A stretch of 64,000 nt of DNA from Candidatus Bathyarchaeia archaeon (GTDB lineage: Archaea; Thermoproteota; Bathyarchaeia; 40CM-2-53-6). Under the pieces are notes generated by a model. That model saw only the letters and a program-made list of their open reading frames with translations, was not told the origin of the DNA and did no database searches. Of the stretch, positions 1-64,000 are shown piece after piece (the stretch's first letter is position 1; each line of letters starts with the position of its first letter). The position numbers and the translations under genes were made by a program. The stretch covers positions 288,001 to 352,000 of the forward strand of contig JBEKVV010000003.1 of NCBI GenBank assembly GCA_049513715.1, written 5' to 3'.

Positions 1-1
1 T

Positions 2-1318
2 GAAGATGATGTGGCCTTCGGGCCTGGTAACCTAGCCTTGCCGAGACGCGAGATTGAGCAACGGGTCACACACGGCCTGCAATCGGTGGGCATCTTGCAC
101 TTGCGTGAAAGATCTCTCTTCGCATTGTCTGGGGGTGAGAAACAGAAACTTGCCATAGCCGACATCTTGGCCATGGAGCCGAACATATTACTGTTCGACG
201 AGCCCCTGGCAAACCTTGATTCCAATGGCGTCAGGTTAATGCAAGGACTCTTCGAAGAGCTTCAGGCCTCTGGAAAAACGATAATTGTCGCCGAACACCG
301 AACAGAGGAGGTCCTTCGTGCAGACCCGTCTAGGATTCTAGTAATTGACCGGGGTCGCGTTGTCGCCGACAGCGACGATCCGGCCATCCTAACGAACTTC
401 GCGGATACGCTGAAAGTCCCGGCTGAGTATTTCGTTCGCCTGCCACAGATGATCACCACGAGCATTCAGCTGCAAAGAACGAGGCCTTCGGTTGCATCTC
501 AAGAATTGGGTGAAGAGCTCGTTCGCCTCCAAGATGTGAGCTTTGAGTACCCCGGAGGAATCAAGGCTCTCAACAATGTCTCCTTAACCATCCGAGAGGG
601 TGAACGGATCGCGCTCCTCGGTAACAATGGGGCTGGGAAGTCTACACTCGCCATGAGCCTGGTGGGAATTCTCAAGCCGACCTCGGGCCAAATACTTGTG
701 AGAGGAAAAGAAACAAAAACACTGTCGATATCGGAAATCGCACGGACAATCTGTTTGGTCTTCCAAAGCCCCTTCAGCATGATATTCGCAAAAACCGTTC
801 GCGCCGAGCTGAAATTCGGGCCGGAGAACATTGGGTTAGAGCCCGATGAGATTTCCAAGATACTCCCTGAAACCGCGAGGCATTGCTCGATTATGCATCT
901 TTTGGACAACTCACCATTTGCGTCCAGTTTCGGAGAGAAGAAGCGCATCTGCGTCGCCTCAGTGTTGACGATGCAACCCAAATGCGTCATATTGGATGAA
1001 CCAACTGCCGGGCAAGACCATAGGAGTTATACAAGCTTCATGGATTTCATTGCATCATTGAGGGACCGAATAGCATCCTATATCGTCATAACTCATGACC
1101 CTGACCTGGCAATCGAATACACAGACCGCGCAATCGTCCTTAGCAACGGCCGAATCATTGCAGACGGGCCCACTCGAACCGTCCTCGCGAATCCAGCGAT
1201 CCTCAGTCAAGGTGCTATACGAGAAACATCGTTGATCGAACTTTCACGAAAAGCAACAGATGGAAAAGCCGTCTTGACTTTGGCGGAACTCTTACAGGCA
1301 TCGCATATAAGCCGCTGA
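2..1318 (+). CDS. ECF transporter ATPase, fused duplicated ABC domains (5' partial)
   Basis: LSGGEKQK signature and LLFDEP, then a second domain with GNNGAGKS Walker A, VILDEPTAGQD and ITHD. The frame is open to the window start. Precedes S and T components. Confidence 0.92.
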   Translation, partial: EDDVAFGPGNLALPRREIEQRVTHGLQSVGILHLRERSLFALSGGEKQKLAIADILAMEPNILLFDEPLANLDSNGVRLMQGLFEELQASGKTIIVAEHRTEEVLRADPSRILVIDRGRVVADSDDPAILTNFADTLKVPAEYFVRLPQMITTSIQLQRTRPSVASQELGEELVRLQDVSFEYPGGIKALNNVSLTIREGERIALLGNNGAGKSTLAMSLVGILKPTSGQILVRGKETKTLSISEIARTICLVFQSPFSMIFAKTVRAELKFGPENIGLEPDEISKILPETARHCSIMHLLDNSPFASSFGEKKRICVASVLTMQPKCVILDEPTAGQDHRSYTSFMDFIASLRDRIASYIVITHDPDLAIEYTDRAIVLSNGRIIADGPTRTVLANPAILSQGAIRETSLIELSRKATDGKAVLTLAELLQASHISR

Positions 1319-1368
1319 AAAGAGATTAATAGTAATTAAGAAGAAGGGTCCGGTTGGCGAATTAGAAG

Positions 1369-1938
1369 TTGAGCAAGCAAGGACTCAAAGAATCTCTGTT
1401 CTCAGCGAAACAAATTGTCGCAATGGCTGTCGGCACTGCACTCTACGCTGCTCTAACGATACCGTTCAATGCAATTACGGTTCCAGGGGTCTGGCTGGTA
1501 TCTGTGAGGCCCACTGTGGCCATACCGATGCTCTTCGGCTTCGTTTTTGGGCCAATCACGGGGTTCGTCGCAGGTTTACTGGGTAACATTTTGTCGGACG
1601 CGATTTCTTTCGGCGGATTCTTCTGGAACTGGGACATTGGCAACGGCCTCATGGGTGCCGTACCAGGGATAGCCTACTTCATCATCAAACGAACCGACTG
1701 GGGCAAAGTCAAAGGGCTCACAGCTGCCGCCGTTCTGGCTGCTATCGGAGCCGTCGTCGGAATGGGTTTTGCTTCAATGACGGACTACATATTCCAAATA
1801 GGCCTCAACACTATGGAGGCTGCATACGCTGAATTCGTGGCGGCGGGCGTAACAAACCTGGTGAACGGAATAATCCTGACACCGATATTGCTCTACGCAT
1901 ACGCCAGCGCAACGGCAGGGCGCGCAAGAAGAGTTTGA
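1369..1938 (+). CDS. ECF transporter S component (UPF0397/ECF-ribofla-like)
   Basis: ~190 aa hydrophobic protein with AxxxALYAAL, FGP.TGF..GLLGN.LSD and WNW.IGNGL.G; lies between ECF ATPase and T genes. Confidence 0.85.
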   Translation: MSKQGLKESLFSAKQIVAMAVGTALYAALTIPFNAITVPGVWLVSVRPTVAIPMLFGFVFGPITGFVAGLLGNILSDAISFGGFFWNWDIGNGLMGAVPGIAYFIIKRTDWGKVKGLTAAAVLAAIGAVVGMGFASMTDYIFQIGLNTMEAAYAEFVAAGVTNLVNGIILTPILLYAYASATAGRARRV

Positions 1939-1950
1939 CAGCAACCTGAA

Positions 1951-2760
1951 ATGATTCAGATCAAGTACTTTCCGGGAAACACTCTACTGCACCGATTGGA
2001 CCCGAGAACCAAATTCCTACTTCTGATTCTTTTCGTTTTCACGGAAGTTGCTTTCCTAGACATCAGAATCCTAGTCTTTCCCGTCACAGCTTCCATCCTG
2101 CTCTACCTATCAGCGAGGATACCATTCAAAGAAACCAAGTCCACATGGAAATTCCTATTCACCGTCATCGTCTTCATTTCCACAATTAACGCCCTCGTAA
2201 CTTTCACCCGCCCAACTGTCCCTCACCCCCACGTGATCGCGAGCTTTTGGCTGTTCACCCTCAGCCTAGAGGGAGTCGTGTTTGCATTGGCATCGTTGAT
2301 GCGCCTACTATCCTTGGCGATCGTTTCGATTTGTGTTATTATGACAACCGACCCGACGCTCTACGCCCCGGCACTTGCCAAGATTGGCGTCCCATACAAG
2401 GGGGCTTTCGTGGTCGAACTTGCATTGCGCTACCTACCAGTATACGTGGAGGAGTTTGAGACTACTATGAATGCGCAGATGGCTCGCGGGTTTAAAGTCA
2501 AAACTAGGGGAGGAATATTCGCCCGGATCCTCAAGACGGTACCACTTCTTGTTCCCGTTGCCATCAACGCAATGCTATCCATATACGACATAGCAGACGC
2601 AATGGAACTTCGCGCTTTCGGGTCCAAGGAGAATCGGACTTGGTACAGAACGGTGCACTTCAAACCCCTAGACTATGCCGCCACCTTCTCCCTCACCTCG
2701 ATACTCGCGTTGGCAATCTTTTTGAGGACGCAATTCACAACGTTCTGGATTCCAACCTAG
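1951..2760 (+). CDS. ECF transporter transmembrane T component (CbiQ/EcfT)
   Basis: LHRLDPRTK N-terminus; AQMARG and AMELRAF coupling motifs. Confidence 0.92.
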   Translation: MIQIKYFPGNTLLHRLDPRTKFLLLILFVFTEVAFLDIRILVFPVTASILLYLSARIPFKETKSTWKFLFTVIVFISTINALVTFTRPTVPHPHVIASFWLFTLSLEGVVFALASLMRLLSLAIVSICVIMTTDPTLYAPALAKIGVPYKGAFVVELALRYLPVYVEEFETTMNAQMARGFKVKTRGGIFARILKTVPLLVPVAINAMLSIYDIADAMELRAFGSKENRTWYRTVHFKPLDYAATFSLTSILALAIFLRTQFTTFWIPT

Positions 2761-2778
2761 AAGAGCCCTTAGAGGTCG

Positions 2779-2889
2779 ATGTTGGTGTATCCGAATGCAA
2801 AATGCCCGAAATGTCAGGTGTGTGGAGGATGCCTCCAACGGTCGTATGGTCGATGGTTCTGCGCGTTTTGTAGAAGGTACAGCAATTAG
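2779..2889 (+). CDS. Small Cys-rich zinc-ribbon microprotein (36 aa; absent from ORF track)
   Basis: Manual translation gives MLVYPNAKCPKCQVCGGCLQRSYGRWFCAFCRRYSN*. AGAGGT RBS-like sequence upstream; fills the gap after ecfT. Confidence 0.55.
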   Translation: MLVYPNAKCPKCQVCGGCLQRSYGRWFCAFCRRYSN

Positions 2890-2969
2890 TGATTACGGTA
2901 CGGTTTGCATGTTTGAAATCGTTAGTTTACGGTTATTGATGGGTAGTCAAATTCCTGCAGGCTCTTGTC

Positions 2970-3356
2970 TTAGAAGAGCTCGATCCATATTCCATTTGGG
3001 TCTTCCACATAGGCCCAGCGGCTTCCGTTGGATTTCATTTCCGAAATGACCCGATAACCTGCTGCCCGGGCTTCCTCCAAAGCCTTGTCCAAGTTCTCCA
3101 CGTTGAAGGCCAAATGGTCCAACCCCTCTCCGACCACGTACTCCTTGTAGTATGGGCTCTCCTTTTCGTAGTAGTTCAATTCAAGCGTGAAGCCCTCGCT
3201 TTCCAGCCCGACGGTTTCACCTTTGGTTTGCTCTACCTTGCTCCTACCCTTCACTTGCATACCAAGTAGCTTCGAATAGAAATCCGAGGATTTCTGCAGA
3301 TCCTTGACCCTGATTCCAACGTACAAGAATTTTGATTTCAAGGTAATCGGGCACAA
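2970..3356 (-). CDS. VOC/glyoxalase family protein
   Basis: VGIRVKDL..S..FY, LELNYY, GLDHLAF.V, EDPNGIWIEL. Confidence 0.9.
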   Translation of the reverse strand: MCPITLKSKFLYVGIRVKDLQKSSDFYSKLLGMQVKGRSKVEQTKGETVGLESEGFTLELNYYEKESPYYKEYVVGEGLDHLAFNVENLDKALEEARAAGYRVISEMKSNGSRWAYVEDPNGIWIELF

Positions 3357-3494
3357 AACTTGTGAACGCGTACACTTATGATTTGCTCGAATTCAAGTCA
3401 CAGCAAGAGCGGAAAAAACGCTCATTTTGCTATCAGACTCCGTAAATGTGTGCTCAATAGAGACCTCTATTAGCTGCGGCGACTATAATAGCCC

Positions 3495-3866
3495 ATGTCA
3501 ATTCGCGTTTTTCAATGCATTTGCCAAAAATGTGGCGCCAAATTCGAATTCACAGGATCATATGATAAGTTCAGTGAGTTCATGGACTCGGAGAATTTCA
3601 AATGCTCAGGCGGCCATGCAGAAAATCGTTCGCCGCGGGGTTTTCTTAAGATCATCAAGATGAGTGAGACTCAACCGGTCTTGGAGTGGAAACCGACTAC
3701 GGGCAGAAATTACGTGGATGTCCTCGACCCTCAAACGGCTCTCATCAAAGGCATGCAAATAGACCACCTTGGATCAGGGCTGTACATTGACCGGCGTTCA
3801 CGCAAGAAGTACGATTACGAGGAAGACACGAAAGGTTATCGACACTACTACGAAGTGCCCGCATAA
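3495..3866 (+). CDS. Hypothetical protein with N-terminal zinc ribbon
   Basis: CQKCG...CSGGH metal-binding pattern; clean ORF in an intergenic gap. Confidence 0.65.
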   Translation: MSIRVFQCICQKCGAKFEFTGSYDKFSEFMDSENFKCSGGHAENRSPRGFLKIIKMSETQPVLEWKPTTGRNYVDVLDPQTALIKGMQIDHLGSGLYIDRRSRKKYDYEEDTKGYRHYYEVPA

Positions 3867-3892
3867 CCCGCCGAAAAACACAACCCCTGTCC

Positions 3893-5011
3893 CTAAGCCT
3901 CAGTCACGAGGCTGCGACGGTTAGCGAGCCTCTCGGAGACCTTCCGCAAGAGTTCAGGAACATTCGCCCCTGTTTTAGCGCTTACCTCCAGGATTTCTTC
4001 AGCTCCGAAGATTCTGCCGATTACACTACGTACCTCATCCAAACGTTCGCGGGTTACAATGTCAACCTTGTTGAGGCAGATTAGAACCGGAACTCCACTG
4101 ACCTCGCTTTGCATCACTTTATGCGAGGCTGAAACTTTCCTATAGACGGTTTCGATTTCGTCGCTACCGTCCACGAATAGCAGGATCAGGTCCGAGTTTG
4201 CGAGTTCATTCAACGTTGTGTGGAAGGCTTTCAGAAGTATAGGGTTGAGGTCTTCGATGAAACCAATCGAGTCTATCATAATGAACGACGCACTAGGTTC
4301 ACTGCTCAATGTTCCGGGCACCTTTCGCGCGAATGTCGAGAGTGTTGTAAATGGTCCTAGCCCTATCTCCTTCGACTCTGATGCGAGCCTGTTGAACAAC
4401 GTAGTTTTGCCGCTCTGAGTGTAGCCTGTCAGGGCTACGATACGGAAACCTGATTTACTCCGGCGCTCTCGCAGCCGCCCTTGTTTGGACCTTATGGCGC
4501 GTAGTTGGCCTTCGATTTTGCTGATTTGCTTTCGCGACATGGATTCATAGGCCTCATACGGATAACGGCCTGGGCCACCCCTCCCCATCTGCTCGCTTAC
4601 GATACCGCGCATTCGAACTGATTCCCTGCTCCAAGAGAACGTGTAACGCAACCTGGCTAATGCGATTTGGAGTTTAGCCTCAGTTGTCGCGCTCCGCTTT
4701 TCGAAGATTTCTAAGATGAGTAGGTTTCTGTCGAGAACTTGAACATCGCCGCCCAATTTCTTCATTATTCTGAATACTTGGCCTGCTGAGAGTTGCCTAG
4801 TGAAAATCACTGCGTCGATTGATTTTTCACTAACGGTCTTGGCGATTTCGCTAATCTTCCCTTCCCCGACGCAGTAGGATGAGTCAATGGACTCGCGATG
4901 TTGTGTGACTTGGCCGATTACCTCGTAGCCGGCGGTCTTGGCGATGTCGTTCGTCTCATCGATTCGGGGCTTGGTTCGCGGTGTAAGGCACTCTACTAGG
5001 AGCGCTTTCAA
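3893..5011 (-). CDS. hflX: GTPase HflX
   Basis: LDR..LILEIF..R.A.TEAKLQIALARL, G1 GYTQSGKTT, FTTL, DSIGFI, NKVD, SAK. Confidence 0.93.
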   Translation of the reverse strand: MKALLVECLTPRTKPRIDETNDIAKTAGYEVIGQVTQHRESIDSSYCVGEGKISEIAKTVSEKSIDAVIFTRQLSAGQVFRIMKKLGGDVQVLDRNLLILEIFEKRSATTEAKLQIALARLRYTFSWSRESVRMRGIVSEQMGRGGPGRYPYEAYESMSRKQISKIEGQLRAIRSKQGRLRERRSKSGFRIVALTGYTQSGKTTLFNRLASESKEIGLGPFTTLSTFARKVPGTLSSEPSASFIMIDSIGFIEDLNPILLKAFHTTLNELANSDLILLFVDGSDEIETVYRKVSASHKVMQSEVSGVPVLICLNKVDIVTRERLDEVRSVIGRIFGAEEILEVSAKTGANVPELLRKVSERLANRRSLVTEA

Positions 5012-5085
5012 CTTGTGTGCACCTGTAGAATATGAGAAAGGATTACTGACGCCTCACCAAAATGGAGACTGATTCATCCATATTG

Positions 5086-5220
5086 TCAGTCTACTCTGAA
5101 ACTCATTCTCTCGGCAGTGGCCAGCCTGGTACACCTTAGGCATATGTCAGGCGAAGGAGAAAGGAGGTCAAACGCTACAATTGGGGCGCCACATTGCTTG
5201 CATTGTTTCGTGCTGGACAC
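5086..5220 (-). CDS. Small zinc-finger protein (44 aa)
   Basis: GTG start at 5220; CKQCG-x-CLRC double CxxC. The upstream part of the 107-aa ORF overlaps an opposite-strand gene and is likely spurious. Confidence 0.5.
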   Translation of the reverse strand: MSSTKQCKQCGAPIVAFDLLSPSPDICLRCTRLATAERMSFRVD

Positions 5221-5344
5221 TAATCGATCATTCACGAACGCCTTGTGCTTGCCGACTAATATGTGAGAGAGAAGATTTGCCCTGCCGTGCGACTTAAATG
5301 GCGCAAATTGCTCCGTTTTCCTTGAGAAATGGTCCGGCAGCATT

Positions 5345-5599
5345 ATGACCACGCACGCCATTATTGGACCTATGAATTCGAGTGCGTTGGACCCCCTTGG
5401 ATTTCTCAAGGGCTACTTGGAAACAAGATTCAAGTCGACTTTGGATTACTTCGCAATTGAAGGTCGTATGTCCCCCGATACGGAAGGCGATTTCGGTGTC
5501 ACAGGAACTTACCGGAAGAGAGCGGGCGACAAGAATGTGTTCTTCACTGCCACTGTGAACGTCGCCTCACACAAAGTTCAGAACTTACAGGAATATTGA
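5345..5599 (+). CDS. Small hypothetical protein (paralog of 5639-5911)
   Basis: Shares G.(F/W).V.GTY and FTATV with the downstream ORF. Confidence 0.65.
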   Translation: MTTHAIIGPMNSSALDPLGFLKGYLETRFKSTLDYFAIEGRMSPDTEGDFGVTGTYRKRAGDKNVFFTATVNVASHKVQNLQEY

Positions 5600-5638
5600 A
5601 AAGAGGCGATATTTGAAATTCGGTAGAGCAGATTCGAA

Positions 5639-5911
5639 TTGCGGATAGCCAGCCCCGAAGATGCAAGGAGCGTTGTCAGAAAGTACATTGTCGGCACGCG
5701 GTCGCGGCATGGAAAAATAACCTCCATCCTAGTGGATGAGGAAACAAAAGGCCCAGACGAAAAGGGCAATTGGTCGGTAAAGGGAACTTATTCGACAGAA
5801 GAGGGCGGCAAAGAACCTTTCACCGCTACAGTCACTCCCCGTGGCGAAGTCATGATTACCACGCAACCCCATGATGCCAGCGGAAAAAGACCGTCAAAGC
5901 CCGGCAGATAA
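5639..5911 (+). CDS. Small hypothetical protein, PepSY-like alpha/beta pattern
   Basis: SPEDARSVVRKY helix followed by beta strands WSVKGTY/FTATVTPRGEV. Confidence 0.7.
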   Translation: MRIASPEDARSVVRKYIVGTRSRHGKITSILVDEETKGPDEKGNWSVKGTYSTEEGGKEPFTATVTPRGEVMITTQPHDASGKRPSKPGR

Positions 5912-6320
5912 TCATAGGCACATCTCTTAAGAAGGACCAGAAAGCAAGTTACTTTGCCAGACTAATTCTGACTTCGGTGCCGATTTCCCTATTGAGAGAG
6001 GGGATGCTAGAGTAGAGGAATGGTTGAATTGCACAAGATGAGATCTAAACCCAAGCCAAGGCCCCCTACATATTGGACCCAGGGCACGGCCATGTGGTAC
6101 CGCCGCTATGACCGAACGGGCAGACAGGAAAGATGGCCGGTTGAAACGCACAAAAGCGTCTTCCGACAGTCTATTCTCCACAAACGTTTGAACGCCGGCT
6201 GAAGCCATCGACAACACACTCAGCAACGACCATCAGCTTTATCCCAGATGCCCGAGGATGTACGCGAACCCTGAGCCCCGCATGAAATCTCGCGGGAAAC
6301 ATCCGCCATCGTGAAAGTCA

Positions 6321-7250
6321 TTGCCAAAACTCACCAAGTTTCGAGGGAATCCCATCATTGCGCCTGAACAGGGCCAAAGTTGGGAAGTAGGTGGCACATT
6401 CAACCCTGCTGCAGTCAGATTAGATGGTGAGATTCATTTGCTCTACCGGGCCGTCGACGCCAACCAAATCTCACGACTGGGTTACGCGCGCACATCGAAC
6501 GGAACAGAGATATCCTTCCGCTCTTCGACCCCCGTCCTTGAACCTTCCGCTGAGTGGGAAGAGTTCGGCTGCGAAGACCCTCGCATAACGCCGCTCGACG
6601 GAACTTTCTATGTTACCTACACAGCATATTCGCGTCGAGGGCCACGTATCGCACTTGCTCAAACGCAAGATTTCGTACATTTTCAAAGGCACGGGTTAGT
6701 CGGGCCCGACCTCAACGACAAGGACTGCGTCATATTTCCAGAAAGGGTCAACGGGAAGGTTGCGATATTGCACCGAGTCCAGTCAGAAGTTCAGATAGCC
6801 TATTTCGAGAGTTTTGAAGCGCTTAAGGGGTCGCGAGAATTCTGGGACGGCTATCTTAAGCACTATCGGGATTATGAGGTTATCAAACCCTTATTCAGTT
6901 GGGAAAGGAGGAAGGTTGGCTCGGGCCCACCACCGATCAAAACCGACCGAGGGTGGCTTTTGATCTACCATGGCGTCAGCATTGACCGCGCCTACCGTGC
7001 TGGAGCCATTCTCCTCGATTTAGATGAACCCTCAAGAGTGTTGGCGCGTACTAGGCAGCCAATTCTCGAACCTGAGATGGAGTTTGAGAAACATGGCACT
7101 GTTCCAAACGTGATTTTCCCGGACGGCGCAGTTGTCCTAAGGGGCGAATTGTTGGCATACTACGGTGGGGCTGATAGGGTGTGTTGTGTGGCGAGTGCCC
7201 CCCTAGACGAATTTCTAGATGAACTGGAAGAGCAATCATTGCCTACCTGA
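6321..7250 (+). CDS. GH130 family glycosidase/mannoside phosphorylase
   Basis: FNPAA, LLYRA, GCEDPRIT, KDCVIFPE, LHR, GWLLIYHGV, PNVIFP. Confidence 0.92.
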   Translation: MPKLTKFRGNPIIAPEQGQSWEVGGTFNPAAVRLDGEIHLLYRAVDANQISRLGYARTSNGTEISFRSSTPVLEPSAEWEEFGCEDPRITPLDGTFYVTYTAYSRRGPRIALAQTQDFVHFQRHGLVGPDLNDKDCVIFPERVNGKVAILHRVQSEVQIAYFESFEALKGSREFWDGYLKHYRDYEVIKPLFSWERRKVGSGPPPIKTDRGWLLIYHGVSIDRAYRAGAILLDLDEPSRVLARTRQPILEPEMEFEKHGTVPNVIFPDGAVVLRGELLAYYGGADRVCCVASAPLDEFLDELEEQSLPT

Positions 7251-8346
7251 GAGTCTTCGGCGACTGCGTTAGATTCTCAATGAATGCTGTTGCGGCCAAG
7301 AGGAAAGCGACGGTGGATTCCGCGCCTTGGTTCTCGTTCAAGCCATCCGGCGTTATTCCATCGCAACAGGCGCCACTCGTGGCATCATAGACGTTCACGG
7401 ATTTTGTATTCAAGCCAAAGAACCATCCTAAGGCTTGGCGTAATATCTTCTCATTTACACTGGACTGATTGATTCTGCACGCTAGCGCTGAAGTCTCGAC
7501 CATTGCCCCAGCATCAATTGGTTGTTGATCGTATAGGGCTCTTTCTCCGCCTTTGACGTACCAGCCGCTGCTTCCGATAGGAACGTGGATATCGTCTATG
7601 GTCGTGACCTTCTGCAGGAATTCTAATGATTTTTGGGCAGCATCAAGGTGTTTCCTTTCGCCAAGCGATTGGTATGCCGCAAACAGTGCTTGGCTTAGAC
7701 GCGGGTTGTCATAGGATAAGATGTCTTCGAACCAATCCCAGCCTGGAGTGCGAGTGCCATTGTACAGTTCGAACAGGTTGTCTGCTAGCTCCTTGAGGTT
7801 GGCCGTGAGATTTCTGTCCTCGGTATCGGTGTGGAGCCTCTCTGCGATGCCGAGGCAAGCGTAGGCCTTTGTCCGTGGTGTTGATGTGGCCTCTCTTGCC
7901 CAGGGCAATGCTCGGTCGAAAATCAGGCGGGCGATGGCTTTCATTCCTCTCGGCAGATTTGAGTTAATCATCGTCCCGGCTGCCCAGATCGCACGTCCCA
8001 AATGATCTCCGGCTGTAGGTTCGTCGATAATTCTTTGCGAGAAATCCATGAGGTTATGGAACGTGCCGTTTTGCGCCTGCATGAGGAGAAGAAAGGCGAT
8101 CATCTTCCGTTGGAACTCAGCAAGTCTATCATTGGGCCACAGCGCCTGTGCCTTTACAGCAAATACCAAAGCCCGTGCGTTGTCGTCAACTGCGTATCCT
8201 TCTCTTCGGGCCGGCACAGAGAATTTTGCGTGCTGCAGCAGCGCATTATTGTCTGTTAAGGCGAAGACGTGGTCGAGTTTCACTGATTGCTGCAGCTTCA
8301 GCGAGAGTTCCTTTAGCCCGCATTGCAGATCTGAAGATGTCACCAT
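7243..8346 (-). CDS. Six-hairpin glycosidase-like domain usually fused C-terminal to GT4 glycosyltransferases (start may be GTG 8283)
   Basis: KLDH...LTD..ALLQHAKFSVP.REGY..DDNARAL, WFED.LSYDN.RL, DQQPID, NENQGAEST. Confidence 0.85.
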   Translation of the reverse strand: MVTSSDLQCGLKELSLKLQQSVKLDHVFALTDNNALLQHAKFSVPARREGYAVDDNARALVFAVKAQALWPNDRLAEFQRKMIAFLLLMQAQNGTFHNLMDFSQRIIDEPTAGDHLGRAIWAAGTMINSNLPRGMKAIARLIFDRALPWAREATSTPRTKAYACLGIAERLHTDTEDRNLTANLKELADNLFELYNGTRTPGWDWFEDILSYDNPRLSQALFAAYQSLGERKHLDAAQKSLEFLQKVTTIDDIHVPIGSSGWYVKGGERALYDQQPIDAGAMVETSALACRINQSSVNEKILRQALGWFFGLNTKSVNVYDATSGACCDGITPDGLNENQGAESTVAFLLAATAFIENLTQSPKTLR

Positions 8347-9466
8347 ATTGATCAGCTACTTTTCCCCAACCAACTTCTTGCCCGTACTTGAATGCCTTCG
8401 CCTCTAGTTGCCGGCGAAGACGCAAATCGCCCAGTATCCGTTGGATGCATTCGGCGATTGAAGAGGCATCTGCGAACTTGCACAATAACCCTCTGTTATC
8501 GGAGAGAGTCTCTTTTGCGAATATCGTCGGGGTAGAGACAACGGCTTTCCCATGGCTGAGCGCAAGTGTGATTGTTCCGCTTGAAACTTGCTCTTTACCC
8601 AAGTATGGTGCAAGGTATATGTCAGCTGCCTGGAGGTAAAGCGAAAGCTCATCTTCAGGCAAGTACCGGTCTACAAAGCGCACGTTACGCTCAACCCTCA
8701 GCTGCATCGCTAATGAGATCAATTTGGTTCGGTAGGCTTCGCCATCACGCTTCCTAACCGCGGGATGCGTTTCACCTATCACCAAGTAGAGTAAATCAGG
8801 TCTCTCTTTCACCGTGTAAGCCAACGATTTGATTGCATGTTCTATACCCTTCCCCGAGCTGATTAGACCCGCCGTGGCCAGGACAGTGCGGTTCTGGAGC
8901 CCAAGACGACGTCTTGCATAGGCCTTGCGCAAGTGCTGTGGAGCTGCAGTCCCATGACGGATGACCGCGATCTTCTGAGGGTCTATTGCGAATTGCTGTT
9001 CTAGAAGCTTCGCAGCAGACTCAATCGTAACCACCACTGTACTGCTCAATTGGCAGATTTCCCGAACAATCTGACGAGCTTCTTCATCTGGGTCGGTGAG
9101 CACAGTGTGGAATGTTGTTATCAGAGGCGCTTCGATATTTCTGCAGAGGCCGAGAACATACTCGCCCCACACACCGCCGAAGATCCCGAACTCGTGCTGC
9201 AAACTCACGACATCAACGTTCGATTCGTTCAGGAAGCCGGCGGCTGAGACGTAGCTTCTGCGGTCATATTGATCGATGATCTGCTCTGCCACAGAGCCAG
9301 TGGAACGGTTTAGGTCGTCCTCGATGGCAACGATAACATTGCGTTCGGTGCGCCTCCGCGTTAGCACCGCGAGTGCCAAGTCTCGTGTGAAAGTTGCGAT
9401 TCCGCACTCGCGTGGTGGGTAGGTGCTGACGAATCCGATTTGCGGTTTCCTGTTCAACATGCTCAC
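8246..9466 (-). CDS. Glycosyltransferase family 4
   Basis: STYPPRECGIATFT, LQHEFGIFGG, GLISSGKGIE, GETHP, QVSSGT, GKAVVSTP. Confidence 0.92.
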   Translation of the reverse strand: MSMLNRKPQIGFVSTYPPRECGIATFTRDLALAVLTRRRTERNVIVAIEDDLNRSTGSVAEQIIDQYDRRSYVSAAGFLNESNVDVVSLQHEFGIFGGVWGEYVLGLCRNIEAPLITTFHTVLTDPDEEARQIVREICQLSSTVVVTIESAAKLLEQQFAIDPQKIAVIRHGTAAPQHLRKAYARRRLGLQNRTVLATAGLISSGKGIEHAIKSLAYTVKERPDLLYLVIGETHPAVRKRDGEAYRTKLISLAMQLRVERNVRFVDRYLPEDELSLYLQAADIYLAPYLGKEQVSSGTITLALSHGKAVVSTPTIFAKETLSDNRGLLCKFADASSIAECIQRILGDLRLRRQLEAKAFKYGQEVGWGKVADQYGDIFRSAMRAKGTLAEAAAISETRPRLRLNRQ

Positions 9467-9790
9467 ACCTACTTGACATCGAAGCTACGGCTTCCACCGG
9501 ACATCCAACCCACAGGCAACCCAACCCTGGGGAGTGAAGTGCAACGAAAGGCGCAACCAACACACATCATTACGTTCTCAGGATTAATAGCCCTACTCTT
9601 TCAAAGTTCTACAGTCATAGTCGATATGAACGGTGCGAATACATGAGATTATTAGTTTCACTATGTAGATGAAGAGTCATGAAATGACCCGAAGATTCCA
9701 GCCTCAGCGAAGCGAGAACGTCTTTGAGGGTCAAAACGCTACTTCTTCGGTGCCGCCTCGGTTCGATGTGTTGATGTTTCCGGTGGCAAG

Positions 9791-10981
9791 TTGATGGCGA
9801 CGAATCCAAGAAAAACTGGGTCAGTGAAAGAGCTTTCGCTCTTGTTTCTCAAGCTAGGCACGATTGCCTTCGGCGGGCCAGCTGCGCACATAGCGATGAT
9901 GGAGGAGGAGGTTGTTCATCGCCGGCGTTGGCTCTCGAAAGAGAAATTCTTAGACCTTCTCGGCGCAGCCAACTTGATTCCTGGCCCGAGCTCAACGGAG
10001 TTGGCTATCTACATTGGATACCTTCAAGCGGGGTGGATCGGGCTTCTGCTGGCTGGTGTGTGCTTCATTCTCCCGGCAGCGATCATCGTAACAGCCTTGG
10101 CTTGGGCCTACGTCCAGTATGGCTCGCTACCTCAAGCCATCGGCATTCTGTACGGCGTCAAGCCTGTCATCATCGCCGTGATTTTGCAGGCATTATGGAG
10201 CCTTGGGCGTACTGCCGTGAAAACGAGGTTTCTTGCTGTGGTTGGCCTCGCTGCGTTCACGCTGAGTTTTCTTGGCGTCAATCCATTAATAGTCATCTTC
10301 GGATTCGGAAGTATCACAGGGCTCGGTCGATGGATTTTCGTACAGAAGAATAAAGAGCGGCCCACTCGGCTTTCTCTCATTCTCTTGCTTGTTACTCCTC
10401 TCCTAGCATACGTCGTTCAGACTGCTGCATCAACAACGTACGCTACACCTTCCTCGATTGGACCTTGGCCGATTTTTTTGATTTTCTTGAAGATCGGCTC
10501 GGTTGTCTTTGGCAGTGGATATGTGCTTCTTGCTTTTCTGCGCGGTGACCTTGTTGTGCATTTGCATTGGTTGACTGATTCACAGCTGATTAATGCCGTG
10601 GCGGTCGGCCAGGTCACGCCCGGGCCCGTCTTCACAACCGCCACCTTCATCGGCTATTTGCTGGCGGGACCTTACGGAGCATTCGTTGCTACGACAGGCA
10701 TTTTCATTCCCGCATTCGTACTTGTTGCCCTAAGCGGTCCCCTCATACCGCGGATACGACAATCCAAGATTGCAGGAGCTTTTCTAGACGGGGTGACGGT
10801 TGCATCGCTTTCTTTGATGGCGTTTGTCACTTACGAGCTTGGTAGGGTTGCGCTAGTCGACATAGTGACAATCGTCTTGGCAATCGCAAGCGCGATATTG
10901 CTGATTCGTTTTCGCCTTAACTCTGGGTGGCTTGTGTTCCTAGGAGCCACAGTGGGACTACTCACATTTGTTCTGAGATGA
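9791..10981 (+). CDS. chrA: Chromate efflux transporter (long-chain CHR)
   Basis: FLKLG..AFGGP.AHIAMM, PGP.STE, second repeat FGSGYVL and GQVTPGP. Confidence 0.93.
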   Translation: MMATNPRKTGSVKELSLLFLKLGTIAFGGPAAHIAMMEEEVVHRRRWLSKEKFLDLLGAANLIPGPSSTELAIYIGYLQAGWIGLLLAGVCFILPAAIIVTALAWAYVQYGSLPQAIGILYGVKPVIIAVILQALWSLGRTAVKTRFLAVVGLAAFTLSFLGVNPLIVIFGFGSITGLGRWIFVQKNKERPTRLSLILLLVTPLLAYVVQTAASTTYATPSSIGPWPIFLIFLKIGSVVFGSGYVLLAFLRGDLVVHLHWLTDSQLINAVAVGQVTPGPVFTTATFIGYLLAGPYGAFVATTGIFIPAFVLVALSGPLIPRIRQSKIAGAFLDGVTVASLSLMAFVTYELGRVALVDIVTIVLAIASAILLIRFRLNSGWLVFLGATVGLLTFVLR

Positions 10982-11080
10982 TTAACAGTTGCGGCTGGTT
11001 TGGCAGTAATGCTTAATATGTCGCATGCAGTTGCGTGCGATTTCAACTCACAAAATCGGAGTCCCGATTGATGATAAACT

Positions 11081-11368
11081 TTGGCACGTCTCTTGGCTTT
11101 TGTAAACATTTTTGTCGAGTCGGCCACTTTGGACGACGTCGTACAAGCTCTCTCTAAATTATCTAACGTGGAAGAACTCTACGAAGTAACCGGGGAATTC
11201 GACATCGTCACGCTCGTTTCAGCAGCTGACATAGAAGAATTCCGCGACTTCGTGAAAAACAAGCTTCTGAAGATAAAGGGCGTTAAGAGCACGGTAACAT
11301 CCATCGTGTTGAATGCTCCAAAAGGACCTAGGAACGGAGCTCAAGCCGCAAAATCTACCTCCCAGTAA
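11081..11368 (+). CDS. Stand-alone Lrp/AsnC ligand-binding (RAM) domain protein
   Basis: YEVTGEFDIV, IKGVKSTVTSIVL; no HTH. Confidence 0.85.
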   Translation: MARLLAFVNIFVESATLDDVVQALSKLSNVEELYEVTGEFDIVTLVSAADIEEFRDFVKNKLLKIKGVKSTVTSIVLNAPKGPRNGAQAAKSTSQ

Positions 11369-11455
11369 CAACCACCCTCCTCTTCATCGAGGTTGACCTC
11401 GTCAATCCTTACTGCGAATGAAAATCCTGGAGTATCGTGATGGTGCTGAAGCAAT

Positions 11456-13111
11456 TTGATCGACCTCATCCAAACAATAGTCATAATTCTGATTCTGGGA
11501 ACGGCGATAGCTTTAGGGCGCCTTCTCGCACCATACGTCACAAGAGTCTTCGCGCGTGCACCAAGCCGCTTTGATAATGTATTGAACCCCCTCGAGAACT
11601 GGGTCTACAAACTCGGGGGGGTAAACCCAACCCATTCAATGGACTGGAAGGAATACTTCCTATCCTTGCTCTTCGTCAACGTTATTCAAATGGGGTTAGC
11701 CTTCCTAATTTTCGTTTTCCAAGACAGACTTCCCATGAATCCTCAGGGATTCACAGGCCTAACATGGGACCTCGCCTTCATGCAAGTTATCTCATTCGCA
11801 ACCAACACTAATCTCCAGCACTACAATGGCGAAACCACACTTTCATATCTAAGCCAAATGACCGCAGTTCAATTCCTGCAATTCGCCTCAGCCGCATCCG
11901 GTATCTGTGTTGCGGTAGCATTTGTGAGAGGTTTCAAGAACGGCGCCAAAGACTTAGGTAATTTCTATGTTGACTTCATAAGATCCCTAACGAGGGTTCT
12001 CTTCCCACTATGCTTTGTAGCGTCTCTGATCTTTGTTTGGCTCGGTGTGCCTCAAACTCTCAACGGATACGCGGTTGTGAAAACCTTCGAGGGCGCGACA
12101 CAAGTAATCTTGGTAGGTCCTGTCGCGTCCTTGGTCTCAATAATGCAGATTGGCACGAATGGGGGAGGATATTATGGAGCCAATTCCGCTTATCCATTCC
12201 AGAACCCAAACCCTGCGTCGGACGTCCTTCAAATCATCTTAATGTTGCTCATGCCTACTGTGATGTGCTTCGTCTATGGGGAAGTTCTTGGAAAGAGGAA
12301 AGAGAGCAGACCCATACTTTGGGGCTCATACGCGCTCTTCGTCATCGACCTGATAATTGCATTCATCCCCAACCCCACCCTAGGCCAGGGCATGGAGGTT
12401 CGGTTTGGGGGCTTCTTCTCAGCCTTTTGGACCGTTGTAACGACAGCGGTTACAACGGGTTCGGTCAATGCTTCGCTTTACGGGATGCATCCACTCGTCA
12501 TACTTTCAGGGTTCATGGGCATGTTGATCCAAGCTACACCGGGTGGAAAGGGTGTTGGCTTGATGTACATGGTCATGTACGTCGTGATCACTGTATTCAT
12601 CGTCGGACTCATGTCAGGAAGAACCCCTGAATATTTGGGAATGAAAATCAACGGACGAGACGTCACACTCGTAATGATTGCCTTCCTGATTCACCCAGTC
12701 ATCATCCTAATTCCCACCGTGGTGGCTTACGCAAGTGGAGCCGCAAACGCAATCGGCTTGGGAGGCGACTCACTCGGTTTCACGCAGGTTCTATACGAAT
12801 TTACATCCGCCGCCGCCAACAATGGTTCGAATTTTCTTGGTGCGACAGGGAATACGCCATTCTTCAACATATCAACGGCCCTGGTAATGTTCGCAGGTCG
12901 TTACGCTCCAATGGGTGTGTTGCTTGCGCTCGCAGGGTCGATGATCGGAAGGAAGAGACATGTCGAGATTGGGTTGAAAACCGATAGCATAACGTTCTCC
13001 ATTATCCTTGTTGGTAGTACATTGATTCTTGTGGTTCTGACGTTCTTCCCGTTCCTCGCACTCGGACCAATACTCTCCTACTTCCGAGGTTTCGTAAATG
13101 GGTTCGGTTAA
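11456..13111 (+). CDS. kdpA: Potassium-transporting ATPase subunit A
   Basis: SFATNTNLQHY.GE, IGTNGGG, GG.G.G, SGRTPEYLG.KI, SAAANNGS. Confidence 0.96.
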   Translation: MIDLIQTIVIILILGTAIALGRLLAPYVTRVFARAPSRFDNVLNPLENWVYKLGGVNPTHSMDWKEYFLSLLFVNVIQMGLAFLIFVFQDRLPMNPQGFTGLTWDLAFMQVISFATNTNLQHYNGETTLSYLSQMTAVQFLQFASAASGICVAVAFVRGFKNGAKDLGNFYVDFIRSLTRVLFPLCFVASLIFVWLGVPQTLNGYAVVKTFEGATQVILVGPVASLVSIMQIGTNGGGYYGANSAYPFQNPNPASDVLQIILMLLMPTVMCFVYGEVLGKRKESRPILWGSYALFVIDLIIAFIPNPTLGQGMEVRFGGFFSAFWTVVTTAVTTGSVNASLYGMHPLVILSGFMGMLIQATPGGKGVGLMYMVMYVVITVFIVGLMSGRTPEYLGMKINGRDVTLVMIAFLIHPVIILIPTVVAYASGAANAIGLGGDSLGFTQVLYEFTSAAANNGSNFLGATGNTPFFNISTALVMFAGRYAPMGVLLALAGSMIGRKRHVEIGLKTDSITFSIILVGSTLILVVLTFFPFLALGPILSYFRGFVNGFG

Positions 13112-13172
13112 TTCTGAGAGGTGAATCGAGACGTCAACCAACGATCAACGGCCTAGTCTGCGGGCAGGGACT

Positions 13173-15266
13173 ATGTCCAGCAAGACCTTACTCGACTCAA
13201 TAGTGAGGCTGAACCCCGCATCATTGATTGCGAACCCCGTTATGTTCATCGTTGAAATCACATTCTTCATCGTGGCAGCGATGGCCGTCTACCCGCAAGG
13301 ATTTCTGCCCGTAGCGAGTCCAAGTGAACGGATTTTCTACGTTGAAGTTGCAGCCATTTTGCTGATTACAGTTTGGTTCAGCACACTCTCGGATTCACTC
13401 GCCGAAACTCAAGCAAGGAACACTGCGAACAGTCTTAGGAAGCTCGAAACGGAAACGATGGCCAAGAAAATCGTGGCGGAGGGTAGAGATCAAGGAGAAA
13501 GATCAACGGTCCTTACTCCCTCTACTCAGTTGCGACGAGGGGATATGATCCTGCTGGAGAAGGGAGACCTGATTCCCATAGATGCAGAGGTAACTGAGGG
13601 GATAGCAATGGTGGATGAATCTCTTCTCACAGGTGAATCGGTTCCCGTCAGGAAGGCCTCTAGCGATCCACTCATCGGAGGTTCAAAACTCATCAGCGAC
13701 ACATTAACTGCAAGAGTCACAGTGAACCCTGAAGACAGTTACATCAACCAAATGATCCGGTTGGTTGAATCAGCAAAGAGACCGAAGACTCCGAACGAAC
13801 AAGCAGTGGTAGTAGTTCTGATTGGACTTACGGCCATTTTCACAATAATAATTTTCGCACTTCTTGGAATGTCGGTCGTGCTCAGTCTCGGCGCCGACCT
13901 CTCAGTCCTAATTGCACTATACGTTTGCCTTCTTCCAACCACGATTGGCGCGCTGCTTCCAGCAATCGGCCTCTCGGGAATGTCTAGGTTGTATGGAAGG
14001 AAAATTGTTGCAAAGTCAGGCAGGGCAATTGAGACTGCCGGCGACACGGACACGATCCTTCTCGACAAGACCGGCACGATAACGGTCGGGAGCAGGCAAG
14101 CAATCGGTTTCATACCCTTTGGTGCTCATTCTGAGCAGGAAGTCGGCGAGGCAGCGTTCCTGTCTTCTTGGCATGATGACACTCCAGAAGGGCGAAGCAT
14201 AATCAGGTTAGCCTACACTGGCCGCCTGATACCCAAGGAATTGAACGACCTAGCACTTTCAGAATCCTACGAGTTCTCAGCCACGACCAGAACGAGCGGC
14301 GTGAAATTCACCAGTGGTACTGGTTTCATGCTACCGAAAGGTGGCGAGGAGCGAGCTCGATTTAGGCGAAAATTCACGGCCTCCTTGAGCAGCTTGGAAG
14401 GGGGCCAGGTTGAAATCTTGAAAGGAGCTCCAGACGCGATAAAGGCACTTGCGGCCTCGACACCTCCTGACTACGACACTGTCATTAACAAAATCTCCGG
14501 CGAAGGCGATAGTCCCGTAGCGATCTGCAAGAACCGTGAAATAATCGGCATGATTCGTTTAAGAGACGTTTTGAAGACGGGTATCAAAGAAAAAATCCAG
14601 GCTGTCAAAGCGATGGGTATCCGCCCGGTGATGATAACTGGGGACCAACCACTCACTGCAAAAAGCATCGCATCTGAAGTTGGTATAGACGAGTACGTAC
14701 CGCAAGCAAAGCCTGAGGACAAGCATGGAATTGTTCTCCGCGAGCAAGCGAACATGAGGATTGTTGCCATGATAGGCGATGGGACGAACGATGCCCCTGC
14801 GTTAGCCGTGGCTGATGTAGGCCTCGCCATGAACTCTGGAACGCAAGCGGCGAAGGAGGCTGCCAACATGGTTGACCTTGAATCTAACCCTGCAAAGGTC
14901 ATTGAAGTCGTGATGCTTGGGAAACAGCTACTCATGACACGAGGAGCAGTTACCACATTTAGTATTGCAAATGATGTTGCGAAATATTTCGCAATAGTCC
15001 CGGTCATGTTTGCAGTTGTACCCGAGCTGCAAGCCTTGAACATCCTCGGGCTGGGGTTGCATAGCGCTGTTCTGTCTGCGTTGATTTTCAACGCAATCAT
15101 AATTCCGCTGCTGATCCCTTTGGCCATGAAAGGCGTCTCATTCAAGCCCTCAGACACAATGACGCTGTTTCTGAAGAATACGATGATCTACGGTGTCGGA
15201 GGAGTGATAGTGCCGTTTGTAGGAATCAAGTTGATAGACATCCTTCTACGGGCGATTCATGTTTAG
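13173..15266 (+). CDS. kdpB: Potassium-transporting ATPase subunit B (P-type)
   Basis: TGES, CLLPTTIG, DKTGT, TPEGRSI, KGA, TGD, GDGTNDAP, SIANDVAKYF. Confidence 0.97.
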   Translation: MSSKTLLDSIVRLNPASLIANPVMFIVEITFFIVAAMAVYPQGFLPVASPSERIFYVEVAAILLITVWFSTLSDSLAETQARNTANSLRKLETETMAKKIVAEGRDQGERSTVLTPSTQLRRGDMILLEKGDLIPIDAEVTEGIAMVDESLLTGESVPVRKASSDPLIGGSKLISDTLTARVTVNPEDSYINQMIRLVESAKRPKTPNEQAVVVVLIGLTAIFTIIIFALLGMSVVLSLGADLSVLIALYVCLLPTTIGALLPAIGLSGMSRLYGRKIVAKSGRAIETAGDTDTILLDKTGTITVGSRQAIGFIPFGAHSEQEVGEAAFLSSWHDDTPEGRSIIRLAYTGRLIPKELNDLALSESYEFSATTRTSGVKFTSGTGFMLPKGGEERARFRRKFTASLSSLEGGQVEILKGAPDAIKALAASTPPDYDTVINKISGEGDSPVAICKNREIIGMIRLRDVLKTGIKEKIQAVKAMGIRPVMITGDQPLTAKSIASEVGIDEYVPQAKPEDKHGIVLREQANMRIVAMIGDGTNDAPALAVADVGLAMNSGTQAAKEAANMVDLESNPAKVIEVVMLGKQLLMTRGAVTTFSIANDVAKYFAIVPVMFAVVPELQALNILGLGLHSAVLSALIFNAIIIPLLIPLAMKGVSFKPSDTMTLFLKNTMIYGVGGVIVPFVGIKLIDILLRAIHV

Positions 15267-15278
15267 GAGATTGCTAAT

Positions 15279-15722
15279 ATGAACAAGCATGGTTATGGTG
15301 CCGCCGTCAGACTGGCAATTATCTCATTAGCATTGTGTGGCCTAGTGTTTCCCCTGGTCGTTACAGGGTTTGCGCAACTATTTCTCCCGAATCAAGCAAA
15401 CGGGGGACTTATCACATTCCACGGCCGTTTCGTGGGTTCCTATTTGATTGCACAGAACTTCAACTCCCCGATGCTCTTCCACCCAAGAAACCAAACATAC
15501 TCCGCTTCAGGCGTGGACCCGGACATTACCCTCCAAGACGCCTATTCTCAGATTCCGAGGATACAAGCTACGACTGGAATTCCTCCGGATGCGCTGAAAC
15601 AGATAGTTGATGAGAACGTCGAGCGAACTTTATGGATCGCTGGCGAGCCGTACGTCAACGTACTCAAACTCAACCTGGTACTGATCGAAAGATACCCGGC
15701 AATCTACCAATCGTTCAGCTGA
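15279..15722 (+). CDS. kdpC: Potassium-transporting ATPase subunit C (short form)
   Basis: N-terminal TM helix, QANG, GS.LIAQ.F, SASGVDPDI, EPYVNVLKLN. Confidence 0.92.
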   Translation: MNKHGYGAAVRLAIISLALCGLVFPLVVTGFAQLFLPNQANGGLITFHGRFVGSYLIAQNFNSPMLFHPRNQTYSASGVDPDITLQDAYSQIPRIQATTGIPPDALKQIVDENVERTLWIAGEPYVNVLKLNLVLIERYPAIYQSFS

Positions 15723-15780
15723 TACGCCCCCTAAGGTTCCACGAAAGTTCGAGTTTCGGTAATAGAGCGGTGTCATAACA

Positions 15781-15973
15781 ATGTGTGTAGTAGTCGCAAT
15801 TGTTGTGATTACGGGTCTGGGTAATACTGAGGCTTAGCAACAGACTGTCTCGAGCAGTCGGTACTTCAACCCTAATGATCCTAGATACGGTCATGAACAT
15901 ATTGATGGCTGCCATCGGGGTTGCGTTTCTTCTGAAAGACTTCAGTGCAGCCTTTGGTATCGCATTCATTTAG
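15781..15973 (+). pseudogene. Frameshifted C-terminal remnant of a MarC family membrane protein
   Basis: Frame from 15815 reads VWVILRLSNRLSRAVGTSTLMILDTVMNILMAAIGVAFLLKDF..., matching the MarC C-terminal pattern. The upstream VVVAIVVIT is in another frame, and there is no N-terminal half. Confidence 0.6.
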
Positions 15974-16000
15974 ACATAGGTTGAGAGAACTGACTTCGGT

Positions 16001-16909
16001 TTAGACTAGTTTACGGATTTGGTCTAGGTTATTCAGGAATCCTTCTTCGGTTTGGCTGTCTGGGGAGAACGTGGGGTCAAGGATTAGTTCATCTGGCGCA
16101 AACTTCTTGACCGCGTCAACATCCTCCTTTAACTGGTCTAGGGTTCCTGAGAAGAACGCGCGGTCCTTGCCTTGTGGTTGAGTGGTTACTGTAATGTTGT
16201 AACGAGCGATGACCTTCATGCTTGCTGGGTCACGACCAGCGGATTTTGCCATACTCTTGAGCTGGCCTGTGGTTGATTCGAGTTGGCTAAGAGTCGACCC
16301 AACGGGCATCCAGCCGTCCGCCAACGTAGCCGTACGCTTCAGTGAAGCCGGCGAAAAGGCTGCAAGGTAAATCGGTGGATGGGGTTTCTGCACGGGTTTA
16401 GGTTGAATGATAGATTTAGGTAACTGGAAGAACTTTCCATGAAACTCGGCAGGGTCCGTCGTCCAGATTGTCTTAAGGACTTTGATGAACTCGTCCGCTC
16501 GTTTGCCTCGTACTTTCATGTTGGCGCCGGCAGCGTCATTCTCGTCCTGCGACCAACCCAAACCGAACCCAACCCTCAACCTGCCACCTGACAACACATC
16601 CAAGGTAGTCAGTCGGCGTGCGAGAAGAACGGGGTTGTAGAATGGAATGTCCAACACGCTCGTCCCCAGGGCTACACGGCTTGTATGCGCGGCGGCGAAA
16701 GTCAGAGTCTCCAAGGGGTCGAAGACACGTTTGTAGGGTTCAGGTAGCGCGTGACCATAGTATGAGGTCTGCGGATTCGTGGGGTACAGCAAGCGCTCCG
16801 TAACCCAAAGACTGTCATACTTCAACTCCTCCGCTCGCTTCGCCACTTTTATGATCGTTCGAGTATCGGCAACGGGGCCAATTTGCGGAAGAAAGAATCC
16901 AACACGCAT
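16001..16909 (-). CDS. LLM class (probably F420-dependent) oxidoreductase
   Basis: AEEL.YDSLWV.E, DPLETL.FAAAHT.RVALGTSV, TLDVLSGGR..VG.G.GW, PKPVQKPHPPI. Confidence 0.92.
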   Translation of the reverse strand: MRVGFFLPQIGPVADTRTIIKVAKRAEELKYDSLWVTERLLYPTNPQTSYYGHALPEPYKRVFDPLETLTFAAAHTSRVALGTSVLDIPFYNPVLLARRLTTLDVLSGGRLRVGFGLGWSQDENDAAGANMKVRGKRADEFIKVLKTIWTTDPAEFHGKFFQLPKSIIQPKPVQKPHPPIYLAAFSPASLKRTATLADGWMPVGSTLSQLESTTGQLKSMAKSAGRDPASMKVIARYNITVTTQPQGKDRAFFSGTLDQLKEDVDAVKKFAPDELILDPTFSPDSQTEEGFLNNLDQIRKLV

Positions 16910-17402
16910 GGCAAATCTCCGCGCGAGCAGAGCATTACAGCACTATAAACACTCTGCTGTTAGCATGCGTCTCTTCGGAATCTACCACCTCATTTTCCGA
17001 GACTTCTAATTTTCCTATACGATTAGTTGGAATGACATTAAACCAAGCGCGAGTGAGAAGTGGCAGCTCCAGAGGGATTTCCACCCAAGTGGGTCCAAGT
17101 CCCTGCCTGATGTGCGATATCAAGCGGGTAAGCTTGTGCGGGAAGGATTTTGATCACAATTTACGAGTGCATATAAGGCGGTGATTTTTCCTTAACAAAG
17201 TTTCAACTTGGAAAGCATCGGAAAGGAAGCGTTAGTTTTCCCGTATCAGCTTGCCCTTGATGCGCGTGTTACTGTTTTCGTCGACTGATACGATCTTCTC
17301 TCCTTTCTGATTTAGGAAAGCCAACGACCTTCCCTCCGTCGCCCTGGAACGCGGTTCAGTCGCACATGCCAAAATCATGAACGTCGGAACTTTGCTAGCC
17401 AG

Positions 17403-18197
17403 CTAACATTCAACTCGTTCCCTGATTTCGTGCCCGCCAAACTGGAACAGGCGAGGTCTGCCATTCGAAAGTTCTACGTACGTGTTGTGGACAGGTGCAT
17501 CAGTTACCCACGAGCCGCTGTTGGCAACAGTTTCGGTAGTATTTACGAAAGGTCGGTGGGTGTGTCCGAAAACGAGGACCCCGTTTGGCTGAATTATCTT
17601 GGCTCGGCTGCATGCCCGTTTTTCAATATCACCTAGGATATTTCTTAATCTCTCTTCTGGTCCAGTTTGCAGGGTCTCCGCAGTTTTTCTGATTCTCTCT
17701 TTGCGAAATAGAAAAGTTAGAAGAAATTCTATATCACTCCAGCTTCCTGTCAACGTTGCCCATACTCCACTCTCGAAATCACCCGCTTCATCTGACATAA
17801 CCCTACACAGAGCCTCCATCAACGGTTCTTGCTGGATAAGATCAAACTCCCAGCCATGTAGGAACATGTACCTGTATTTGCCATCACGCAGAGTCAGAGT
17901 TTTCTCAAAATTGAACGGATACACGAAATTTTGGAGCCTCAATACATGGAAGTCATGATTTCCAGCAACATAGTGAACCGTAATCTTCTCGCTAAGAGAT
18001 AGTATCTTATTGATAGTGTCCTTGCTCTCAAGGAACACTCCCGAGGAGTCTCTTCTCCACATGTCGAGAACGTCTCCAAGGAGTACCAGGTTGGTAATCT
18101 CATCATCTTTTGTCAGCTCGTCCAGAAACTGATTGAAGGCTATCTTGTCTGAATTTACGTAACCCAAATGCTGATCTGAAACGACTACTACTTTCAT
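17403..18197 (-). CDS. Calcineurin-like metallophosphoesterase (LpxH-like)
   Basis: SDQHLG, LGDVLD, GNHD, HG, FGHTH, NSGSW. True start MKVVVV at 18197 overlaps the upstream stop (ATGA). Confidence 0.9.
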   Translation of the reverse strand: MKVVVVSDQHLGYVNSDKIAFNQFLDELTKDDEITNLVLLGDVLDMWRRDSSGVFLESKDTINKILSLSEKITVHYVAGNHDFHVLRLQNFVYPFNFEKTLTLRDGKYRYMFLHGWEFDLIQQEPLMEALCRVMSDEAGDFESGVWATLTGSWSDIEFLLTFLFRKERIRKTAETLQTGPEERLRNILGDIEKRACSRAKIIQPNGVLVFGHTHRPFVNTTETVANSGSWVTDAPVHNTYVELSNGRPRLFQFGGHEIRERVEC

Positions 18198-18730
18198 GGT
18201 TGCGACCTCGGATTTGACATAGCTGCAACGTATGCACGGTATCCTTTTGCTGCATATTTGTTTGAAAGGTAGAGCATAGCCACGCTCCATGCGAGTGTTG
18301 CGATGTACCAAAGTGGGACCCAAGTAAAGCCAAGGTTGAGACCCCATCCGGGTCTCATCATGGTCCATTCATCATATCCTATGGGTTGCCATCTTGTCAC
18401 GAACCAGGTGGCGTCTTCAATTAAGAGAGATAATGGCAAGGCTGCTGCACATATGAATAAGACGTACTTCTTCTTGTCTTCGAGGATCCATTGTAAGTGA
18501 CTCCACGCTAATGCAGTGGATACTACGAGCATGAGGACCAGCAGGTCTACGTGGTAGTAGCTAAATCTCCCGAATAATGGCAGACCGAGTGATCCCGTCG
18601 GAATCCATTTCGCTTCAATTACACCATAATCCGCACCCGCGATGAATGTTGCTGCGAGCTGACTCACTATCTCAATTTCGTAGGTTAATTTCCCACTTAT
18701 CAGGTGAAATAATGAGCTAAGGGAAATCAA
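18194..18730 (-). CDS. Hypothetical membrane protein (paralog of 37653-38078)
   Basis: Several TM segments; YH..., ED..W, EWT and LG..WVP.WY shared with 37653-38078. Confidence 0.7.
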   Translation of the reverse strand: MISLSSLFHLISGKLTYEIEIVSQLAATFIAGADYGVIEAKWIPTGSLGLPLFGRFSYYHVDLLVLMLVVSTALAWSHLQWILEDKKKYVLFICAAALPLSLLIEDATWFVTRWQPIGYDEWTMMRPGWGLNLGFTWVPLWYIATLAWSVAMLYLSNKYAAKGYRAYVAAMSNPRSQP

Positions 18731-18861
18731 TAGAAATCCACAACACCGAGAGGATTTGCAACAGAAGGTTTCTGTACTTAATTGCTTGCTCTTTGCATCT
18801 TTCCCGCATGTTGGGCAGGGGATTTTGACCCCAATTTACCAGTACATATAACGAAACAAGA

Positions 18862-18885
18862 GGCGGGTCCGGAGGGATTTGAACC
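18862..18885 (-). repeat. att-like 24-bp copy of the tRNA-Lys 3' end
   Basis: ggcgggtccggagggatttgaacc is identical to 27620-27643. Confidence 0.9.
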
Positions 18886-19310
18886 TGTTTGGGTCTAAAT
18901 CCTGCTGAAAGTAGTTTCTTGCGAACGCGGCTACGTCAACCGGAATATTCCGAGATTGTGTCCTCTATACACATGTGCGTCAGTACGTTAGGTCCGGAAT
19001 GCCTCATAACGCCGTTTCAATCCTTATGCCGGAAGCAACGGTCCAACTCTGATGAGCTTGTCGCCTCAAAAACAATGGATCGCCATGATGCTTTGGGCAC
19101 AATCAACCTGAATCAGGTTGGGTGCTCAGACAGCTTTCATTTCCGAGTGTACACACATTGGAGTCCAGGCAAGATGATTGTGACAACGCTTCGAAAAGTT
19201 ATGAGAAATCAATTCGCTCGATGGTTCTAGCTGACCCTATTCCTTGACTTTCAGAGCGGAGGCTTTCGACCCTGATTTGTCAGAGCATACGAGCGCTAAG
19301 CGAGACTTAC

Positions 19311-20150
19311 CTACGATAGTTTGCTTTTCAGCGAGGCGACGAATTCGTCGGGCGTCAACGCGATCGGCATTTGAAGCCCCTGTTTTCTCAAGTCGCATGA
19401 TAATCTGGTCGCAAGTGGGGGTCTCATGCGAACCCGTTCCATCAGCTCCTCGTCGCTGAATAGGTCTCGGGTTGGAAGGTCCCTGAGAATCTGCCCGTGA
19501 TCCACCAGAATAACCCGATTCGCATATTCAGCGACCAATTTCATGTCGTGAGTAATCATTATGACAGTTAAACCAGTTCGATTCAGGTCGGCGATAAGGC
19601 CAGTCAGATACCTCGAATTCCCGTAGTCCTGGCCTGTTGTCGGCTCATCCAGAAGCAGAACGCTAGGCCGCGAGACCAAAACAGTAGCCGCAGCCAATCT
19701 ACGTCTTTGGCCTCGACTGAGCGCTTGGGGATGTACGTCCTTATACATGGCCAAGTGAACGGTCTCCAAAGCCTCTGTGGCAATTGCGTTCACCTTCTCC
19801 TCAGAAACCCCCATGTTTCTGGGACCGAAAGCCACCTCATTCCAGACACTTCGCGTGAACAACTGATGATCGGGATTCTGTAGCACAAAACCAATCCTTG
19901 ACCCAATCTCACTCAACTTGGCTTCCCGCGTGTCTACTCCATCGACGAGAATTCTTCCTCTAGCAGGTTTGTACAACCCAACGATCAGAGACGCAAGAGT
20001 GCTCTTTCCAGAACCATTTTGCCCAATTAGCCCGACAAATTCCCCGCGCTTGATTTCAGCGTCGGCGCTTCGGATTGAGTACTCCTCGTTTCCCGGGTAC
20101 CTGTACCACACGTCCTCCATCTTGACAACAACGTCAGTCACTTTGGCCAC
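19311..20150 (-). CDS. ECF transporter ATPase (A' component)
   Basis: GQNGSGKS, QNPDHQLF, LSRGQRRR, LLDEPTTGQD, ITHD. Confidence 0.93.
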   Translation of the reverse strand: MAKVTDVVVKMEDVWYRYPGNEEYSIRSADAEIKRGEFVGLIGQNGSGKSTLASLIVGLYKPARGRILVDGVDTREAKLSEIGSRIGFVLQNPDHQLFTRSVWNEVAFGPRNMGVSEEKVNAIATEALETVHLAMYKDVHPQALSRGQRRRLAAATVLVSRPSVLLLDEPTTGQDYGNSRYLTGLIADLNRTGLTVIMITHDMKLVAEYANRVILVDHGQILRDLPTRDLFSDEELMERVRMRPPLATRLSCDLRKQGLQMPIALTPDEFVASLKSKLS

Positions 20151-21054
20151 TCACCTTGAGTTTAGGATCAGGTTGTCGTCGCACTAGACCCTGAACAAGC
20201 GTTCTGATTTCATCAAATGTGATGGCCGAGACTGGTTCTTCATTTCGGCCGCGAAGTGAGGTCAGTGATTTTGATATGAGCGCGGCTTCTGGGATTTCAA
20301 TTCCAATCGAGCTTAGATAATCCGTGTGGTCCCTCAGAAGCTCCCGTGGTGGCTTGTCGAGAACAATCTGGCCTTCGTGCATGACGACGACCCTGTCAGG
20401 CATAAGAATGTCCATGATCCGCTCCAAACGGTGTTCAATGAGAAGTATGGTCATCTTCTTCTCATGGCGCAGTCTCTGAATCGTGGAAAGAACTTCGCTA
20501 GTGCCAGCCAAGTCCAAGTCTGAAGTTGGCTCGTCCAGTATCAATATACTCGGTGCAACCGCCAGGTTCGACGCGATTGCCACTCTCTGCTTCTGGCCAC
20601 CAGAAAGTGCGAAGACGAAACGCTCACTGAGGTCACTGATTTCTATATTTGTCAATATCTTGCCGACTCGTTCCCTCATATCCTCCTTGGGAACCCCTCG
20701 GTTCTCAAGCCCGAAGGCCACCTCATCTACTACCCTGAGGCAGAACAGTTGATTGTCGGGATTCTGGAAAACCAGCCCTGCGTGTTCCGACAGCTTTGCA
20801 ACCGAATTCTCCCTCGTGTCATAACCGTTCAAAAGAACCCGGCCTTTCATCTCGCCTGAAATGTTGTGCGGAATCAAACCGAGCAGGGCCAAGGCCAGCG
20901 TTGACTTCCCGCAGCCGCTCGGTCCCACCATCACAACAAACTCCCCTTCCGTCACGGTGAGATTTACGTTCTTGAGGATGCTCGGCGGAGTGTCGCCTTC
21001 TTTCAGCGGCGGATACGAGAAAGAAAGGTCTTGCACAACTACAGACATAAACAA
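20134..21054 (-). CDS. ECF transporter ATPase (A component)
   Basis: GPSGCGKS, FQNPDNQ, LSGGQKQR, LDEPTSDLD, IEH. Confidence 0.93.
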   Translation of the reverse strand: MFMSVVVQDLSFSYPPLKEGDTPPSILKNVNLTVTEGEFVVMVGPSGCGKSTLALALLGLIPHNISGEMKGRVLLNGYDTRENSVAKLSEHAGLVFQNPDNQLFCLRVVDEVAFGLENRGVPKEDMRERVGKILTNIEISDLSERFVFALSGGQKQRVAIASNLAVAPSILILDEPTSDLDLAGTSEVLSTIQRLRHEKKMTILLIEHRLERIMDILMPDRVVVMHEGQIVLDKPPRELLRDHTDYLSSIGIEIPEAALISKSLTSLRGRNEEPVSAITFDEIRTLVQGLVRRQPDPKLKVSGQSD

Positions 21055-21184
21055 CTCCCTCCTTTCCGTTCAAAGTCAGCGCCGTGTATTTCCATAATCT
21101 ACAGCACTTCAGCTTCCATCAATCGATCTTATGCTGCTCATCGCTAGAGTAGCTTTCTGATGAGCACAGCCTCCATGGATTTGG

Positions 21185-22015
21185 CTACGAAGGGGTATGA
21201 TACGTGAACCCGACGCCTGCGAGAAAGCCGTAGGAGAACCTGAGGTACGTTAATGCCGCAGCTGTGACCAGGATGGCTCCGACTATGATCCAGTCGGTTC
21301 TCTTCATCGAAAGGTCTCTGAAAGCAGTTCTTTTGGTTGTGCCGAATGCCTTTATCTGAATCGCGTTCCCCATTTCTGTGGACCTTCGCAGTGCGCCTAT
21401 CATCAATGGTTCCAGTATGAGTTTCATCTTGTACAGGTTGCGAGCAAACCGTCCACTCTTGTGGCCCCTGAGGTCTATGGCGTTGCTGATGTTGATATAT
21501 TCCTCCAAGAACAAAGGCACGAGCCTAACGGTAACCGTAACCCCAAACGCTAGGACCGAAGGGAGGCCGATCTTGGACAGGCTGAGCAGCATTTCACTCG
21601 GGTCAGTTGTTGAAACCAAGACGACCGAGATAAGGAACGCCAAAGTTGTCTTGAACGAAATGACCAACCCCCACAACACTCCCTCCAAGTAGACCGGCAA
21701 ACCGAATATCGTGCCCAGCAGGACCGTGTTTGGAGGACCACCACCAGTCCTTAATCCAAACGTACCCAACACCGTGAGTCCCAAAATCGTTGAGAAACAA
21801 AACCCAGCCATGTACCATCGAGTGATTTTCGGCACGCGGGCTAGAACGATGAGGATTATCGCGAAAATGTGCAGTGCCACGTAGACCCTGATATCATTAA
21901 CAAGAACAAATGCGATGTACATTATGGAAGCTATCAGCAGTATCTTGACTCTAGGGTCCAAAGCATGCAGAAAGGTCTTCTTGTCGAGGCTCCAAAAGGT
22001 CAGTGGGGACGCCAT
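21185..22015 (-). CDS. ECF transporter T component
   Basis: LHALDPRVK, TTDP, AIDLRG and AIQIKAF coupling helices. Confidence 0.9.
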   Translation of the reverse strand: MASPLTFWSLDKKTFLHALDPRVKILLIASIMYIAFVLVNDIRVYVALHIFAIILIVLARVPKITRWYMAGFCFSTILGLTVLGTFGLRTGGGPPNTVLLGTIFGLPVYLEGVLWGLVISFKTTLAFLISVVLVSTTDPSEMLLSLSKIGLPSVLAFGVTVTVRLVPLFLEEYINISNAIDLRGHKSGRFARNLYKMKLILEPLMIGALRRSTEMGNAIQIKAFGTTKRTAFRDLSMKRTDWIIVGAILVTAAALTYLRFSYGFLAGVGFTYHTPS

Positions 22016-22125
22016 TCAACTTACCACATACTCATGAATACCCGTCCCACTCACCGCCCTTGATTGGTGGGACCACAGGCGGACGCCGCCCTACGTAGGT
22101 GGACATCCGCTTGGGCAGCTACGAC

Positions 22126-22707
22126 TCACTTGCCTATCAGTGGTTTGATTGCTTTTCCAGTTCGGAAACCCAGCAGACCCATCACCGGTCCAGCGATGAC
22201 GAACCCCGCTCCCGCAATCGCTAGGACATCTGCCGGAAGTACAGTGGCGAAAAATACTGGCATAATGATGCCGAATCCTATCGCGAAAGCAGCAATTCCG
22301 TCAACCAGACCTCCAATGATAACGCTCCACCAGTTGTCCATGTAGTGGCCGGAAGAGAACCAAACAGCGATTATCGCGATTTCCGCTATGACTCCCTGGC
22401 CTATGTTCTGCATAGCCCAGATTGGGCTACCGCCGAAGAACAGCAGATTGACCAGCAGCTGGATGAGTGTGAAAATGATCACGGTGAAAGGCTTCCGAAC
22501 GATCGCGGCGGTCACACAGAACAGGAAACTGAACTGCATTATGAACCACCACTCACCAATCGGCGTAGGAAGCGGCAGCATAATTCCAATCATGTTGATT
22601 ACCCTGCTTATGGCAGCAATAACAGCGATAACAATTATGTCTGGTATCGATAACTGCCAGAGCTTCCTCGAACCTCTCTGCGTTTGCATCATAGAACGTC
22701 GAGCCAT
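22126..22707 (-). CDS. ECF transporter S component, substrate unknown
   Basis: DIIVIAVIAAI start, VRKP loop, ~6 TMs; first gene of an S-T-A-A' operon. Confidence 0.8.
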   Translation of the reverse strand: MARRSMMQTQRGSRKLWQLSIPDIIVIAVIAAISRVINMIGIMLPLPTPIGEWWFIMQFSFLFCVTAAIVRKPFTVIIFTLIQLLVNLLFFGGSPIWAMQNIGQGVIAEIAIIAVWFSSGHYMDNWWSVIIGGLVDGIAAFAIGFGIIMPVFFATVLPADVLAIAGAGFVIAGPVMGLLGFRTGKAIKPLIGK

Positions 22708-22923
22708 AATCTGACTCTGTGCTGGCTTTTAGATTATCGTATATTCACAGAAGAATAATCAGACATGTATATTCAGACACAAGTTTGTATATACCCCAAG
22801 GCTCAATGCGTCAGAAATACGCATAGAAAACGGGAAGATGTACGAACAGGGGGTATCTAAATGAAACTGTGGACAAAGATTTTTACCTAAGTTTGAACGC
22901 ATTGTTGCCGGAGCCTGTCAAAC

Positions 22924-23391
22924 GTGTTACAGAAAATGGAATTAGAGTGGCCGGAAATCAAAAACAAAGTCACCGCGTCGCTACTCAAGGAAGAAGAACC
23001 CGAGCTATGCGAGGCTCTCTGGAGGAAGATCGAGACTCCTGCGAAACTATTCTGCCGGCACACCTTATCGACTGGTTATGTGTTCATGGGTGAACAGCGT
23101 CCCCCGAGACATCCTGTCCAAGCTGGCACACAGGCCGTGCCTTTGGGCAGGAAGGAATGGTTGCCATCTAGGATTGAGCCTGGGAGCGTAATCTATTCCG
23201 GTGTCGGAGGATACGGCGGAATTACCGTCTACTACGGCCCGTCCACTACGCCTCTGCGAGAATCAGGCTCGCCGGTCGCGAAAGTCGATAGGAATCAGTT
23301 GGACGATCTGGTGAGAGGCGGGGAGTACGTTTTCAATGCTCAGTACATGACGCATCGGCCGTCAATTATGATTGTTAGAAGGGTGAAATAG
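22924..23391 (+). CDS. McbB/cucumopine synthase N-terminal (cyclophilin-like, DUF3830-like) domain as a separate gene
   Basis: ELEW...VTA.L....PELCE.LW, H...TG, YYGP.T, PV..V....DDL...G, final VRR match the recalled McbB N-domain. Confidence 0.75.
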   Translation: MLQKMELEWPEIKNKVTASLLKEEEPELCEALWRKIETPAKLFCRHTLSTGYVFMGEQRPPRHPVQAGTQAVPLGRKEWLPSRIEPGSVIYSGVGGYGGITVYYGPSTTPLRESGSPVAKVDRNQLDDLVRGGEYVFNAQYMTHRPSIMIVRRVK

Positions 23392-23392
23392 G

Positions 23393-23980
23393 ATGGCAAA
23401 AGATTGGCACGAGGTCAAGGATCAACTCGAAGCTGAGTTGGATAGGATTTGGTGGGACGAACCAGAAGAGGTTACGATGTCCAAACTGGGTATCTTCCCC
23501 AGTGGAGCGGGCGTCTACAACCAAGTGTTGGGGAACCTCTTCTTCCAACTCACCGAGACGCAAGCAATGGGCTGGGCGACTGCGGAACCCATTGTGAAGC
23601 AGCTAATTGCGAATCCGACATTCACGCTGGAGCAGTGCGAGATTGTGTGGAAGTACCTTACTGTCAATATGACTAAGCTCCTTGGAGGTATGGACCCGCC
23701 GAGGTGTCCTGCTCCTTGGCTCAACCTTCCAAAGCTGCTGCAGTTTTCAAATGACATTGTCAATTCCTTCGAGACCGTCAAAACCAAGGAAGAGTTGTCC
23801 GATCTCTTGTGGAGCTGGTTCAACTACGTGAACTGTGTAAATCGCTGGTTCGCGTTGGCGTTTCCGTGGCACCTAGGAAAAATGTTGCCGCAGGTGACGC
23901 CCAAGGACGTCGAACAACTGGCCAGATTATCGGGGATGAAGGTTCAGAAGGAGGCGCTACAAGTTGTGGAACAAAGCTAG
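23393..23980 (+). CDS. Cucumopine synthase/McbB C-terminal helical-bundle domain as a separate gene
   Basis: E.DRIW..EPEEV....G...SGAG.Y.Q and YVN..N.W....FPWHLG signature motifs. Confidence 0.82.
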   Translation: MAKDWHEVKDQLEAELDRIWWDEPEEVTMSKLGIFPSGAGVYNQVLGNLFFQLTETQAMGWATAEPIVKQLIANPTFTLEQCEIVWKYLTVNMTKLLGGMDPPRCPAPWLNLPKLLQFSNDIVNSFETVKTKEELSDLLWSWFNYVNCVNRWFALAFPWHLGKMLPQVTPKDVEQLARLSGMKVQKEALQVVEQS

Positions 23981-25085
23981 AGGATCCATCAAGCTCCTAA
24001 TGACGCCTGGGCCCCTCGAGGTTTCTCCGCGGGTCCTTGAAGCAATGTCGAGGCCCCAAAGTTACTCATACTACAAGAACTTTCTCGACTTATTCGCGGA
24101 AACGACGGAGAAGATGAAGAAGATCTTTCAAACGAAGAATGACGTGCTCTTAATGCAAGGAGAGGGAGTCCTTGGCCTGGAGGCCGCAGTCGCCAACACC
24201 ATTGACCCAGGCGACAAGGTACTCGTTTTGGACTCCGGACCTTTCGGCAAATGGTTTGGAGAGTACGTTGTGAACTTCGGAGGACAAGTCTCTGAGATGT
24301 CAGTGCAATACAACGACGCGATTGACCCCGGCCGGCTCAAAGAGAAACTGGAGACGGAGAAGGACGTCAAAGCAATGACAGTTGTCCACTGTGAAACACC
24401 CGCCGGCATCATGAACCCAATTCGAGAACTCTGCCCGCTCGCGAAAAAGAAAGGAATCCTAACAATAGTTGACGCCGTCGCATCAGTTGGTGGCGTAGAT
24501 GTGAGGCCAGACGAGTGGGGAATCGACATTTGCATTACTGGTTCCCAGAAGGCTATTTCCTCAACACCTGGTCTGACCATGGTATCAATGAGCCCCGAAG
24601 CATGGGAAGCCGTGGACAAGAAGAAGAAACCCATCAAGAACTCCTACCTGAGCCTAACTGATTGGAGAGATGCGTGGATAAAGCACGGGCATTTTCCTTA
24701 CACGCCCTTCATCTCTGAAATCTGTGGGCTTGCAGAAGCCGAAGATGAACTGTTGGAGGAGGGACTCCAGAACTCATTTGCAAGGCATCATGCAGCTGCG
24801 GAAGCGTGCAGAAAAGGCGTGGATAGGCTTGGGATGAAGCTTTGGCCGAGAAGACGGGAAATCTGCGCGGACACAGTAACTGCCATTCAGATCCCTGACG
24901 GTTACACTGACATGGGCATCATCAATACTATGGTCGAGAAATACGGGGTTCTCATCAGCGGCGGACCAGGATTAGAGAAACCATTGCTAAGAATCGGCCA
25001 CATGGGATATGCAGCGACAGTCATGAATGTCACCACAACAATGTGGGCTCTAGAACAAACTCTGAAGGAACTCAAGAAAAACTAG
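23964..25085 (+). CDS. Class V aminotransferase, pyridoxamine-pyruvate aminotransferase-like
   Basis: TPGP, GEGVLGLEAA, YNDAIDP, HCETP, DAV.S, SQK lysine, LSL.DW..AW, FPYTP.ISEI.GL, RIGHMG. Confidence 0.85.
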   Translation: MWNKARGSIKLLMTPGPLEVSPRVLEAMSRPQSYSYYKNFLDLFAETTEKMKKIFQTKNDVLLMQGEGVLGLEAAVANTIDPGDKVLVLDSGPFGKWFGEYVVNFGGQVSEMSVQYNDAIDPGRLKEKLETEKDVKAMTVVHCETPAGIMNPIRELCPLAKKKGILTIVDAVASVGGVDVRPDEWGIDICITGSQKAISSTPGLTMVSMSPEAWEAVDKKKKPIKNSYLSLTDWRDAWIKHGHFPYTPFISEICGLAEAEDELLEEGLQNSFARHHAAAEACRKGVDRLGMKLWPRRREICADTVTAIQIPDGYTDMGIINTMVEKYGVLISGGPGLEKPLLRIGHMGYAATVMNVTTTMWALEQTLKELKKN

Positions 25086-25291
25086 CCACTTGGAACCATC
25101 AACAAAGAGCCAGCAACGTTACGGAGTCTCTGCGCCACGAATTCCCACTACCAATCTGCGTCGATGAAGCCGTGAAGGGGGCTTCGGCCTTTCGGCAAGC
25201 ACGATGTGGAAGTTCGACCGGCGGAGCGGAGGAAAGTCCAAATCCGCTCATTTCCATATATAATGCGCCTGCATAGTGGTTTTGACGCCTC

Positions 25292-25765
25292 TTGACTGGC
25301 AAAGATCGATTGGACAAGATCGACCGCAGCTTACTGAATAGTCTCCAACGAGACAATCGGATTCCGCTGGATCGTCTGGCTCGCAAACTCAGGATACCCA
25401 AATCCACGATTCACTATCGGATACGTCGCCTCGAAAAGGCGGGAATCATCAAAGGATACGGTGCCAGGCTCGACGCAGCCCAACTGGGACACGACTATCT
25501 TGGAATAGTCGCAGTTCGTGTAACATCTGGACCACAGGGTGCCGAACGAATCGGAAAGCGATTGGCTGAGGTTAACGGGGCATGGGCAGTTTACTATGTC
25601 TTGGGAGACATAGACTTCATAGTGGTAATCAGGGCACATGACCGGGATGACTACATGAGGAAGTTGAACGAAATCTTCAACGTTGGAGACATTGAACGAA
25701 CAACTACTCACATCGTCGCGCGAGTATTCAAAGACCCAATACTCGATCCAACAGTGCCCTTATAG
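25292..25765 (+). CDS. Lrp/AsnC family transcriptional regulator
   Basis: LDKIDR..L..LQ.D.R HTH, RIRRLEKAGIIKGY, GDIDF RAM domain. Confidence 0.93.
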   Translation: MTGKDRLDKIDRSLLNSLQRDNRIPLDRLARKLRIPKSTIHYRIRRLEKAGIIKGYGARLDAAQLGHDYLGIVAVRVTSGPQGAERIGKRLAEVNGAWAVYYVLGDIDFIVVIRAHDRDDYMRKLNEIFNVGDIERTTTHIVARVFKDPILDPTVPL

Positions 25766-26114
25766 CCTGTTAAGCGCCGACCCTCTTCAGGTAATTGCCA
25801 AAAACGAACCCCTGTAAATGAAGCATCTCCGATTCGCACCCAAGCACCACCGTTCGTCTATCATACAGCGCAGGAACCAAAGCCCTCCGTAGACACGAGA
25901 CAGTCCGGTTCTAATCATCGAGTTTTCATGATACAAACGGAACAAAGTACAATATAGCCAGGGGATTGTGCACCACCTTCCCACATTCCGCAGCATAAAT
26001 TGTACAACGTTCAACTGACGGAAAATACCTCATATATACTTCATATGCGGAAGATTTACAGTCTCTAGGGGTGCGAATGGAAAAAGAGTACCTATTGCCG
26101 ATGGAGCGAATGTT

Positions 26115-27464
26115 ATGAAAGGAGCAGTTACTACGGCACCGTTGGTAGGTAACGTCGCCACTGGGGTCACACAGATATCTCTGCCAGTTGAGGAATTGCC
26201 GCGCAAATGGTACAATATCATCCCAGACTTACCCAAGGCGTTGCCTCCGCCGAAAGAACCCGAAACCGGGCCCTCGCGGGCTGAGTTTCTGGGCAGAACA
26301 ATGATCCATGAATGCCTGCGGCAAGAAGCCTCCAATGATCGATGGATTCCGATTCCAGAAGGAGTCAGAGACCTCTTAATTCAAGCCGGGCGACCTCGAC
26401 CACTCTACAGGGCCCGAAGGCTTGAGAATAAGTTAGGGCTGAAGAAGGTGAGGCTCTACTACAAGCGTGAAGACCTTTCCCCGACTGGTTCTCACAAAGT
26501 CAACACGGCCTTGCCTCAAGCATACTACGCCGCTAAAGAAGGAAAGAGCGTTCTCGTAACGGAGACGGGGGCTGGGCAATGGGGGACCGCATTGTCCTAC
26601 GCCGCGTCACTGATGGGGCTGTCGACGGTCGTATTCTGGGTGAGGGCCGTTCACGATTGGAAGACAGGGAGACGCACTCTAATGAGACTGTACGGTGCGA
26701 AGGTCTATGCCTCACCGAGTGACCAGACATCTTTCGGAAAGAAGCTTCTCTCAAAGGACCCCAAACATCCCGGGTCGCTGGGAATAGCGGTCTCAGAGGG
26801 CCTTGAGTACACGGAAGGTTCGCCTGACCGAGTCTACTGCTTGGGTTCGGTTCTGAATCACGTTCTGATTCATCAATCCATCATCGGTCTTGAGGTCATC
26901 AAGCAATTCGAACAGGTGGATGACTCACCCGACCTTGTCGTTGGTTGCCTCGGTGGCGGCTCGAACTTTGGCGGCATCGCGCTGCCTTTCATGGGCGAAG
27001 TTCTTGCCAAGAAGAGAAAATGCGAATTCCTCGCCTCCCAGTCAGAGGCGGCGCCGAACCTTCTGAAGGGAGAGTACAGGTATGATTTCGGTGACACTGC
27101 TGGCCACACGCCCCTTATGATGATGTACACTCTAGGCCACGAGGCGGTGATGCAGCCTATTCGGTCGGATGGCTTGCGTTACCATGCGGCGGCTCCTATC
27201 ATCAGCGCGCTGAGGGCGCAGGGCCTGCTTCGGGCAGTTGCATACCCCGCCGACGAGGTCGCAGTCTTTACGGCGGCAAGACTGTTCCTTGAAAGTGAAG
27301 GTTGGCTCATCGCAGGAGAATCCGCACACGCCGTCAGAGCCGCAATCGATGAAGCTAAACGAGCTGAGTCAAAGGGCGAAGAGAAATGCATACTGATCAA
27401 CATCAGCGGACACGGCTTCCTTGATATCGACGCATACAGCTCTGTACTGCATCTGGACGGCTAA
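26115..27464 (+). CDS. trpB2: Tryptophan synthase beta chain, TrpB2 type (no trpA)
   Basis: P..WYNI.PDLP..LPPP, RP.PLYRA, PTGSHK, TETGAGQWG, GSLGIA.SE, LGSVLNHV, GGGSN, GLRYH, SGHG. Confidence 0.93.
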   Translation: MKGAVTTAPLVGNVATGVTQISLPVEELPRKWYNIIPDLPKALPPPKEPETGPSRAEFLGRTMIHECLRQEASNDRWIPIPEGVRDLLIQAGRPRPLYRARRLENKLGLKKVRLYYKREDLSPTGSHKVNTALPQAYYAAKEGKSVLVTETGAGQWGTALSYAASLMGLSTVVFWVRAVHDWKTGRRTLMRLYGAKVYASPSDQTSFGKKLLSKDPKHPGSLGIAVSEGLEYTEGSPDRVYCLGSVLNHVLIHQSIIGLEVIKQFEQVDDSPDLVVGCLGGGSNFGGIALPFMGEVLAKKRKCEFLASQSEAAPNLLKGEYRYDFGDTAGHTPLMMMYTLGHEAVMQPIRSDGLRYHAAAPIISALRAQGLLRAVAYPADEVAVFTAARLFLESEGWLIAGESAHAVRAAIDEAKRAESKGEEKCILINISGHGFLDIDAYSSVLHLDG

Positions 27465-27618
27465 GTACGGCGGTCCATCCGGAGACTGTTCTACAGGGCC
27501 GAGATGCTGCGTCCCATTTCCTTCATGTACTTTTCATGTTCTTCTACGATTTTGCCGAATCTGTCGTCATCGTAAGACCATCGATGCGCGAGAATAGAAG
27601 GATTCAAACCTAATTTGA

Positions 27619-27763
27619 TGGCGGGTCCGGAGGGATTTGAACCCTGCCGGCCACGAAATGGTGGCTCTCGACCTTCGGGTGTCCCTCAAGCCTGCGTTAA
27701 GAGCTTCGGCCCAGCATTCATCAATGCCCAATCCGCCGCTCTACCTGGCTGAGCTACGGACCC
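27619..27763 (-). tRNA. tRNA-Lys(CUU) with three introns (27705-27732 at 30/31; 27681-27697 at 37/38; 27644-27666 at 51/52) and encoded CCA
   Basis: Removing the three BHB-flanked introns gives a 77-nt cloverleaf: GGGUCCG UA GCUC AGCCAGGUA GAGC G GCGGG CU CUU AA CCCGA AGGUC GAGGG UUCAAAU CCCUC CGGACCC G CCA. Confidence 0.9.
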
Positions 27764-27840
27764 ACCAAGAACCTCTGAACGCAGGCTAGGGAAATTAAAG
27801 TGTTGTCTGCTACAGGTTTAGCTAAGCAATGTGATGACTG

Positions 27841-28926
27841 ATGGCGGGGGAGCTAGTTTTCATAGGCCTGGGCCTCCACGACGAAAAAGGCCTCTCAATC
27901 CGCGGACAAGAAGAGGCCAAATCCTGCGAGTTCCTATTCGCTGAATTTTACACCGGAGTAATGCCGGGGTTGAGCATGGATAGCTTGGTGCGCTTGGTCG
28001 GTAGGCAGGTTCAGCTTCTTTCACGCAAGGAAGTTGAAGAAAGACCTGAACAAACCATTCTTGCGAAAAGCAAGAACAGCAAAGTTGGGTTCTTCGTCCC
28101 AGGCGACCCCATGGTAGCGACGACACATGTTGACCTCCGCATTAGAGCCCAGAAAGCAGGGATCAGGACGCGAATCATCCACGCCGCCTCTGTAGCTTCA
28201 GCGGCGGCAGGAGTGTCAGGGCTACAATCCTACAAATTCGGCAGAACCGTAACCATACCGGTCTCATCGCAAGGGCAACTTCCCGAAAGCATCATCACGA
28301 ACATTAAGACCAATTCTGCAGCAGGCCTGCATACTCTCGTACTCCTGGAAATCGACGTTGAGAATAATCGGCACATCACTATCCCAGAAGCCTTGAAACT
28401 GGTTTCTAACCCGGACAGAACGGGCGGTGCAGTTGGAGCCCAGACATTGATTGTGGGAATCGCACGCATAGAATCCCCTGACATGGTGGTGAGGGCAGGA
28501 ACCGTCAGCGACCTTATGAAGGAGGATTTCGGCAAGCCACCTTACGTCCTAATTATTCCCGCTCGGTTGCATTTTGTTGAGGCCGAAGCCTTAGAATTGT
28601 TCTGCGGCGCACCAAGAGCACCGGTGAACCCACCCATGACTGAACCCAATGAGGATCCGGGGCAGCGGGCGCGCACATACATTTCAAACTTTGAGAAGGC
28701 TCTCCATACCTCAAACGTAATGGTGGAAAAGAACCGCATCGACGGTGCAGCCATCACGAAGGTGACAGACGCAATTCACCGCTACCTCGAAGACGCACGT
28801 TACTATCTCGAAAACAATAGACCCACAACTTCCTTAGCGTCAATCGCATATGCTGAAGGCCTACTTGATGCGCTGATCTTTTTGGGTCTAGCGAAGCCAG
28901 ATCAGCCATCGCGAAGTTCTTCGTGA
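27841..28926 (+). CDS. dph5: Diphthine synthase fused to C-terminal DUF357
   Basis: FIGLGL, EFYT, GDPMVATTH.DL, GLQSYKFGRTVT, GLHTL.LL, LHF.EAE, then DUF357 (YLEDARYY...YAEGLLDA). Confidence 0.92.
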   Translation: MAGELVFIGLGLHDEKGLSIRGQEEAKSCEFLFAEFYTGVMPGLSMDSLVRLVGRQVQLLSRKEVEERPEQTILAKSKNSKVGFFVPGDPMVATTHVDLRIRAQKAGIRTRIIHAASVASAAAGVSGLQSYKFGRTVTIPVSSQGQLPESIITNIKTNSAAGLHTLVLLEIDVENNRHITIPEALKLVSNPDRTGGAVGAQTLIVGIARIESPDMVVRAGTVSDLMKEDFGKPPYVLIIPARLHFVEAEALELFCGAPRAPVNPPMTEPNEDPGQRARTYISNFEKALHTSNVMVEKNRIDGAAITKVTDAIHRYLEDARYYLENNRPTTSLASIAYAEGLLDALIFLGLAKPDQPSRSSS

Positions 28927-28933
28927 CAGGAAC

Positions 28934-29455
28934 ATGAAACGACATTATCTGTGTCTCCTGTTTGTGCTGACACTCATGCTGCCGTATTCGGCATTGGGTC
29001 AAGAATCGCTTTCAATCACAGTTAGCACGGACAAACAGAATTATGGACTGGGGCAGATTGTTGTGTTTACTGTGGAAGTGCGGCAGGCGGGTGCTCCTCT
29101 GGCCCACACGCCGGTTTACTATGAGCTTCGTGACTCTCAGAATCAAATAAGAGCGAACGGGTTAATCACCACAGACGATACGGGCAGGTATACAAAACAA
29201 ATCACGATCGGGAATGACTTTCCTCTCGGGTCATACACCGTGTACGTTAGAGTCACGGTAGGCAGCCAGACCGCATCTGCCACAACTGCATTCCAAACGA
29301 TCCCAGAGTTTCCTTCCCACATAGTTCTACTCTTCACACTTGCCGTGGGCATCGGCATCTTAGGGGCATCCAGAAGAAGGAAGTTATCCGGAAAACAAGC
29401 CATTTATCAAGAAACATGGAATGTTCGCGTTGGGACGCCTAGGCGGCTAAAGTAA
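28934..29455 (+). CDS. Secreted Ig-like (MG2-like) protein with PEF-CTERM-type sorting signal
   Basis: Signal peptide, STDKQNY..G..V, G.YTV, IPEFP + TM helix + basic cluster RRRK. Confidence 0.75.
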   Translation: MKRHYLCLLFVLTLMLPYSALGQESLSITVSTDKQNYGLGQIVVFTVEVRQAGAPLAHTPVYYELRDSQNQIRANGLITTDDTGRYTKQITIGNDFPLGSYTVYVRVTVGSQTASATTAFQTIPEFPSHIVLLFTLAVGIGILGASRRRKLSGKQAIYQETWNVRVGTPRRLK

Positions 29456-29456
29456 A

Positions 29457-30089
29457 ATGAGTTCCGGAAACATTAGGTCGATCATCAAAGCCGCCTATCT
29501 ACTCCAGTTGAGACATGGACCCTTCACTGAGGTAGAATTTGAAGCGGCGGGTAATGCGTCTGAGCTACAAAATGTCCTGAAACTCCAGTATTTGGAAGAA
29601 CAACAAGTGAATCAGGAGAAGAGGTACTCACTCAGCGAAAAGGGACGTGCCCAAATCAAAGTGGTCTTAGCGGGAGGTGTTTATGATGTTCTCCACCTGG
29701 GACACTTAGCCGCCCTAACTGAGGCAAAGACTCTTGGCGATGTTCTGGTTGCCGTAGTTGCCACAGACATCACGGTTGAGATGCTGAAGGGCCGTAAACC
29801 GGTCTTTCCTCAAGAAGACCGCAGGGCGCTGGTTGAGGGGTTAAAACCCGTTGACAAAGCGATCTTGGGGTATGAGGATGTGGGCTTTGGTTTCGAGCAG
29901 GTACTGGTCGAAGTCATGCCGGACATAGTTGCTTTCGGCTACGACCAAGAGAACCTAGAACGTAGCGTCAGCGAAATCATTAACCGCCGTAAACTCAAGA
30001 TCCAGACAGTCAAACTCACGCAGTACGAGCATGAGAGATACCTAAGCTCAACATCAGTTAAGCAGAAGCTGTCGGAGCAATTGCGTTAG
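29457..30089 (+). CDS. ribL: FAD synthase (cytidylyltransferase family) with N-terminal extension
   Basis: GG.YD.LHLGH, LV.VVA.D, KGRKP, PDIV..GYDQ, SST; convergent with ribK. Confidence 0.82.
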   Translation: MSSGNIRSIIKAAYLLQLRHGPFTEVEFEAAGNASELQNVLKLQYLEEQQVNQEKRYSLSEKGRAQIKVVLAGGVYDVLHLGHLAALTEAKTLGDVLVAVVATDITVEMLKGRKPVFPQEDRRALVEGLKPVDKAILGYEDVGFGFEQVLVEVMPDIVAFGYDQENLERSVSEIINRRKLKIQTVKLTQYEHERYLSSTSVKQKLSEQLR

Positions 30090-30793
30090 GCGCTGCTCTT
30101 CTTGTTCAATGTTGTCGTGAACGCTTTCACCTTGACAGTGTCACCATCTTTGACGTGAAGTGCCTTCCTAAGGTTCTCTGAGGAGATTAACTCGACCACG
30201 TCTCCCGCGTAGTGTGTTCTGACTGGGAAGATGAGGCCGCCCTCGATCTTGTCCGCGATTTTTCCGTGGAAGCATTTGGCTGGTCCGAAGCTTCGGTTGC
30301 CATCCGTGAATCCCTCAATCAGGATGAACGGAGAAGCTTCCAGCAACCTAGCATCATCCTGATCTTCCTTACGCACGCGCAGGTTCAGTGTTCCCGGATA
30401 AGGCTCGAAGCCGAGTTTAGCTGCGAACTGCTGTTTATACCCCGACTGGGTGACGTAGTAGGCGCCCTCACCTAGGCCTGAGAATACGACGCCCTCGAAC
30501 ACAGTTTCCGTTCGTTTCAAGTCAAAGGCACGCTTCAAAGTTAGGAACATGTTTTCCAGATGCTTGACGCCGCTGTTCGTGATCTTGATTGATTCCCGCC
30601 GTCCCAGTCGGACTCGGTGAATTAGCCCCATTTTCTCGAGTTCAATCAAATGCCTAGACGCGGTCTGCTGCGACGCCTTCAGCAGCTTCGCTAGGTCTGT
30701 GGTTGTGAATATGACCTCGTTCGGGTAGGCGCCTACCTCGATGAGTTTGTAGAGGGTTATGAGTAGGCTGGGTTTGATTTCTTGAGTTGACAT
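30086..30793 (-). CDS. ribK: CTP-dependent riboflavin kinase with N-terminal HTH (RbkR type)
   Basis: SQQTASR HTH; SGLGEG.YY, PYPGTLN, P.RTHY, ELIS..NLR..L...DGD. Confidence 0.93.
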   Translation of the reverse strand: MSTQEIKPSLLITLYKLIEVGAYPNEVIFTTTDLAKLLKASQQTASRHLIELEKMGLIHRVRLGRRESIKITNSGVKHLENMFLTLKRAFDLKRTETVFEGVVFSGLGEGAYYVTQSGYKQQFAAKLGFEPYPGTLNLRVRKEDQDDARLLEASPFILIEGFTDGNRSFGPAKCFHGKIADKIEGGLIFPVRTHYAGDVVELISSENLRKALHVKDGDTVKVKAFTTTLNKKSSA

Positions 30794-31422
30794 TTCTGCC
30801 TCGTAACCTCATCATGTGCCATGATTATCGGTGCCGGACCCCTGGCGGTTAGACATCGTTTCACGATCTTGACGGCGTCCTCTAGGGATACCTTGTGTCC
30901 CACACTAACATAGATGGTTTTCCCATTCCCCGGTAGGGTCACAAGTTCCGCTATCGGATAACCTTCCTTATCGAGTACTCGGCGACCCTTTACCGACCCG
31001 TAAAGCAAGCTCTTCGCCACCCCAATCGTAGGTCGGTCAAGCGCGACCCCGACGAAGCAGGCTAAACCGAACCTTCTGGGGTGCGCTAACCCGTGCGCGT
31101 CCACCAAGCACACGTATGAATTCCCACGCAACGCCCTAATCGCCCTCAGGACCGACGGGGCTTCCCGAAAGACCAGCAACCCCGGGATATACGGGAACCT
31201 GATTTTCTCTGTCACTGTCTTCACGTTGAGGAGTTGGAGTGACTCGGCGTCCACCATGGTGGCTGCCGCTACGGTTGTCCCACGAAGATACGTGGCATCA
31301 CAGCCCACCAACTTCTCCAACTTGGATGGAAGGTCGCTCTTCTCGCTTACCAGCGGAGCCCATTTTTCCTGTAAGGCTATGGCTTGTTTTGGCGAGAGTT
31401 TGCTTGGAAGCCTGATTCTCAA
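30757..31422 (-). CDS. nfi: Endonuclease V
   Basis: GCD..Y, FPYIPGLL.FRE, VD.HG.AHPRRFGLA, PTIGVAKS, YVSVGH. Confidence 0.93.
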   Translation of the reverse strand: MRIRLPSKLSPKQAIALQEKWAPLVSEKSDLPSKLEKLVGCDATYLRGTTVAAATMVDAESLQLLNVKTVTEKIRFPYIPGLLVFREAPSVLRAIRALRGNSYVCLVDAHGLAHPRRFGLACFVGVALDRPTIGVAKSLLYGSVKGRRVLDKEGYPIAELVTLPGNGKTIYVSVGHKVSLEDAVKIVKRCLTARGPAPIIMAHDEVTRQKCQLKKSNPAYS

Positions 31423-31447
31423 CAGAAATCCATGCTTTCCGCGGGTC

Positions 31448-31879
31448 TCAATCAGCCATGGCGGATTTAATTCGTTTCGCGGTCTCTTCTAATACAGCCC
31501 GACTTGGCCTATCCTTGTAGTTAGGCCCAAATTTCAAACCGAAACCGTCACCGGTAAACCTCGGAATAACGTGCAAGTGTACGTGGAAGACCTCTTGCCC
31601 TGCAACAGCCCCATCTGCCACATGGAAGTTCACTCCTTCACAGCGCACGCCAGACCTCCGAAGTGCTTGGCTGATTCGCATTGCGACTTTGAATAGATGA
31701 GCTCCAGTTTCCAGCTCAAGGTCGGCGAGTAGGGCGGCATGCACGTTTGGAACAACCAATGTGTGCCCCGGGTTAACTGGTTGAATGTCCAGGAACGCAG
31801 CAGCCCTTTCGTCCGCGTAAAGTGAGGTCGCTTCAGCTTTGCCTTGTATGATCTTACAGAAGATGCAATCGTCGGTCAT
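31448..31879 (-). CDS. HIT family hydrolase
   Basis: CIFCKI, FLDIQP..PGHTLVVP, AGQEVFHVHLHVIPR. Confidence 0.95.
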   Translation of the reverse strand: MTDDCIFCKIIQGKAEATSLYADERAAAFLDIQPVNPGHTLVVPNVHAALLADLELETGAHLFKVAMRISQALRRSGVRCEGVNFHVADGAVAGQEVFHVHLHVIPRFTGDGFGLKFGPNYKDRPSRAVLEETAKRIKSAMAD

Positions 31880-31888
31880 CTGGCCACG

Positions 31889-32530
31889 CTAGCCTTTCTG
31901 GTGTGATTTGCCCAGTTTGCGTTCCACACTTCGCAGGGCTTTTTCCAGGGAGATTCTCCTCAAGTCTGTTGCGACATCGCCGCGGGTCGTCTCGAGGATT
32001 CGTCTTGATGCGTCGAGTTTTCTGCGGAAGTTTGGAAGAATCGAAGTCCGATCAAGGCCCATCAGCTCCTCGTAGACGCTTTCCATGGTTGAGAGGAGCT
32101 TCTGCGCTTTCTCTGCGTCTCCATGCCTTAACGAGTCCAAGGTCATCCTGCGCAATTCGCCGACAAAATCCAACATCCCCAACAGGTAGGCTGTGCTGCT
32201 TGTTCCAACTTCTCTTAGCGATGCGATCTTGCCATTCTTCTTGACTTGGAAAAGCAGTTTAGCTTCCGCGTACTCTTGAAAAGCTACTAGAACCTGTCCG
32301 AATTGCGGGAGCTCATTATGCGTGGACAGCAGGTTCTGCAACTCATCAAGATCTCGCTTTGCATCACTGAGAGTCTTGGTTGCCTCCGCAAGTTTTTCGC
32401 GGTGAATTGAGATGATGGCCCAGCTGCATAGCCGGGTGGCATTTCGGGTTAGGGTTTGAAGTTTCTCCCGGGCCTTATCGTAAGAGAGTAGTTCAGCCTG
32501 AATTCGTTCAATGTCGCTTTTGGCGAGCAT
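31889..32530 (-). CDS. Archaeal translin (C3PO-like) family protein
   Basis: D..RE, QEYAEA, YLLG..D.VGELRR, RRK.D. Confidence 0.85.
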   Translation of the reverse strand: MLAKSDIERIQAELLSYDKAREKLQTLTRNATRLCSWAIISIHREKLAEATKTLSDAKRDLDELQNLLSTHNELPQFGQVLVAFQEYAEAKLLFQVKKNGKIASLREVGTSSTAYLLGMLDFVGELRRMTLDSLRHGDAEKAQKLLSTMESVYEELMGLDRTSILPNFRRKLDASRRILETTRGDVATDLRRISLEKALRSVERKLGKSHQKG

Positions 32531-32645
32531 AATGTTCGCGCACTGCTAAAGGCTCAGCTGGAATTAAAATGATGGTAGCTTAGAGATCAGCCTACCTTCA
32601 TGTGCCGCGGTGCCTTCGGTTGGATTAAAGGTCTAGTACGGTGGG

Positions 32646-33251
32646 CTACTTGATGACGGCCTCGTGTTCTTCTTTGATACCGCTGTTGGTGATGACTAGT
32701 ATGTCGATACCTTCGCCGCTACCGATGTCGCGTGCTGACGCTGCTTTCACAGCTTTCTTGACGAGGCCTCGGGCGTCGTCCACGGTCATGCCGTCCTTGA
32801 AGTCCGTTTCCAGCAAGCCCATCGCAATCTCAGCACCGGAGCCCACGGCTGTGAACTTGTCCTCAATCACTGAGCCCAACGGGTCTAGAACAAACAGCTT
32901 GGGGCCGGTGTCATCCACTCCGCCCACGATTGTTTGCGTAAGGTATGGGAAGTATCGGCGCTCGAAGAGCATGCTGCCCATCAACTTCGCCGCCGTGCGC
33001 ACGGTTACGCTTTGCTCTCGCTCGAAGGTGTAGAGGTTCAAGTACGCTCCGACCTCGCGAGTCAGAATCTGCATATCGGCGACTATACCTGCGCATGCTG
33101 CACCGATCTTTTCAGCGATCTTGAAGACCTTCTTTCCGGATTTGCTCATGACGAAATAACCGTACGTGACTCGGCGCTCAGCCGCGAGTATAACGCCATC
33201 CTTGCAGACGACGCCAACTGTGGTTGCGCCTGGCATGTAGTATTCACTCAA
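32646..33251 (-). CDS. psmB: Proteasome subunit beta
   Basis: Short propeptide then TTVG, ILAAE.R, AG.VAD.Q, D..GS, GSG, RD..SG. Confidence 0.95.
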   Translation of the reverse strand: MSEYYMPGATTVGVVCKDGVILAAERRVTYGYFVMSKSGKKVFKIAEKIGAACAGIVADMQILTREVGAYLNLYTFEREQSVTVRTAAKLMGSMLFERRYFPYLTQTIVGGVDDTGPKLFVLDPLGSVIEDKFTAVGSGAEIAMGLLETDFKDGMTVDDARGLVKKAVKAASARDIGSGEGIDILVITNSGIKEEHEAVIK

Positions 33252-33345
33252 TCAAGAAACACCGTTCGGCAAAATCCCAAGCACTCGCATTAATAAGGTA
33301 TCGGTACCCACAAACCCAGTCACACAGATCGCTGATGAAAAACCC

Positions 33346-33612
33346 GTGGTCCACCCACTCAAAAACATCCTGAACCGGTTCAGGTGGGACAACCGCGAAA
33401 ACCCAGACGATTACTTAATCACCTATCGGCACCGGGGCGCCCCAAACGACGAAAAACGGGTGAAGGCATCTTCAATCCAGACCCTCGGAAAATCATGTTT
33501 CACTTTGTCCGGAGAAAACGAGGAGGAAACAACCATTCCATTCCACAGAATCCTAGAAATTCGCAACGTTACCGATGGAAGGTTGCTTTGGAGAAAACGA
33601 AAACCCGTTTAG
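33346..33612 (+). CDS. DUF504/MJ1316 RNA-repair-associated domain protein
   Basis: LNRFRWD, Y.HRG, IPFHRI..I, LW.KR. Confidence 0.85.
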   Translation: MVHPLKNILNRFRWDNRENPDDYLITYRHRGAPNDEKRVKASSIQTLGKSCFTLSGENEEETTIPFHRILEIRNVTDGRLLWRKRKPV

Positions 33613-33866
33613 CTCAAGGTTGCCCGTCATGCATCGTTAGAGCAAAGACCTGGTCAAACATCAAGAATTCCTTGTCGCGGCTCTGCATCATGAGGCTCAT
33701 GCACTCAAATCTGGTTACATTGAGTTCGGATTCGGTAGAGACCACGGCTAGCTGCTCTCTGAGGCAGGGGGCGGGCCGTTCGGGACGAGTTACTTGTTCT
33801 CCCCACAAAACTACACCACATATTGAAATCGGCAACAAAGCATACGCGCCCGCAAAAATAAGCCAT

Positions 33867-35129
33867 CTAAGATGGCTCTTTGATTTTGAACCATATTATG
33901 AAACCGATGATGATTGCGAGGGCTAGGTTGAGTATGAATGGGGATTGGGGTGATATGTTGTCCCACATCCATCCACCTAGGATTGGGGACGCCGCTGACG
34001 CCGCGCCAGCTACGAGCGCCAGAGTCCCGAGCGTCTGCCCATACTTCTCCCGCCCATAATGCAAGACTATGTGGGCGTTTAGGGCGGGCATCCAGAGACT
34101 GTAAACGAACCCCGCGAACACGGCGGAAATGTACGCGAACTCAGGCCGCCAACCCAGCAAAAGTGGCAGGAAACAGCCAATCGCAGCCCACTCGCTTGCC
34201 GCCAAGAACGGCCTCCCACCCAGCTTATCCAATTTGGAGCCTAACGTGAAACCTGTCAACGCTGGAATTCCAGCGGAGATGGCCAGTGCTATTCCTAACT
34301 GTTCTGGGGTAGATTTCATTTCTTTGAAAATGTACAACGCCCAGAAGGGGAAGCTGATTCTCCACGCGACCGAGTCCAGCGCCACCACCACGAGTAGTGG
34401 GATGAGGCGTTTGTCGGGGCGAAGGATTCCCCACCAAGATTCAACTGCACCCTCGATCCGGTGAACCGGCTCAGGCTTGTAACCCACCAGCACGACCCCG
34501 AGCGCCACTGCGACCAGAACGGCGGAAGTGATGAAGATCATTTGCCTAGGGAACCCCAGGGAGGTGGCCAAGAAACCCCCAAGCAACGGTGCCAACGTGG
34601 CGGCGGATTCGGTTACTCCTAGGTCGAGGCTGAAGATTTTACCCAGCCCTTGCGTTGTGGTCGCGTGGCCGAGCGCGGCGTACGAGGCCGTTCCACGGAT
34701 AGCAAAATCCAAACTCACAAGCACAATCCCAGCACCCAACAACACCCAGTAAGTGGCGAAGGAGTAAGAGAAGAAACCAACAAGCGTCACCAACCCACCG
34801 ATTATAATGAAGGGTTTTCGCCCGATTCGGTCAATCAAGACGCCGATTGGCAAGCGGAGAAAAGTCGCGCCTAAACCTCCGAGGGTTTGGGCTTGGCCTA
34901 CGAACGTTATGCTAACCCCAATCGCCACAATCAGTGGAGCCACAGATGGAGAGCTGAAACCAACAGCGAACCCGAAAAGCCCGTCCACTAGGATCAGGAG
35001 TAAGATTTCACCCCTGAACGAGCCCGATCGATCAACCCGGACCATCGTAACCATCCGCAAAACCAAACTGAAACCAATGGAGACTATTTCTGGGTCCCTA
35101 CTCATTGCCGCCGGCGATTTCAAACGCAA
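33867..35129 (-). CDS. MFS transporter
   Basis: G.L.DRIGRKP motif A, second-half LDKLGGRP, ~12 TMs. The true start is probably internal (MVRVD). Confidence 0.88.
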   Translation of the reverse strand: MRLKSPAAMSRDPEIVSIGFSLVLRMVTMVRVDRSGSFRGEILLLILVDGLFGFAVGFSSPSVAPLIVAIGVSITFVGQAQTLGGLGATFLRLPIGVLIDRIGRKPFIIIGGLVTLVGFFSYSFATYWVLLGAGIVLVSLDFAIRGTASYAALGHATTTQGLGKIFSLDLGVTESAATLAPLLGGFLATSLGFPRQMIFITSAVLVAVALGVVLVGYKPEPVHRIEGAVESWWGILRPDKRLIPLLVVVALDSVAWRISFPFWALYIFKEMKSTPEQLGIALAISAGIPALTGFTLGSKLDKLGGRPFLAASEWAAIGCFLPLLLGWRPEFAYISAVFAGFVYSLWMPALNAHIVLHYGREKYGQTLGTLALVAGAASAASPILGGWMWDNISPQSPFILNLALAIIIGFIIWFKIKEPS

Positions 35130-35188
35130 AAGACCAGAGGCGTAAGAACCTTTAACACCCTGCCGTAATCAGCGCCCTCGAATCACCC

Positions 35189-36589
35189 TTGGAGCATAGA
35201 CAACCTCTTGTGAGAGAACTTGCCGAGTTCGTTGTGAAGGCAAAATTCACAGACCTATCAGACATGGCCAAACAGGCGTTGAAGATTCGTGTCTTAGACG
35301 CGTTAGGTTGCGCGATCGGGGCTCTTGAGGGTGAGCCGATTCAGATGATTCGGGCGCAGTTGGAGGATTTCGGCGGCAAACCCCACTGCACTCTAATCGG
35401 AGGTGGGAAAACCGCACCGGACCTCGCCGCGTTCTACAATGGCGCTCTCGTGCGCTACTTGGATTTTAATGATAGTTACTTGGCGAAAGGGGAGACGTGT
35501 CACCCAAACGATAACGTGGGCGCAGTGCTCGCGGCGGCGGAGTACGCGAAAGCAAAGGGCCGCGACTTCCTCCTTGCCCTAGCCATAGCATATCAGGTTC
35601 AATGCCGCCTTAGCGATGCTGCGCCGGTTCGGAGTAAAGGCTTCGACCACACAACCCAAGGCGCGTACGCGGTTGCAGCAGGCGTCTCAAAAGCTCTCGG
35701 CCTGGATTCTGAGAAGACTGCTAATGCGGTGGCAATCAGCGGCACCGCCCTAAACGCCCTCAGAGTGACCAGAACCGGCGCGCTTTCTCATTGGAAAGGC
35801 CTCGCCTACCCGTTCACGGGTTTCGCTGGAACCCACGCAGCTTTCCTAGCCATGCGCGGCATAACTGGCCCACCAGAGGTGTTTGAAGGAAACAAGGGGT
35901 TCATGGACGCGATAGCCGGCAAATTCCAAATCGACTGGTCCAACGAGAACTTAGAGCACGTGACGAAGACCATAATCAAGAAATACAATGCGGAAGTGCA
36001 CTCGCAATCCTCCATCGAGGGAATTCTGAACCTCCAAAAGGAGTACGGCTTCAAAGCCCACGATATAGACAGAATTGAGATTGAGATTTTCGACGTAGCC
36101 TACAACATCATAGGTGGCGGCGAGGAAGGCTCGAAGGTTCAGGTCAGGACGAAAGAGGAGGCGGACCACAGCTTACCCTACATCGTCGCGGTCGCAATCC
36201 TAGATGGCACCGTAATGCCCCCACAATACAACCAAACCCGAATTGCCAAGGAGGACGTTCAGCAGTTACTACGAAAAATCACCGTCCGTCCCCGGGACGA
36301 TTACAGTAAACGGTTCCCAGACGAAATGCCCACGCATCTGATTGTTCATTTGAAAGACGGCCGAATCGCGGAGAAGGAGAAACGAGATTACGAGGGGTTC
36401 TTCACACGCCCCATGGGTTGGGAAGGGGCCACAGTGAAATTTGACCGGCTAAGCGAACGCTACCTGAATAAGGCGCTCCGAAAGCGAATCATTGACACCG
36501 TCGCCAACTTGGAACAAGTAAATGTAACAGCTTTAACCAAGGTACTCGCAACCATCAGCACCCCGAAAGCAAGGAAAAGGAAGAAGTGA
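35189..36589 (+). CDS. MmgE/PrpD family protein
   Basis: LD.LGC..GA, RYLDFND, HP.DN, GFDHT, LSHWKG, FEG.KG, ADHSLPY. Confidence 0.92.
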   Translation: MEHRQPLVRELAEFVVKAKFTDLSDMAKQALKIRVLDALGCAIGALEGEPIQMIRAQLEDFGGKPHCTLIGGGKTAPDLAAFYNGALVRYLDFNDSYLAKGETCHPNDNVGAVLAAAEYAKAKGRDFLLALAIAYQVQCRLSDAAPVRSKGFDHTTQGAYAVAAGVSKALGLDSEKTANAVAISGTALNALRVTRTGALSHWKGLAYPFTGFAGTHAAFLAMRGITGPPEVFEGNKGFMDAIAGKFQIDWSNENLEHVTKTIIKKYNAEVHSQSSIEGILNLQKEYGFKAHDIDRIEIEIFDVAYNIIGGGEEGSKVQVRTKEEADHSLPYIVAVAILDGTVMPPQYNQTRIAKEDVQQLLRKITVRPRDDYSKRFPDEMPTHLIVHLKDGRIAEKEKRDYEGFFTRPMGWEGATVKFDRLSERYLNKALRKRIIDTVANLEQVNVTALTKVLATISTPKARKRKK

Positions 36590-36595
36590 ATTGAG

Positions 36596-37429
36596 TTGAG
36601 CAGCAACCGAGCCTTCCCATTCATCCGCATGAACGAGCGTCAAGGGAAACCGCGGACGCGCGGTATTACGGAAATCCGAGGCCCCTACTACACCGTTATG
36701 GGCAAACGGTACCTGGAAGATGTCCTCGAAACGATGGGCGAGTATGTGGACTCACTGAAGTTCGCCGCGGGCTCATTCAGCCTGATGCGCCGCGACGTGT
36801 TGAAGGAAATTATCGAAACCGCCCACAAGTACAATGTATTGGTTTCCACGGGCGGCTGGATGGAATACGTCCTCACGCAAGGCCCGTCCGCTGTTGAGCA
36901 ATACATCAAAGAGTGTAAGGAAGTTGGTTTCGATATTATCGAGCTGTCCAGCGGCTTCATCACCTACCCCATCGACGACTGGATACAACTCATAGACCAG
37001 GTCAGGAGGGCGGGTTTGAAGGCGAAGCCTGAGGTCGGAATCCAATTCGGCTCCGGAGGAGCCACATCAATTGCCGAACTGGAGGCGGAGGGAACACAAG
37101 ACCCCGCTTGGGCAATCTCGAAAGCCAAACGCTTCCTGGAAGCGGGCGCCTACATGATCATGATCGAGTCGGAAGGAATCACAGAGAACGTGAAGGCCTG
37201 GCGGACCGATGTGCCGCCGAAACTCATCGATGCGCTAGGCTTGGAGAAGATTATGTTTGAGGCCGCCGATCCGGAAGTGTTCGGCTGGTACATCAAGAAC
37301 TACGGGCCCGAAGTCAACATGTTCGTTGACCACAGCCAGATTGTACACCTAGAAACCTTGCGTAGGGGTATCTGGGGAACGAAAGACCTCTGGGGACGCG
37401 TCCTTACCTACAAAGGCATGAAAAAGTAG
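36596..37429 (+). CDS. comA: Phosphosulfolactate synthase family (ComA/HSA32-like)
   Basis: KPR.RG.T, VD.LKF..G, STGG..E, GFD.IE.S.GF, EAGA..IMIESEG, FEA, GPEVN, LE.LR.G. Confidence 0.88.
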   Translation: MSSNRAFPFIRMNERQGKPRTRGITEIRGPYYTVMGKRYLEDVLETMGEYVDSLKFAAGSFSLMRRDVLKEIIETAHKYNVLVSTGGWMEYVLTQGPSAVEQYIKECKEVGFDIIELSSGFITYPIDDWIQLIDQVRRAGLKAKPEVGIQFGSGGATSIAELEAEGTQDPAWAISKAKRFLEAGAYMIMIESEGITENVKAWRTDVPPKLIDALGLEKIMFEAADPEVFGWYIKNYGPEVNMFVDHSQIVHLETLRRGIWGTKDLWGRVLTYKGMKK

Positions 37430-37458
37430 GAGAACTGCCTCATCGAGGCCGGTGTAAA

Positions 37459-37656
37459 TTGGCAGCCTGGCATGGCCTCAAAGAAGGAGACGAAGTGGAA
37501 CTTGAAATCAAAGAGACCGCCCGGAACGGGGATGGAATAGGCCGTGTTCGTGGAGTCGTCGTGTTTGTTAAAGGCGCCCAGGTGGGCCAGAAGCTTAGAG
37601 TGAAAATAACGAAGGTTGCTGCGCGTCACGCTTACGCAGAACCAATCAAACCCTAA
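37459..37656 (+). CDS. Single TRAM domain protein
   Basis: GDE..L.I....GDGI.RV.G.VVFV.GA..G...V.ITKV. Confidence 0.88.
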   Translation: MAAWHGLKEGDEVELEIKETARNGDGIGRVRGVVVFVKGAQVGQKLRVKITKVAARHAYAEPIKP

Positions 37657-38078
37657 GACAACGAGACCACCAACGCCAAACCGAAGAAGAATATGGATAT
37701 TATGGAATTGGTGACGTACCAGCGTGGCACCCAACGAGTTCCAAGATGGTAGCCGCCGCCCCACGAAGTCCAATCCTCAGGGTTGGGCCATGTGCCGGCG
37801 AAATGGTACCAAGCAATATCCTCGCCCAGAGGCAGGTAGGCCCACAGGCCGAAACTTTGCAGTAGGCCGCTCAGGTTCGGCTCGAACACCAAAACCATCA
37901 AGGGCAAAGCCGAGAACAGGCTCATCATTATGATGTGGTAGTTCGCGAAATGTTTGAAGAAACGCAAACGAAGGTGCTCGGCGGGTGGAATGTAACCGTG
38001 CTCAATGAAACCGTACAAGTACGCAAAAAGAACCCCCAGCAAAATTACGACGACTACACGAACGAAAGTAGGCAGCAA
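37653..38078 (-). CDS. Hypothetical membrane protein (paralog of 18194-18730)
   Basis: YG.IE, YH, ED.AWY, DWT, LG..WVP.WY. Confidence 0.7.
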   Translation of the reverse strand: MLPTFVRVVVVILLGVLFAYLYGFIEHGYIPPAEHLRLRFFKHFANYHIIMMSLFSALPLMVLVFEPNLSGLLQSFGLWAYLPLGEDIAWYHFAGTWPNPEDWTSWGGGYHLGTRWVPRWYVTNSIISIFFFGLALVVSLS

Positions 38079-38147
38079 CGTCTTCCTTCTCCTATTGAGC
38101 CCCAGAGTGCCGAAATTCCTCGATTTAATGTTGCCCTTGAGGGTCGG

Positions 38148-39218
38148 TTAGGTTTTCAAACCGATTCCGTCCACGCTGATCTTCCCCGGTTTGTGTAATT
38201 CACCTTGCACGTCGAAATTCACGCCGGTGATCATCTCGGCGACTTTTATGTTGGTTAGGGTGTGCATGGTTATTTCGGAAACTGAGATTTCGGAGCGGTC
38301 CCCCGCCACCGCCATGTATGGAATCAACATGTCACCAAGGTGGCGATCCACCGGAGCCTGAGATTGAACCTCTGCAAGCAGTTTCACCGCGGCCTCCTCG
38401 CCCACACTCTCCGCGGGTTTACCCCTTTCACCGATACTGTCGGCGCCGATTATGGATCCCGAGGAGGATTTGAGCAGGAGGGTGATTCCGCTTCCCGGTG
38501 CGAAGTGTGGATCCTGCCCCGCGGCGTATGTTTCAACCGCGATCTTAGGCTCAAGCCCCGCCATTTGCAGTTTCCTAGTCGCTGCAGAAGCCTGACGTTG
38601 GGCCACATCACTCGGAAGCCTCACACAATGGCTCACCCCCTCCACGGAAACGACCTCGCCTCGCTCAAGCAGCTTAATCGCAGTCAACATTCGCGAAGGC
38701 TCCACGCGTATGCTAACTCTACCCCCACCTTTCGGGTAGTGGCCCCTGCGGTGCACTGTGAGCGTAGCGGTGTATCCCATTAAGCGAAGCATGGGCAGGA
38801 CTACGAGTCGAATGTAGTCGATGGTGGGGCTCCAACGGACATCAGTTCCACCCGTCAAATCCAATTCAACCTGGCCCGGGACAAAAGCCGCGCAGGGCAT
38901 TAGCGCTTGGAGAATGAGTGGGATGCTCCCCGCAGTCCCAACATCAAAACTGAATCTCCCAGCCACCCGCCCCCGAGGCTTGAACACCAATTCCCGCGAA
39001 CCTAGAACGAGCCCCTCTGTCTCAGCGTTACTCACCGATGCCAGCGCCTTGACCGCGATTACGTGCTGTGCCTGCAAACCTGGATTGGGTCGATTCGCAC
39101 GAATCTTATCAATATGAACATCCTTTCCGGAAAGTGAAGCGAGCGCAACACTCGTCCGCACAATCTGACCACCGCCTTCCAGCATATTGCCCGATATCGC
39201 GATCACGACAGGCTCCAC
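38148..39218 (-). CDS. rtcA: RNA 3'-terminal phosphate cyclase
   Basis: EGGGQI.RT, IRANR.NPGL..QH, TAGS..L.LQ, GGTDV, RGHYPKGGG, D.HL.D. Confidence 0.95.
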   Translation of the reverse strand: MEPVVIAISGNMLEGGGQIVRTSVALASLSGKDVHIDKIRANRPNPGLQAQHVIAVKALASVSNAETEGLVLGSRELVFKPRGRVAGRFSFDVGTAGSIPLILQALMPCAAFVPGQVELDLTGGTDVRWSPTIDYIRLVVLPMLRLMGYTATLTVHRRGHYPKGGGRVSIRVEPSRMLTAIKLLERGEVVSVEGVSHCVRLPSDVAQRQASAATRKLQMAGLEPKIAVETYAAGQDPHFAPGSGITLLLKSSSGSIIGADSIGERGKPAESVGEEAAVKLLAEVQSQAPVDRHLGDMLIPYMAVAGDRSEISVSEITMHTLTNIKVAEMITGVNFDVQGELHKPGKISVDGIGLKT

Positions 39219-39497
39219 TCCAATTCCGAATGGTTTCGCTTAGGAGCCTAGTAACCTTACGCATCCGCGTCCGTCGCCTAAGGAAGTAATAGGTTGAATC
39301 ATCTCTCGGGAGTGTCCGGGAACTATGTATTGCATATCTTCTTGTCTGCTGAAAAGGAGTGGCGATTGTAGTTGAGATGTCCTTACTGTATGTCAAGTTT
39401 GACCTAAATACGATAATGGGATACAAAACTACCCTACAGCCTCCCACCCCACACCTAACAATAATAAAAAGGAAAAATTCCTAGGAATAGCCGGCAG

Positions 39498-39720
39498 CCG
39501 AAGGCCAAGGAACTATTTGGGTTGGTTGCCTCCACGCTGCTCAGGTGTGACGATTGCGTCACCCACCATGTCATTCGTCGCGTTGAGGAAGGAGTAACTG
39601 CCCCATAATTCTTTGACGCCTTCAATGTGGCTTTGGTGGTTGGAGACTCTCTTTCGATTACCATCCCGTACCTGCGGGGCGATGTTGAACGGCTAGGAGG
39701 ACAGAAAGAAGGCCTAGCTA
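39498..39720 (+). pseudogene. Carboxymuconolactone decarboxylase/AhpD family remnant
   Basis: KAKELFGLVASTLLRCDDCVTHH...EEGVTAP*FFDAFNVALVVG...IPYLR, with in-frame TAA at 39606 and no N-terminus. Confidence 0.7.
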
Positions 39721-39740
39721 GTTCCCTTCTCGTCCCGGTG

Positions 39741-40310
39741 TTACTTGATTAAGGATTCTAGTGGGACGAAGGTTTGTGTGTCTTTGACTTCGTTGAATTT
39801 TGCGATTCGGTTAACGATCGTGGCTATGTGTTGGGGTGGGGGGTTGATTAAGCTCTTCTCCACCTCAAGTTCCACCAACACATCCGATTTTCCGAACAGT
39901 AGGTGCGTAGCCAAGACCTCTGGAAACTCAAGAATCTTGTTCATTAGGGCTCTCTCTTTGCCTGGCTCGCTTTGAATAAAGACGAACCCCTTAGCCATCG
40001 TCCGGTCGGAAGGAGTATGAGTCCCACGGAATCGAGAATCTATTGGAATTATTGTACTAGTATCTTGTATACCTCCAGCCTTCCTCACCTTGTCAACCAC
40101 TACCTCGACTACTTTCCTTCTGGGATCCAGCTCAATTTCCTCAGACTCTAGGGCGACGAGCAGATCAAACTTGCCAGTGATTAAGTGAATCTCACGGACC
40201 TCCGGCAACGCCTTGAACTGCTCCTGAACATCTCTCTCTTTACCCGGCTCCGTCTTAACGAGCAGATAACTCCTCAAACCAGACACAATCCAATGATTCG
40301 CGTTCGTCAA
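39741..40310 (-). CDS. Tandem Lrp/AsnC ligand-binding domain protein (no HTH)
   Basis: Two repeats of EPGKER...PEV...HL..GK.D.LV.LE...DT.T..P. Confidence 0.82.
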   Translation of the reverse strand: MTNANHWIVSGLRSYLLVKTEPGKERDVQEQFKALPEVREIHLITGKFDLLVALESEEIELDPRRKVVEVVVDKVRKAGGIQDTSTIIPIDSRFRGTHTPSDRTMAKGFVFIQSEPGKERALMNKILEFPEVLATHLLFGKSDVLVELEVEKSLINPPPQHIATIVNRIAKFNEVKDTQTFVPLESLIK

Positions 40311-40603
40311 TTGGGTCCTTGGCGATATAAGGGCAGCGAGCGACGTCAGGCTCCGTGGTTTCTGAAAGTGTAGTAAGAACTACTTTTCATGCCTCTGATC
40401 TATTGGCGTCCTGTTATGCGTTGATTGTTTCTGGGCTCCAGAACTTGAAGTCAGCGCACCTCACGTTATCAGGGGCGCCAATGGCTACAGGGAATTCCAG
40501 TTCTGGTAGAATGAAGGCCCGAGCAAAACCAGCCGGGACGTCAATTGTGGTCCTTGAGTAATGCGACACTCGATGGCCTGCGTTCAAAGCGAAAAATCAT
40601 CAA

Positions 40604-42583
40604 TTACGGACTCCGGTCCTTCTGAAGTTCCGGTAGAATCCTTTCGAAGTATTCAAGGGATTCCGGATTAGTGATTGCTTCCCTATTCGCGACAGGTTTG
40701 CCATTGACTATGTTCCTAACCGCGCTCTCAACTTTCTTCATGTTGAACGTGTAAGGAACTCCCGGAGTTTCAAGGATTAAGGCGGGAACATGCCTAGGTG
40801 AAGCATTCTCTCGCAGGGCCCGCTTTATTCTAGATTTCAAATCGTCGGTTAGTCTGTAACCCGCAGCGAGTTTGACGAAAAGAATGACTCGTTGATCTCC
40901 CCTCCGGTCCTGTCCTACCACCAGGCTGTCAGCAACTTCGGGGAATTTCTCAACGATCGTGTAGATTTCGGCTGTTCCAATGCGAACTCCTGAGGGCTTT
41001 AGAACGCTGTCTGACCGCCCGAGGAAGGTGATTCCCCCAGTGTCAGTATGCATTATGATGAAATCGCCGTGTCTCCAGACGTTTTTTCCTGCGCCATGGT
41101 AGTAGTTGAAGTAGGCTTCTTTGTACCGTTGGTATTGGTCGTCGTTCCAGAAGTAAAGTGGCATTGAGGGGCAAGGGGCTTCGCAAACAAGCTCCCCTTC
41201 CTGATCAAGTACGGGGTTAGCGTACTCATCGTAGGCGCTGATCTTCATACCCAGTGTTGGTGCACTGATCTCACCCCCGTAGACGGGTAGCGTTGGGTTT
41301 CCGCAGGCAAAACCACTATTGATATCGGTACCACCTGAGATGGAATTAAAGTGCAGATCCTGCTTAATTTCCCGGTATATCCATTCAAATCCTTCCGCGG
41401 AAAGCGGCGAACCGGTTTGGGAAATCTCGCGTAGTGATACGATATCGTGATTTTTCCCAGGCTTGGCTTCAACGCTTCTGAGGTAGTTGATGTAGCTCGC
41501 GCTGCAACCGAAAATGGAAATTCTCTCGTCCTGAATCAGTTTCCACATGTTGTTCCAATCTGGATAGTTGGGGTTGCCGTCATAGAGCACTATGGTTGCG
41601 CCGACGGCTAGTGAACTGATCAGCCAATTCCACATCATCCAGCTTGGAGAGGATATGTACGTAATCCTGTCTTCTCGTCGCAGATCTGAATGAAGGGCAA
41701 CGTCTCTGAATTGGTTCAGAAGGACGCCAAAGCCTTGCACCATGCACTTTGGTTTCCCGGTTGTTCCAGAGGAAAACATAATGTAAACGGGGTGATCGAA
41801 TGGCAATTGCTCGAACGAAATATGAGACCCTGATTCTGAAGCGAGGACATCATCGTAACGCACAAACCTAGAAGAATTTTGGACCTCGGGTTTCTCTGTC
41901 AGATGTGAAACGACTACTACCTTTTCTAATGAGGGCAGTCGTTTAGCGACTTCTTCGGCATTCTGTGATGTTTTGAACGTTTTGTTTCCGTAGGTGTATC
42001 CATCAGCGGTGAACATGACCTTCGGTTGAATCTGCTCCAAACGATCTAAAACGGCACCCGGGCCAAGCTCAGCGCCGCACGAAGCCCACACAGCCCCGAG
42101 ACTCGTGGCCGCGAGCATGGCTACAACGGTTTCGATGAGATTGGGTAAGTAGGCACACACTCTATCTCCCGGGACAACTCCGATGCGACGGAGCCAACTT
42201 GCGAGGCGGGCCACGTCCTTGTGCAAAGACGAATAAGTCATTCTAGCAGTTCTCTGAGTCTCCCCTCTGAATATCAGTGCTAGTTGATCATCCTGATACT
42301 TGAGTAGGTTCTCAGCGAAGTTCAGTTTCGCACCTAGAAACCACCTTGCCCCCGGAAACTTGCTCAGGTCATCAACCACCTTGTCGTATCCCTGACTGGC
42401 TTTGACGTCTGCAAATTCCCACACTGCAGCCCAAAAATCTGGGATTCGTTCAATCGACCACTGGTACAATTGCCAATAGTCCTGAATCTGAAGACTGTAC
42501 GTCTTGTTTACGAAGTCGACGAAACGAACCATGTTTGCTTGTTTGATACGTTCCTCTGAAGGCGTCCAAAGCAATTTTCCCAC
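40604..42583 (-). CDS. Acetoacetate--CoA ligase
   Basis: LWTPS, WF.GA.LNFAENLL, FSSGTTGKPKC, WMMWNWL, SISGGTD, WRHGD, GRSD..L.P.GVRIGTAEIY, SPRHVP. Confidence 0.93.
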   Translation of the reverse strand: MGKLLWTPSEERIKQANMVRFVDFVNKTYSLQIQDYWQLYQWSIERIPDFWAAVWEFADVKASQGYDKVVDDLSKFPGARWFLGAKLNFAENLLKYQDDQLALIFRGETQRTARMTYSSLHKDVARLASWLRRIGVVPGDRVCAYLPNLIETVVAMLAATSLGAVWASCGAELGPGAVLDRLEQIQPKVMFTADGYTYGNKTFKTSQNAEEVAKRLPSLEKVVVVSHLTEKPEVQNSSRFVRYDDVLASESGSHISFEQLPFDHPVYIMFSSGTTGKPKCMVQGFGVLLNQFRDVALHSDLRREDRITYISSPSWMMWNWLISSLAVGATIVLYDGNPNYPDWNNMWKLIQDERISIFGCSASYINYLRSVEAKPGKNHDIVSLREISQTGSPLSAEGFEWIYREIKQDLHFNSISGGTDINSGFACGNPTLPVYGGEISAPTLGMKISAYDEYANPVLDQEGELVCEAPCPSMPLYFWNDDQYQRYKEAYFNYYHGAGKNVWRHGDFIIMHTDTGGITFLGRSDSVLKPSGVRIGTAEIYTIVEKFPEVADSLVVGQDRRGDQRVILFVKLAAGYRLTDDLKSRIKRALRENASPRHVPALILETPGVPYTFNMKKVESAVRNIVNGKPVANREAITNPESLEYFERILPELQKDRSP

Positions 42584-42789
42584 TGAACCTGCCTCCTCTG
42601 GAATCTGTGACGTTCCCTCACGTTTTGCTATTGCTTCGTTTCGCTCAACCTACGCTTAAAAAGCAGCAGGCTAGCGCGTCACTTCGAGAGCCGGGAGGGA
42701 CGCAAAAGAGTTTCTACGCGGCGAACCCCAATGTTTCAGGCGGTTCGCTACGACCCGAGTAACGCAGTGAACCTATCCTGAGCGTTTGG

Positions 42790-43641
42790 TCACTTGAGTG
42801 CTTTGCAGCCTATCGCGTCTCCGAAGCGAGTCTTCGGTAGAGAGGCTTTCTTCTTCATTAGTTGTTCGAAGTCTGAGTCTTCGACCACTGCAACGCATCG
42901 ACCTATGCTTGCTTCACCGTCAACGAATCTCCACGGGAAGAACCCGATGGTTGTTCGTTTGTTTAGGAACAGGTCTATGTCCCCGCCGATGCATTCTGCG
43001 TGGATTATGCCGTACGGGAACATTTCAAGGTGCATTAGCTGGTACTTGTCATCACTATAATATTCACTCAGTTTCTTTCCGAACTTCTTCTGGAAGTGCG
43101 CGTCCGCCTCCCTTGCTTGTCTAGGCATCCAATCGCGAATGATCGTATTCATTGGGTGGTCGGCGCTTCCACAATCTACCCCAATCCATTTGATCTTCTT
43201 CCGCTTTGCCCACTCGGCGAATTCCCTGTCTGGGCCAGGGTGTTTCACCATGTAGCGTACCTCGTCTGCGTTGGGTTGGTCCCAGCCGTATCGGTGGTAG
43301 CCGGTGTGGATGATTAGAATGTCACCCTCTCTGGTTTCGACCCTGTCTTCAACCATCTTCGAAGTATAAACGTCATAATCTCCTGCGGCGTCAGAGAGGT
43401 CGACAACGGCTCCGGGTCCGACTAAGAAGTCCATAGTCAAACTCGCCATGTCTTTTCCTGCAGCGTGGAAGTGAATCTCGCCATCCAAGTGGGTTCCAAC
43501 GTGGTTGGAGTGAGTCAGAAGCTGGCCGTTTGCTCCGTTCGGAGCCAAACGTTTGAAATATTTCAATTGAAGCGGCTCATAAGTTGGCCAGGCGGGTGTG
43601 GCTACTCCAAGAGGTATAGTCAGATCTACGACCTTCAACAA
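42790..43641 (-). CDS. Cyclase family metal-dependent hydrolase (kynurenine formamidase-like)
   Basis: DLT.P, H.GTHLD, GD.L..HTG, HPG, GVD..S.D, HAE. Confidence 0.88.
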   Translation of the reverse strand: MLKVVDLTIPLGVATPAWPTYEPLQLKYFKRLAPNGANGQLLTHSNHVGTHLDGEIHFHAAGKDMASLTMDFLVGPGAVVDLSDAAGDYDVYTSKMVEDRVETREGDILIIHTGYHRYGWDQPNADEVRYMVKHPGPDREFAEWAKRKKIKWIGVDCGSADHPMNTIIRDWMPRQAREADAHFQKKFGKKLSEYYSDDKYQLMHLEMFPYGIIHAECIGGDIDLFLNKRTTIGFFPWRFVDGEASIGRCVAVVEDSDFEQLMKKKASLPKTRFGDAIGCKALK

Positions 43642-43815
43642 TCACTCATCCCAACAGGGTTTCGAAGAGCCTCGTTGACAAGCCTTTCGGACACTTCCTA
43701 CCTGCGGCAATAAGATATTGCTGCTGAAAACATTCTTCCTAATTCAACTGAAATTTGCAGGACTGCTAAACGGTAACAACACTCATATTGTGACAATCTA
43801 ACCGATGACGTTTTA

Positions 43816-44553
43816 GTGAACTCTATGACCTACTACGATCCTCCGACACCACTATCCATGACTGAACATAAGCTGCGAGTTCAGGATATGGAGGCGATCC
43901 TTCGGGCCGTTGACGCACCGTATCTTGAACAGACCGCATATCCTTCGAAAGTTGTGGGTATGAAGGACGGTAGCAAAATCGTTGTTCGACAATCCACCAG
44001 AGAAGAAGCACCTGAGGTGCTGAAAGCGATCAGGCTGTACATTGATGTTAACAAAGACTTCTACGACATCGTGGCTTGGCGTACGTATGCTGAGGTTTTG
44101 GCGTGGAAGATGTACCGAATCAAAGACCACTACCTGCTGCTGGCTATACAAGACGGTAATCTAGTTGGGCTTTCAAACGCGCGCATGTGGGACAGAAATC
44201 TAGCGATTAGTCTCCACACCATGTCATTCAAACGCGGAATCGACGTTGGGCCAGCCATGTACTTTGCCAAGATTGAATATGCCCTTGACTACCTGGGCGC
44301 CAAAGAATGGTGGGCCACATTCGAAAGCTACATCGGGCTAAGAATCATGGGAACCGAATGGGCTCCCAAACAGAAACCGTTCCCCGACATGCAACATGAA
44401 CTCGGCGGCTCACGCATCTTCTACACAACCAAAGAAGACTGGGAAAACTTCACGAAAAAGAAGTACGCCCGCTACATCGGTGAGAGACCCCCACCAAAAG
44501 AACTGCTAGCCAAATCGCAGAAATTCAAGATTCCAGAAAAAGCAGACGTCTAA
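43816..44553 (+). CDS. Conserved hypothetical protein, probable GNAT-like fold
   Basis: Long clean ORF with a GNAT-like pattern (K.G..IVVR, G.LVG..., R...VG, EYA...LG). Confidence 0.6.
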   Translation: MNSMTYYDPPTPLSMTEHKLRVQDMEAILRAVDAPYLEQTAYPSKVVGMKDGSKIVVRQSTREEAPEVLKAIRLYIDVNKDFYDIVAWRTYAEVLAWKMYRIKDHYLLLAIQDGNLVGLSNARMWDRNLAISLHTMSFKRGIDVGPAMYFAKIEYALDYLGAKEWWATFESYIGLRIMGTEWAPKQKPFPDMQHELGGSRIFYTTKEDWENFTKKKYARYIGERPPPKELLAKSQKFKIPEKADV

Positions 44554-44753
44554 CCCAACCCTCGCAGCAGCCCCCTCTATGATAGTAGCGAATGCACGGC
44601 AGAATTACGGCGGAATCGTGTCATGTCTCCCTTGTGAAAGTGGCTAGATCGGTTTGTAAGTGGGTATGCAATTCAAGAATTGGATACCCTGACCGCTTCA
44701 GGTTTCTTTTCAGTCCATCTCTGATAGTGCTCGCGACCAAAGGGTGAAACCAT

Positions 44754-45641
44754 ATGAAACTTAGAGAGTGGGTGGCCTTCTGTTTTCTTGGTACGGTTTG
44801 GGGTTCTTCGTTCCTGTGGATTAAGATTGGTCTAAGCGAAATCAAACCGTTCACTCTCATAGCTTACAGTTTCCTACTTGGGGCAATTGGGTTGCTTGTA
44901 ATCATGCGTTTAACAAAACAGAGTTTTCCGCGCGACCGGAATACCTACCTAGGTTACCTATTCATGGCGGTGTTTAATGCTGCTGTCCCCTTTGCGCTGA
45001 CATCTTGGGGGGAAACAAAAATCAGTTCTGGTTTGGCTGCAATTTTGAATGCTACGGTTCCCCTATTCACGATAGTCATTGCTCATTTCTGGTTGCATGA
45101 TGAGAAAATCAACCTATCCAGAATTGCCGGATTGACAATCGGTATGTTTGGAATCATAATCTTGGTGAGTAGAGACTTCAACTCAGGAGGCGGCATGCAG
45201 GGACAGCTGGCCCTTCTCTTGGCAGCCGCAAGCTATGGTACTGCGATAACATTCTCGCGGAAACACCTTCGCGGGAAATCGCCTGTGGTAGAAGCCATGA
45301 TGATGATTCTGATGGCAGACGTCGTGCTATGGCCGCTTGCGTTTGTGGTGGAGGGACCGTTGACGGTGCCTCTTCAAATAATGACCTGGACGTCGATCAT
45401 GGTTCTGGGAGTTGTCGGCTCATCATTGGCTTACGTACTTTACTTCTACCTAATCGAGACCCGAGGTGCCGTCCGTGCGTCGCTCGTAAATTATGTTTAC
45501 CCCGTAGTAGGCCTGATTCTTGGAGTATCGCTCCTGGGAGAGGTTGCTCACTGGGAGCTAATTGTTGGTTCGCTCCTGATCGTGGTTGGAATCACGATAA
45601 TCAACACTACTGGCCGGACGCTTATTCGCAACAGGCTGTAG
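44754..45641 (+). CDS. DMT/EamA family transporter
   Basis: WGSSF..IKI, SSGLAAILNAT.P.F, Y..PV...LG...LGE; ~10 TMs. Confidence 0.92.
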   Translation: MKLREWVAFCFLGTVWGSSFLWIKIGLSEIKPFTLIAYSFLLGAIGLLVIMRLTKQSFPRDRNTYLGYLFMAVFNAAVPFALTSWGETKISSGLAAILNATVPLFTIVIAHFWLHDEKINLSRIAGLTIGMFGIIILVSRDFNSGGGMQGQLALLLAAASYGTAITFSRKHLRGKSPVVEAMMMILMADVVLWPLAFVVEGPLTVPLQIMTWTSIMVLGVVGSSLAYVLYFYLIETRGAVRASLVNYVYPVVGLILGVSLLGEVAHWELIVGSLLIVVGITIINTTGRTLIRNRL

Positions 45642-45688
45642 GGTTCTAGCGCTGGTTTTCGCAAAAGGTGAGACGAATTACCGTGGGA

Positions 45689-47011
45689 TTACGCGTATTT
45701 CTTCTCTGCTAGTTTCACAGATTCTTCAAATACGTCTATGATCTTGGTGGCTTCTTCTTCTTTCAAGGTAACGGCCGGTTTCATCTTGAGAACATTGCCG
45801 AACGAGCCGTAGGCAGGGCCAGATCTCCCGAAGATGACACCCAATTCATGTGCCTTTTCCATAACGTAGGCGGTTTCTTGGAACGCAGGTTTCTTTGTTC
45901 GTTTATTTTTCACGAACTCAACTCCAATCATCAGTCCTGGGCCGCGAACATCGCCAATCGTTTTGGTATTCTCAGCTATTTCGTTCAGACGTTTGGACAT
46001 GAATTGACCCATACGTCTCGAGTTTTCCCAGAGTCTCTCTCGTCGCATTATCTCAATCATTGCTAAGCTTGCCGCGCAGGCAACCGGGTGCCCGATTTCC
46101 GTGAATCCGTACTCCCATTGGCGAAGGTGGCTGTATTCTTCAGTCGCCATTGTTCCTGCTAGTGGAAGACCTGCCCCAAAGGATTTCCCGAGAACTAGAA
46201 GGTCAGGCGAGACTTTTTCTATTTCGGAAGCCCAAAACTCACCGCATCGGCAGAAGGCCGTTTGCACTTCATCAACAATCATTGCAACGTTATTCTCGTT
46301 GCAAATCTTCTGAAGAAGTGGCAAGTAGCCTTTTGGTGCGGGGATTTGTCCTCCGTTTGCCTGTACAGGCTCAACAAATACTCCTGCGACCTTGGAATCG
46401 GAGGCATGCTTGATCGTAGTCTCAACAAACCTGCAGCAGAATAGGTCGCATTCTGGGTAAGTAAGGCCGTAGTGGCACCTGTAGCAATAGAAGTTGGGGA
46501 TTCTAGTCTGCTTTGCCAGGTATCTTTCCAACCCCTGTTTGCATTCCTCATACATGGTAGGCTCTGTGTAGCTAAGTGGAATGGTTCCGAAGGTTCTTCC
46601 GTGAAATGCGTCGTAAAAACAAATGAATTCCTGTCCCCCAGTCTTGCGCATAGCTAGGTGCATTGCACCCTCACACGCGCCGCCTCCTGTGACTGCAAAT
46701 AGGATTTTCTTGAGTCTGCCTGGCGCGATGTCGGCGAGTTTCTTCGCCAAGAGGACACGGGGAACAGAGCCCAGAACTGGGGTCACGAATTCTACTTGGT
46801 CAAGCTGCTTTTTGGCCGCCTCAATTATCTCAGGTTGCCCGTAACCAAGGTTGAGCACCCATTCAGCTGAGATAGCATCCAAGTATTGTTTCCCTTCAGC
46901 GTCTTTGACTTTGAGCCCCTTTCCCCACACTATTGAAAACGGCTCGGAGCCCATGCATTTTATCTCGTGCTGCTTGCTGAGCTTCAGCATTTCCTTTTGA
47001 GAAATGGCCAT
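45689..47011 (-). CDS. Class III (omega) aminotransferase
   Basis: G.G..V.D..G..YLD, FHGRT, EPVQ..GG, DEVQT.F.R.G, GKS.G.G.P, VRG.GLM.GVE. Confidence 0.93.
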   Translation of the reverse strand: MAISQKEMLKLSKQHEIKCMGSEPFSIVWGKGLKVKDAEGKQYLDAISAEWVLNLGYGQPEIIEAAKKQLDQVEFVTPVLGSVPRVLLAKKLADIAPGRLKKILFAVTGGGACEGAMHLAMRKTGGQEFICFYDAFHGRTFGTIPLSYTEPTMYEECKQGLERYLAKQTRIPNFYCYRCHYGLTYPECDLFCCRFVETTIKHASDSKVAGVFVEPVQANGGQIPAPKGYLPLLQKICNENNVAMIVDEVQTAFCRCGEFWASEIEKVSPDLLVLGKSFGAGLPLAGTMATEEYSHLRQWEYGFTEIGHPVACAASLAMIEIMRRERLWENSRRMGQFMSKRLNEIAENTKTIGDVRGPGLMIGVEFVKNKRTKKPAFQETAYVMEKAHELGVIFGRSGPAYGSFGNVLKMKPAVTLKEEEATKIIDVFEESVKLAEKKYA

Positions 47012-47134
47012 TGGGACATCGGGAGAGGCATCCGAGTCCTTAGTACTTAAGAGGTGTCTGATTATTCACCATAAAATATAGCCAACAGCATACGAGACAA
47101 ATACTGACGGCAAAACATAGACACCAAGTGCACA

Positions 47135-49009
47135 CTAGTTCCAAAGGTCGTCAATAACATCGTGTAAGCCAAGGCGTTGTAATGTGCTTCTCCAAGGCTT
47201 TCCCGTTTTCTCATCCCAGCCCATGAGTCTGTAAACTTCCATAACCATTCCTTTTACGTAAGGTTCCATCGCTCTGCCTTTCGCTTTCCCTGCAGGTGGA
47301 GCCTCCACAATTCGAGGAGACACTTCGTAATCGTCCGCGGGTCTCAGTCCCAGCCTTATGTTGAAGGCTCGCTCCAAGTTGACCATTCTTTCGCCAACAG
47401 TCAAACTCTCTTCTGGAGTGAAATCCCAACCTGTGACGGCGGCTACTGCTTCGGATGTGCAGGTCAGGCTTCCAGGAACACCCCATGTTGCGAACCAGCA
47501 TGTGCCGTGACAGTCGTCCCAATATTTCTTGGGCCATGTCTTCGCAACGGCCAAGGGTTGAGCTTCAGGGTCCAACGGGGGTGCAAATTCCTTGTAGCCG
47601 ACATCTGGCTCGGGTGAGTACACGTTTGCTCCGTGGGCTCCCCAAGATGCTCCTCCTCCGACGATTTGCCCTAACATTACGCCCCATGCTGCCCTCCAGT
47701 CATGCAGGTTGATTCCTGTCCCCTTCACGTGAATCGCAAATTTCGGCGCATCACCACCAATCTTGTCAGCAGCCCTTCCCGGGCCAAGGGCGAGAAGCTT
47801 ACCTAACTTTCCTTCCCTGTTTGCAGCCTTCCTCATCATTTTTGCCACAAGTTCGGCGTCACCCCAGACCAATTCTAGACCATCAGTGTCTTCTTTTGTG
47901 AGCAAACCCTTCTCATAGCACTCTATTGTTAGCGCGATCGTACAGCCTACCGTGCTTGATTCGAATCCTAAGCGGTCGCAGAGGTCGCAGAGATAGAACG
48001 CTGCGCTCATGTCATAAACGCCGGATATCGAGGCAGCGCCTTCGAGATTTTCTCCGCCCCCATTCATGGTTGCGACCATGTCCTTGTACTGACCTGATCC
48101 AATTTTGACGTCATAGGCACATGCTATGGGACAAGCGAAACATGGTCGGAGCTTCATCTCCCTCGTGGACATGCCAACTCCCCATTGGGGAGGACTGACC
48201 TCACGGAAGTTCTTCGCAGAGGCGATCGAATGTTCCTTCTCATACACGTAATCACCCTTCCCCGCTCCACCGTTTCTCTCCCCCTGGGCCACCTCACTCT
48301 TGAACAAATTCTCTCTCCAGTTCTTTGTAGCATTCTTCAGCTTCTCTTCATTTGCAATTGGAATCCTTCCTGAACCGAAAACGGCGATGGCTTTCATCTT
48401 CTTCGACCCCATCACCGTGCCCACGCCGGAGTGAGAGAATGAATGGTTTCTGTCATTCGCGATAAGAGCGCCAGTAGCCATATGCTCACCTGCGGGCCCA
48501 ATTGCCGCTACACTCGCCCGAGGCCGTCCTAGCTCTTCACGCACTAGATCCTCTGTCTGGTGCGTGTCCTTGCTCCACAAATTGTGGGCATCTCTAATCT
48601 CGCCTTTCCCGTCGTTTATCCACAAGTACACAGGTTCAGGGGATGATCCCTCTATTATCACGCCGTCAAATCCTGCGAATTTAAGTTGTGGCCCCCAATA
48701 TCCATGGGAGTGCGACCTTCCGCAAGTGAACATTGTGTCAGCGTTTAACGTGGTGATAGTTGTGTTGGTGCAGGCAGGTACAGATGGCACGCCTGTGAGG
48801 GGGCCAGTCATGAAAATGAATGGGTTCTCAGGATCCGTCGGTTTGAATCCTAACCTGAGGTTGTCGTAGAGGAATCTCAAGCCTAGTCCAAAGCATCCGA
48901 CGTATTTCTTCAGCACGTCTTCCGGGAAGACATCGAGGAGATTCTCCGAACGAACCTTCCCCTCGTTTAGGTTGACGCGGAGCAGCTGGCCCAAGTATCC
49001 TCCTTTCAT
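47135..49009 (-). CDS. Aldehyde:ferredoxin oxidoreductase family (W/Mo-pterin), divergent
   Basis: LRVNL, GPLTG, LKFAGFD, IGPAGE, G.VMGSK..KA, CFACPIAC, CD.LG, ER.FN, GWD..G.P. Confidence 0.92.
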   Translation of the reverse strand: MKGGYLGQLLRVNLNEGKVRSENLLDVFPEDVLKKYVGCFGLGLRFLYDNLRLGFKPTDPENPFIFMTGPLTGVPSVPACTNTTITTLNADTMFTCGRSHSHGYWGPQLKFAGFDGVIIEGSSPEPVYLWINDGKGEIRDAHNLWSKDTHQTEDLVREELGRPRASVAAIGPAGEHMATGALIANDRNHSFSHSGVGTVMGSKKMKAIAVFGSGRIPIANEEKLKNATKNWRENLFKSEVAQGERNGGAGKGDYVYEKEHSIASAKNFREVSPPQWGVGMSTREMKLRPCFACPIACAYDVKIGSGQYKDMVATMNGGGENLEGAASISGVYDMSAAFYLCDLCDRLGFESSTVGCTIALTIECYEKGLLTKEDTDGLELVWGDAELVAKMMRKAANREGKLGKLLALGPGRAADKIGGDAPKFAIHVKGTGINLHDWRAAWGVMLGQIVGGGASWGAHGANVYSPEPDVGYKEFAPPLDPEAQPLAVAKTWPKKYWDDCHGTCWFATWGVPGSLTCTSEAVAAVTGWDFTPEESLTVGERMVNLERAFNIRLGLRPADDYEVSPRIVEAPPAGKAKGRAMEPYVKGMVMEVYRLMGWDEKTGKPWRSTLQRLGLHDVIDDLWN

Positions 49010-49118
49010 GACAAATCTTCATTCCATTGGTGGTGAGCATGGGATAAGGGTGCGTGGTGAAACACGCTGGTGAGAGCGAGTCTCAAGACGCCACTACTTC
49101 CAAAATGCATTCACCGAA

Positions 49119-49958
49119 TTACGATTTGAGGAATTGTTCCAAGTGCTTCTTGCTATCCTTGAATCCTCTTCTAGGGTCACGGGTGCCCAACTCGAACGAA
49201 ACATATCCCTCGTATCCTATCTGACGCAGCGCTTTCACTACGTCCTCGAAATCGATGACTCCCGTACCTGGTACCAAGTGTTCATCTAACATGCCATTGT
49301 TGTCATCTGCGTGCACGTAGGCGAGGTATTTCTTGGATTCGAGGATTGCGTCAACAGGGTGAGGGCCGCTTTCCTTCCACGTGTTGTGGAACGAAATCAT
49401 CGCGTGACCGGTGTCCAGAAGAAGTCTCACATTGTCGGAACTGACGTCATCCAGCATCTTGATTCCGTCCCTAGAATCTATGACGACCGTCCCCGGACAG
49501 GGCTCAAGCGCAATAACCACTCCGTAATCAGCACAGCTTTTCGATGCTTCCTGCAATCCTTGCTTGACCCATTGCCAAGCCTTTTCTTTCGGGGTGCCTA
49601 TTGTCCACGAATATCCCGCTGTGGTCGTAACTAACCCTGCACCTAGTTGGGAGGCAACTTCTGCGCAGGTCTTGAGATGATTGATTTTCCAGCGTCTAGC
49701 TCTTTCGTTCTCATGCACCAGAGTCGAAGTATGAGGACTACCATCATCTGTGTGCAGACCAACGACCTTGAGGCCCTCTGAATCCAAGAGGCTTCTGAGC
49801 CTCTTCAAGTCGTCCTTCGTGTAGTCCTCAGGGTTGATGTGGGGTCTAACACCGGACAGCTCAATTCCTTTGAAGCCCAATTCAGCCACGATTTGTATTG
49901 TCCTTTCTACCGAGTACATCGGGAAACAATGCATGCAAGCTGCTAGCTCAATTGTCAA
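49119..49958 (-). CDS. Sugar phosphate isomerase/epimerase (xylose-isomerase-like TIM barrel)
   Basis: GF.GIEL, ALEP, LDTGH, VH.DDN, H..PG.G.IDF, GY.G..S.E. Confidence 0.9.
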   Translation of the reverse strand: MTIELAACMHCFPMYSVERTIQIVAELGFKGIELSGVRPHINPEDYTKDDLKRLRSLLDSEGLKVVGLHTDDGSPHTSTLVHENERARRWKINHLKTCAEVASQLGAGLVTTTAGYSWTIGTPKEKAWQWVKQGLQEASKSCADYGVVIALEPCPGTVVIDSRDGIKMLDDVSSDNVRLLLDTGHAMISFHNTWKESGPHPVDAILESKKYLAYVHADDNNGMLDEHLVPGTGVIDFEDVVKALRQIGYEGYVSFELGTRDPRRGFKDSKKHLEQFLKS

Positions 49959-50099
49959 TGCCTTCGCGTCCTAGCGTCTGGTATCACGTGGAACCTAATT
50001 TGGATTTGTGAATATAATGTCCATATTCTACTAACACTCCTCCTAAATTCTCTTGCACACAAAGGGGCTTGATTCCTTTCACAGTGAGGATCGATCAAA

Positions 50100-50870
50100 T
50101 TGTCGAATATGCGACTTGCGAATAAAGTGGCAGTTGTAACTGGAGCGGCTCAAGGTAACGGGTTGGGTATCGCAAGGGCTCTAAGCAAGGCGGGGGCCAC
50201 CGTTGTTCTCACCGACGTATCCAGCAAAGTCGAAGACGCCGCCAAAGAACTCAACACGGCAGGATACAACGCTCTGGCCATTAGGATGGACGTGACAAAA
50301 GCAGAAGAGGTTAACGCGGCAGTCAAAAAGGTTCTAAGAGATTTCGGGACCGTGGACATTCTTGTAAACAACGCCGGAATATACCCCGACGAGCCTCTCC
50401 TGCGTGACATGCCGGAGGAATTCTGGGACAATATGTTCAACGTTAACGTGAAGGGCATCTTCTATTGCCTCAAAGCCATCCTTCCAACAATGATGGACAA
50501 GAAGAATGGAAAGATTGTCAACATGTCATCGGTTACAGGCCCCATGGTTTCGGTTCCGCACTCCAATGCGTACTCCGCGTCCAAAGCTGCCATCTCAGGT
50601 CTAACCAGAGCCCTAGCGCTAGAAGTAGCTGAGTATGGCATAAACGTGAACGCGATCTGTCCTGGGTTCATCAAAACTCCTGGTTCACAATATCTTGCTG
50701 AAAGGGAACGGAAAATCGCAAATTCAGTTCCACTCAAGAGGTTCGGCACTATCGATGACGTTGGAGACCTAGCGGTTTTCTTAGCCTCAGATGAATCCAG
50801 CTATCTCACTGGCACTGAGATAGTCATAGACGGCGGAAACATCATACAAGAAGTCAAGGCCATTTCATAG
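50100..50870 (+). CDS. SDR family oxidoreductase (UcpA-like)
   Basis: TGAAQGNG, NNAG, SS, YSASK, NAICPG, DGG. Confidence 0.93.
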   Translation: MSNMRLANKVAVVTGAAQGNGLGIARALSKAGATVVLTDVSSKVEDAAKELNTAGYNALAIRMDVTKAEEVNAAVKKVLRDFGTVDILVNNAGIYPDEPLLRDMPEEFWDNMFNVNVKGIFYCLKAILPTMMDKKNGKIVNMSSVTGPMVSVPHSNAYSASKAAISGLTRALALEVAEYGINVNAICPGFIKTPGSQYLAERERKIANSVPLKRFGTIDDVGDLAVFLASDESSYLTGTEIVIDGGNIIQEVKAIS

Positions 50871-50979
50871 ACCGCGGTCGACCGATCAACTGCTCAGAAG
50901 TGGCAAGTGGACTATATCGTTAACTTGGCCCATCTCATGACTTCTATTAGAGCTGTCCCAAACGCGTATTGAGCAGGTA

Positions 50980-52032
50980 GTGACGTTGGACGCCAAAAGC
51001 AAGATCAAGAACTACGCTAGAAGCATAGGCATTGTAGCTGTTGGCGTCACTGGGCCGGAACGATTCGATATTGTACTCCCAATCTACAAGAAGAGGATTG
51101 ACCGAGGTTATTTGTCTGGGTTCGAAGAGAAAAATCTCGAACTACGACTGGACCCTCATCTGAGTATGCGCGAGGTCAAGTCGATCATTTCACTTGCAGT
51201 CCCATACAATGTTGACTACCGCCAAGAGAAGAAACCCAAGTACCACGGTCAAGTGGCCCGCGTGGGCTGGGGAAGAGATTATCATGTTGTTGTCACAGAC
51301 AAGATGACTAAACTCGTCCAATTCATACGGGACATCCATCCGGACGTGAAATACCGTATGATGGTTGACGGCGGTCCTCTCATGGACCGAGCTGTCGCTT
51401 GGCGGGCGGGGCTTGGGTGGATTGGAAAGAACAACACGTTGATTGTTCCGAGGATAGGGTCCTACGTGTTTCTTGGCGAGGTTCTGATTGACAAGTATTT
51501 GGAACCTGACTCTCCTCTAAGGATGAATTGCGGCGAATGCGAACAGTGTATGAAAGCCTGCCCCACGGGGGCTCTCGTGGAGCCGTTCACTCTCAACACG
51601 AAGGTGTGCTTGTCGTACATTACGCAGGCGGCGGAGCAAATCCCCGACTGGGCGGTTTCCAAGATGGAGGGACGAATCTATGGTTGCGACATTTGTCAGG
51701 ATGCCTGTCCGCACAACGTAGCGGCTCCGAAGATTGGTGACAAAGCATTTACTCCGTCGACAATTGAACCTTGTCCAGATTTGATAGATCTAGCGAGCAT
51801 GGACTTTGCTCGCTGGAGAGAGACCGTGGGACAGACCGCGGGGGAATGGATTGGGAGAAGCATCATACAACGTAATGCCATCGTTGGCCTCTCCAACTAC
51901 GCGGACCCCCAGATCCTACCGTTCTTGGAGAAGCTCCAGGATGACCCGAGAACGCTGATAAGGGACGTGGCACGATGGGCGTACGATCGGATTCACAGTA
52001 AGGTCAGTAGGCCTCGAACGAGCGCATGTTAG
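50980..52032 (+). CDS. queG: tRNA epoxyqueuosine reductase QueG-like (cobalamin, 2x4Fe-4S)
   Basis: WGRDYH, VD.GP..DR..A.RAGLGWIGKN, GSYVFLGE, CxxCxxCxxxCPTGA, CLSY.T, YGCD.CQ..CP.N, RNA, HEAT-like tail. Confidence 0.88.
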   Translation: MTLDAKSKIKNYARSIGIVAVGVTGPERFDIVLPIYKKRIDRGYLSGFEEKNLELRLDPHLSMREVKSIISLAVPYNVDYRQEKKPKYHGQVARVGWGRDYHVVVTDKMTKLVQFIRDIHPDVKYRMMVDGGPLMDRAVAWRAGLGWIGKNNTLIVPRIGSYVFLGEVLIDKYLEPDSPLRMNCGECEQCMKACPTGALVEPFTLNTKVCLSYITQAAEQIPDWAVSKMEGRIYGCDICQDACPHNVAAPKIGDKAFTPSTIEPCPDLIDLASMDFARWRETVGQTAGEWIGRSIIQRNAIVGLSNYADPQILPFLEKLQDDPRTLIRDVARWAYDRIHSKVSRPRTSAC

Positions 52033-52035
52033 GGC

Positions 52036-52545
52036 TCAGTTCAGTTGAATGACTGTTGAACAACCTCGTTCCCGGCCCTCAAAGAGCGTGACTTCAATTT
52101 CCTTGACGTTTTGGGAAAAGTCACGGTATTCTCGGATCTTGGCCTCAATCTCCTTCCCAATCCACACCACAAGCGCCTCAGCTGTGACTTCTTCGAGTGG
52201 GAGGAGCTTTACGTCGCCTAATGGAAGTAGGTACCGCTTCTGGTCCCCAGATACATATTCGATCGCGATGGAATCTTCCTTGTACACGTTATCACCTCCG
52301 GAGGCCATGAGGGTTTTGTTGTTCAATTCGGAGCAGACGCCCTTGATGATAGTCATGAGTTCTTCGAATGGGAAGACCATTGAGGCCTCCGACTTGCCTT
52401 TCCCTTTCAACGCGACGGCCAGCTCATATGTGTGGCCGTGAAGCCTGTCAAGGCCATGTGGAGCGTGGCTAATTCTGTGGCTAATGCAGAAGCTTCCCCC
52501 GAAGGTTCTTCCGTCAACGAAAACCGATAATTCCACTTCAGTCAA
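52036..52545 (-). CDS. PTPS/QueD family T-fold protein with non-canonical active-site motif
   Basis: SH, RLHGHTY, YLLP..DV..LP....TAE, V...E; lacks the Cys/Glu before HGH. Confidence 0.8.
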   Translation of the reverse strand: MTEVELSVFVDGRTFGGSFCISHRISHAPHGLDRLHGHTYELAVALKGKGKSEASMVFPFEELMTIIKGVCSELNNKTLMASGGDNVYKEDSIAIEYVSGDQKRYLLPLGDVKLLPLEEVTAEALVVWIGKEIEAKIREYRDFSQNVKEIEVTLFEGRERGCSTVIQLN

Positions 52546-52562
52546 GTAATAGCGCCTCTATT

Positions 52563-52603
52563 ATATGATATGTTATTTGTATGATATGATATGTTATTTG
52601 TAT
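52563..52603. repeat. Tandem duplication (20-bp unit, 21-bp period) spanning the ferredoxin stop codon
   Basis: atatgatatgttatttgtat at 52563-52582 and 52584-52603. Confidence 0.85.
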
Positions 52604-53016
52604 TCTATGGCGTTGAACTGACAGTACTGAACGCACTTTGGTTCGCCGAAACATAGGTCACATTTGAATGCCTTCTTTGCCTCTTCGTCGAATTGCACCA
52701 TATTTATCGGGCATGCCTCTATGCACAGTCTACAGCCAGTGCATTTCTCAGGAATTATTACCACTGCATTTGTGCGGCTATCCCTCGTGATTGCCCCAAC
52801 TGGGCACGAGCGCATGCAAGGGGCATCATGGTTAGGCGGCTTGTCACACTGAATGCAGGCCATCGGTGTAAACACAACCTTTCTCAAGTCGCGTGAGATT
52901 CTGATGTGCGCCTTTTTCGGTGAATAGACGCCGTATTTCTCCATGGAACATGCGAGCATGCACATCTCGCAACCTGTGCATTGGTCGAAGTATCCAACTA
53001 ACGCTTGTCTTGCCAT
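52594..53016 (-). CDS. 4Fe-4S dicluster (DmsB/AorA-like) ferredoxin subunit
   Basis: CTGCEMCMLAC, CIQC...C...CP, CTGCRLCIEACP, KCDLC...C...C. Confidence 0.93.
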   Translation of the reverse strand: MARQALVGYFDQCTGCEMCMLACSMEKYGVYSPKKAHIRISRDLRKVVFTPMACIQCDKPPNHDAPCMRSCPVGAITRDSRTNAVVIIPEKCTGCRLCIEACPINMVQFDEEAKKAFKCDLCFGEPKCVQYCQFNAIEYK

Positions 53017-53023
53017 GTCGTTC

Positions 53024-53794
53024 TCACCTGACTAATTCCTCGACATCTGCGTACCATTTTTTCTTCGTACCGACTTTGGCGCGCATTTTCCATTTCATCG
53101 TCTTCGGGACGCGGTCGATGTAGTCAAGGAGTCGTTCGGTCTTTGCTGCCACGTCAGCCCTGTCTTCCTCGGAGAGTACTTTCATCGTGGGGAGAGTGGT
53201 CTTGATTCGCCCCAAGTTGGTGGTGACAGTGTAGTAGAAGCCCCAATCGTCAGAAAGTGTCTGTGCAATGTGCTTCGCATTCACCGTGTCTTGATCGACC
53301 TCTCCCACTTCATGTTCTCGCAAAATCACAACGGTGTCCTTGATGTCTTTTTCATTCAATTGCACGATCTGCATCTTTTCCAAGATGAAGTCGGCTAATG
53401 TTATCGTGGGGTAGTCTTTCTCAAGCCGTCCTGCAAAAGGTATAGTGTGACACATTGGGAGTTTGTCTATGAATACGTCTATTCCTCTACCGTTGCTCTT
53501 GTTGTAGTACTTGTGGCGCCTGTCCCCAAAGTACGCCAAAATGTGTTCATCAGGCGCATAGCCCAACGAGACGAAGAATGGTTCCAGCTGTTCACAATGC
53601 TTGCGGTAAGTCATGACATCAATGTCAGTTAATTCTCGTTTCATTGCGTCATGAAGGTGCAAGTACTTCTCGCAGTGTAGTAGAACTACAAGAGCCCCCA
53701 TAATTCTCATTGTGATGTCTTTGTCGCGGGCCGCGGACACCATTCTGAGCGCTTCATCAGCAAATTCGTTCTTATCTTGACTAGACATTGACAT
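53024..53794 (-). CDS. Hypothetical protein, putative nucleotidyltransferase fold
   Basis: MGA.VV (GG-like), TDID, DVF, L.K.QI...NEKD..D; embedded in the AOR operon. Confidence 0.65.
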   Translation of the reverse strand: MSMSSQDKNEFADEALRMVSAARDKDITMRIMGALVVLLHCEKYLHLHDAMKRELTDIDVMTYRKHCEQLEPFFVSLGYAPDEHILAYFGDRRHKYYNKSNGRGIDVFIDKLPMCHTIPFAGRLEKDYPTITLADFILEKMQIVQLNEKDIKDTVVILREHEVGEVDQDTVNAKHIAQTLSDDWGFYYTVTTNLGRIKTTLPTMKVLSEEDRADVAAKTERLLDYIDRVPKTMKWKMRAKVGTKKKWYADVEELVR

Positions 53795-55605
53795 TACGCC
53801 TCACTTCGATGACTGTTCTCAGTCCCACCTTTCAGCGAATTTGCAGCAGCGTTACCTTCCCCCGATTCCCAACCGATTTCTCTGTAGAAATCTTCTAGCA
53901 TCGGGCCCAATTCGACTACGTGGCCTTTTGATGCTCCTTCAGTCAACGGTGTCTCCAAGAGCCTTCGTGGCAGAGTGTCATCGCTTCGCTTAACGCCTAT
54001 CTGTTCATTGAACTTTCTTTCTATATTGGAAATGCGTTCTGCGATCTCCGAGAGTGTTGAGGGAGTGTAATCTCTGCCGGTCGAGAATCTCAGGAGTTTT
54101 GTCATTCGCTCTAGGTTCACGACGCCGCCATAGAATACGCAGACAATCGCAGAGTCGTAAAGCAACTGATTCTTGCGAGCCTGCTTGACGAGCGCGCCCT
54201 TCCCTTGTGGTGTGAACCGGTCCACTTTCCCAAAGAATAGTTCAGCATTGACAGGGTATCCGCCTGCGTGATGACAGCCTCCACGCTCAGACGTAGCCAT
54301 TGCGAGCCCTTCGCCCTTCGCCCCTCTTGGATCATATCCACCCAGCTCAAGGCCTTTGACGTGCATGGCGAATTGGTCCTCTCCAACAATTTGTGAAAGG
54401 TATCTGACGCCCTCGGCCATTGGGGCTCCGAAGGCTTCGCGGTGCGCGATCATCTTTATGATCTGAGGAATCTTCGCGTTCTCCCCGAACTTCAAGTCGA
54501 AGCCTTCCAGCTCGCCTTTCAGCAGACCCTTCTCTCGACATTCCATTAGGAATCCGATGACACTACCCGTAGTCATTGTGTCCATTCCCATGGCATCGCA
54601 CATGTAATCTGCGAGCGCGATTGAGCGTATGTCGCTGATTCCGCAATTGGATCCGAGCGCGTAGATGGTTTCGTACTCGGGCCCCTCATCCACCAAGATC
54701 TTCCCGCCGTAGATGACAGAGCTCACCTTTCCGCACGCGACTGGGCATGCGAAGCACGCAGAATCTCTTGATACGAGTTTCTCTCTTAGATGCTCTCCAC
54801 TGATGTCTGGAGCGCCTGAAAATATTCCTGACTGAAAGTTGCGTGTAGGGAGAATCCCAAATTGGTTGAGTGTTTCAACCAGTGACGGAGTCCCGTAGAG
54901 TCGGTAGTTAATCATCTCGGCATCGTGCTTCAAGTCTTCGAGGATCGCTCGGATGGTTTCATCAAATTGCCTTATGTCAGACATCTCTAAGCTGCCCGTT
55001 CCTCTGACAGCTATCGCTTTGAGCTTCTTTGAGCCAAATGCACATCCTCCACCGCAACGGCCCGCAGCCCGCCTTCCCAGCAATACGCTTGCATACTTCA
55101 CCAAGTTCTCCCCTGCAGGTCCAATGCAGGCAATTTCAAAATCACCAATATCTCGATGAATTGCTTCCTGCGTCTCAATGGTCTCCATCCCCCAGTAGGG
55201 CTGTGCATCAGCTACTGTGGCGGCGCCGTCATCGATGACCAGCATCTTCGGTGATTTTGCTCGGCCTTCCAATATCACAGCGTCGAACCCGGCGTATTTC
55301 AGTTCGGCGCCAAAGTGTCCTCCCGCTAAGCTGAACCCGTAGATTCCGGTGAGCGGGGATTTGAAGGTCACACCGACTCTCGAGGAACCAGGGGCCATTG
55401 TCCCTGTCAGAGGACCTGTGGTGAGGACGACTTTAGCAGATTCCGACAAAGGGTCCACTGCGGGTGAAATCTCTTCGATAAGGAGTCTTGCTCCGAGCCC
55501 CCTCCCACCCAAGTACTCAGCACAGGCAGATTCACTAATGATCTGCTGTTGAACCTTCTCACTAGTGAGGTTGACTCTGAGAAGGCGCCCCTTGATGGAA
55601 TTCAG
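53794..55605 (-). CDS. aor: Aldehyde:ferredoxin oxidoreductase (tungsten AOR family)
   Basis: GGRG.G, SPLTG, IGPAGEN, R.AGR.G.G, GSKKLKA, CFACPVAC, PEYET, D..G.D, KGLE..GYDPR. The frame extends upstream of 55512 through KGRLLRVNL to CTG at 55605. Confidence 0.93.
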   Translation of the reverse strand: MNSIKGRLLRVNLTSEKVQQQIISESACAEYLGGRGLGARLLIEEISPAVDPLSESAKVVLTTGPLTGTMAPGSSRVGVTFKSPLTGIYGFSLAGGHFGAELKYAGFDAVILEGRAKSPKMLVIDDGAATVADAQPYWGMETIETQEAIHRDIGDFEIACIGPAGENLVKYASVLLGRRAAGRCGGGCAFGSKKLKAIAVRGTGSLEMSDIRQFDETIRAILEDLKHDAEMINYRLYGTPSLVETLNQFGILPTRNFQSGIFSGAPDISGEHLREKLVSRDSACFACPVACGKVSSVIYGGKILVDEGPEYETIYALGSNCGISDIRSIALADYMCDAMGMDTMTTGSVIGFLMECREKGLLKGELEGFDLKFGENAKIPQIIKMIAHREAFGAPMAEGVRYLSQIVGEDQFAMHVKGLELGGYDPRGAKGEGLAMATSERGGCHHAGGYPVNAELFFGKVDRFTPQGKGALVKQARKNQLLYDSAIVCVFYGGVVNLERMTKLLRFSTGRDYTPSTLSEIAERISNIERKFNEQIGVKRSDDTLPRRLLETPLTEGASKGHVVELGPMLEDFYREIGWESGEGNAAANSLKGGTENSHRSEA

Positions 55606-55715
55606 GGTGATTCACAGCCAAGCAAAGCATCGTTTTCAGTCAATTCTTCGCGTTGCAGTATAGTGTCTTTGTATATACTGTAAATTAGAATGCTAACACT
55701 ATCCACGATGCAGTT

Positions 55716-56309
55716 TTGATTGCTAGACACCGGATTCGCCTAGAAGGAGTATTTGTGGAACGGTTCATAGCGAAACACGGAAAGGGCATTCTCGTGAATT
55801 GCAGGAAAGGCGATCACATATTCATCAAGACGGTTGGGGGAGGCCAAGTCTCAGACCTGACCTTCCTAGGTTTTGATCAGGCGATGACCAGAAACTTCAA
55901 CGGCTGGCGGCGCTACAGTGCCCCCAAACTCGTAACGAGTCTAGAGGAAGGAGACGTGCTCGTTGATGGAAACGTGAATCCAGTTCTGCGAATCGTCAAG
56001 AAGAAATCTTCAGTGGGGATGGATGTCATATTCCCTGGATGCTGGAGCGAAATCTATGACGACCACCGCCCTGGATGCAGGGATATTCTCTCGAAACTCT
56101 TTGGTGTTGAGCGAAAGCAACTTCCCGCGATGGCCACATTCTTCATGGAAGTCAGAGAGTTAGAGATTCTTCCTTGCCGGGCAGCGCCCGGAGATTACGG
56201 AGAACTCGAAGCTCTTCGCGACGTCGTAATCGGCGTGACTTCATGCCCAGACGACGAAAAATGCAACACCAAACCCGGCGAAATTGAAGTCACTGTTGAC
56301 CGCGCCTGA
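55716..56309 (+). CDS. DUF1989 (urea carboxylase-associated/CgdAB-like) protein
   Basis: GGQVSD, D...PGC, GC, F, GDY.ELEAL.D...GV.SCP...CN. Confidence 0.82.
   Translation: MIARHRIRLEGVFVERFIAKHGKGILVNCRKGDHIFIKTVGGGQVSDLTFLGFDQAMTRNFNGWRRYSAPKLVTSLEEGDVLVDGNVNPVLRIVKKKSSVGMDVIFPGCWSEIYDDHRPGCRDILSKLFGVERKQLPAMATFFMEVRELEILPCRAAPGDYGELEALRDVVIGVTSCPDDEKCNTKPGEIEVTVDRA
55850..56029 (+). repeat. 180-bp perfect inverted repeat, copy 1 (inside DUF1989 gene)
   Basis: Base-for-base reverse complement of 60633-60812. Confidence 0.92.
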
Positions 56310-56323
56310 TTAGGTGAAGATCC

Positions 56324-57697
56324 GTGGTGGACCTGATCGTAACGAACGCCTTCGTTATGACCATGGACAATGAGCGAAGATGCTACAAGAACGCAGCTGT
56401 TGTTATCGAGGGCGGTATAATTGTAGCAGTAGGTGAGACCCAGAGGCTGATGAAGGAGTATGTGGCCAAAGATGTGATCGATGCGTCGAACATGGCTGTC
56501 CTTCCAGGATTCGTTAATTTGCATGGTCACCTCTCAGAGAAATTCATACCTGGATTGAGCGACGACTTAGACCTCTACTCGTGGCTCAGCAAGCTCGTCT
56601 ATCCAGTTCTGTTGAATAGTAAACCCGAGGAGTGTTACTGGATGGCCCTGCTTGGTTGCATTGAGATGATCAAGTCAGGCATTACGTGTTTCGTGGACAC
56701 TTTCGGCCAGCTTACGGAAAAGAGGGTGCTGAATAGGGTTGCGGAGGCCGCATCGAACTGCGGATTAAGGGCGTATCTTTCGAGGGAGGTCGAGGAGATA
56801 ACGGATAAGTCGGCTCAGGCGGCAATTGATGATACGCTGTTGACTGCGGAAGAACTTCGCTCGAAGAATGTCGACCGTGTTCAAGTCAGAATGGCTCCCG
56901 GTATCGCCATCACCACCTCGCGGGACCTCTTGGAGAAAATGAGGGACATCGCCCATGATGCAAAGTTAGGTATGAATATGCATTTTGCCGAGACGCGAGG
57001 CGAAATCTTGGAGTCGAAGAAGAGATTCGGAAACACTCCCATTCGGTACGCATATGAAATAGGATTGCTCGGGCCGGAGATGATTGCGGCCCACTGCGTC
57101 TGGGTAGATGCAGAAGAAATCAAGTTACTGAGGAAAACGGGAACGAACGTTGCCTACAATCCCTTGTCCAACATGAAGCTTGCCGACGGTGTCGCACCTA
57201 TCTGCAGAATGATTGATGAAGGCGTGAACGTGGGTTTGGGTACCGATGGTGCCGCCAGCAACGATAACCTTGACATGTTCACCTGCATGAAAGCTGGCTC
57301 ATACTTACAGAAGGTCCACAACTTCAACGCCTCATTGCTTCCGTCCCATATGATGATTGGGATGGTTACGCTAAACGGCGCGAAAGCTCTGGGTCTTGAG
57401 GGCCAGCTGGGTTCAATCGAGCCAGGGATGAAAGCTGACCTGATTTTGGTTGATTTGACCACTCCTAACATTGCTCCCGTCCATGATGTGGCGAGACAAT
57501 TGGTATGTTCAGGGAGCATCGAGAACGTAGACACAGTCATCGTGGACGGCAAGCTCTTGATGAAGCATCACCAAATTCTGTGCGTTGATGAGGCGGAAGC
57601 TGTTGCTCGAGCGTATGAACTCTCGCGGGAGTTAATCTCTAGAGCCAAGGTCAAGGAACGGCTCAACGGAGAACTGCCTGGAGTGCTCGATCAATAG
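56324..57697 (+). CDS. Amidohydrolase (MTA/SAH deaminase/AtzA-like)
   Basis: PGFVN.HGH, E..KSG.T, H.AE, AHCVW, NP.SN.KL..G, GTDG..SND. Confidence 0.92.
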   Translation: MVDLIVTNAFVMTMDNERRCYKNAAVVIEGGIIVAVGETQRLMKEYVAKDVIDASNMAVLPGFVNLHGHLSEKFIPGLSDDLDLYSWLSKLVYPVLLNSKPEECYWMALLGCIEMIKSGITCFVDTFGQLTEKRVLNRVAEAASNCGLRAYLSREVEEITDKSAQAAIDDTLLTAEELRSKNVDRVQVRMAPGIAITTSRDLLEKMRDIAHDAKLGMNMHFAETRGEILESKKRFGNTPIRYAYEIGLLGPEMIAAHCVWVDAEEIKLLRKTGTNVAYNPLSNMKLADGVAPICRMIDEGVNVGLGTDGAASNDNLDMFTCMKAGSYLQKVHNFNASLLPSHMMIGMVTLNGAKALGLEGQLGSIEPGMKADLILVDLTTPNIAPVHDVARQLVCSGSIENVDTVIVDGKLLMKHHQILCVDEAEAVARAYELSRELISRAKVKERLNGELPGVLDQ

Positions 57698-57699
57698 AC

Positions 57700-59079
57700 A
57701 TGAGGGAAAAGTGCGCTCATTTGTCTAGTCTTATGATCGAAGGCGGAACCATTGTCACTATGGACCGGGACCGCCGGGTCATAGAAGATGGCGCGGTGGT
57801 CATACGGGATGGATATATTGTCGAATGTGGCCGACGCGATTCAGTTCTCATGAAATACAAAACGGATAGTGTCCTAGATGCGCGAGGCAAGGCCATCATT
57901 CCGGGGTTCATAAACGCGCACACCCACAACTCTGAGAAACTCTTGGCAGGCCTGTACGATGACCTGGACCTCTATTCGTGGCTTCAAAAAGTCATCAACC
58001 CTATGATGATCAACCAGACCAGAGAAGACTGCTATTTTGCCTCATTGCTCGCGCAACTGGAAATGATAAAGTCCGGGATAACCTGCTTCTCAGACCACTT
58101 TGACACCACGATTGAGAGCATATTCGGTACTTTGCTGAGCGCCGTTGAAAAATCCGGGATGCGCGCCATCCTTTCGCGAGAAATATTCACGAGGGACATA
58201 ATGCCTGATGAGCTAAAGGTATCCGTAGACGATGACATTGACGAGAAGATGATTGCAGACACGATGCGATGCGTCAAGGAGAGAAAACTCGCAAATGGCA
58301 GAGCGACGATGAGATTGGGGCTAGGTGGCGTATCTTACGCTTCTCAGTCTTTGATTTCCAGAATCCGAGCTCTGGCGACAGATTCGAAAACCGGCATACA
58401 TGTGCATGTAGCAGAAAGCACTGACGAGCTGAGGTTCTTCAAGCGTCGGGAGAAGACTACTCCCGTCAAATATGCTTACAAAGTTGGACTGTTGGGTCCG
58501 GACGTGCTAGCGGCCCATTGCGTGTGGGTGGACGATGAGGACGTACGGTTACTCAAAGAGACAAAGACGAAGGTCGCTTACAACCCTGTCTCCAACATGA
58601 AATTGGCAGATGGCGTGGCACCGATTCCGAAAATGTTGGAAGAGGGTGTCACGGTGGGGCTGGGGACAGATGGCGCAGCGAGCAACGACAATTTGGACAT
58701 GTTCGCTTGTATGAGAATGGGCTCTTACTTGCAGAAAGTAGCCGCGCTAGATCCCACCCGCCTTCCCTCTAAGAAGATGCTGGAGATGGCCACGATTGAC
58801 GGAGCAAAGGCGCTTCAGATGGAACACATCGTTGGATCAGTAGAAGCGGGAAAAAAGGCTGACCTCACGCTGATAGACCTTAGGGCCCCCAACATGGTAC
58901 CGGTCCACGACGTCGTTAAGCAGATTGTGTGCTCAGGGTCACCTTCCAACGTTGACACGGTAATAATAGATGGAGAGATTGTTTTGCAGGACAGACGGTT
59001 CACGCGACTGGACGAGACCGCGATAGTTGCAGAGGCTCAGCGAAGAGCAACAGAGCTAGTCGATCGTATGAAACAGTAG
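57700..59079 (+). CDS. Amidohydrolase (MTA/SAH deaminase/AtzA-like)
   Basis: PGFINAHTH, HVAE, AHCVW, GTDGAASND. Confidence 0.92.
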   Translation: MREKCAHLSSLMIEGGTIVTMDRDRRVIEDGAVVIRDGYIVECGRRDSVLMKYKTDSVLDARGKAIIPGFINAHTHNSEKLLAGLYDDLDLYSWLQKVINPMMINQTREDCYFASLLAQLEMIKSGITCFSDHFDTTIESIFGTLLSAVEKSGMRAILSREIFTRDIMPDELKVSVDDDIDEKMIADTMRCVKERKLANGRATMRLGLGGVSYASQSLISRIRALATDSKTGIHVHVAESTDELRFFKRREKTTPVKYAYKVGLLGPDVLAAHCVWVDDEDVRLLKETKTKVAYNPVSNMKLADGVAPIPKMLEEGVTVGLGTDGAASNDNLDMFACMRMGSYLQKVAALDPTRLPSKKMLEMATIDGAKALQMEHIVGSVEAGKKADLTLIDLRAPNMVPVHDVVKQIVCSGSPSNVDTVIIDGEIVLQDRRFTRLDETAIVAEAQRRATELVDRMKQ

Positions 59080-59145
59080 TACAAGACAGATATTCGATTC
59101 AAGAAGAGTGGGAAAAAGAAAGGGGCGGGAGAGGTACAGGTGGTT

Positions 59146-60198
59146 TTAAGCTGGCGGAATTTCTTTGAACGCCATCTCGACAGGAATTCCTTTTCTCTTC
59201 CTGTATAGCGAAGCGATGAAGTAGAGTGCTAGACCTATGATGGCTGCGGCGACGTATATCATGACCGAGTCTTGCCACGGGCCGAGTCCCAGGCTCGGGT
59301 AGCTAAGGTAGAGGTAGGCGTTGAATCCGCACACAATCACTGCAACAATGCCGGCCAATGAAGGCAAAGGTCCCACCTTGAGATCTCTTATTGGAGATGC
59401 TTGGTAGACGTCTTTCTTCCTCCAGGGGAAGAAAATTGCTGTGATTGCTGTCAAGGCGACGTTTCCAACCCAGATGTACATGCTGCTCGCGGCGAGTACT
59501 GGGAATACATATGATGGCTGGAATGTAAGGCCTGCAAGAGTTAACCAGTAGAGCACACAACTGAACACTGTGGCGTAGACGGGTGTGTGGTATTTCTGGC
59601 TCACTCTACCCAAAACTGATGGGGCGAGTCTATCGAAGGACCAAGAGAAGATGTACCTTGAGGAGAGCATCATCGCAGGTATCATAACGACCACCGGCCA
59701 GAACATGAAGGTCACAGCAACGATGAACTGAATCACAGGATTTCCGTAGAGGATGGCCATCAGGAAGTTCGTGTATGGCGGTATAGGTAGTGGGTATTGG
59801 ACTGGTCCCATTGGCGGTGGGTTGCTGTAGATGAAGAATATGGAGGCCAGGAAATTGTATCCGACGACGTTGAAAAGCACGAAGAGTCCCAATGCTATCA
59901 ACAGACCGTTGAAGATTGTGGGACCGATCATGATTCCCAGCTGTCTCTTTGCACTGTCTGCTTTCTTGACTTCACCTGCCATGAAAGATGAGAAGAATCC
60001 CCAACATGTTGAGGATGTCCCTATTGCAATCATGCCCGTTGTCATTGCAGGATCGTAGGCCTTGGGTAGGGATAGATTCGCTTGATTCATGAACCATTGG
60101 TATGAATTCGATGAACTCGTGTACTGATTCATGAGCGTGTTGAAGTGCGTAATGAAAGCCTCTCGACTGGAAAATGCGAGCCCTGCAACACCAATCAC
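59146..60198 (-). pseudogene. 5'-truncated APC family amino acid/amine permease
   Basis: Closely similar to 62452-64000 from GLAFSS onward but lacks at least the first ~150 aa (YPRSGG region); FMAGEVK and SFDR..P motifs retained. Confidence 0.7.
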
Positions 60199-60352
60199 CA
60201 GTCCGAAGACGCGACGCAGCGGAACAATCTAAGATGATCCCACGGTAGGCACTACAAGTCATGAACAAGTAACGAACATACATACTGCCTCAAAGGCCAG
60301 AATTTTGAGATATCGCAAGAATTTTGCAGAACTTTGCAATCTGCCGTGAAAC

Positions 60353-60955
60353 TCAACCAGAACCGACTTTAACCTCGATTTCGCTCGGATTGGTGTTGCA
60401 TTTTTCGTCGTCAGGGCATGAAGTCACGCCAACAACAACATCGCGTAAAGCTTCGAGCTCCCCATAGTCTCCAGCTGCGGCCTTGGAAGGAAGTAATTCT
60501 AAGTCATTGATTTCTGCGAAAAATGACGCCATTGCAGGGAGATGCGCTCGTTCAATGTTGAAAAGTCTAGATAAAATGTCTCTGCAGCCCAATCGGCCAT
60601 CGCTGTAAATCTCTCTCCAGCATCCGGGGAACATGACATCCATCCCCACTGAAGATTTCTTCTTGACGATTCGCAGAACTGGATTCACGTTTCCATCAAC
60701 GAGCACGTCTCCTTCCTCTAGACTCGTTACGAGTTTGGGGGCACTGTAGCGCCGCCAGCCGTTGAAGTTTCTGGTCATCGCCTGATCAAAACCTAGGAAG
60801 GTCAGGTCTGAGGCCTGCCCGCCGTTTACGGTTTTGACCATTATATGGTCTCGTTTCCTGCACTCGACGAGCACGCCTTCTCCATGCTTTATGAGGTGTC
60901 GCTGCAAGTCTACTATTCTCGTCTGAAGCGAAGGTGTACCAGAGTTGATAGACAT
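60353..60955 (-). CDS. DUF1989 family protein (paralog of 55716-56309)
   Basis: Same motifs; 60 identical central codons. Confidence 0.82.
   Translation of the reverse strand: MSINSGTPSLQTRIVDLQRHLIKHGEGVLVECRKRDHIMVKTVNGGQASDLTFLGFDQAMTRNFNGWRRYSAPKLVTSLEEGDVLVDGNVNPVLRIVKKKSSVGMDVMFPGCWREIYSDGRLGCRDILSRLFNIERAHLPAMASFFAEINDLELLPSKAAAGDYGELEALRDVVVGVTSCPDDEKCNTNPSEIEVKVGSG
60633..60812 (-). repeat. 180-bp perfect inverted repeat, copy 2
   Basis: Reverse complement of 55850-56029. Confidence 0.92.
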
Positions 60956-61063
60956 TTGCTTTCAATTTGATGGATGAAAAGCATGGTTATGGGCTTTATA
61001 TTTCACCAAAGAAGAGCGTCACATTGTACGATAACCGCGAAAGCGAATTGAGCATGATTCTGC

Positions 61064-62422
61064 ATGGTGGATCTACTAGTCAAGAATGGTTTCGTAATGA
61101 CTGTTGATGAAAGACACAGTCAATACAGAGACGGATGTGTAGTCGTGGATGACGGTCTGATCATCGATGTTGGGGAGTCGGACCGAGTTTGTCGGGAGTA
61201 TGAAGCTGAACGTGTGATTGACGCGCGTGATATGGCGGTTCTACCCGGATTCGTGAACGCTCATGTCCACACCTCTGAAAAGCTAGTCCCAGGTCTCGCC
61301 GATGACTTAGACCTGTACGAATGGGGTCAGAAGGTGATTAATCCCATGATGTTGAATCAATCCAACGAGGATTGTTACTGGGCCTCACTCCTCGGCCAAG
61401 TCGAGATGATAAAATCCGGAATCACTTGTTACGCTGACTTGTTTTCTAGCCCGAACAAGGATTTGCTCCAAGTGCTCGTTAGCACGGTTGAGAAATCTGG
61501 AATGCGTGCAGTTATTGCGAGGGAGAACTACAACAAAGAAGCCCTTCCAGACGAATGGCGATTGTCAGTTCCCGACGAAATGACGGAAAACATGATTGAG
61601 GAGACCACTAGATATGTCAAGACTCAGAAGGGGCAGCCGAGCAGGATTTCTGTGAGATTCGGTCTAGGAGGCGTATGTTACGCTTTTCCTTCTTTGATCT
61701 CTAGAGTTCGGGCGCGAGCCACGGAATTAGGGATTGGAATACACGTTCACATTTCCGAAAGCATAGATGAAATTCGATTTCTGAAACGCCAAAAAAACAA
61801 AACCCCCGTGAGATACGCGTATGAGCAAGGCTTACTGGGACCTGACGTTCTGGGAGCACATTGCATTTGGTTAGATCATGAGGAAATAGATATCCTGCGA
61901 AGGACAGGGACAAAGGTGGCCTACAACCCCGTTTCAAACATGAAGTTGGCTGACGGTGTCGCTCCTGTGAACAGAATGATTGAGAAGGGCGTCACAGTGG
62001 GTTTGGGAACCGATGGTGCTGCGAGCAACGACAACTTCGATATGTTTGCTTGCATGAAGATGGGATCTTACCTCCAGAAGGTCCATCATCTGAATCCAGC
62101 ATTGCTTAGTTCACAGAGGATACTGGAGATGGCGACGATAGACGGCGCGAGGGCGTTGCAGATGGAAGATAGGATAGGGTCGATCGAGCGTGGGAAGAAA
62201 GCAGACCTAATGCTGGTGAGCCTGAACGCCCCCAACATTGTCCCAGTCCACGATCTGGCCAAGCAACTAGTCTGTTCGGGAAGCCCGGAGAATGTGGACA
62301 CTGTAATAATCGATGGGGACATAGTCTTGGAGGGGAGACGATTTACGAAGCTAGATGAAGCCAGAACGATCAAAGAATCCAAGGTCAGGGCGGAGAAAGT
62401 TGTTAAACGCATGTACTCGTAG
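61064..62422 (+). CDS. Amidohydrolase (MTA/SAH deaminase/AtzA-like), third paralog
   Basis: PGFVNAHVH, HISE, AHCIW, GTDGAASND. Confidence 0.92.
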   Translation: MVDLLVKNGFVMTVDERHSQYRDGCVVVDDGLIIDVGESDRVCREYEAERVIDARDMAVLPGFVNAHVHTSEKLVPGLADDLDLYEWGQKVINPMMLNQSNEDCYWASLLGQVEMIKSGITCYADLFSSPNKDLLQVLVSTVEKSGMRAVIARENYNKEALPDEWRLSVPDEMTENMIEETTRYVKTQKGQPSRISVRFGLGGVCYAFPSLISRVRARATELGIGIHVHISESIDEIRFLKRQKNKTPVRYAYEQGLLGPDVLGAHCIWLDHEEIDILRRTGTKVAYNPVSNMKLADGVAPVNRMIEKGVTVGLGTDGAASNDNFDMFACMKMGSYLQKVHHLNPALLSSQRILEMATIDGARALQMEDRIGSIERGKKADLMLVSLNAPNIVPVHDLAKQLVCSGSPENVDTVIIDGDIVLEGRRFTKLDEARTIKESKVRAEKVVKRMYS

Positions 62423-62451
62423 CCGAGTAAAGAAAAAAGGGTGTGACGGGT

Positions 62452-64000
62452 TCATGCTGGCGGGATCTCTTTGAACGCCAAGTCCATCGGGATGCCTTTC
62501 CGTTTTCTGTATTCCACAGCGATGTAGTATAGTCCCAGCCCTATGATTGCTGCGCTAACAAAGATGTAGAGCGCGTTCTGCCACGGACCCAAACCGAGTG
62601 CTGGGATAGTCAGGTACAGATATGATGCAAATATTGACGTCCCCACGGCTAAGACGCCTGCAATCGACAGAAACGGTATTGGTCCCACCTTGAGGTTCTT
62701 TATCGGAGATGCTTCGTAAACCTGCTTCTTGTGATACGGGAAGAAGATTGCTGTAATCGATGTTAGACCCACATTTCCGACGAAAATATACATGCTACTA
62801 GCTGCCAACACCGGAAACACTAGATCCGGTCGAAGGGCTATGCAGAGAAGGGCCAACCAGTAGAGAAGACATGTGACGATCGTAGCATTGAACGGCGTAT
62901 GATACTTCGGGTTGACCTTGGCGAGAATGCTTGGGGCAAGTCTATCGAAAGACCAAGAGAATATGTACCTTGAGGAAAGTGTCATCGCAGGGATTAGTAT
63001 GACAAAAGGCCATACTGCGAATGTGGTTGCGATGATGAATTGTATCACGGGGTTTCCGTAGAGTATGGCCATCAAGAAGTTGGGGTAGGGTGGGATTGGA
63101 AGCGGATACTTGTCCGGTGCGACGGTTTGAATCCAGAATGCGGCGGCTAGGAAGTTATATCCTATTACCTTGAAGAGAACGTACAAGCCCCCCATCAACA
63201 AGACGCCGTTGAGTATCGTTGGGCCGACCATGATGCCCAATTGTCTCTTGGCGTTGTCAGCCTTTTTTATCTCGCCCGCCATGAAGGAGGAGAAGAATCC
63301 CCAACCAACGCATGATATTCCGATGGCAATCATCCCAAAAGTCGCTGTGGGATTGTAGCCTGCAGATAACGATAGCCCAGTCGCTTTCGCTTCGTCTATG
63401 AACCACTGATACGAATTTGATGACCCGGTGTATTGGCTCATCATAGAATTGAAGCGAGCGATGAAGACGGCGTTACTTGAAAACGCGAGTCCTCCAACGG
63501 CTATTGCAAGGCCTATCAAGCCGATTATGAAGAAGACGTCGTTCAGCCTGAACATGAACTTTACACCGAGCGTCGTGATAATCCCCAGAACCACGATGAG
63601 TATCGTGCCGAGGACGAGCCCTCCCATCGGGCTCGCCGCCCACGTCGCCGCGCTCACTAGATTTGGACTGTTGAAGGAGAACCCTAAGACCGCTAAGGGC
63701 GCGTACACACAAATCGTTCCAAACCAGTAGAGAATCAGGCCGAACACTATCGCCTCGAAGAAGAGAAAGTTTGTGCTCGCCATGAACCCTATTGCTGGAT
63801 GCAGAGATCTGCTGAGGAATACGTAGTCGCCGCCAGATCTCGGATATACCGAAGAGAACAGTGCGTACACTGAGACGTAAAATATGGACAGAATCGTTCC
63901 TATTGCTACCGCAGTGATTAGGTCGCCGCCCGGAAGGGCATACAACGCCCAATAGACACTGTACGCTATGTTCAACCCTAGCGGGCCAGATATGGTAGTG
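62452..64000 (-). CDS. APC family permease (5' partial, runs off window)
   Basis: YPRSGGDYVF.SR, AGEIK, SRYIF.WSFDR..P, FKEIPP C-terminus; frame open to window end. Confidence 0.9.
   Translation of the reverse strand, partial: TTISGPLGLNIAYSVYWALYALPGGDLITAVAIGTILSIFYVSVYALFSSVYPRSGGDYVFLSRSLHPAIGFMASTNFLFFEAIVFGLILYWFGTICVYAPLAVLGFSFNSPNLVSAATWAASPMGGLVLGTILIVVLGIITTLGVKFMFRLNDVFFIIGLIGLAIAVGGLAFSSNAVFIARFNSMMSQYTGSSNSYQWFIDEAKATGLSLSAGYNPTATFGMIAIGISCVGWGFFSSFMAGEIKKADNAKRQLGIMVGPTILNGVLLMGGLYVLFKVIGYNFLAAAFWIQTVAPDKYPLPIPPYPNFLMAILYGNPVIQFIIATTFAVWPFVILIPAMTLSSRYIFSWSFDRLAPSILAKVNPKYHTPFNATIVTCLLYWLALLCIALRPDLVFPVLAASSMYIFVGNVGLTSITAIFFPYHKKQVYEASPIKNLKVGPIPFLSIAGVLAVGTSIFASYLYLTIPALGLGPWQNALYIFVSAAIIGLGLYYIAVEYRKRKGIPMDLAFKEIPPA

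Follow-up and report, generated by a model that had tools for sequence, protein, structure and literature searches.

Two adjacent genes of a Bathyarchaeia archaeon divide the McbB/KslB Pictet-Spenglerase fold between two proteins, one with its beta-barrel half and the other with its helical half. They lie, within the 64,000 nucleotides of DNA that were analysed (the window), on one bounded tRNA-integrated island that also carries an ECF importer, an aminotransferase, an Lrp regulator and TrpB2. ORF1 (22924..23391, plus strand; 155 aa, GTG start) is the cyclophilin-like barrel subunit. ORF2 (23393..23980, plus strand; 195 aa), the helical-bundle subunit, follows after a 1-bp gap, and its 3' end runs 17 bp into the aminotransferase gene, which starts with TTG at 23964. 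The one-chain layout of McbB, KslB and cucumopine synthase is thus absent here, the two domains being two genes. ORF1 resembles residues 21-160 of the McbB chain 3x27 in sequence (E 3.8e-4) and by profile (E 6.6e-15), and ORF2 resembles residues 185-327 (E 1.5e-6); McbB is also the top Foldseek match for each structural model (ORF1, E 1.3e-9, TM 0.78; ORF2, E 4.2e-5, rmsd 1.7). The first-pass annotation had read the two ORFs as the N- and C-terminal domains of McbB/cucumopine synthase, and that assignment is confirmed. Of the two profiles that it named, Cucumopine_C (PF18631) is found in ORF2 above its Pfam cut-off (59.9 bits vs 27), while the DUF3830 search of the host genome found nothing; ORF1 has no match in Pfam.

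Two copies each of ORF1 and ORF2 would assemble into the equivalent of the McbB/KslB dimer. The 2+2 model scores 0.88, against 0.39 for the best control, and supports binding between the two, as had been proposed; likeness to McbB and the other solved dimers may, however, account for its passing. (Of the solved pairs, 116 of 157 reach the mark applied, as do 2 of 215 mismatched ones; these counts carry over to this case only roughly.) Model runs share at least 92% of contacts, with partner pLDDT of at least 86, and place loops 45-52 and 106-111 at the interface. Both are small soluble proteins and cheap to test.

The island (8.8 kb, 18862-27643) is flanked by a 24-bp direct repeat. Its left end (18862..18885, no strand) is a perfect att-like copy of the tRNA 3' end that forms its right end (27620-27643; 24/24 bp, 100% identity). 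The tRNA itself (27622..27763, minus strand) contains an intron and has the anticodon CTT (Lys), read by eye; it was detected with Rfam (RF00005, 33.9 bits) and missed by ARAGORN. It is an integration hot spot: other cargo adjoins the same tRNA in all 11 of the genus relatives fetched, in two of them with its own 25-bp repeat. Among the ORFs between the two island repeats there is no integrase, and among the island ORFs there are no tailoring or export genes. The minus strand carries the importer: ECF ATPases A' (19311..20150; PF00005, E 1.5e-30) and A (20134..21054; PF00005, E 1e-30), the T component (21185..22015; PF02361, E 1.3e-30) and an S component (22126..22707) divergent from the enzyme genes. 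Among named models, the S component comes nearest to the YkoE-like PF09819 cluster (Atlas structure, TM 0.75) and to PF09605 (MptD/Trep_Strep-like; E 0.011), and it is found in 0/58 other genomes of the family. On the plus strand, the pair runs into a class V aminotransferase resembling pyridoxamine-pyruvate aminotransferase (PPAT; 23964..25085), followed by an Lrp/AsnC family regulator (25292..25765; PF13404, PF01037) and an extra copy of TrpB2 (26115..27464). The integrated island with its own importer and this order of genes had both been described before, and both hold.

McbB (Marinactinospora thermotolerans, PDB 3X27) is a Pictet-Spenglerase of tryptophan and oxaloacetaldehyde/methylglyoxal. 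It shares with the pair both domains in the order barrel to helical bundle, an H-x-x-x-S/T-G carboxylate loop, an interface YG-x-x-(E) loop and an FPW motif. In contrast, the pair is two genes, has 21-27% structural identity to McbB and a threonine at the position of its Glu97, and sits in an importer/salvage context rather than a biosynthetic cluster. KslB and AsKslB (PDB 9NS6, 9K0A, 9UWA), which use tryptophan and 2-oxoglutarate, have the same two domains, with a dimer type that is alike in the pair's model only; the domain order of KslB is swapped relative to the pair, which keeps none of its Glu274, Arg256 and Lys264.

The catalytic glutamate (McbB E97, KslB E274) is Thr109 in ORF1, a change that the first-pass annotation had not noticed, the profile alignment placing this column opposite KslB Glu274; 140 rows include 136 Glu, 1 Asp and 2 gaps, and the threonine is present in 5/5 cluster members (the window copy and four mates, one ~93% identical). 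The glutamate is essential in KslB, in which E274Q is dead (PMC12012969), in AsKslB (PMC12547825) and in Fcs1 (PMC10372676), and is expected to be necessary in the reverse direction too. Trp137, tryptophan in 135/135 rows elsewhere, is Phe. In the profile alignment, a hydrophobic residue and a glycine stand opposite KslB Arg256/Lys264, which bind 2-oxoglutarate, and GGYGG takes the place of its charged residues. What is kept is the carboxylate loop, H46-T-L-S-T50-G51 (HAVVSG in KslB, V223-S225), the H, S, T and G of which are invariant in 41 rows. ORF2 has the clade-specific changes D55E, W/K62A and H92N.

These losses make a pseudo-enzyme a serious rival, if an improbable one: the complex would fold, and might bind an adduct or vitamer as a carrier or as a sensor with Lrp, or be in early decay, the useful genes being those for the importer, the aminotransferase and TrpB2. 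The stem branches to the window subclade are also longer (0.21 and 0.14 in a quick tree), and a few window-only changes at conserved columns point the same way. Yet both frames are intact in every cluster member. The ORF2 pocket changes are common to the window copy and its 82% relative, from which it differs at only 3 of the 59 conserved columns among 33 differences (p 0.002), and its departures from consensus (5 and 3) lie within the family spread, as many occurring in 24/222 and 26/147 rows. Against two 93-94% relatives, purifying selection is non-significant (p 0.08 and 0.27), and the window copy has the non-consensus residue at I12L, K83E and A94T.

The pair belongs to a split clade, separate from McbB (SH-aLRT 100, quick tree), that extends to Bacillota, Synergistota and Pseudomonadota, so that the archaeal scope first given to it was too narrow. 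In 130 of 143 loci the barrel gene immediately precedes the helical gene, and the remaining 13 are interrupted by a contig end; two natural fusions (P0231, P0334) were found within the clade. Neighbours were counted within 3 kb at 112 loci in 24 groups, against 2723 windows of host genomes as background. Hut genes, with HutH, HutU, HutI and FtcD identified among them, are neighbours at 7 loci in 6 of the 24 groups (background 1.0%). Importers occur at 24 loci in 12 groups (background 3.4%) and carbonyl-handling oxidoreductases at 15 loci in 9 groups (background 8.6%), both counts being inflated relative to background because the reference proteins were drawn from the same loci. One locus (L060) has DhaKL, an importer and HutH together; the largest groups are without informative neighbours (0/47, 0/12, 0/5 and 0/4 loci). 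Plasmid pRi1724 likewise has a split barrel and helical pair, with a 2-bp gap, 630 bp beyond the T-DNA right border, flanked by mikimopine synthase on one side and an amino-acid ABC importer on the other; on an A. vitis plasmid, two paralogs lie beyond the border in the midst of hut genes. Mikimopine and cucumopine synthases and these paralogs outside T-DNA are only ~25% identical to ORF2, lie on another branch of the tree and keep the glutamate; in the accessible literature, no function was found for paralogs outside mikimopine/cucumopine T-DNA.

Since relatives of the fold usually adjoin uptake and breakdown genes, taking adducts apart is likelier than building them. That the split clade is a catabolic family of retro-Pictet-Spengler enzymes is, from sequence and gene context, slightly better than an even bet: such enzymes would open the ring of an adduct between a carbonyl compound and an aromatic amino acid, which is histidine in the best-resolved relatives, and the resulting imine would hydrolyse, the amino acid passing to Hut or the cell pool, with a neighbouring enzyme disposing of the carbonyl product and pulling the equilibrium. 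(Spinacine, a histidine-carbonyl adduct, arises spontaneously; PMC9814826.) For the window pair we favour, tentatively and at somewhat under even chances, a catabolic or salvage enzyme for an imported amino-acid-aldehyde adduct, the island as a whole being a putative uptake-and-salvage module. One point against it is that the host's own hut genes sit on a contig other than the island's.

The remodelled pocket (Glu109Thr, Trp137Phe; Asp55Glu, His92Asn) and the PPAT-like neighbour would make pyridoxal the most likely carbonyl. The best PDB match of the aminotransferase is Mesorhizobium loti PPAT (2z9u, E 1.5e-72), 23 orders of magnitude ahead of the next and ungapped over most of 352 residues, with G66-E67, D170, K196 and R343 aligned. 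QGEGV corresponds to HGEPV of 2z9u and keeps the glutamate of the phosphate-binding loop, Glu68 of PPAT. The second arginine on the oxo-acid side, Arg336 of PPAT, is not kept: the island enzyme has GGPGLEK, lacking the basic residue, where 8/8 aligned orthologs have GG(F/Y)(R/K)ETK. The arginine of the SSGRG motif is proline. At 358.6 bits it is below the NF046070 (PPAT) cut-off of 600, and the G-E motif is not PPAT-specific, since 12/16 aligned paralogs of the host class have it. Only the importer and the McbB-fold pair adjoin the aminotransferase gene, and no further gene of B6 degradation lies on the island. The host appears unable to make vitamin B6 and dependent on an outside supply: neither PdxS nor PdxJ was found in its genome (99.4% complete), and PdxS is present in 1/59 family genomes. 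PLP and aromatic amino acids form such adducts spontaneously (PMC9121088).

The ECF system would then import a B6-containing compound, the complex would bind and open a pyridoxal-amino-acid adduct, proton transfer possibly falling to the phenol/pyridinium of the substrate or to a relocated acid (Glu113, or Glu55 of subunit 2), and the aminotransferase would interconvert pyridoxal and pyridoxamine. The B6-adduct salvage suggested earlier gains circumstantial backing from the host's missing genes. Its link to PPAT is limited to a single island, the host has no clear pyridoxal kinase (one weak PF08543 match, three PfkB kinases), and the aminotransferase differs on the oxo-acid side. A B6-adduct enzyme in the window is rather doubtful, and a shade more so is the joint proposal of widespread split retro-Pictet-Spenglerases, by which bacteria and archaea would reclaim amino acids and carbonyls from cyclic adducts, Agrobacterium opines among them, with a Glu-free archaeal copy doing B6 repair that frees pyridoxal from dead-end adducts with amino acids for an auxotroph.

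Catabolism of another heteroaryl aldehyde or amine (a thiamine-pyrimidine or pterin breakdown product, for example), or new imine chemistry, is unlikely but has some evidence to recommend it: the YkoE-like and MptD-like resemblances of the S component, the glycine-rich GGYGG, the sub-threshold PPAT score and the neighbours of the aminotransferase paralogs, which adjoin LLM, AOR, XDH or glycine-cleavage-like genes. Against it stand the lead of PPAT over all other solved relatives of the aminotransferase and the motive that apparent auxotrophy gives for B6 salvage.

Very unlikely is the biosynthesis originally inferred, in which the complex would make a beta-carboline or an opine-like compound by condensing tryptophan from TrpB2 with a partner from the aminotransferase, either pyridoxal or a 2-oxo acid. 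The McbB/KslB fold has indeed only synthases among its characterised members (PMC12012969, PMC12536604), the three enzymes share the island, and TrpB2 looks intact: it exceeds both family cut-offs (NF009057; TIGR01415, 548 vs 519 bits), SHKVN, ETGAGQWG and SGHG are present and the invariant columns are without visible loss. But the catalytic glutamate and the equivalents of Arg256/Lys264 are absent, the transporter is an importer, and catabolic and importer neighbours are what recur in the clade. The linkage with PPAT, TrpB2 and ECF-S does not recur: 0/67 genome loci and 0/29 short loci have it, among 78 metagenome loci only two identical copies do, and 0/30 control loci with close PPAT-like orthologs have a split pair nearby. 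TrpB2, moreover, duplicates a gene common in the genus that occurs elsewhere without the pair; the island copy, the third in the genome, is 84% identical to a resident one (contig C1). No operator motif shared by trpB2 and the operon was found. The copy is probably a co-acquired duplicate for indole salvage in a host that has no match to TrpA.

In the accessible literature, the characterised enzymes of this fold all build alkaloids or opines, and a search there for retro-Pictet-Spengler enzymes in bacteria returned only a chemistry review. If the split clade runs backwards, it would supply a missing first step for the use of histidine- and tryptophan-carbonyl adducts, and the pair on pRi1724 would be a candidate for mikimopine breakdown. 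The window copy would then be a vitamin recovery route for B6-dependent sediment archaea, and a natural test of the fold working without its glutamate.

The two genes lie where the first-pass annotation had placed them. ORF1 (22924-23391) encodes the barrel part, matching the N-terminal part of McbB, and ORF2 (23393-23980), 1 bp away, encodes the helical, Cucumopine_C part; ORF2 ends 17 bp inside the next gene, for a class V aminotransferase, whose TTG start is backed by orthologs with the identical start place. ORF2 passes the Cucumopine_C cut-off. ORF1 has no match in the whole of Pfam or NCBIfam, including DUF3830, a family whose search had been suggested, and its assignment comes entirely from PDB sequence, profile and fold searches: it resembles the N-terminal portion of McbB (3x27), with E 3.8e-4 by sequence and 6.6e-15 by profile, and its model (pLDDT 89) retrieves McbB at the top of the Foldseek matches (E 1.3e-9), followed by KslB and then by cyclophilin-like proteins. 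McbB is also the first fold match (rmsd 1.7 A) of the ORF2 model (pLDDT 90). The proposal that the ORFs correspond to the domains of McbB is thus borne out by sequence, profile and fold. Their association is predicted by a 2+2 model that scores 0.88, against 0.39 for the best control, a pass that likeness to solved dimers may explain; contacts agree to at least 92% between runs and the partners have a pLDDT of at least 86. Of 157 solved pairs 116 attain the mark reached by this model, as do 2 of 215 mismatched ones; these counts apply here only roughly.

Separation of the two domains is a trait of a clade. There are at least 242 stand-alone relatives of ORF2; the barrel gene is present in 63 of 67 GTDB loci, and it lies directly upstream of the helical gene in 130 of 143 loci, the remaining 13 ending at a contig edge. 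(The 143-locus set draws on 67 GTDB, 1 plasmid and 76 metagenome loci, one of these without a scorable ORF, and leaves out two identical island copies and 29 short-flank loci.) This recurrence led us to reject a frameshift artefact. Among the best 150 barrel relatives, clustered at 50%, 130 are no longer than 200 aa and 17 have at least 300 aa. A quick tree of 91 helical domains places 66 of its rows in a single clade (SH-aLRT 100), separate from the fused McbB, KslB and cus types and spanning Bathyarchaeia, methanogen-like archaea, Bacillota, Synergistota and Pseudomonadota; two of its proteins (P0231 and P0334) are natural fusions. At six loci (L021, L043, L141, L142, L156 and L201) the pair occurs twice or three times in a row, or with additional helical genes beside it, an arrangement compatible with paralogs that differ in substrate or diastereomer specificity. 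Distant-subfamily members occur in the host's order and genus, as a DUF3830-helical pair adjoining LLM genes (L134:6786-7658, genome G297) and as a helical gene adjoining urocanase, HutU (L132:1420-1860, genome G218). P0272 (499 aa) is a fused McbB-fold enzyme with a C-terminal domain that by eye is RidA/YjgF-like (imine hydrolysis), a tail that would fit an imine-releasing reaction.

Neighbours were counted within 3 kb in the 112 loci with enough flank, which make up 24 groups at 80% identity, against a background of 2723 host-genome windows. Hut genes lie near the pair in 7/112 loci and 6/24 groups (background 1.0%), solute importers in 24/112 and 12/24 (3.4%) and aldehyde/alcohol oxidoreductases in 15/112 and 9/24 (8.6%), the latter two counts being biased upward because the reference proteins were taken from the same loci. 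Outside the host's branch, the four archaeal groups with the most loci have no neighbour of these three kinds (0/47, 0/12, 0/5 and 0/4). In the largest of all (L003, L006-L015, L019 and many metagenome loci, mostly of methanogen-like Euryarchaeota) the pair stands alone, with recurrent functional neighbours at 0/47 loci, and may represent a housekeeping form for damage repair. The gene immediately after the pair is HutH at L060, L065, L151 and L153; at L156 HutH lies between two pairs, and FtcD/FchA adjoin the pair at L053 and L059. DhaKL accompanies it in an archaeon (L060, 351-10839), where HutH is also present, and at three Blautia loci (L046, L049 and L050), all four with an importer nearby, hinting at a histidine-triose adduct. 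Importer, enzyme, histidase and carbonyl-disposing enzyme together would be the layout expected of this fold run in reverse.

Further members lie on Agrobacterium plasmids. The pRi1724 pair (L069:13552-14519; WP_010900212.1 and WP_010900213.1), which is more distant from ORF1/ORF2 and keeps the Glu, is 630 bp beyond the right border of the T-DNA, with mikimopine synthase on one side and an ABC importer for amino acids on the other. Its surroundings add an enolase-superfamily fragment and a hydantoinase/oxoprolinase. Mikimopine and cucumopine are described as Pictet-Spengler products of His and 2-oxoglutarate (PMC12536604), and the T region as usually adjoined by catabolic genes (PMC8087989); the pRi1724 pair is a candidate for the first step of mikimopine catabolism. 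On an A. vitis plasmid two fused paralogs, with their domains in opposite orders (L071:6291-8605), lie outside the border among hutCHFIGD; one of them differs little from the cucumopine-synthase-like gene at 19881-20915. A cucumopine catabolic region is attributed to Hooykaas et al. 2022 in bioRxiv 10.1101/2023.06.20.545721.

In the window the pair is part of an island. A minus-strand tRNA (Rfam) lies at 27622-27763 and an exact copy of its 3' 24 bp at 18862-18885, a repeat that bounds an element of 8.8 kb holding ECF A', A, T and S genes, the pair, the aminotransferase, Lrp and TrpB2, in keeping with the original description of a tRNA-integrated island with its own ECF importer. The element contains no integrase. 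Different genes adjoin the same tRNA in 11/11 genus relatives fetched, two of which have a 25-bp repeat of their own. The pair profile has matches in 33 of 401 class genomes. One other family accounts for 30 of these, and among the 58 other host-family genomes there is a single, weak match; the island's S component is found in 0/58. Base composition was rejected as an island marker (GC 0.513 vs 0.509). A promoter/terminator scan gave results near chance, and no operator is shared by, or palindromic in, three intergenic regions. To the left of the island, at a distance of 1.7-1.8 kb, a degenerate third tRNA-end repeat (17062-17085, 79%) and a 32-bp repeat (17145-17176, 88%) hint at an earlier insertion with a metallophosphoesterase and a membrane protein. 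Elsewhere in the window are what we take to be KdpABC-like potassium pump genes (11456-15722) and a ComA-like gene adjoining an MmgE/PrpD-like one (35189-37429). For expression, the one run covered yielded three short contigs at least 99% alike, which do not bear on it.

The linkage of the pair with PPAT (pyridoxamine-pyruvate aminotransferase), TrpB2 and ECF genes had been expected to recur. PPAT-like, TrpB2 and ECF-S genes adjoin the pair at 0/67 genome loci, 0/29 short class loci and 2/78 metagenome loci (from the best 80 of 168), both of the latter being 100% identical copies of the island; conversely, the pair is near 0/30 control loci (13 PPAT-like, 11 dph5/tRNA and 6 TrpB2). PPAT-like genes occur in 12 of the 58 other host-family genomes, with ECF, LLM, AOR or XDH genes. 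A second cluster of the host (L120, G000:C4:64000-83999) has two more PPAT-like aminotransferases, an ECF transporter and LLM, AOR, XDH-type and APC permease genes; L121-L128 are similar. The island TrpB2 is the third copy in the genome; it shares 84% identity with a resident gene that is frequent in the genus and shows no loss at any invariant column. An older survey (PMC1854888) describes TrpB2 as a poor serine deaminase and as having no second neighbourhood that is conserved.

Some observations bear on a possible link to vitamin B6. The host genome (99.4% complete, 8.79% contamination) has no PdxS, PdxJ or TrpA match and no clear match to pyridoxal kinase, and PdxS is found in 1/59 host-family genomes; despite this the host is rich in PLP enzymes. 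The best solved relative of the island aminotransferase is 2z9u (E 1.5e-72; the next has 1.1e-49), which we take to be the M. loti PPAT. The island enzyme keeps the Glu that presumably blocks the phosphate site, a residue also found in 12/16 aligned paralogs. It misses the cut-off of the PPAT family model NF046070 and is without the oxo-acid-side basic residues kept by 8/8 orthologs. Among named models, the S component comes closest to the YkoE- and MptD-like ones. PLP is reported to form Pictet-Spengler adducts with aromatic amino acids non-enzymatically and to be depleted thereby (PMC9121088), and His to yield spinacine with formaldehyde in cells (PMC9814826). The literature search turned up nothing on pyridoxal auxotrophy in Bathyarchaeia.

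The window copy is itself atypical. Glu274 of KslB, equivalent to McbB Glu97, is described as indispensable (PMC12012969), as are Glu276 of AsKslB (PMC12547825) and Glu100 of Fcs1 (PMC10372676). At the corresponding column 109 of the ORF1 profile, 136 of 140 rows carry Glu, 1 carries Asp and 2 are gapped, and Thr is confined to the window copy; among 149 distant representatives the column is Glu in 110, gapped in 32 and otherwise in 7. Since Thr109 is present in all 5 members of the 90% cluster, one with 10 differences, a sequencing error was rejected. Trp137, invariant elsewhere, is Phe, and three changes in subunit 2 (D55E, W/K62A and H92N) recur in P0169 and in P0002 (82% identical), with which the window copy forms a subclade (SH-aLRT 100, quick tree). 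Of its 33 differences from P0002, only 3 fall on the 59 conserved columns (p 0.002); against the two closer relatives the same test is not significant (p 0.27 and 0.08). Unlike KslB, neither the window copy nor the split clade has the 2-oxoglutarate residues Arg256 and Lys264. The Glu-to-Thr change and this loss place the window copy outside the canonical Pictet-Spenglerases. The carboxylate loop is retained, and the pocket still looks fit for an alpha-amino-acid derivative whose carbonyl part is different.

Several readings have to be weighed. The biosynthetic pathway of the first-pass annotation is an arrangement of one island, whose enzyme lacks the glutamate, and biosynthesis is quite improbable. 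That the window copy is a pseudo-enzyme is rather doubtful; action on another heteroaryl substrate, or some other chemistry, is unlikely. We tentatively prefer, at somewhat less than even confidence, a salvage enzyme acting on an imported adduct, its B6-specific version being rather unlikely. In such salvage the ECF transporter would import the substrate, the 2+2 complex would open the ring of an amino-acid-aldehyde adduct and the next enzyme would remove the aldehyde, here by converting pyridoxal to pyridoxamine; Lrp would act as the regulator, and TrpB2 would be a co-acquired duplicate for indole salvage. The McbB/KslB fold is already known. No description of the split clade, probably a catabolic one, came up in the literature searched; Hooykaas et al. 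2022 may cover the plasmid paralogs. For that clade, opening rather than making cyclic amino-acid/carbonyl adducts would be a concrete reading, open to test.
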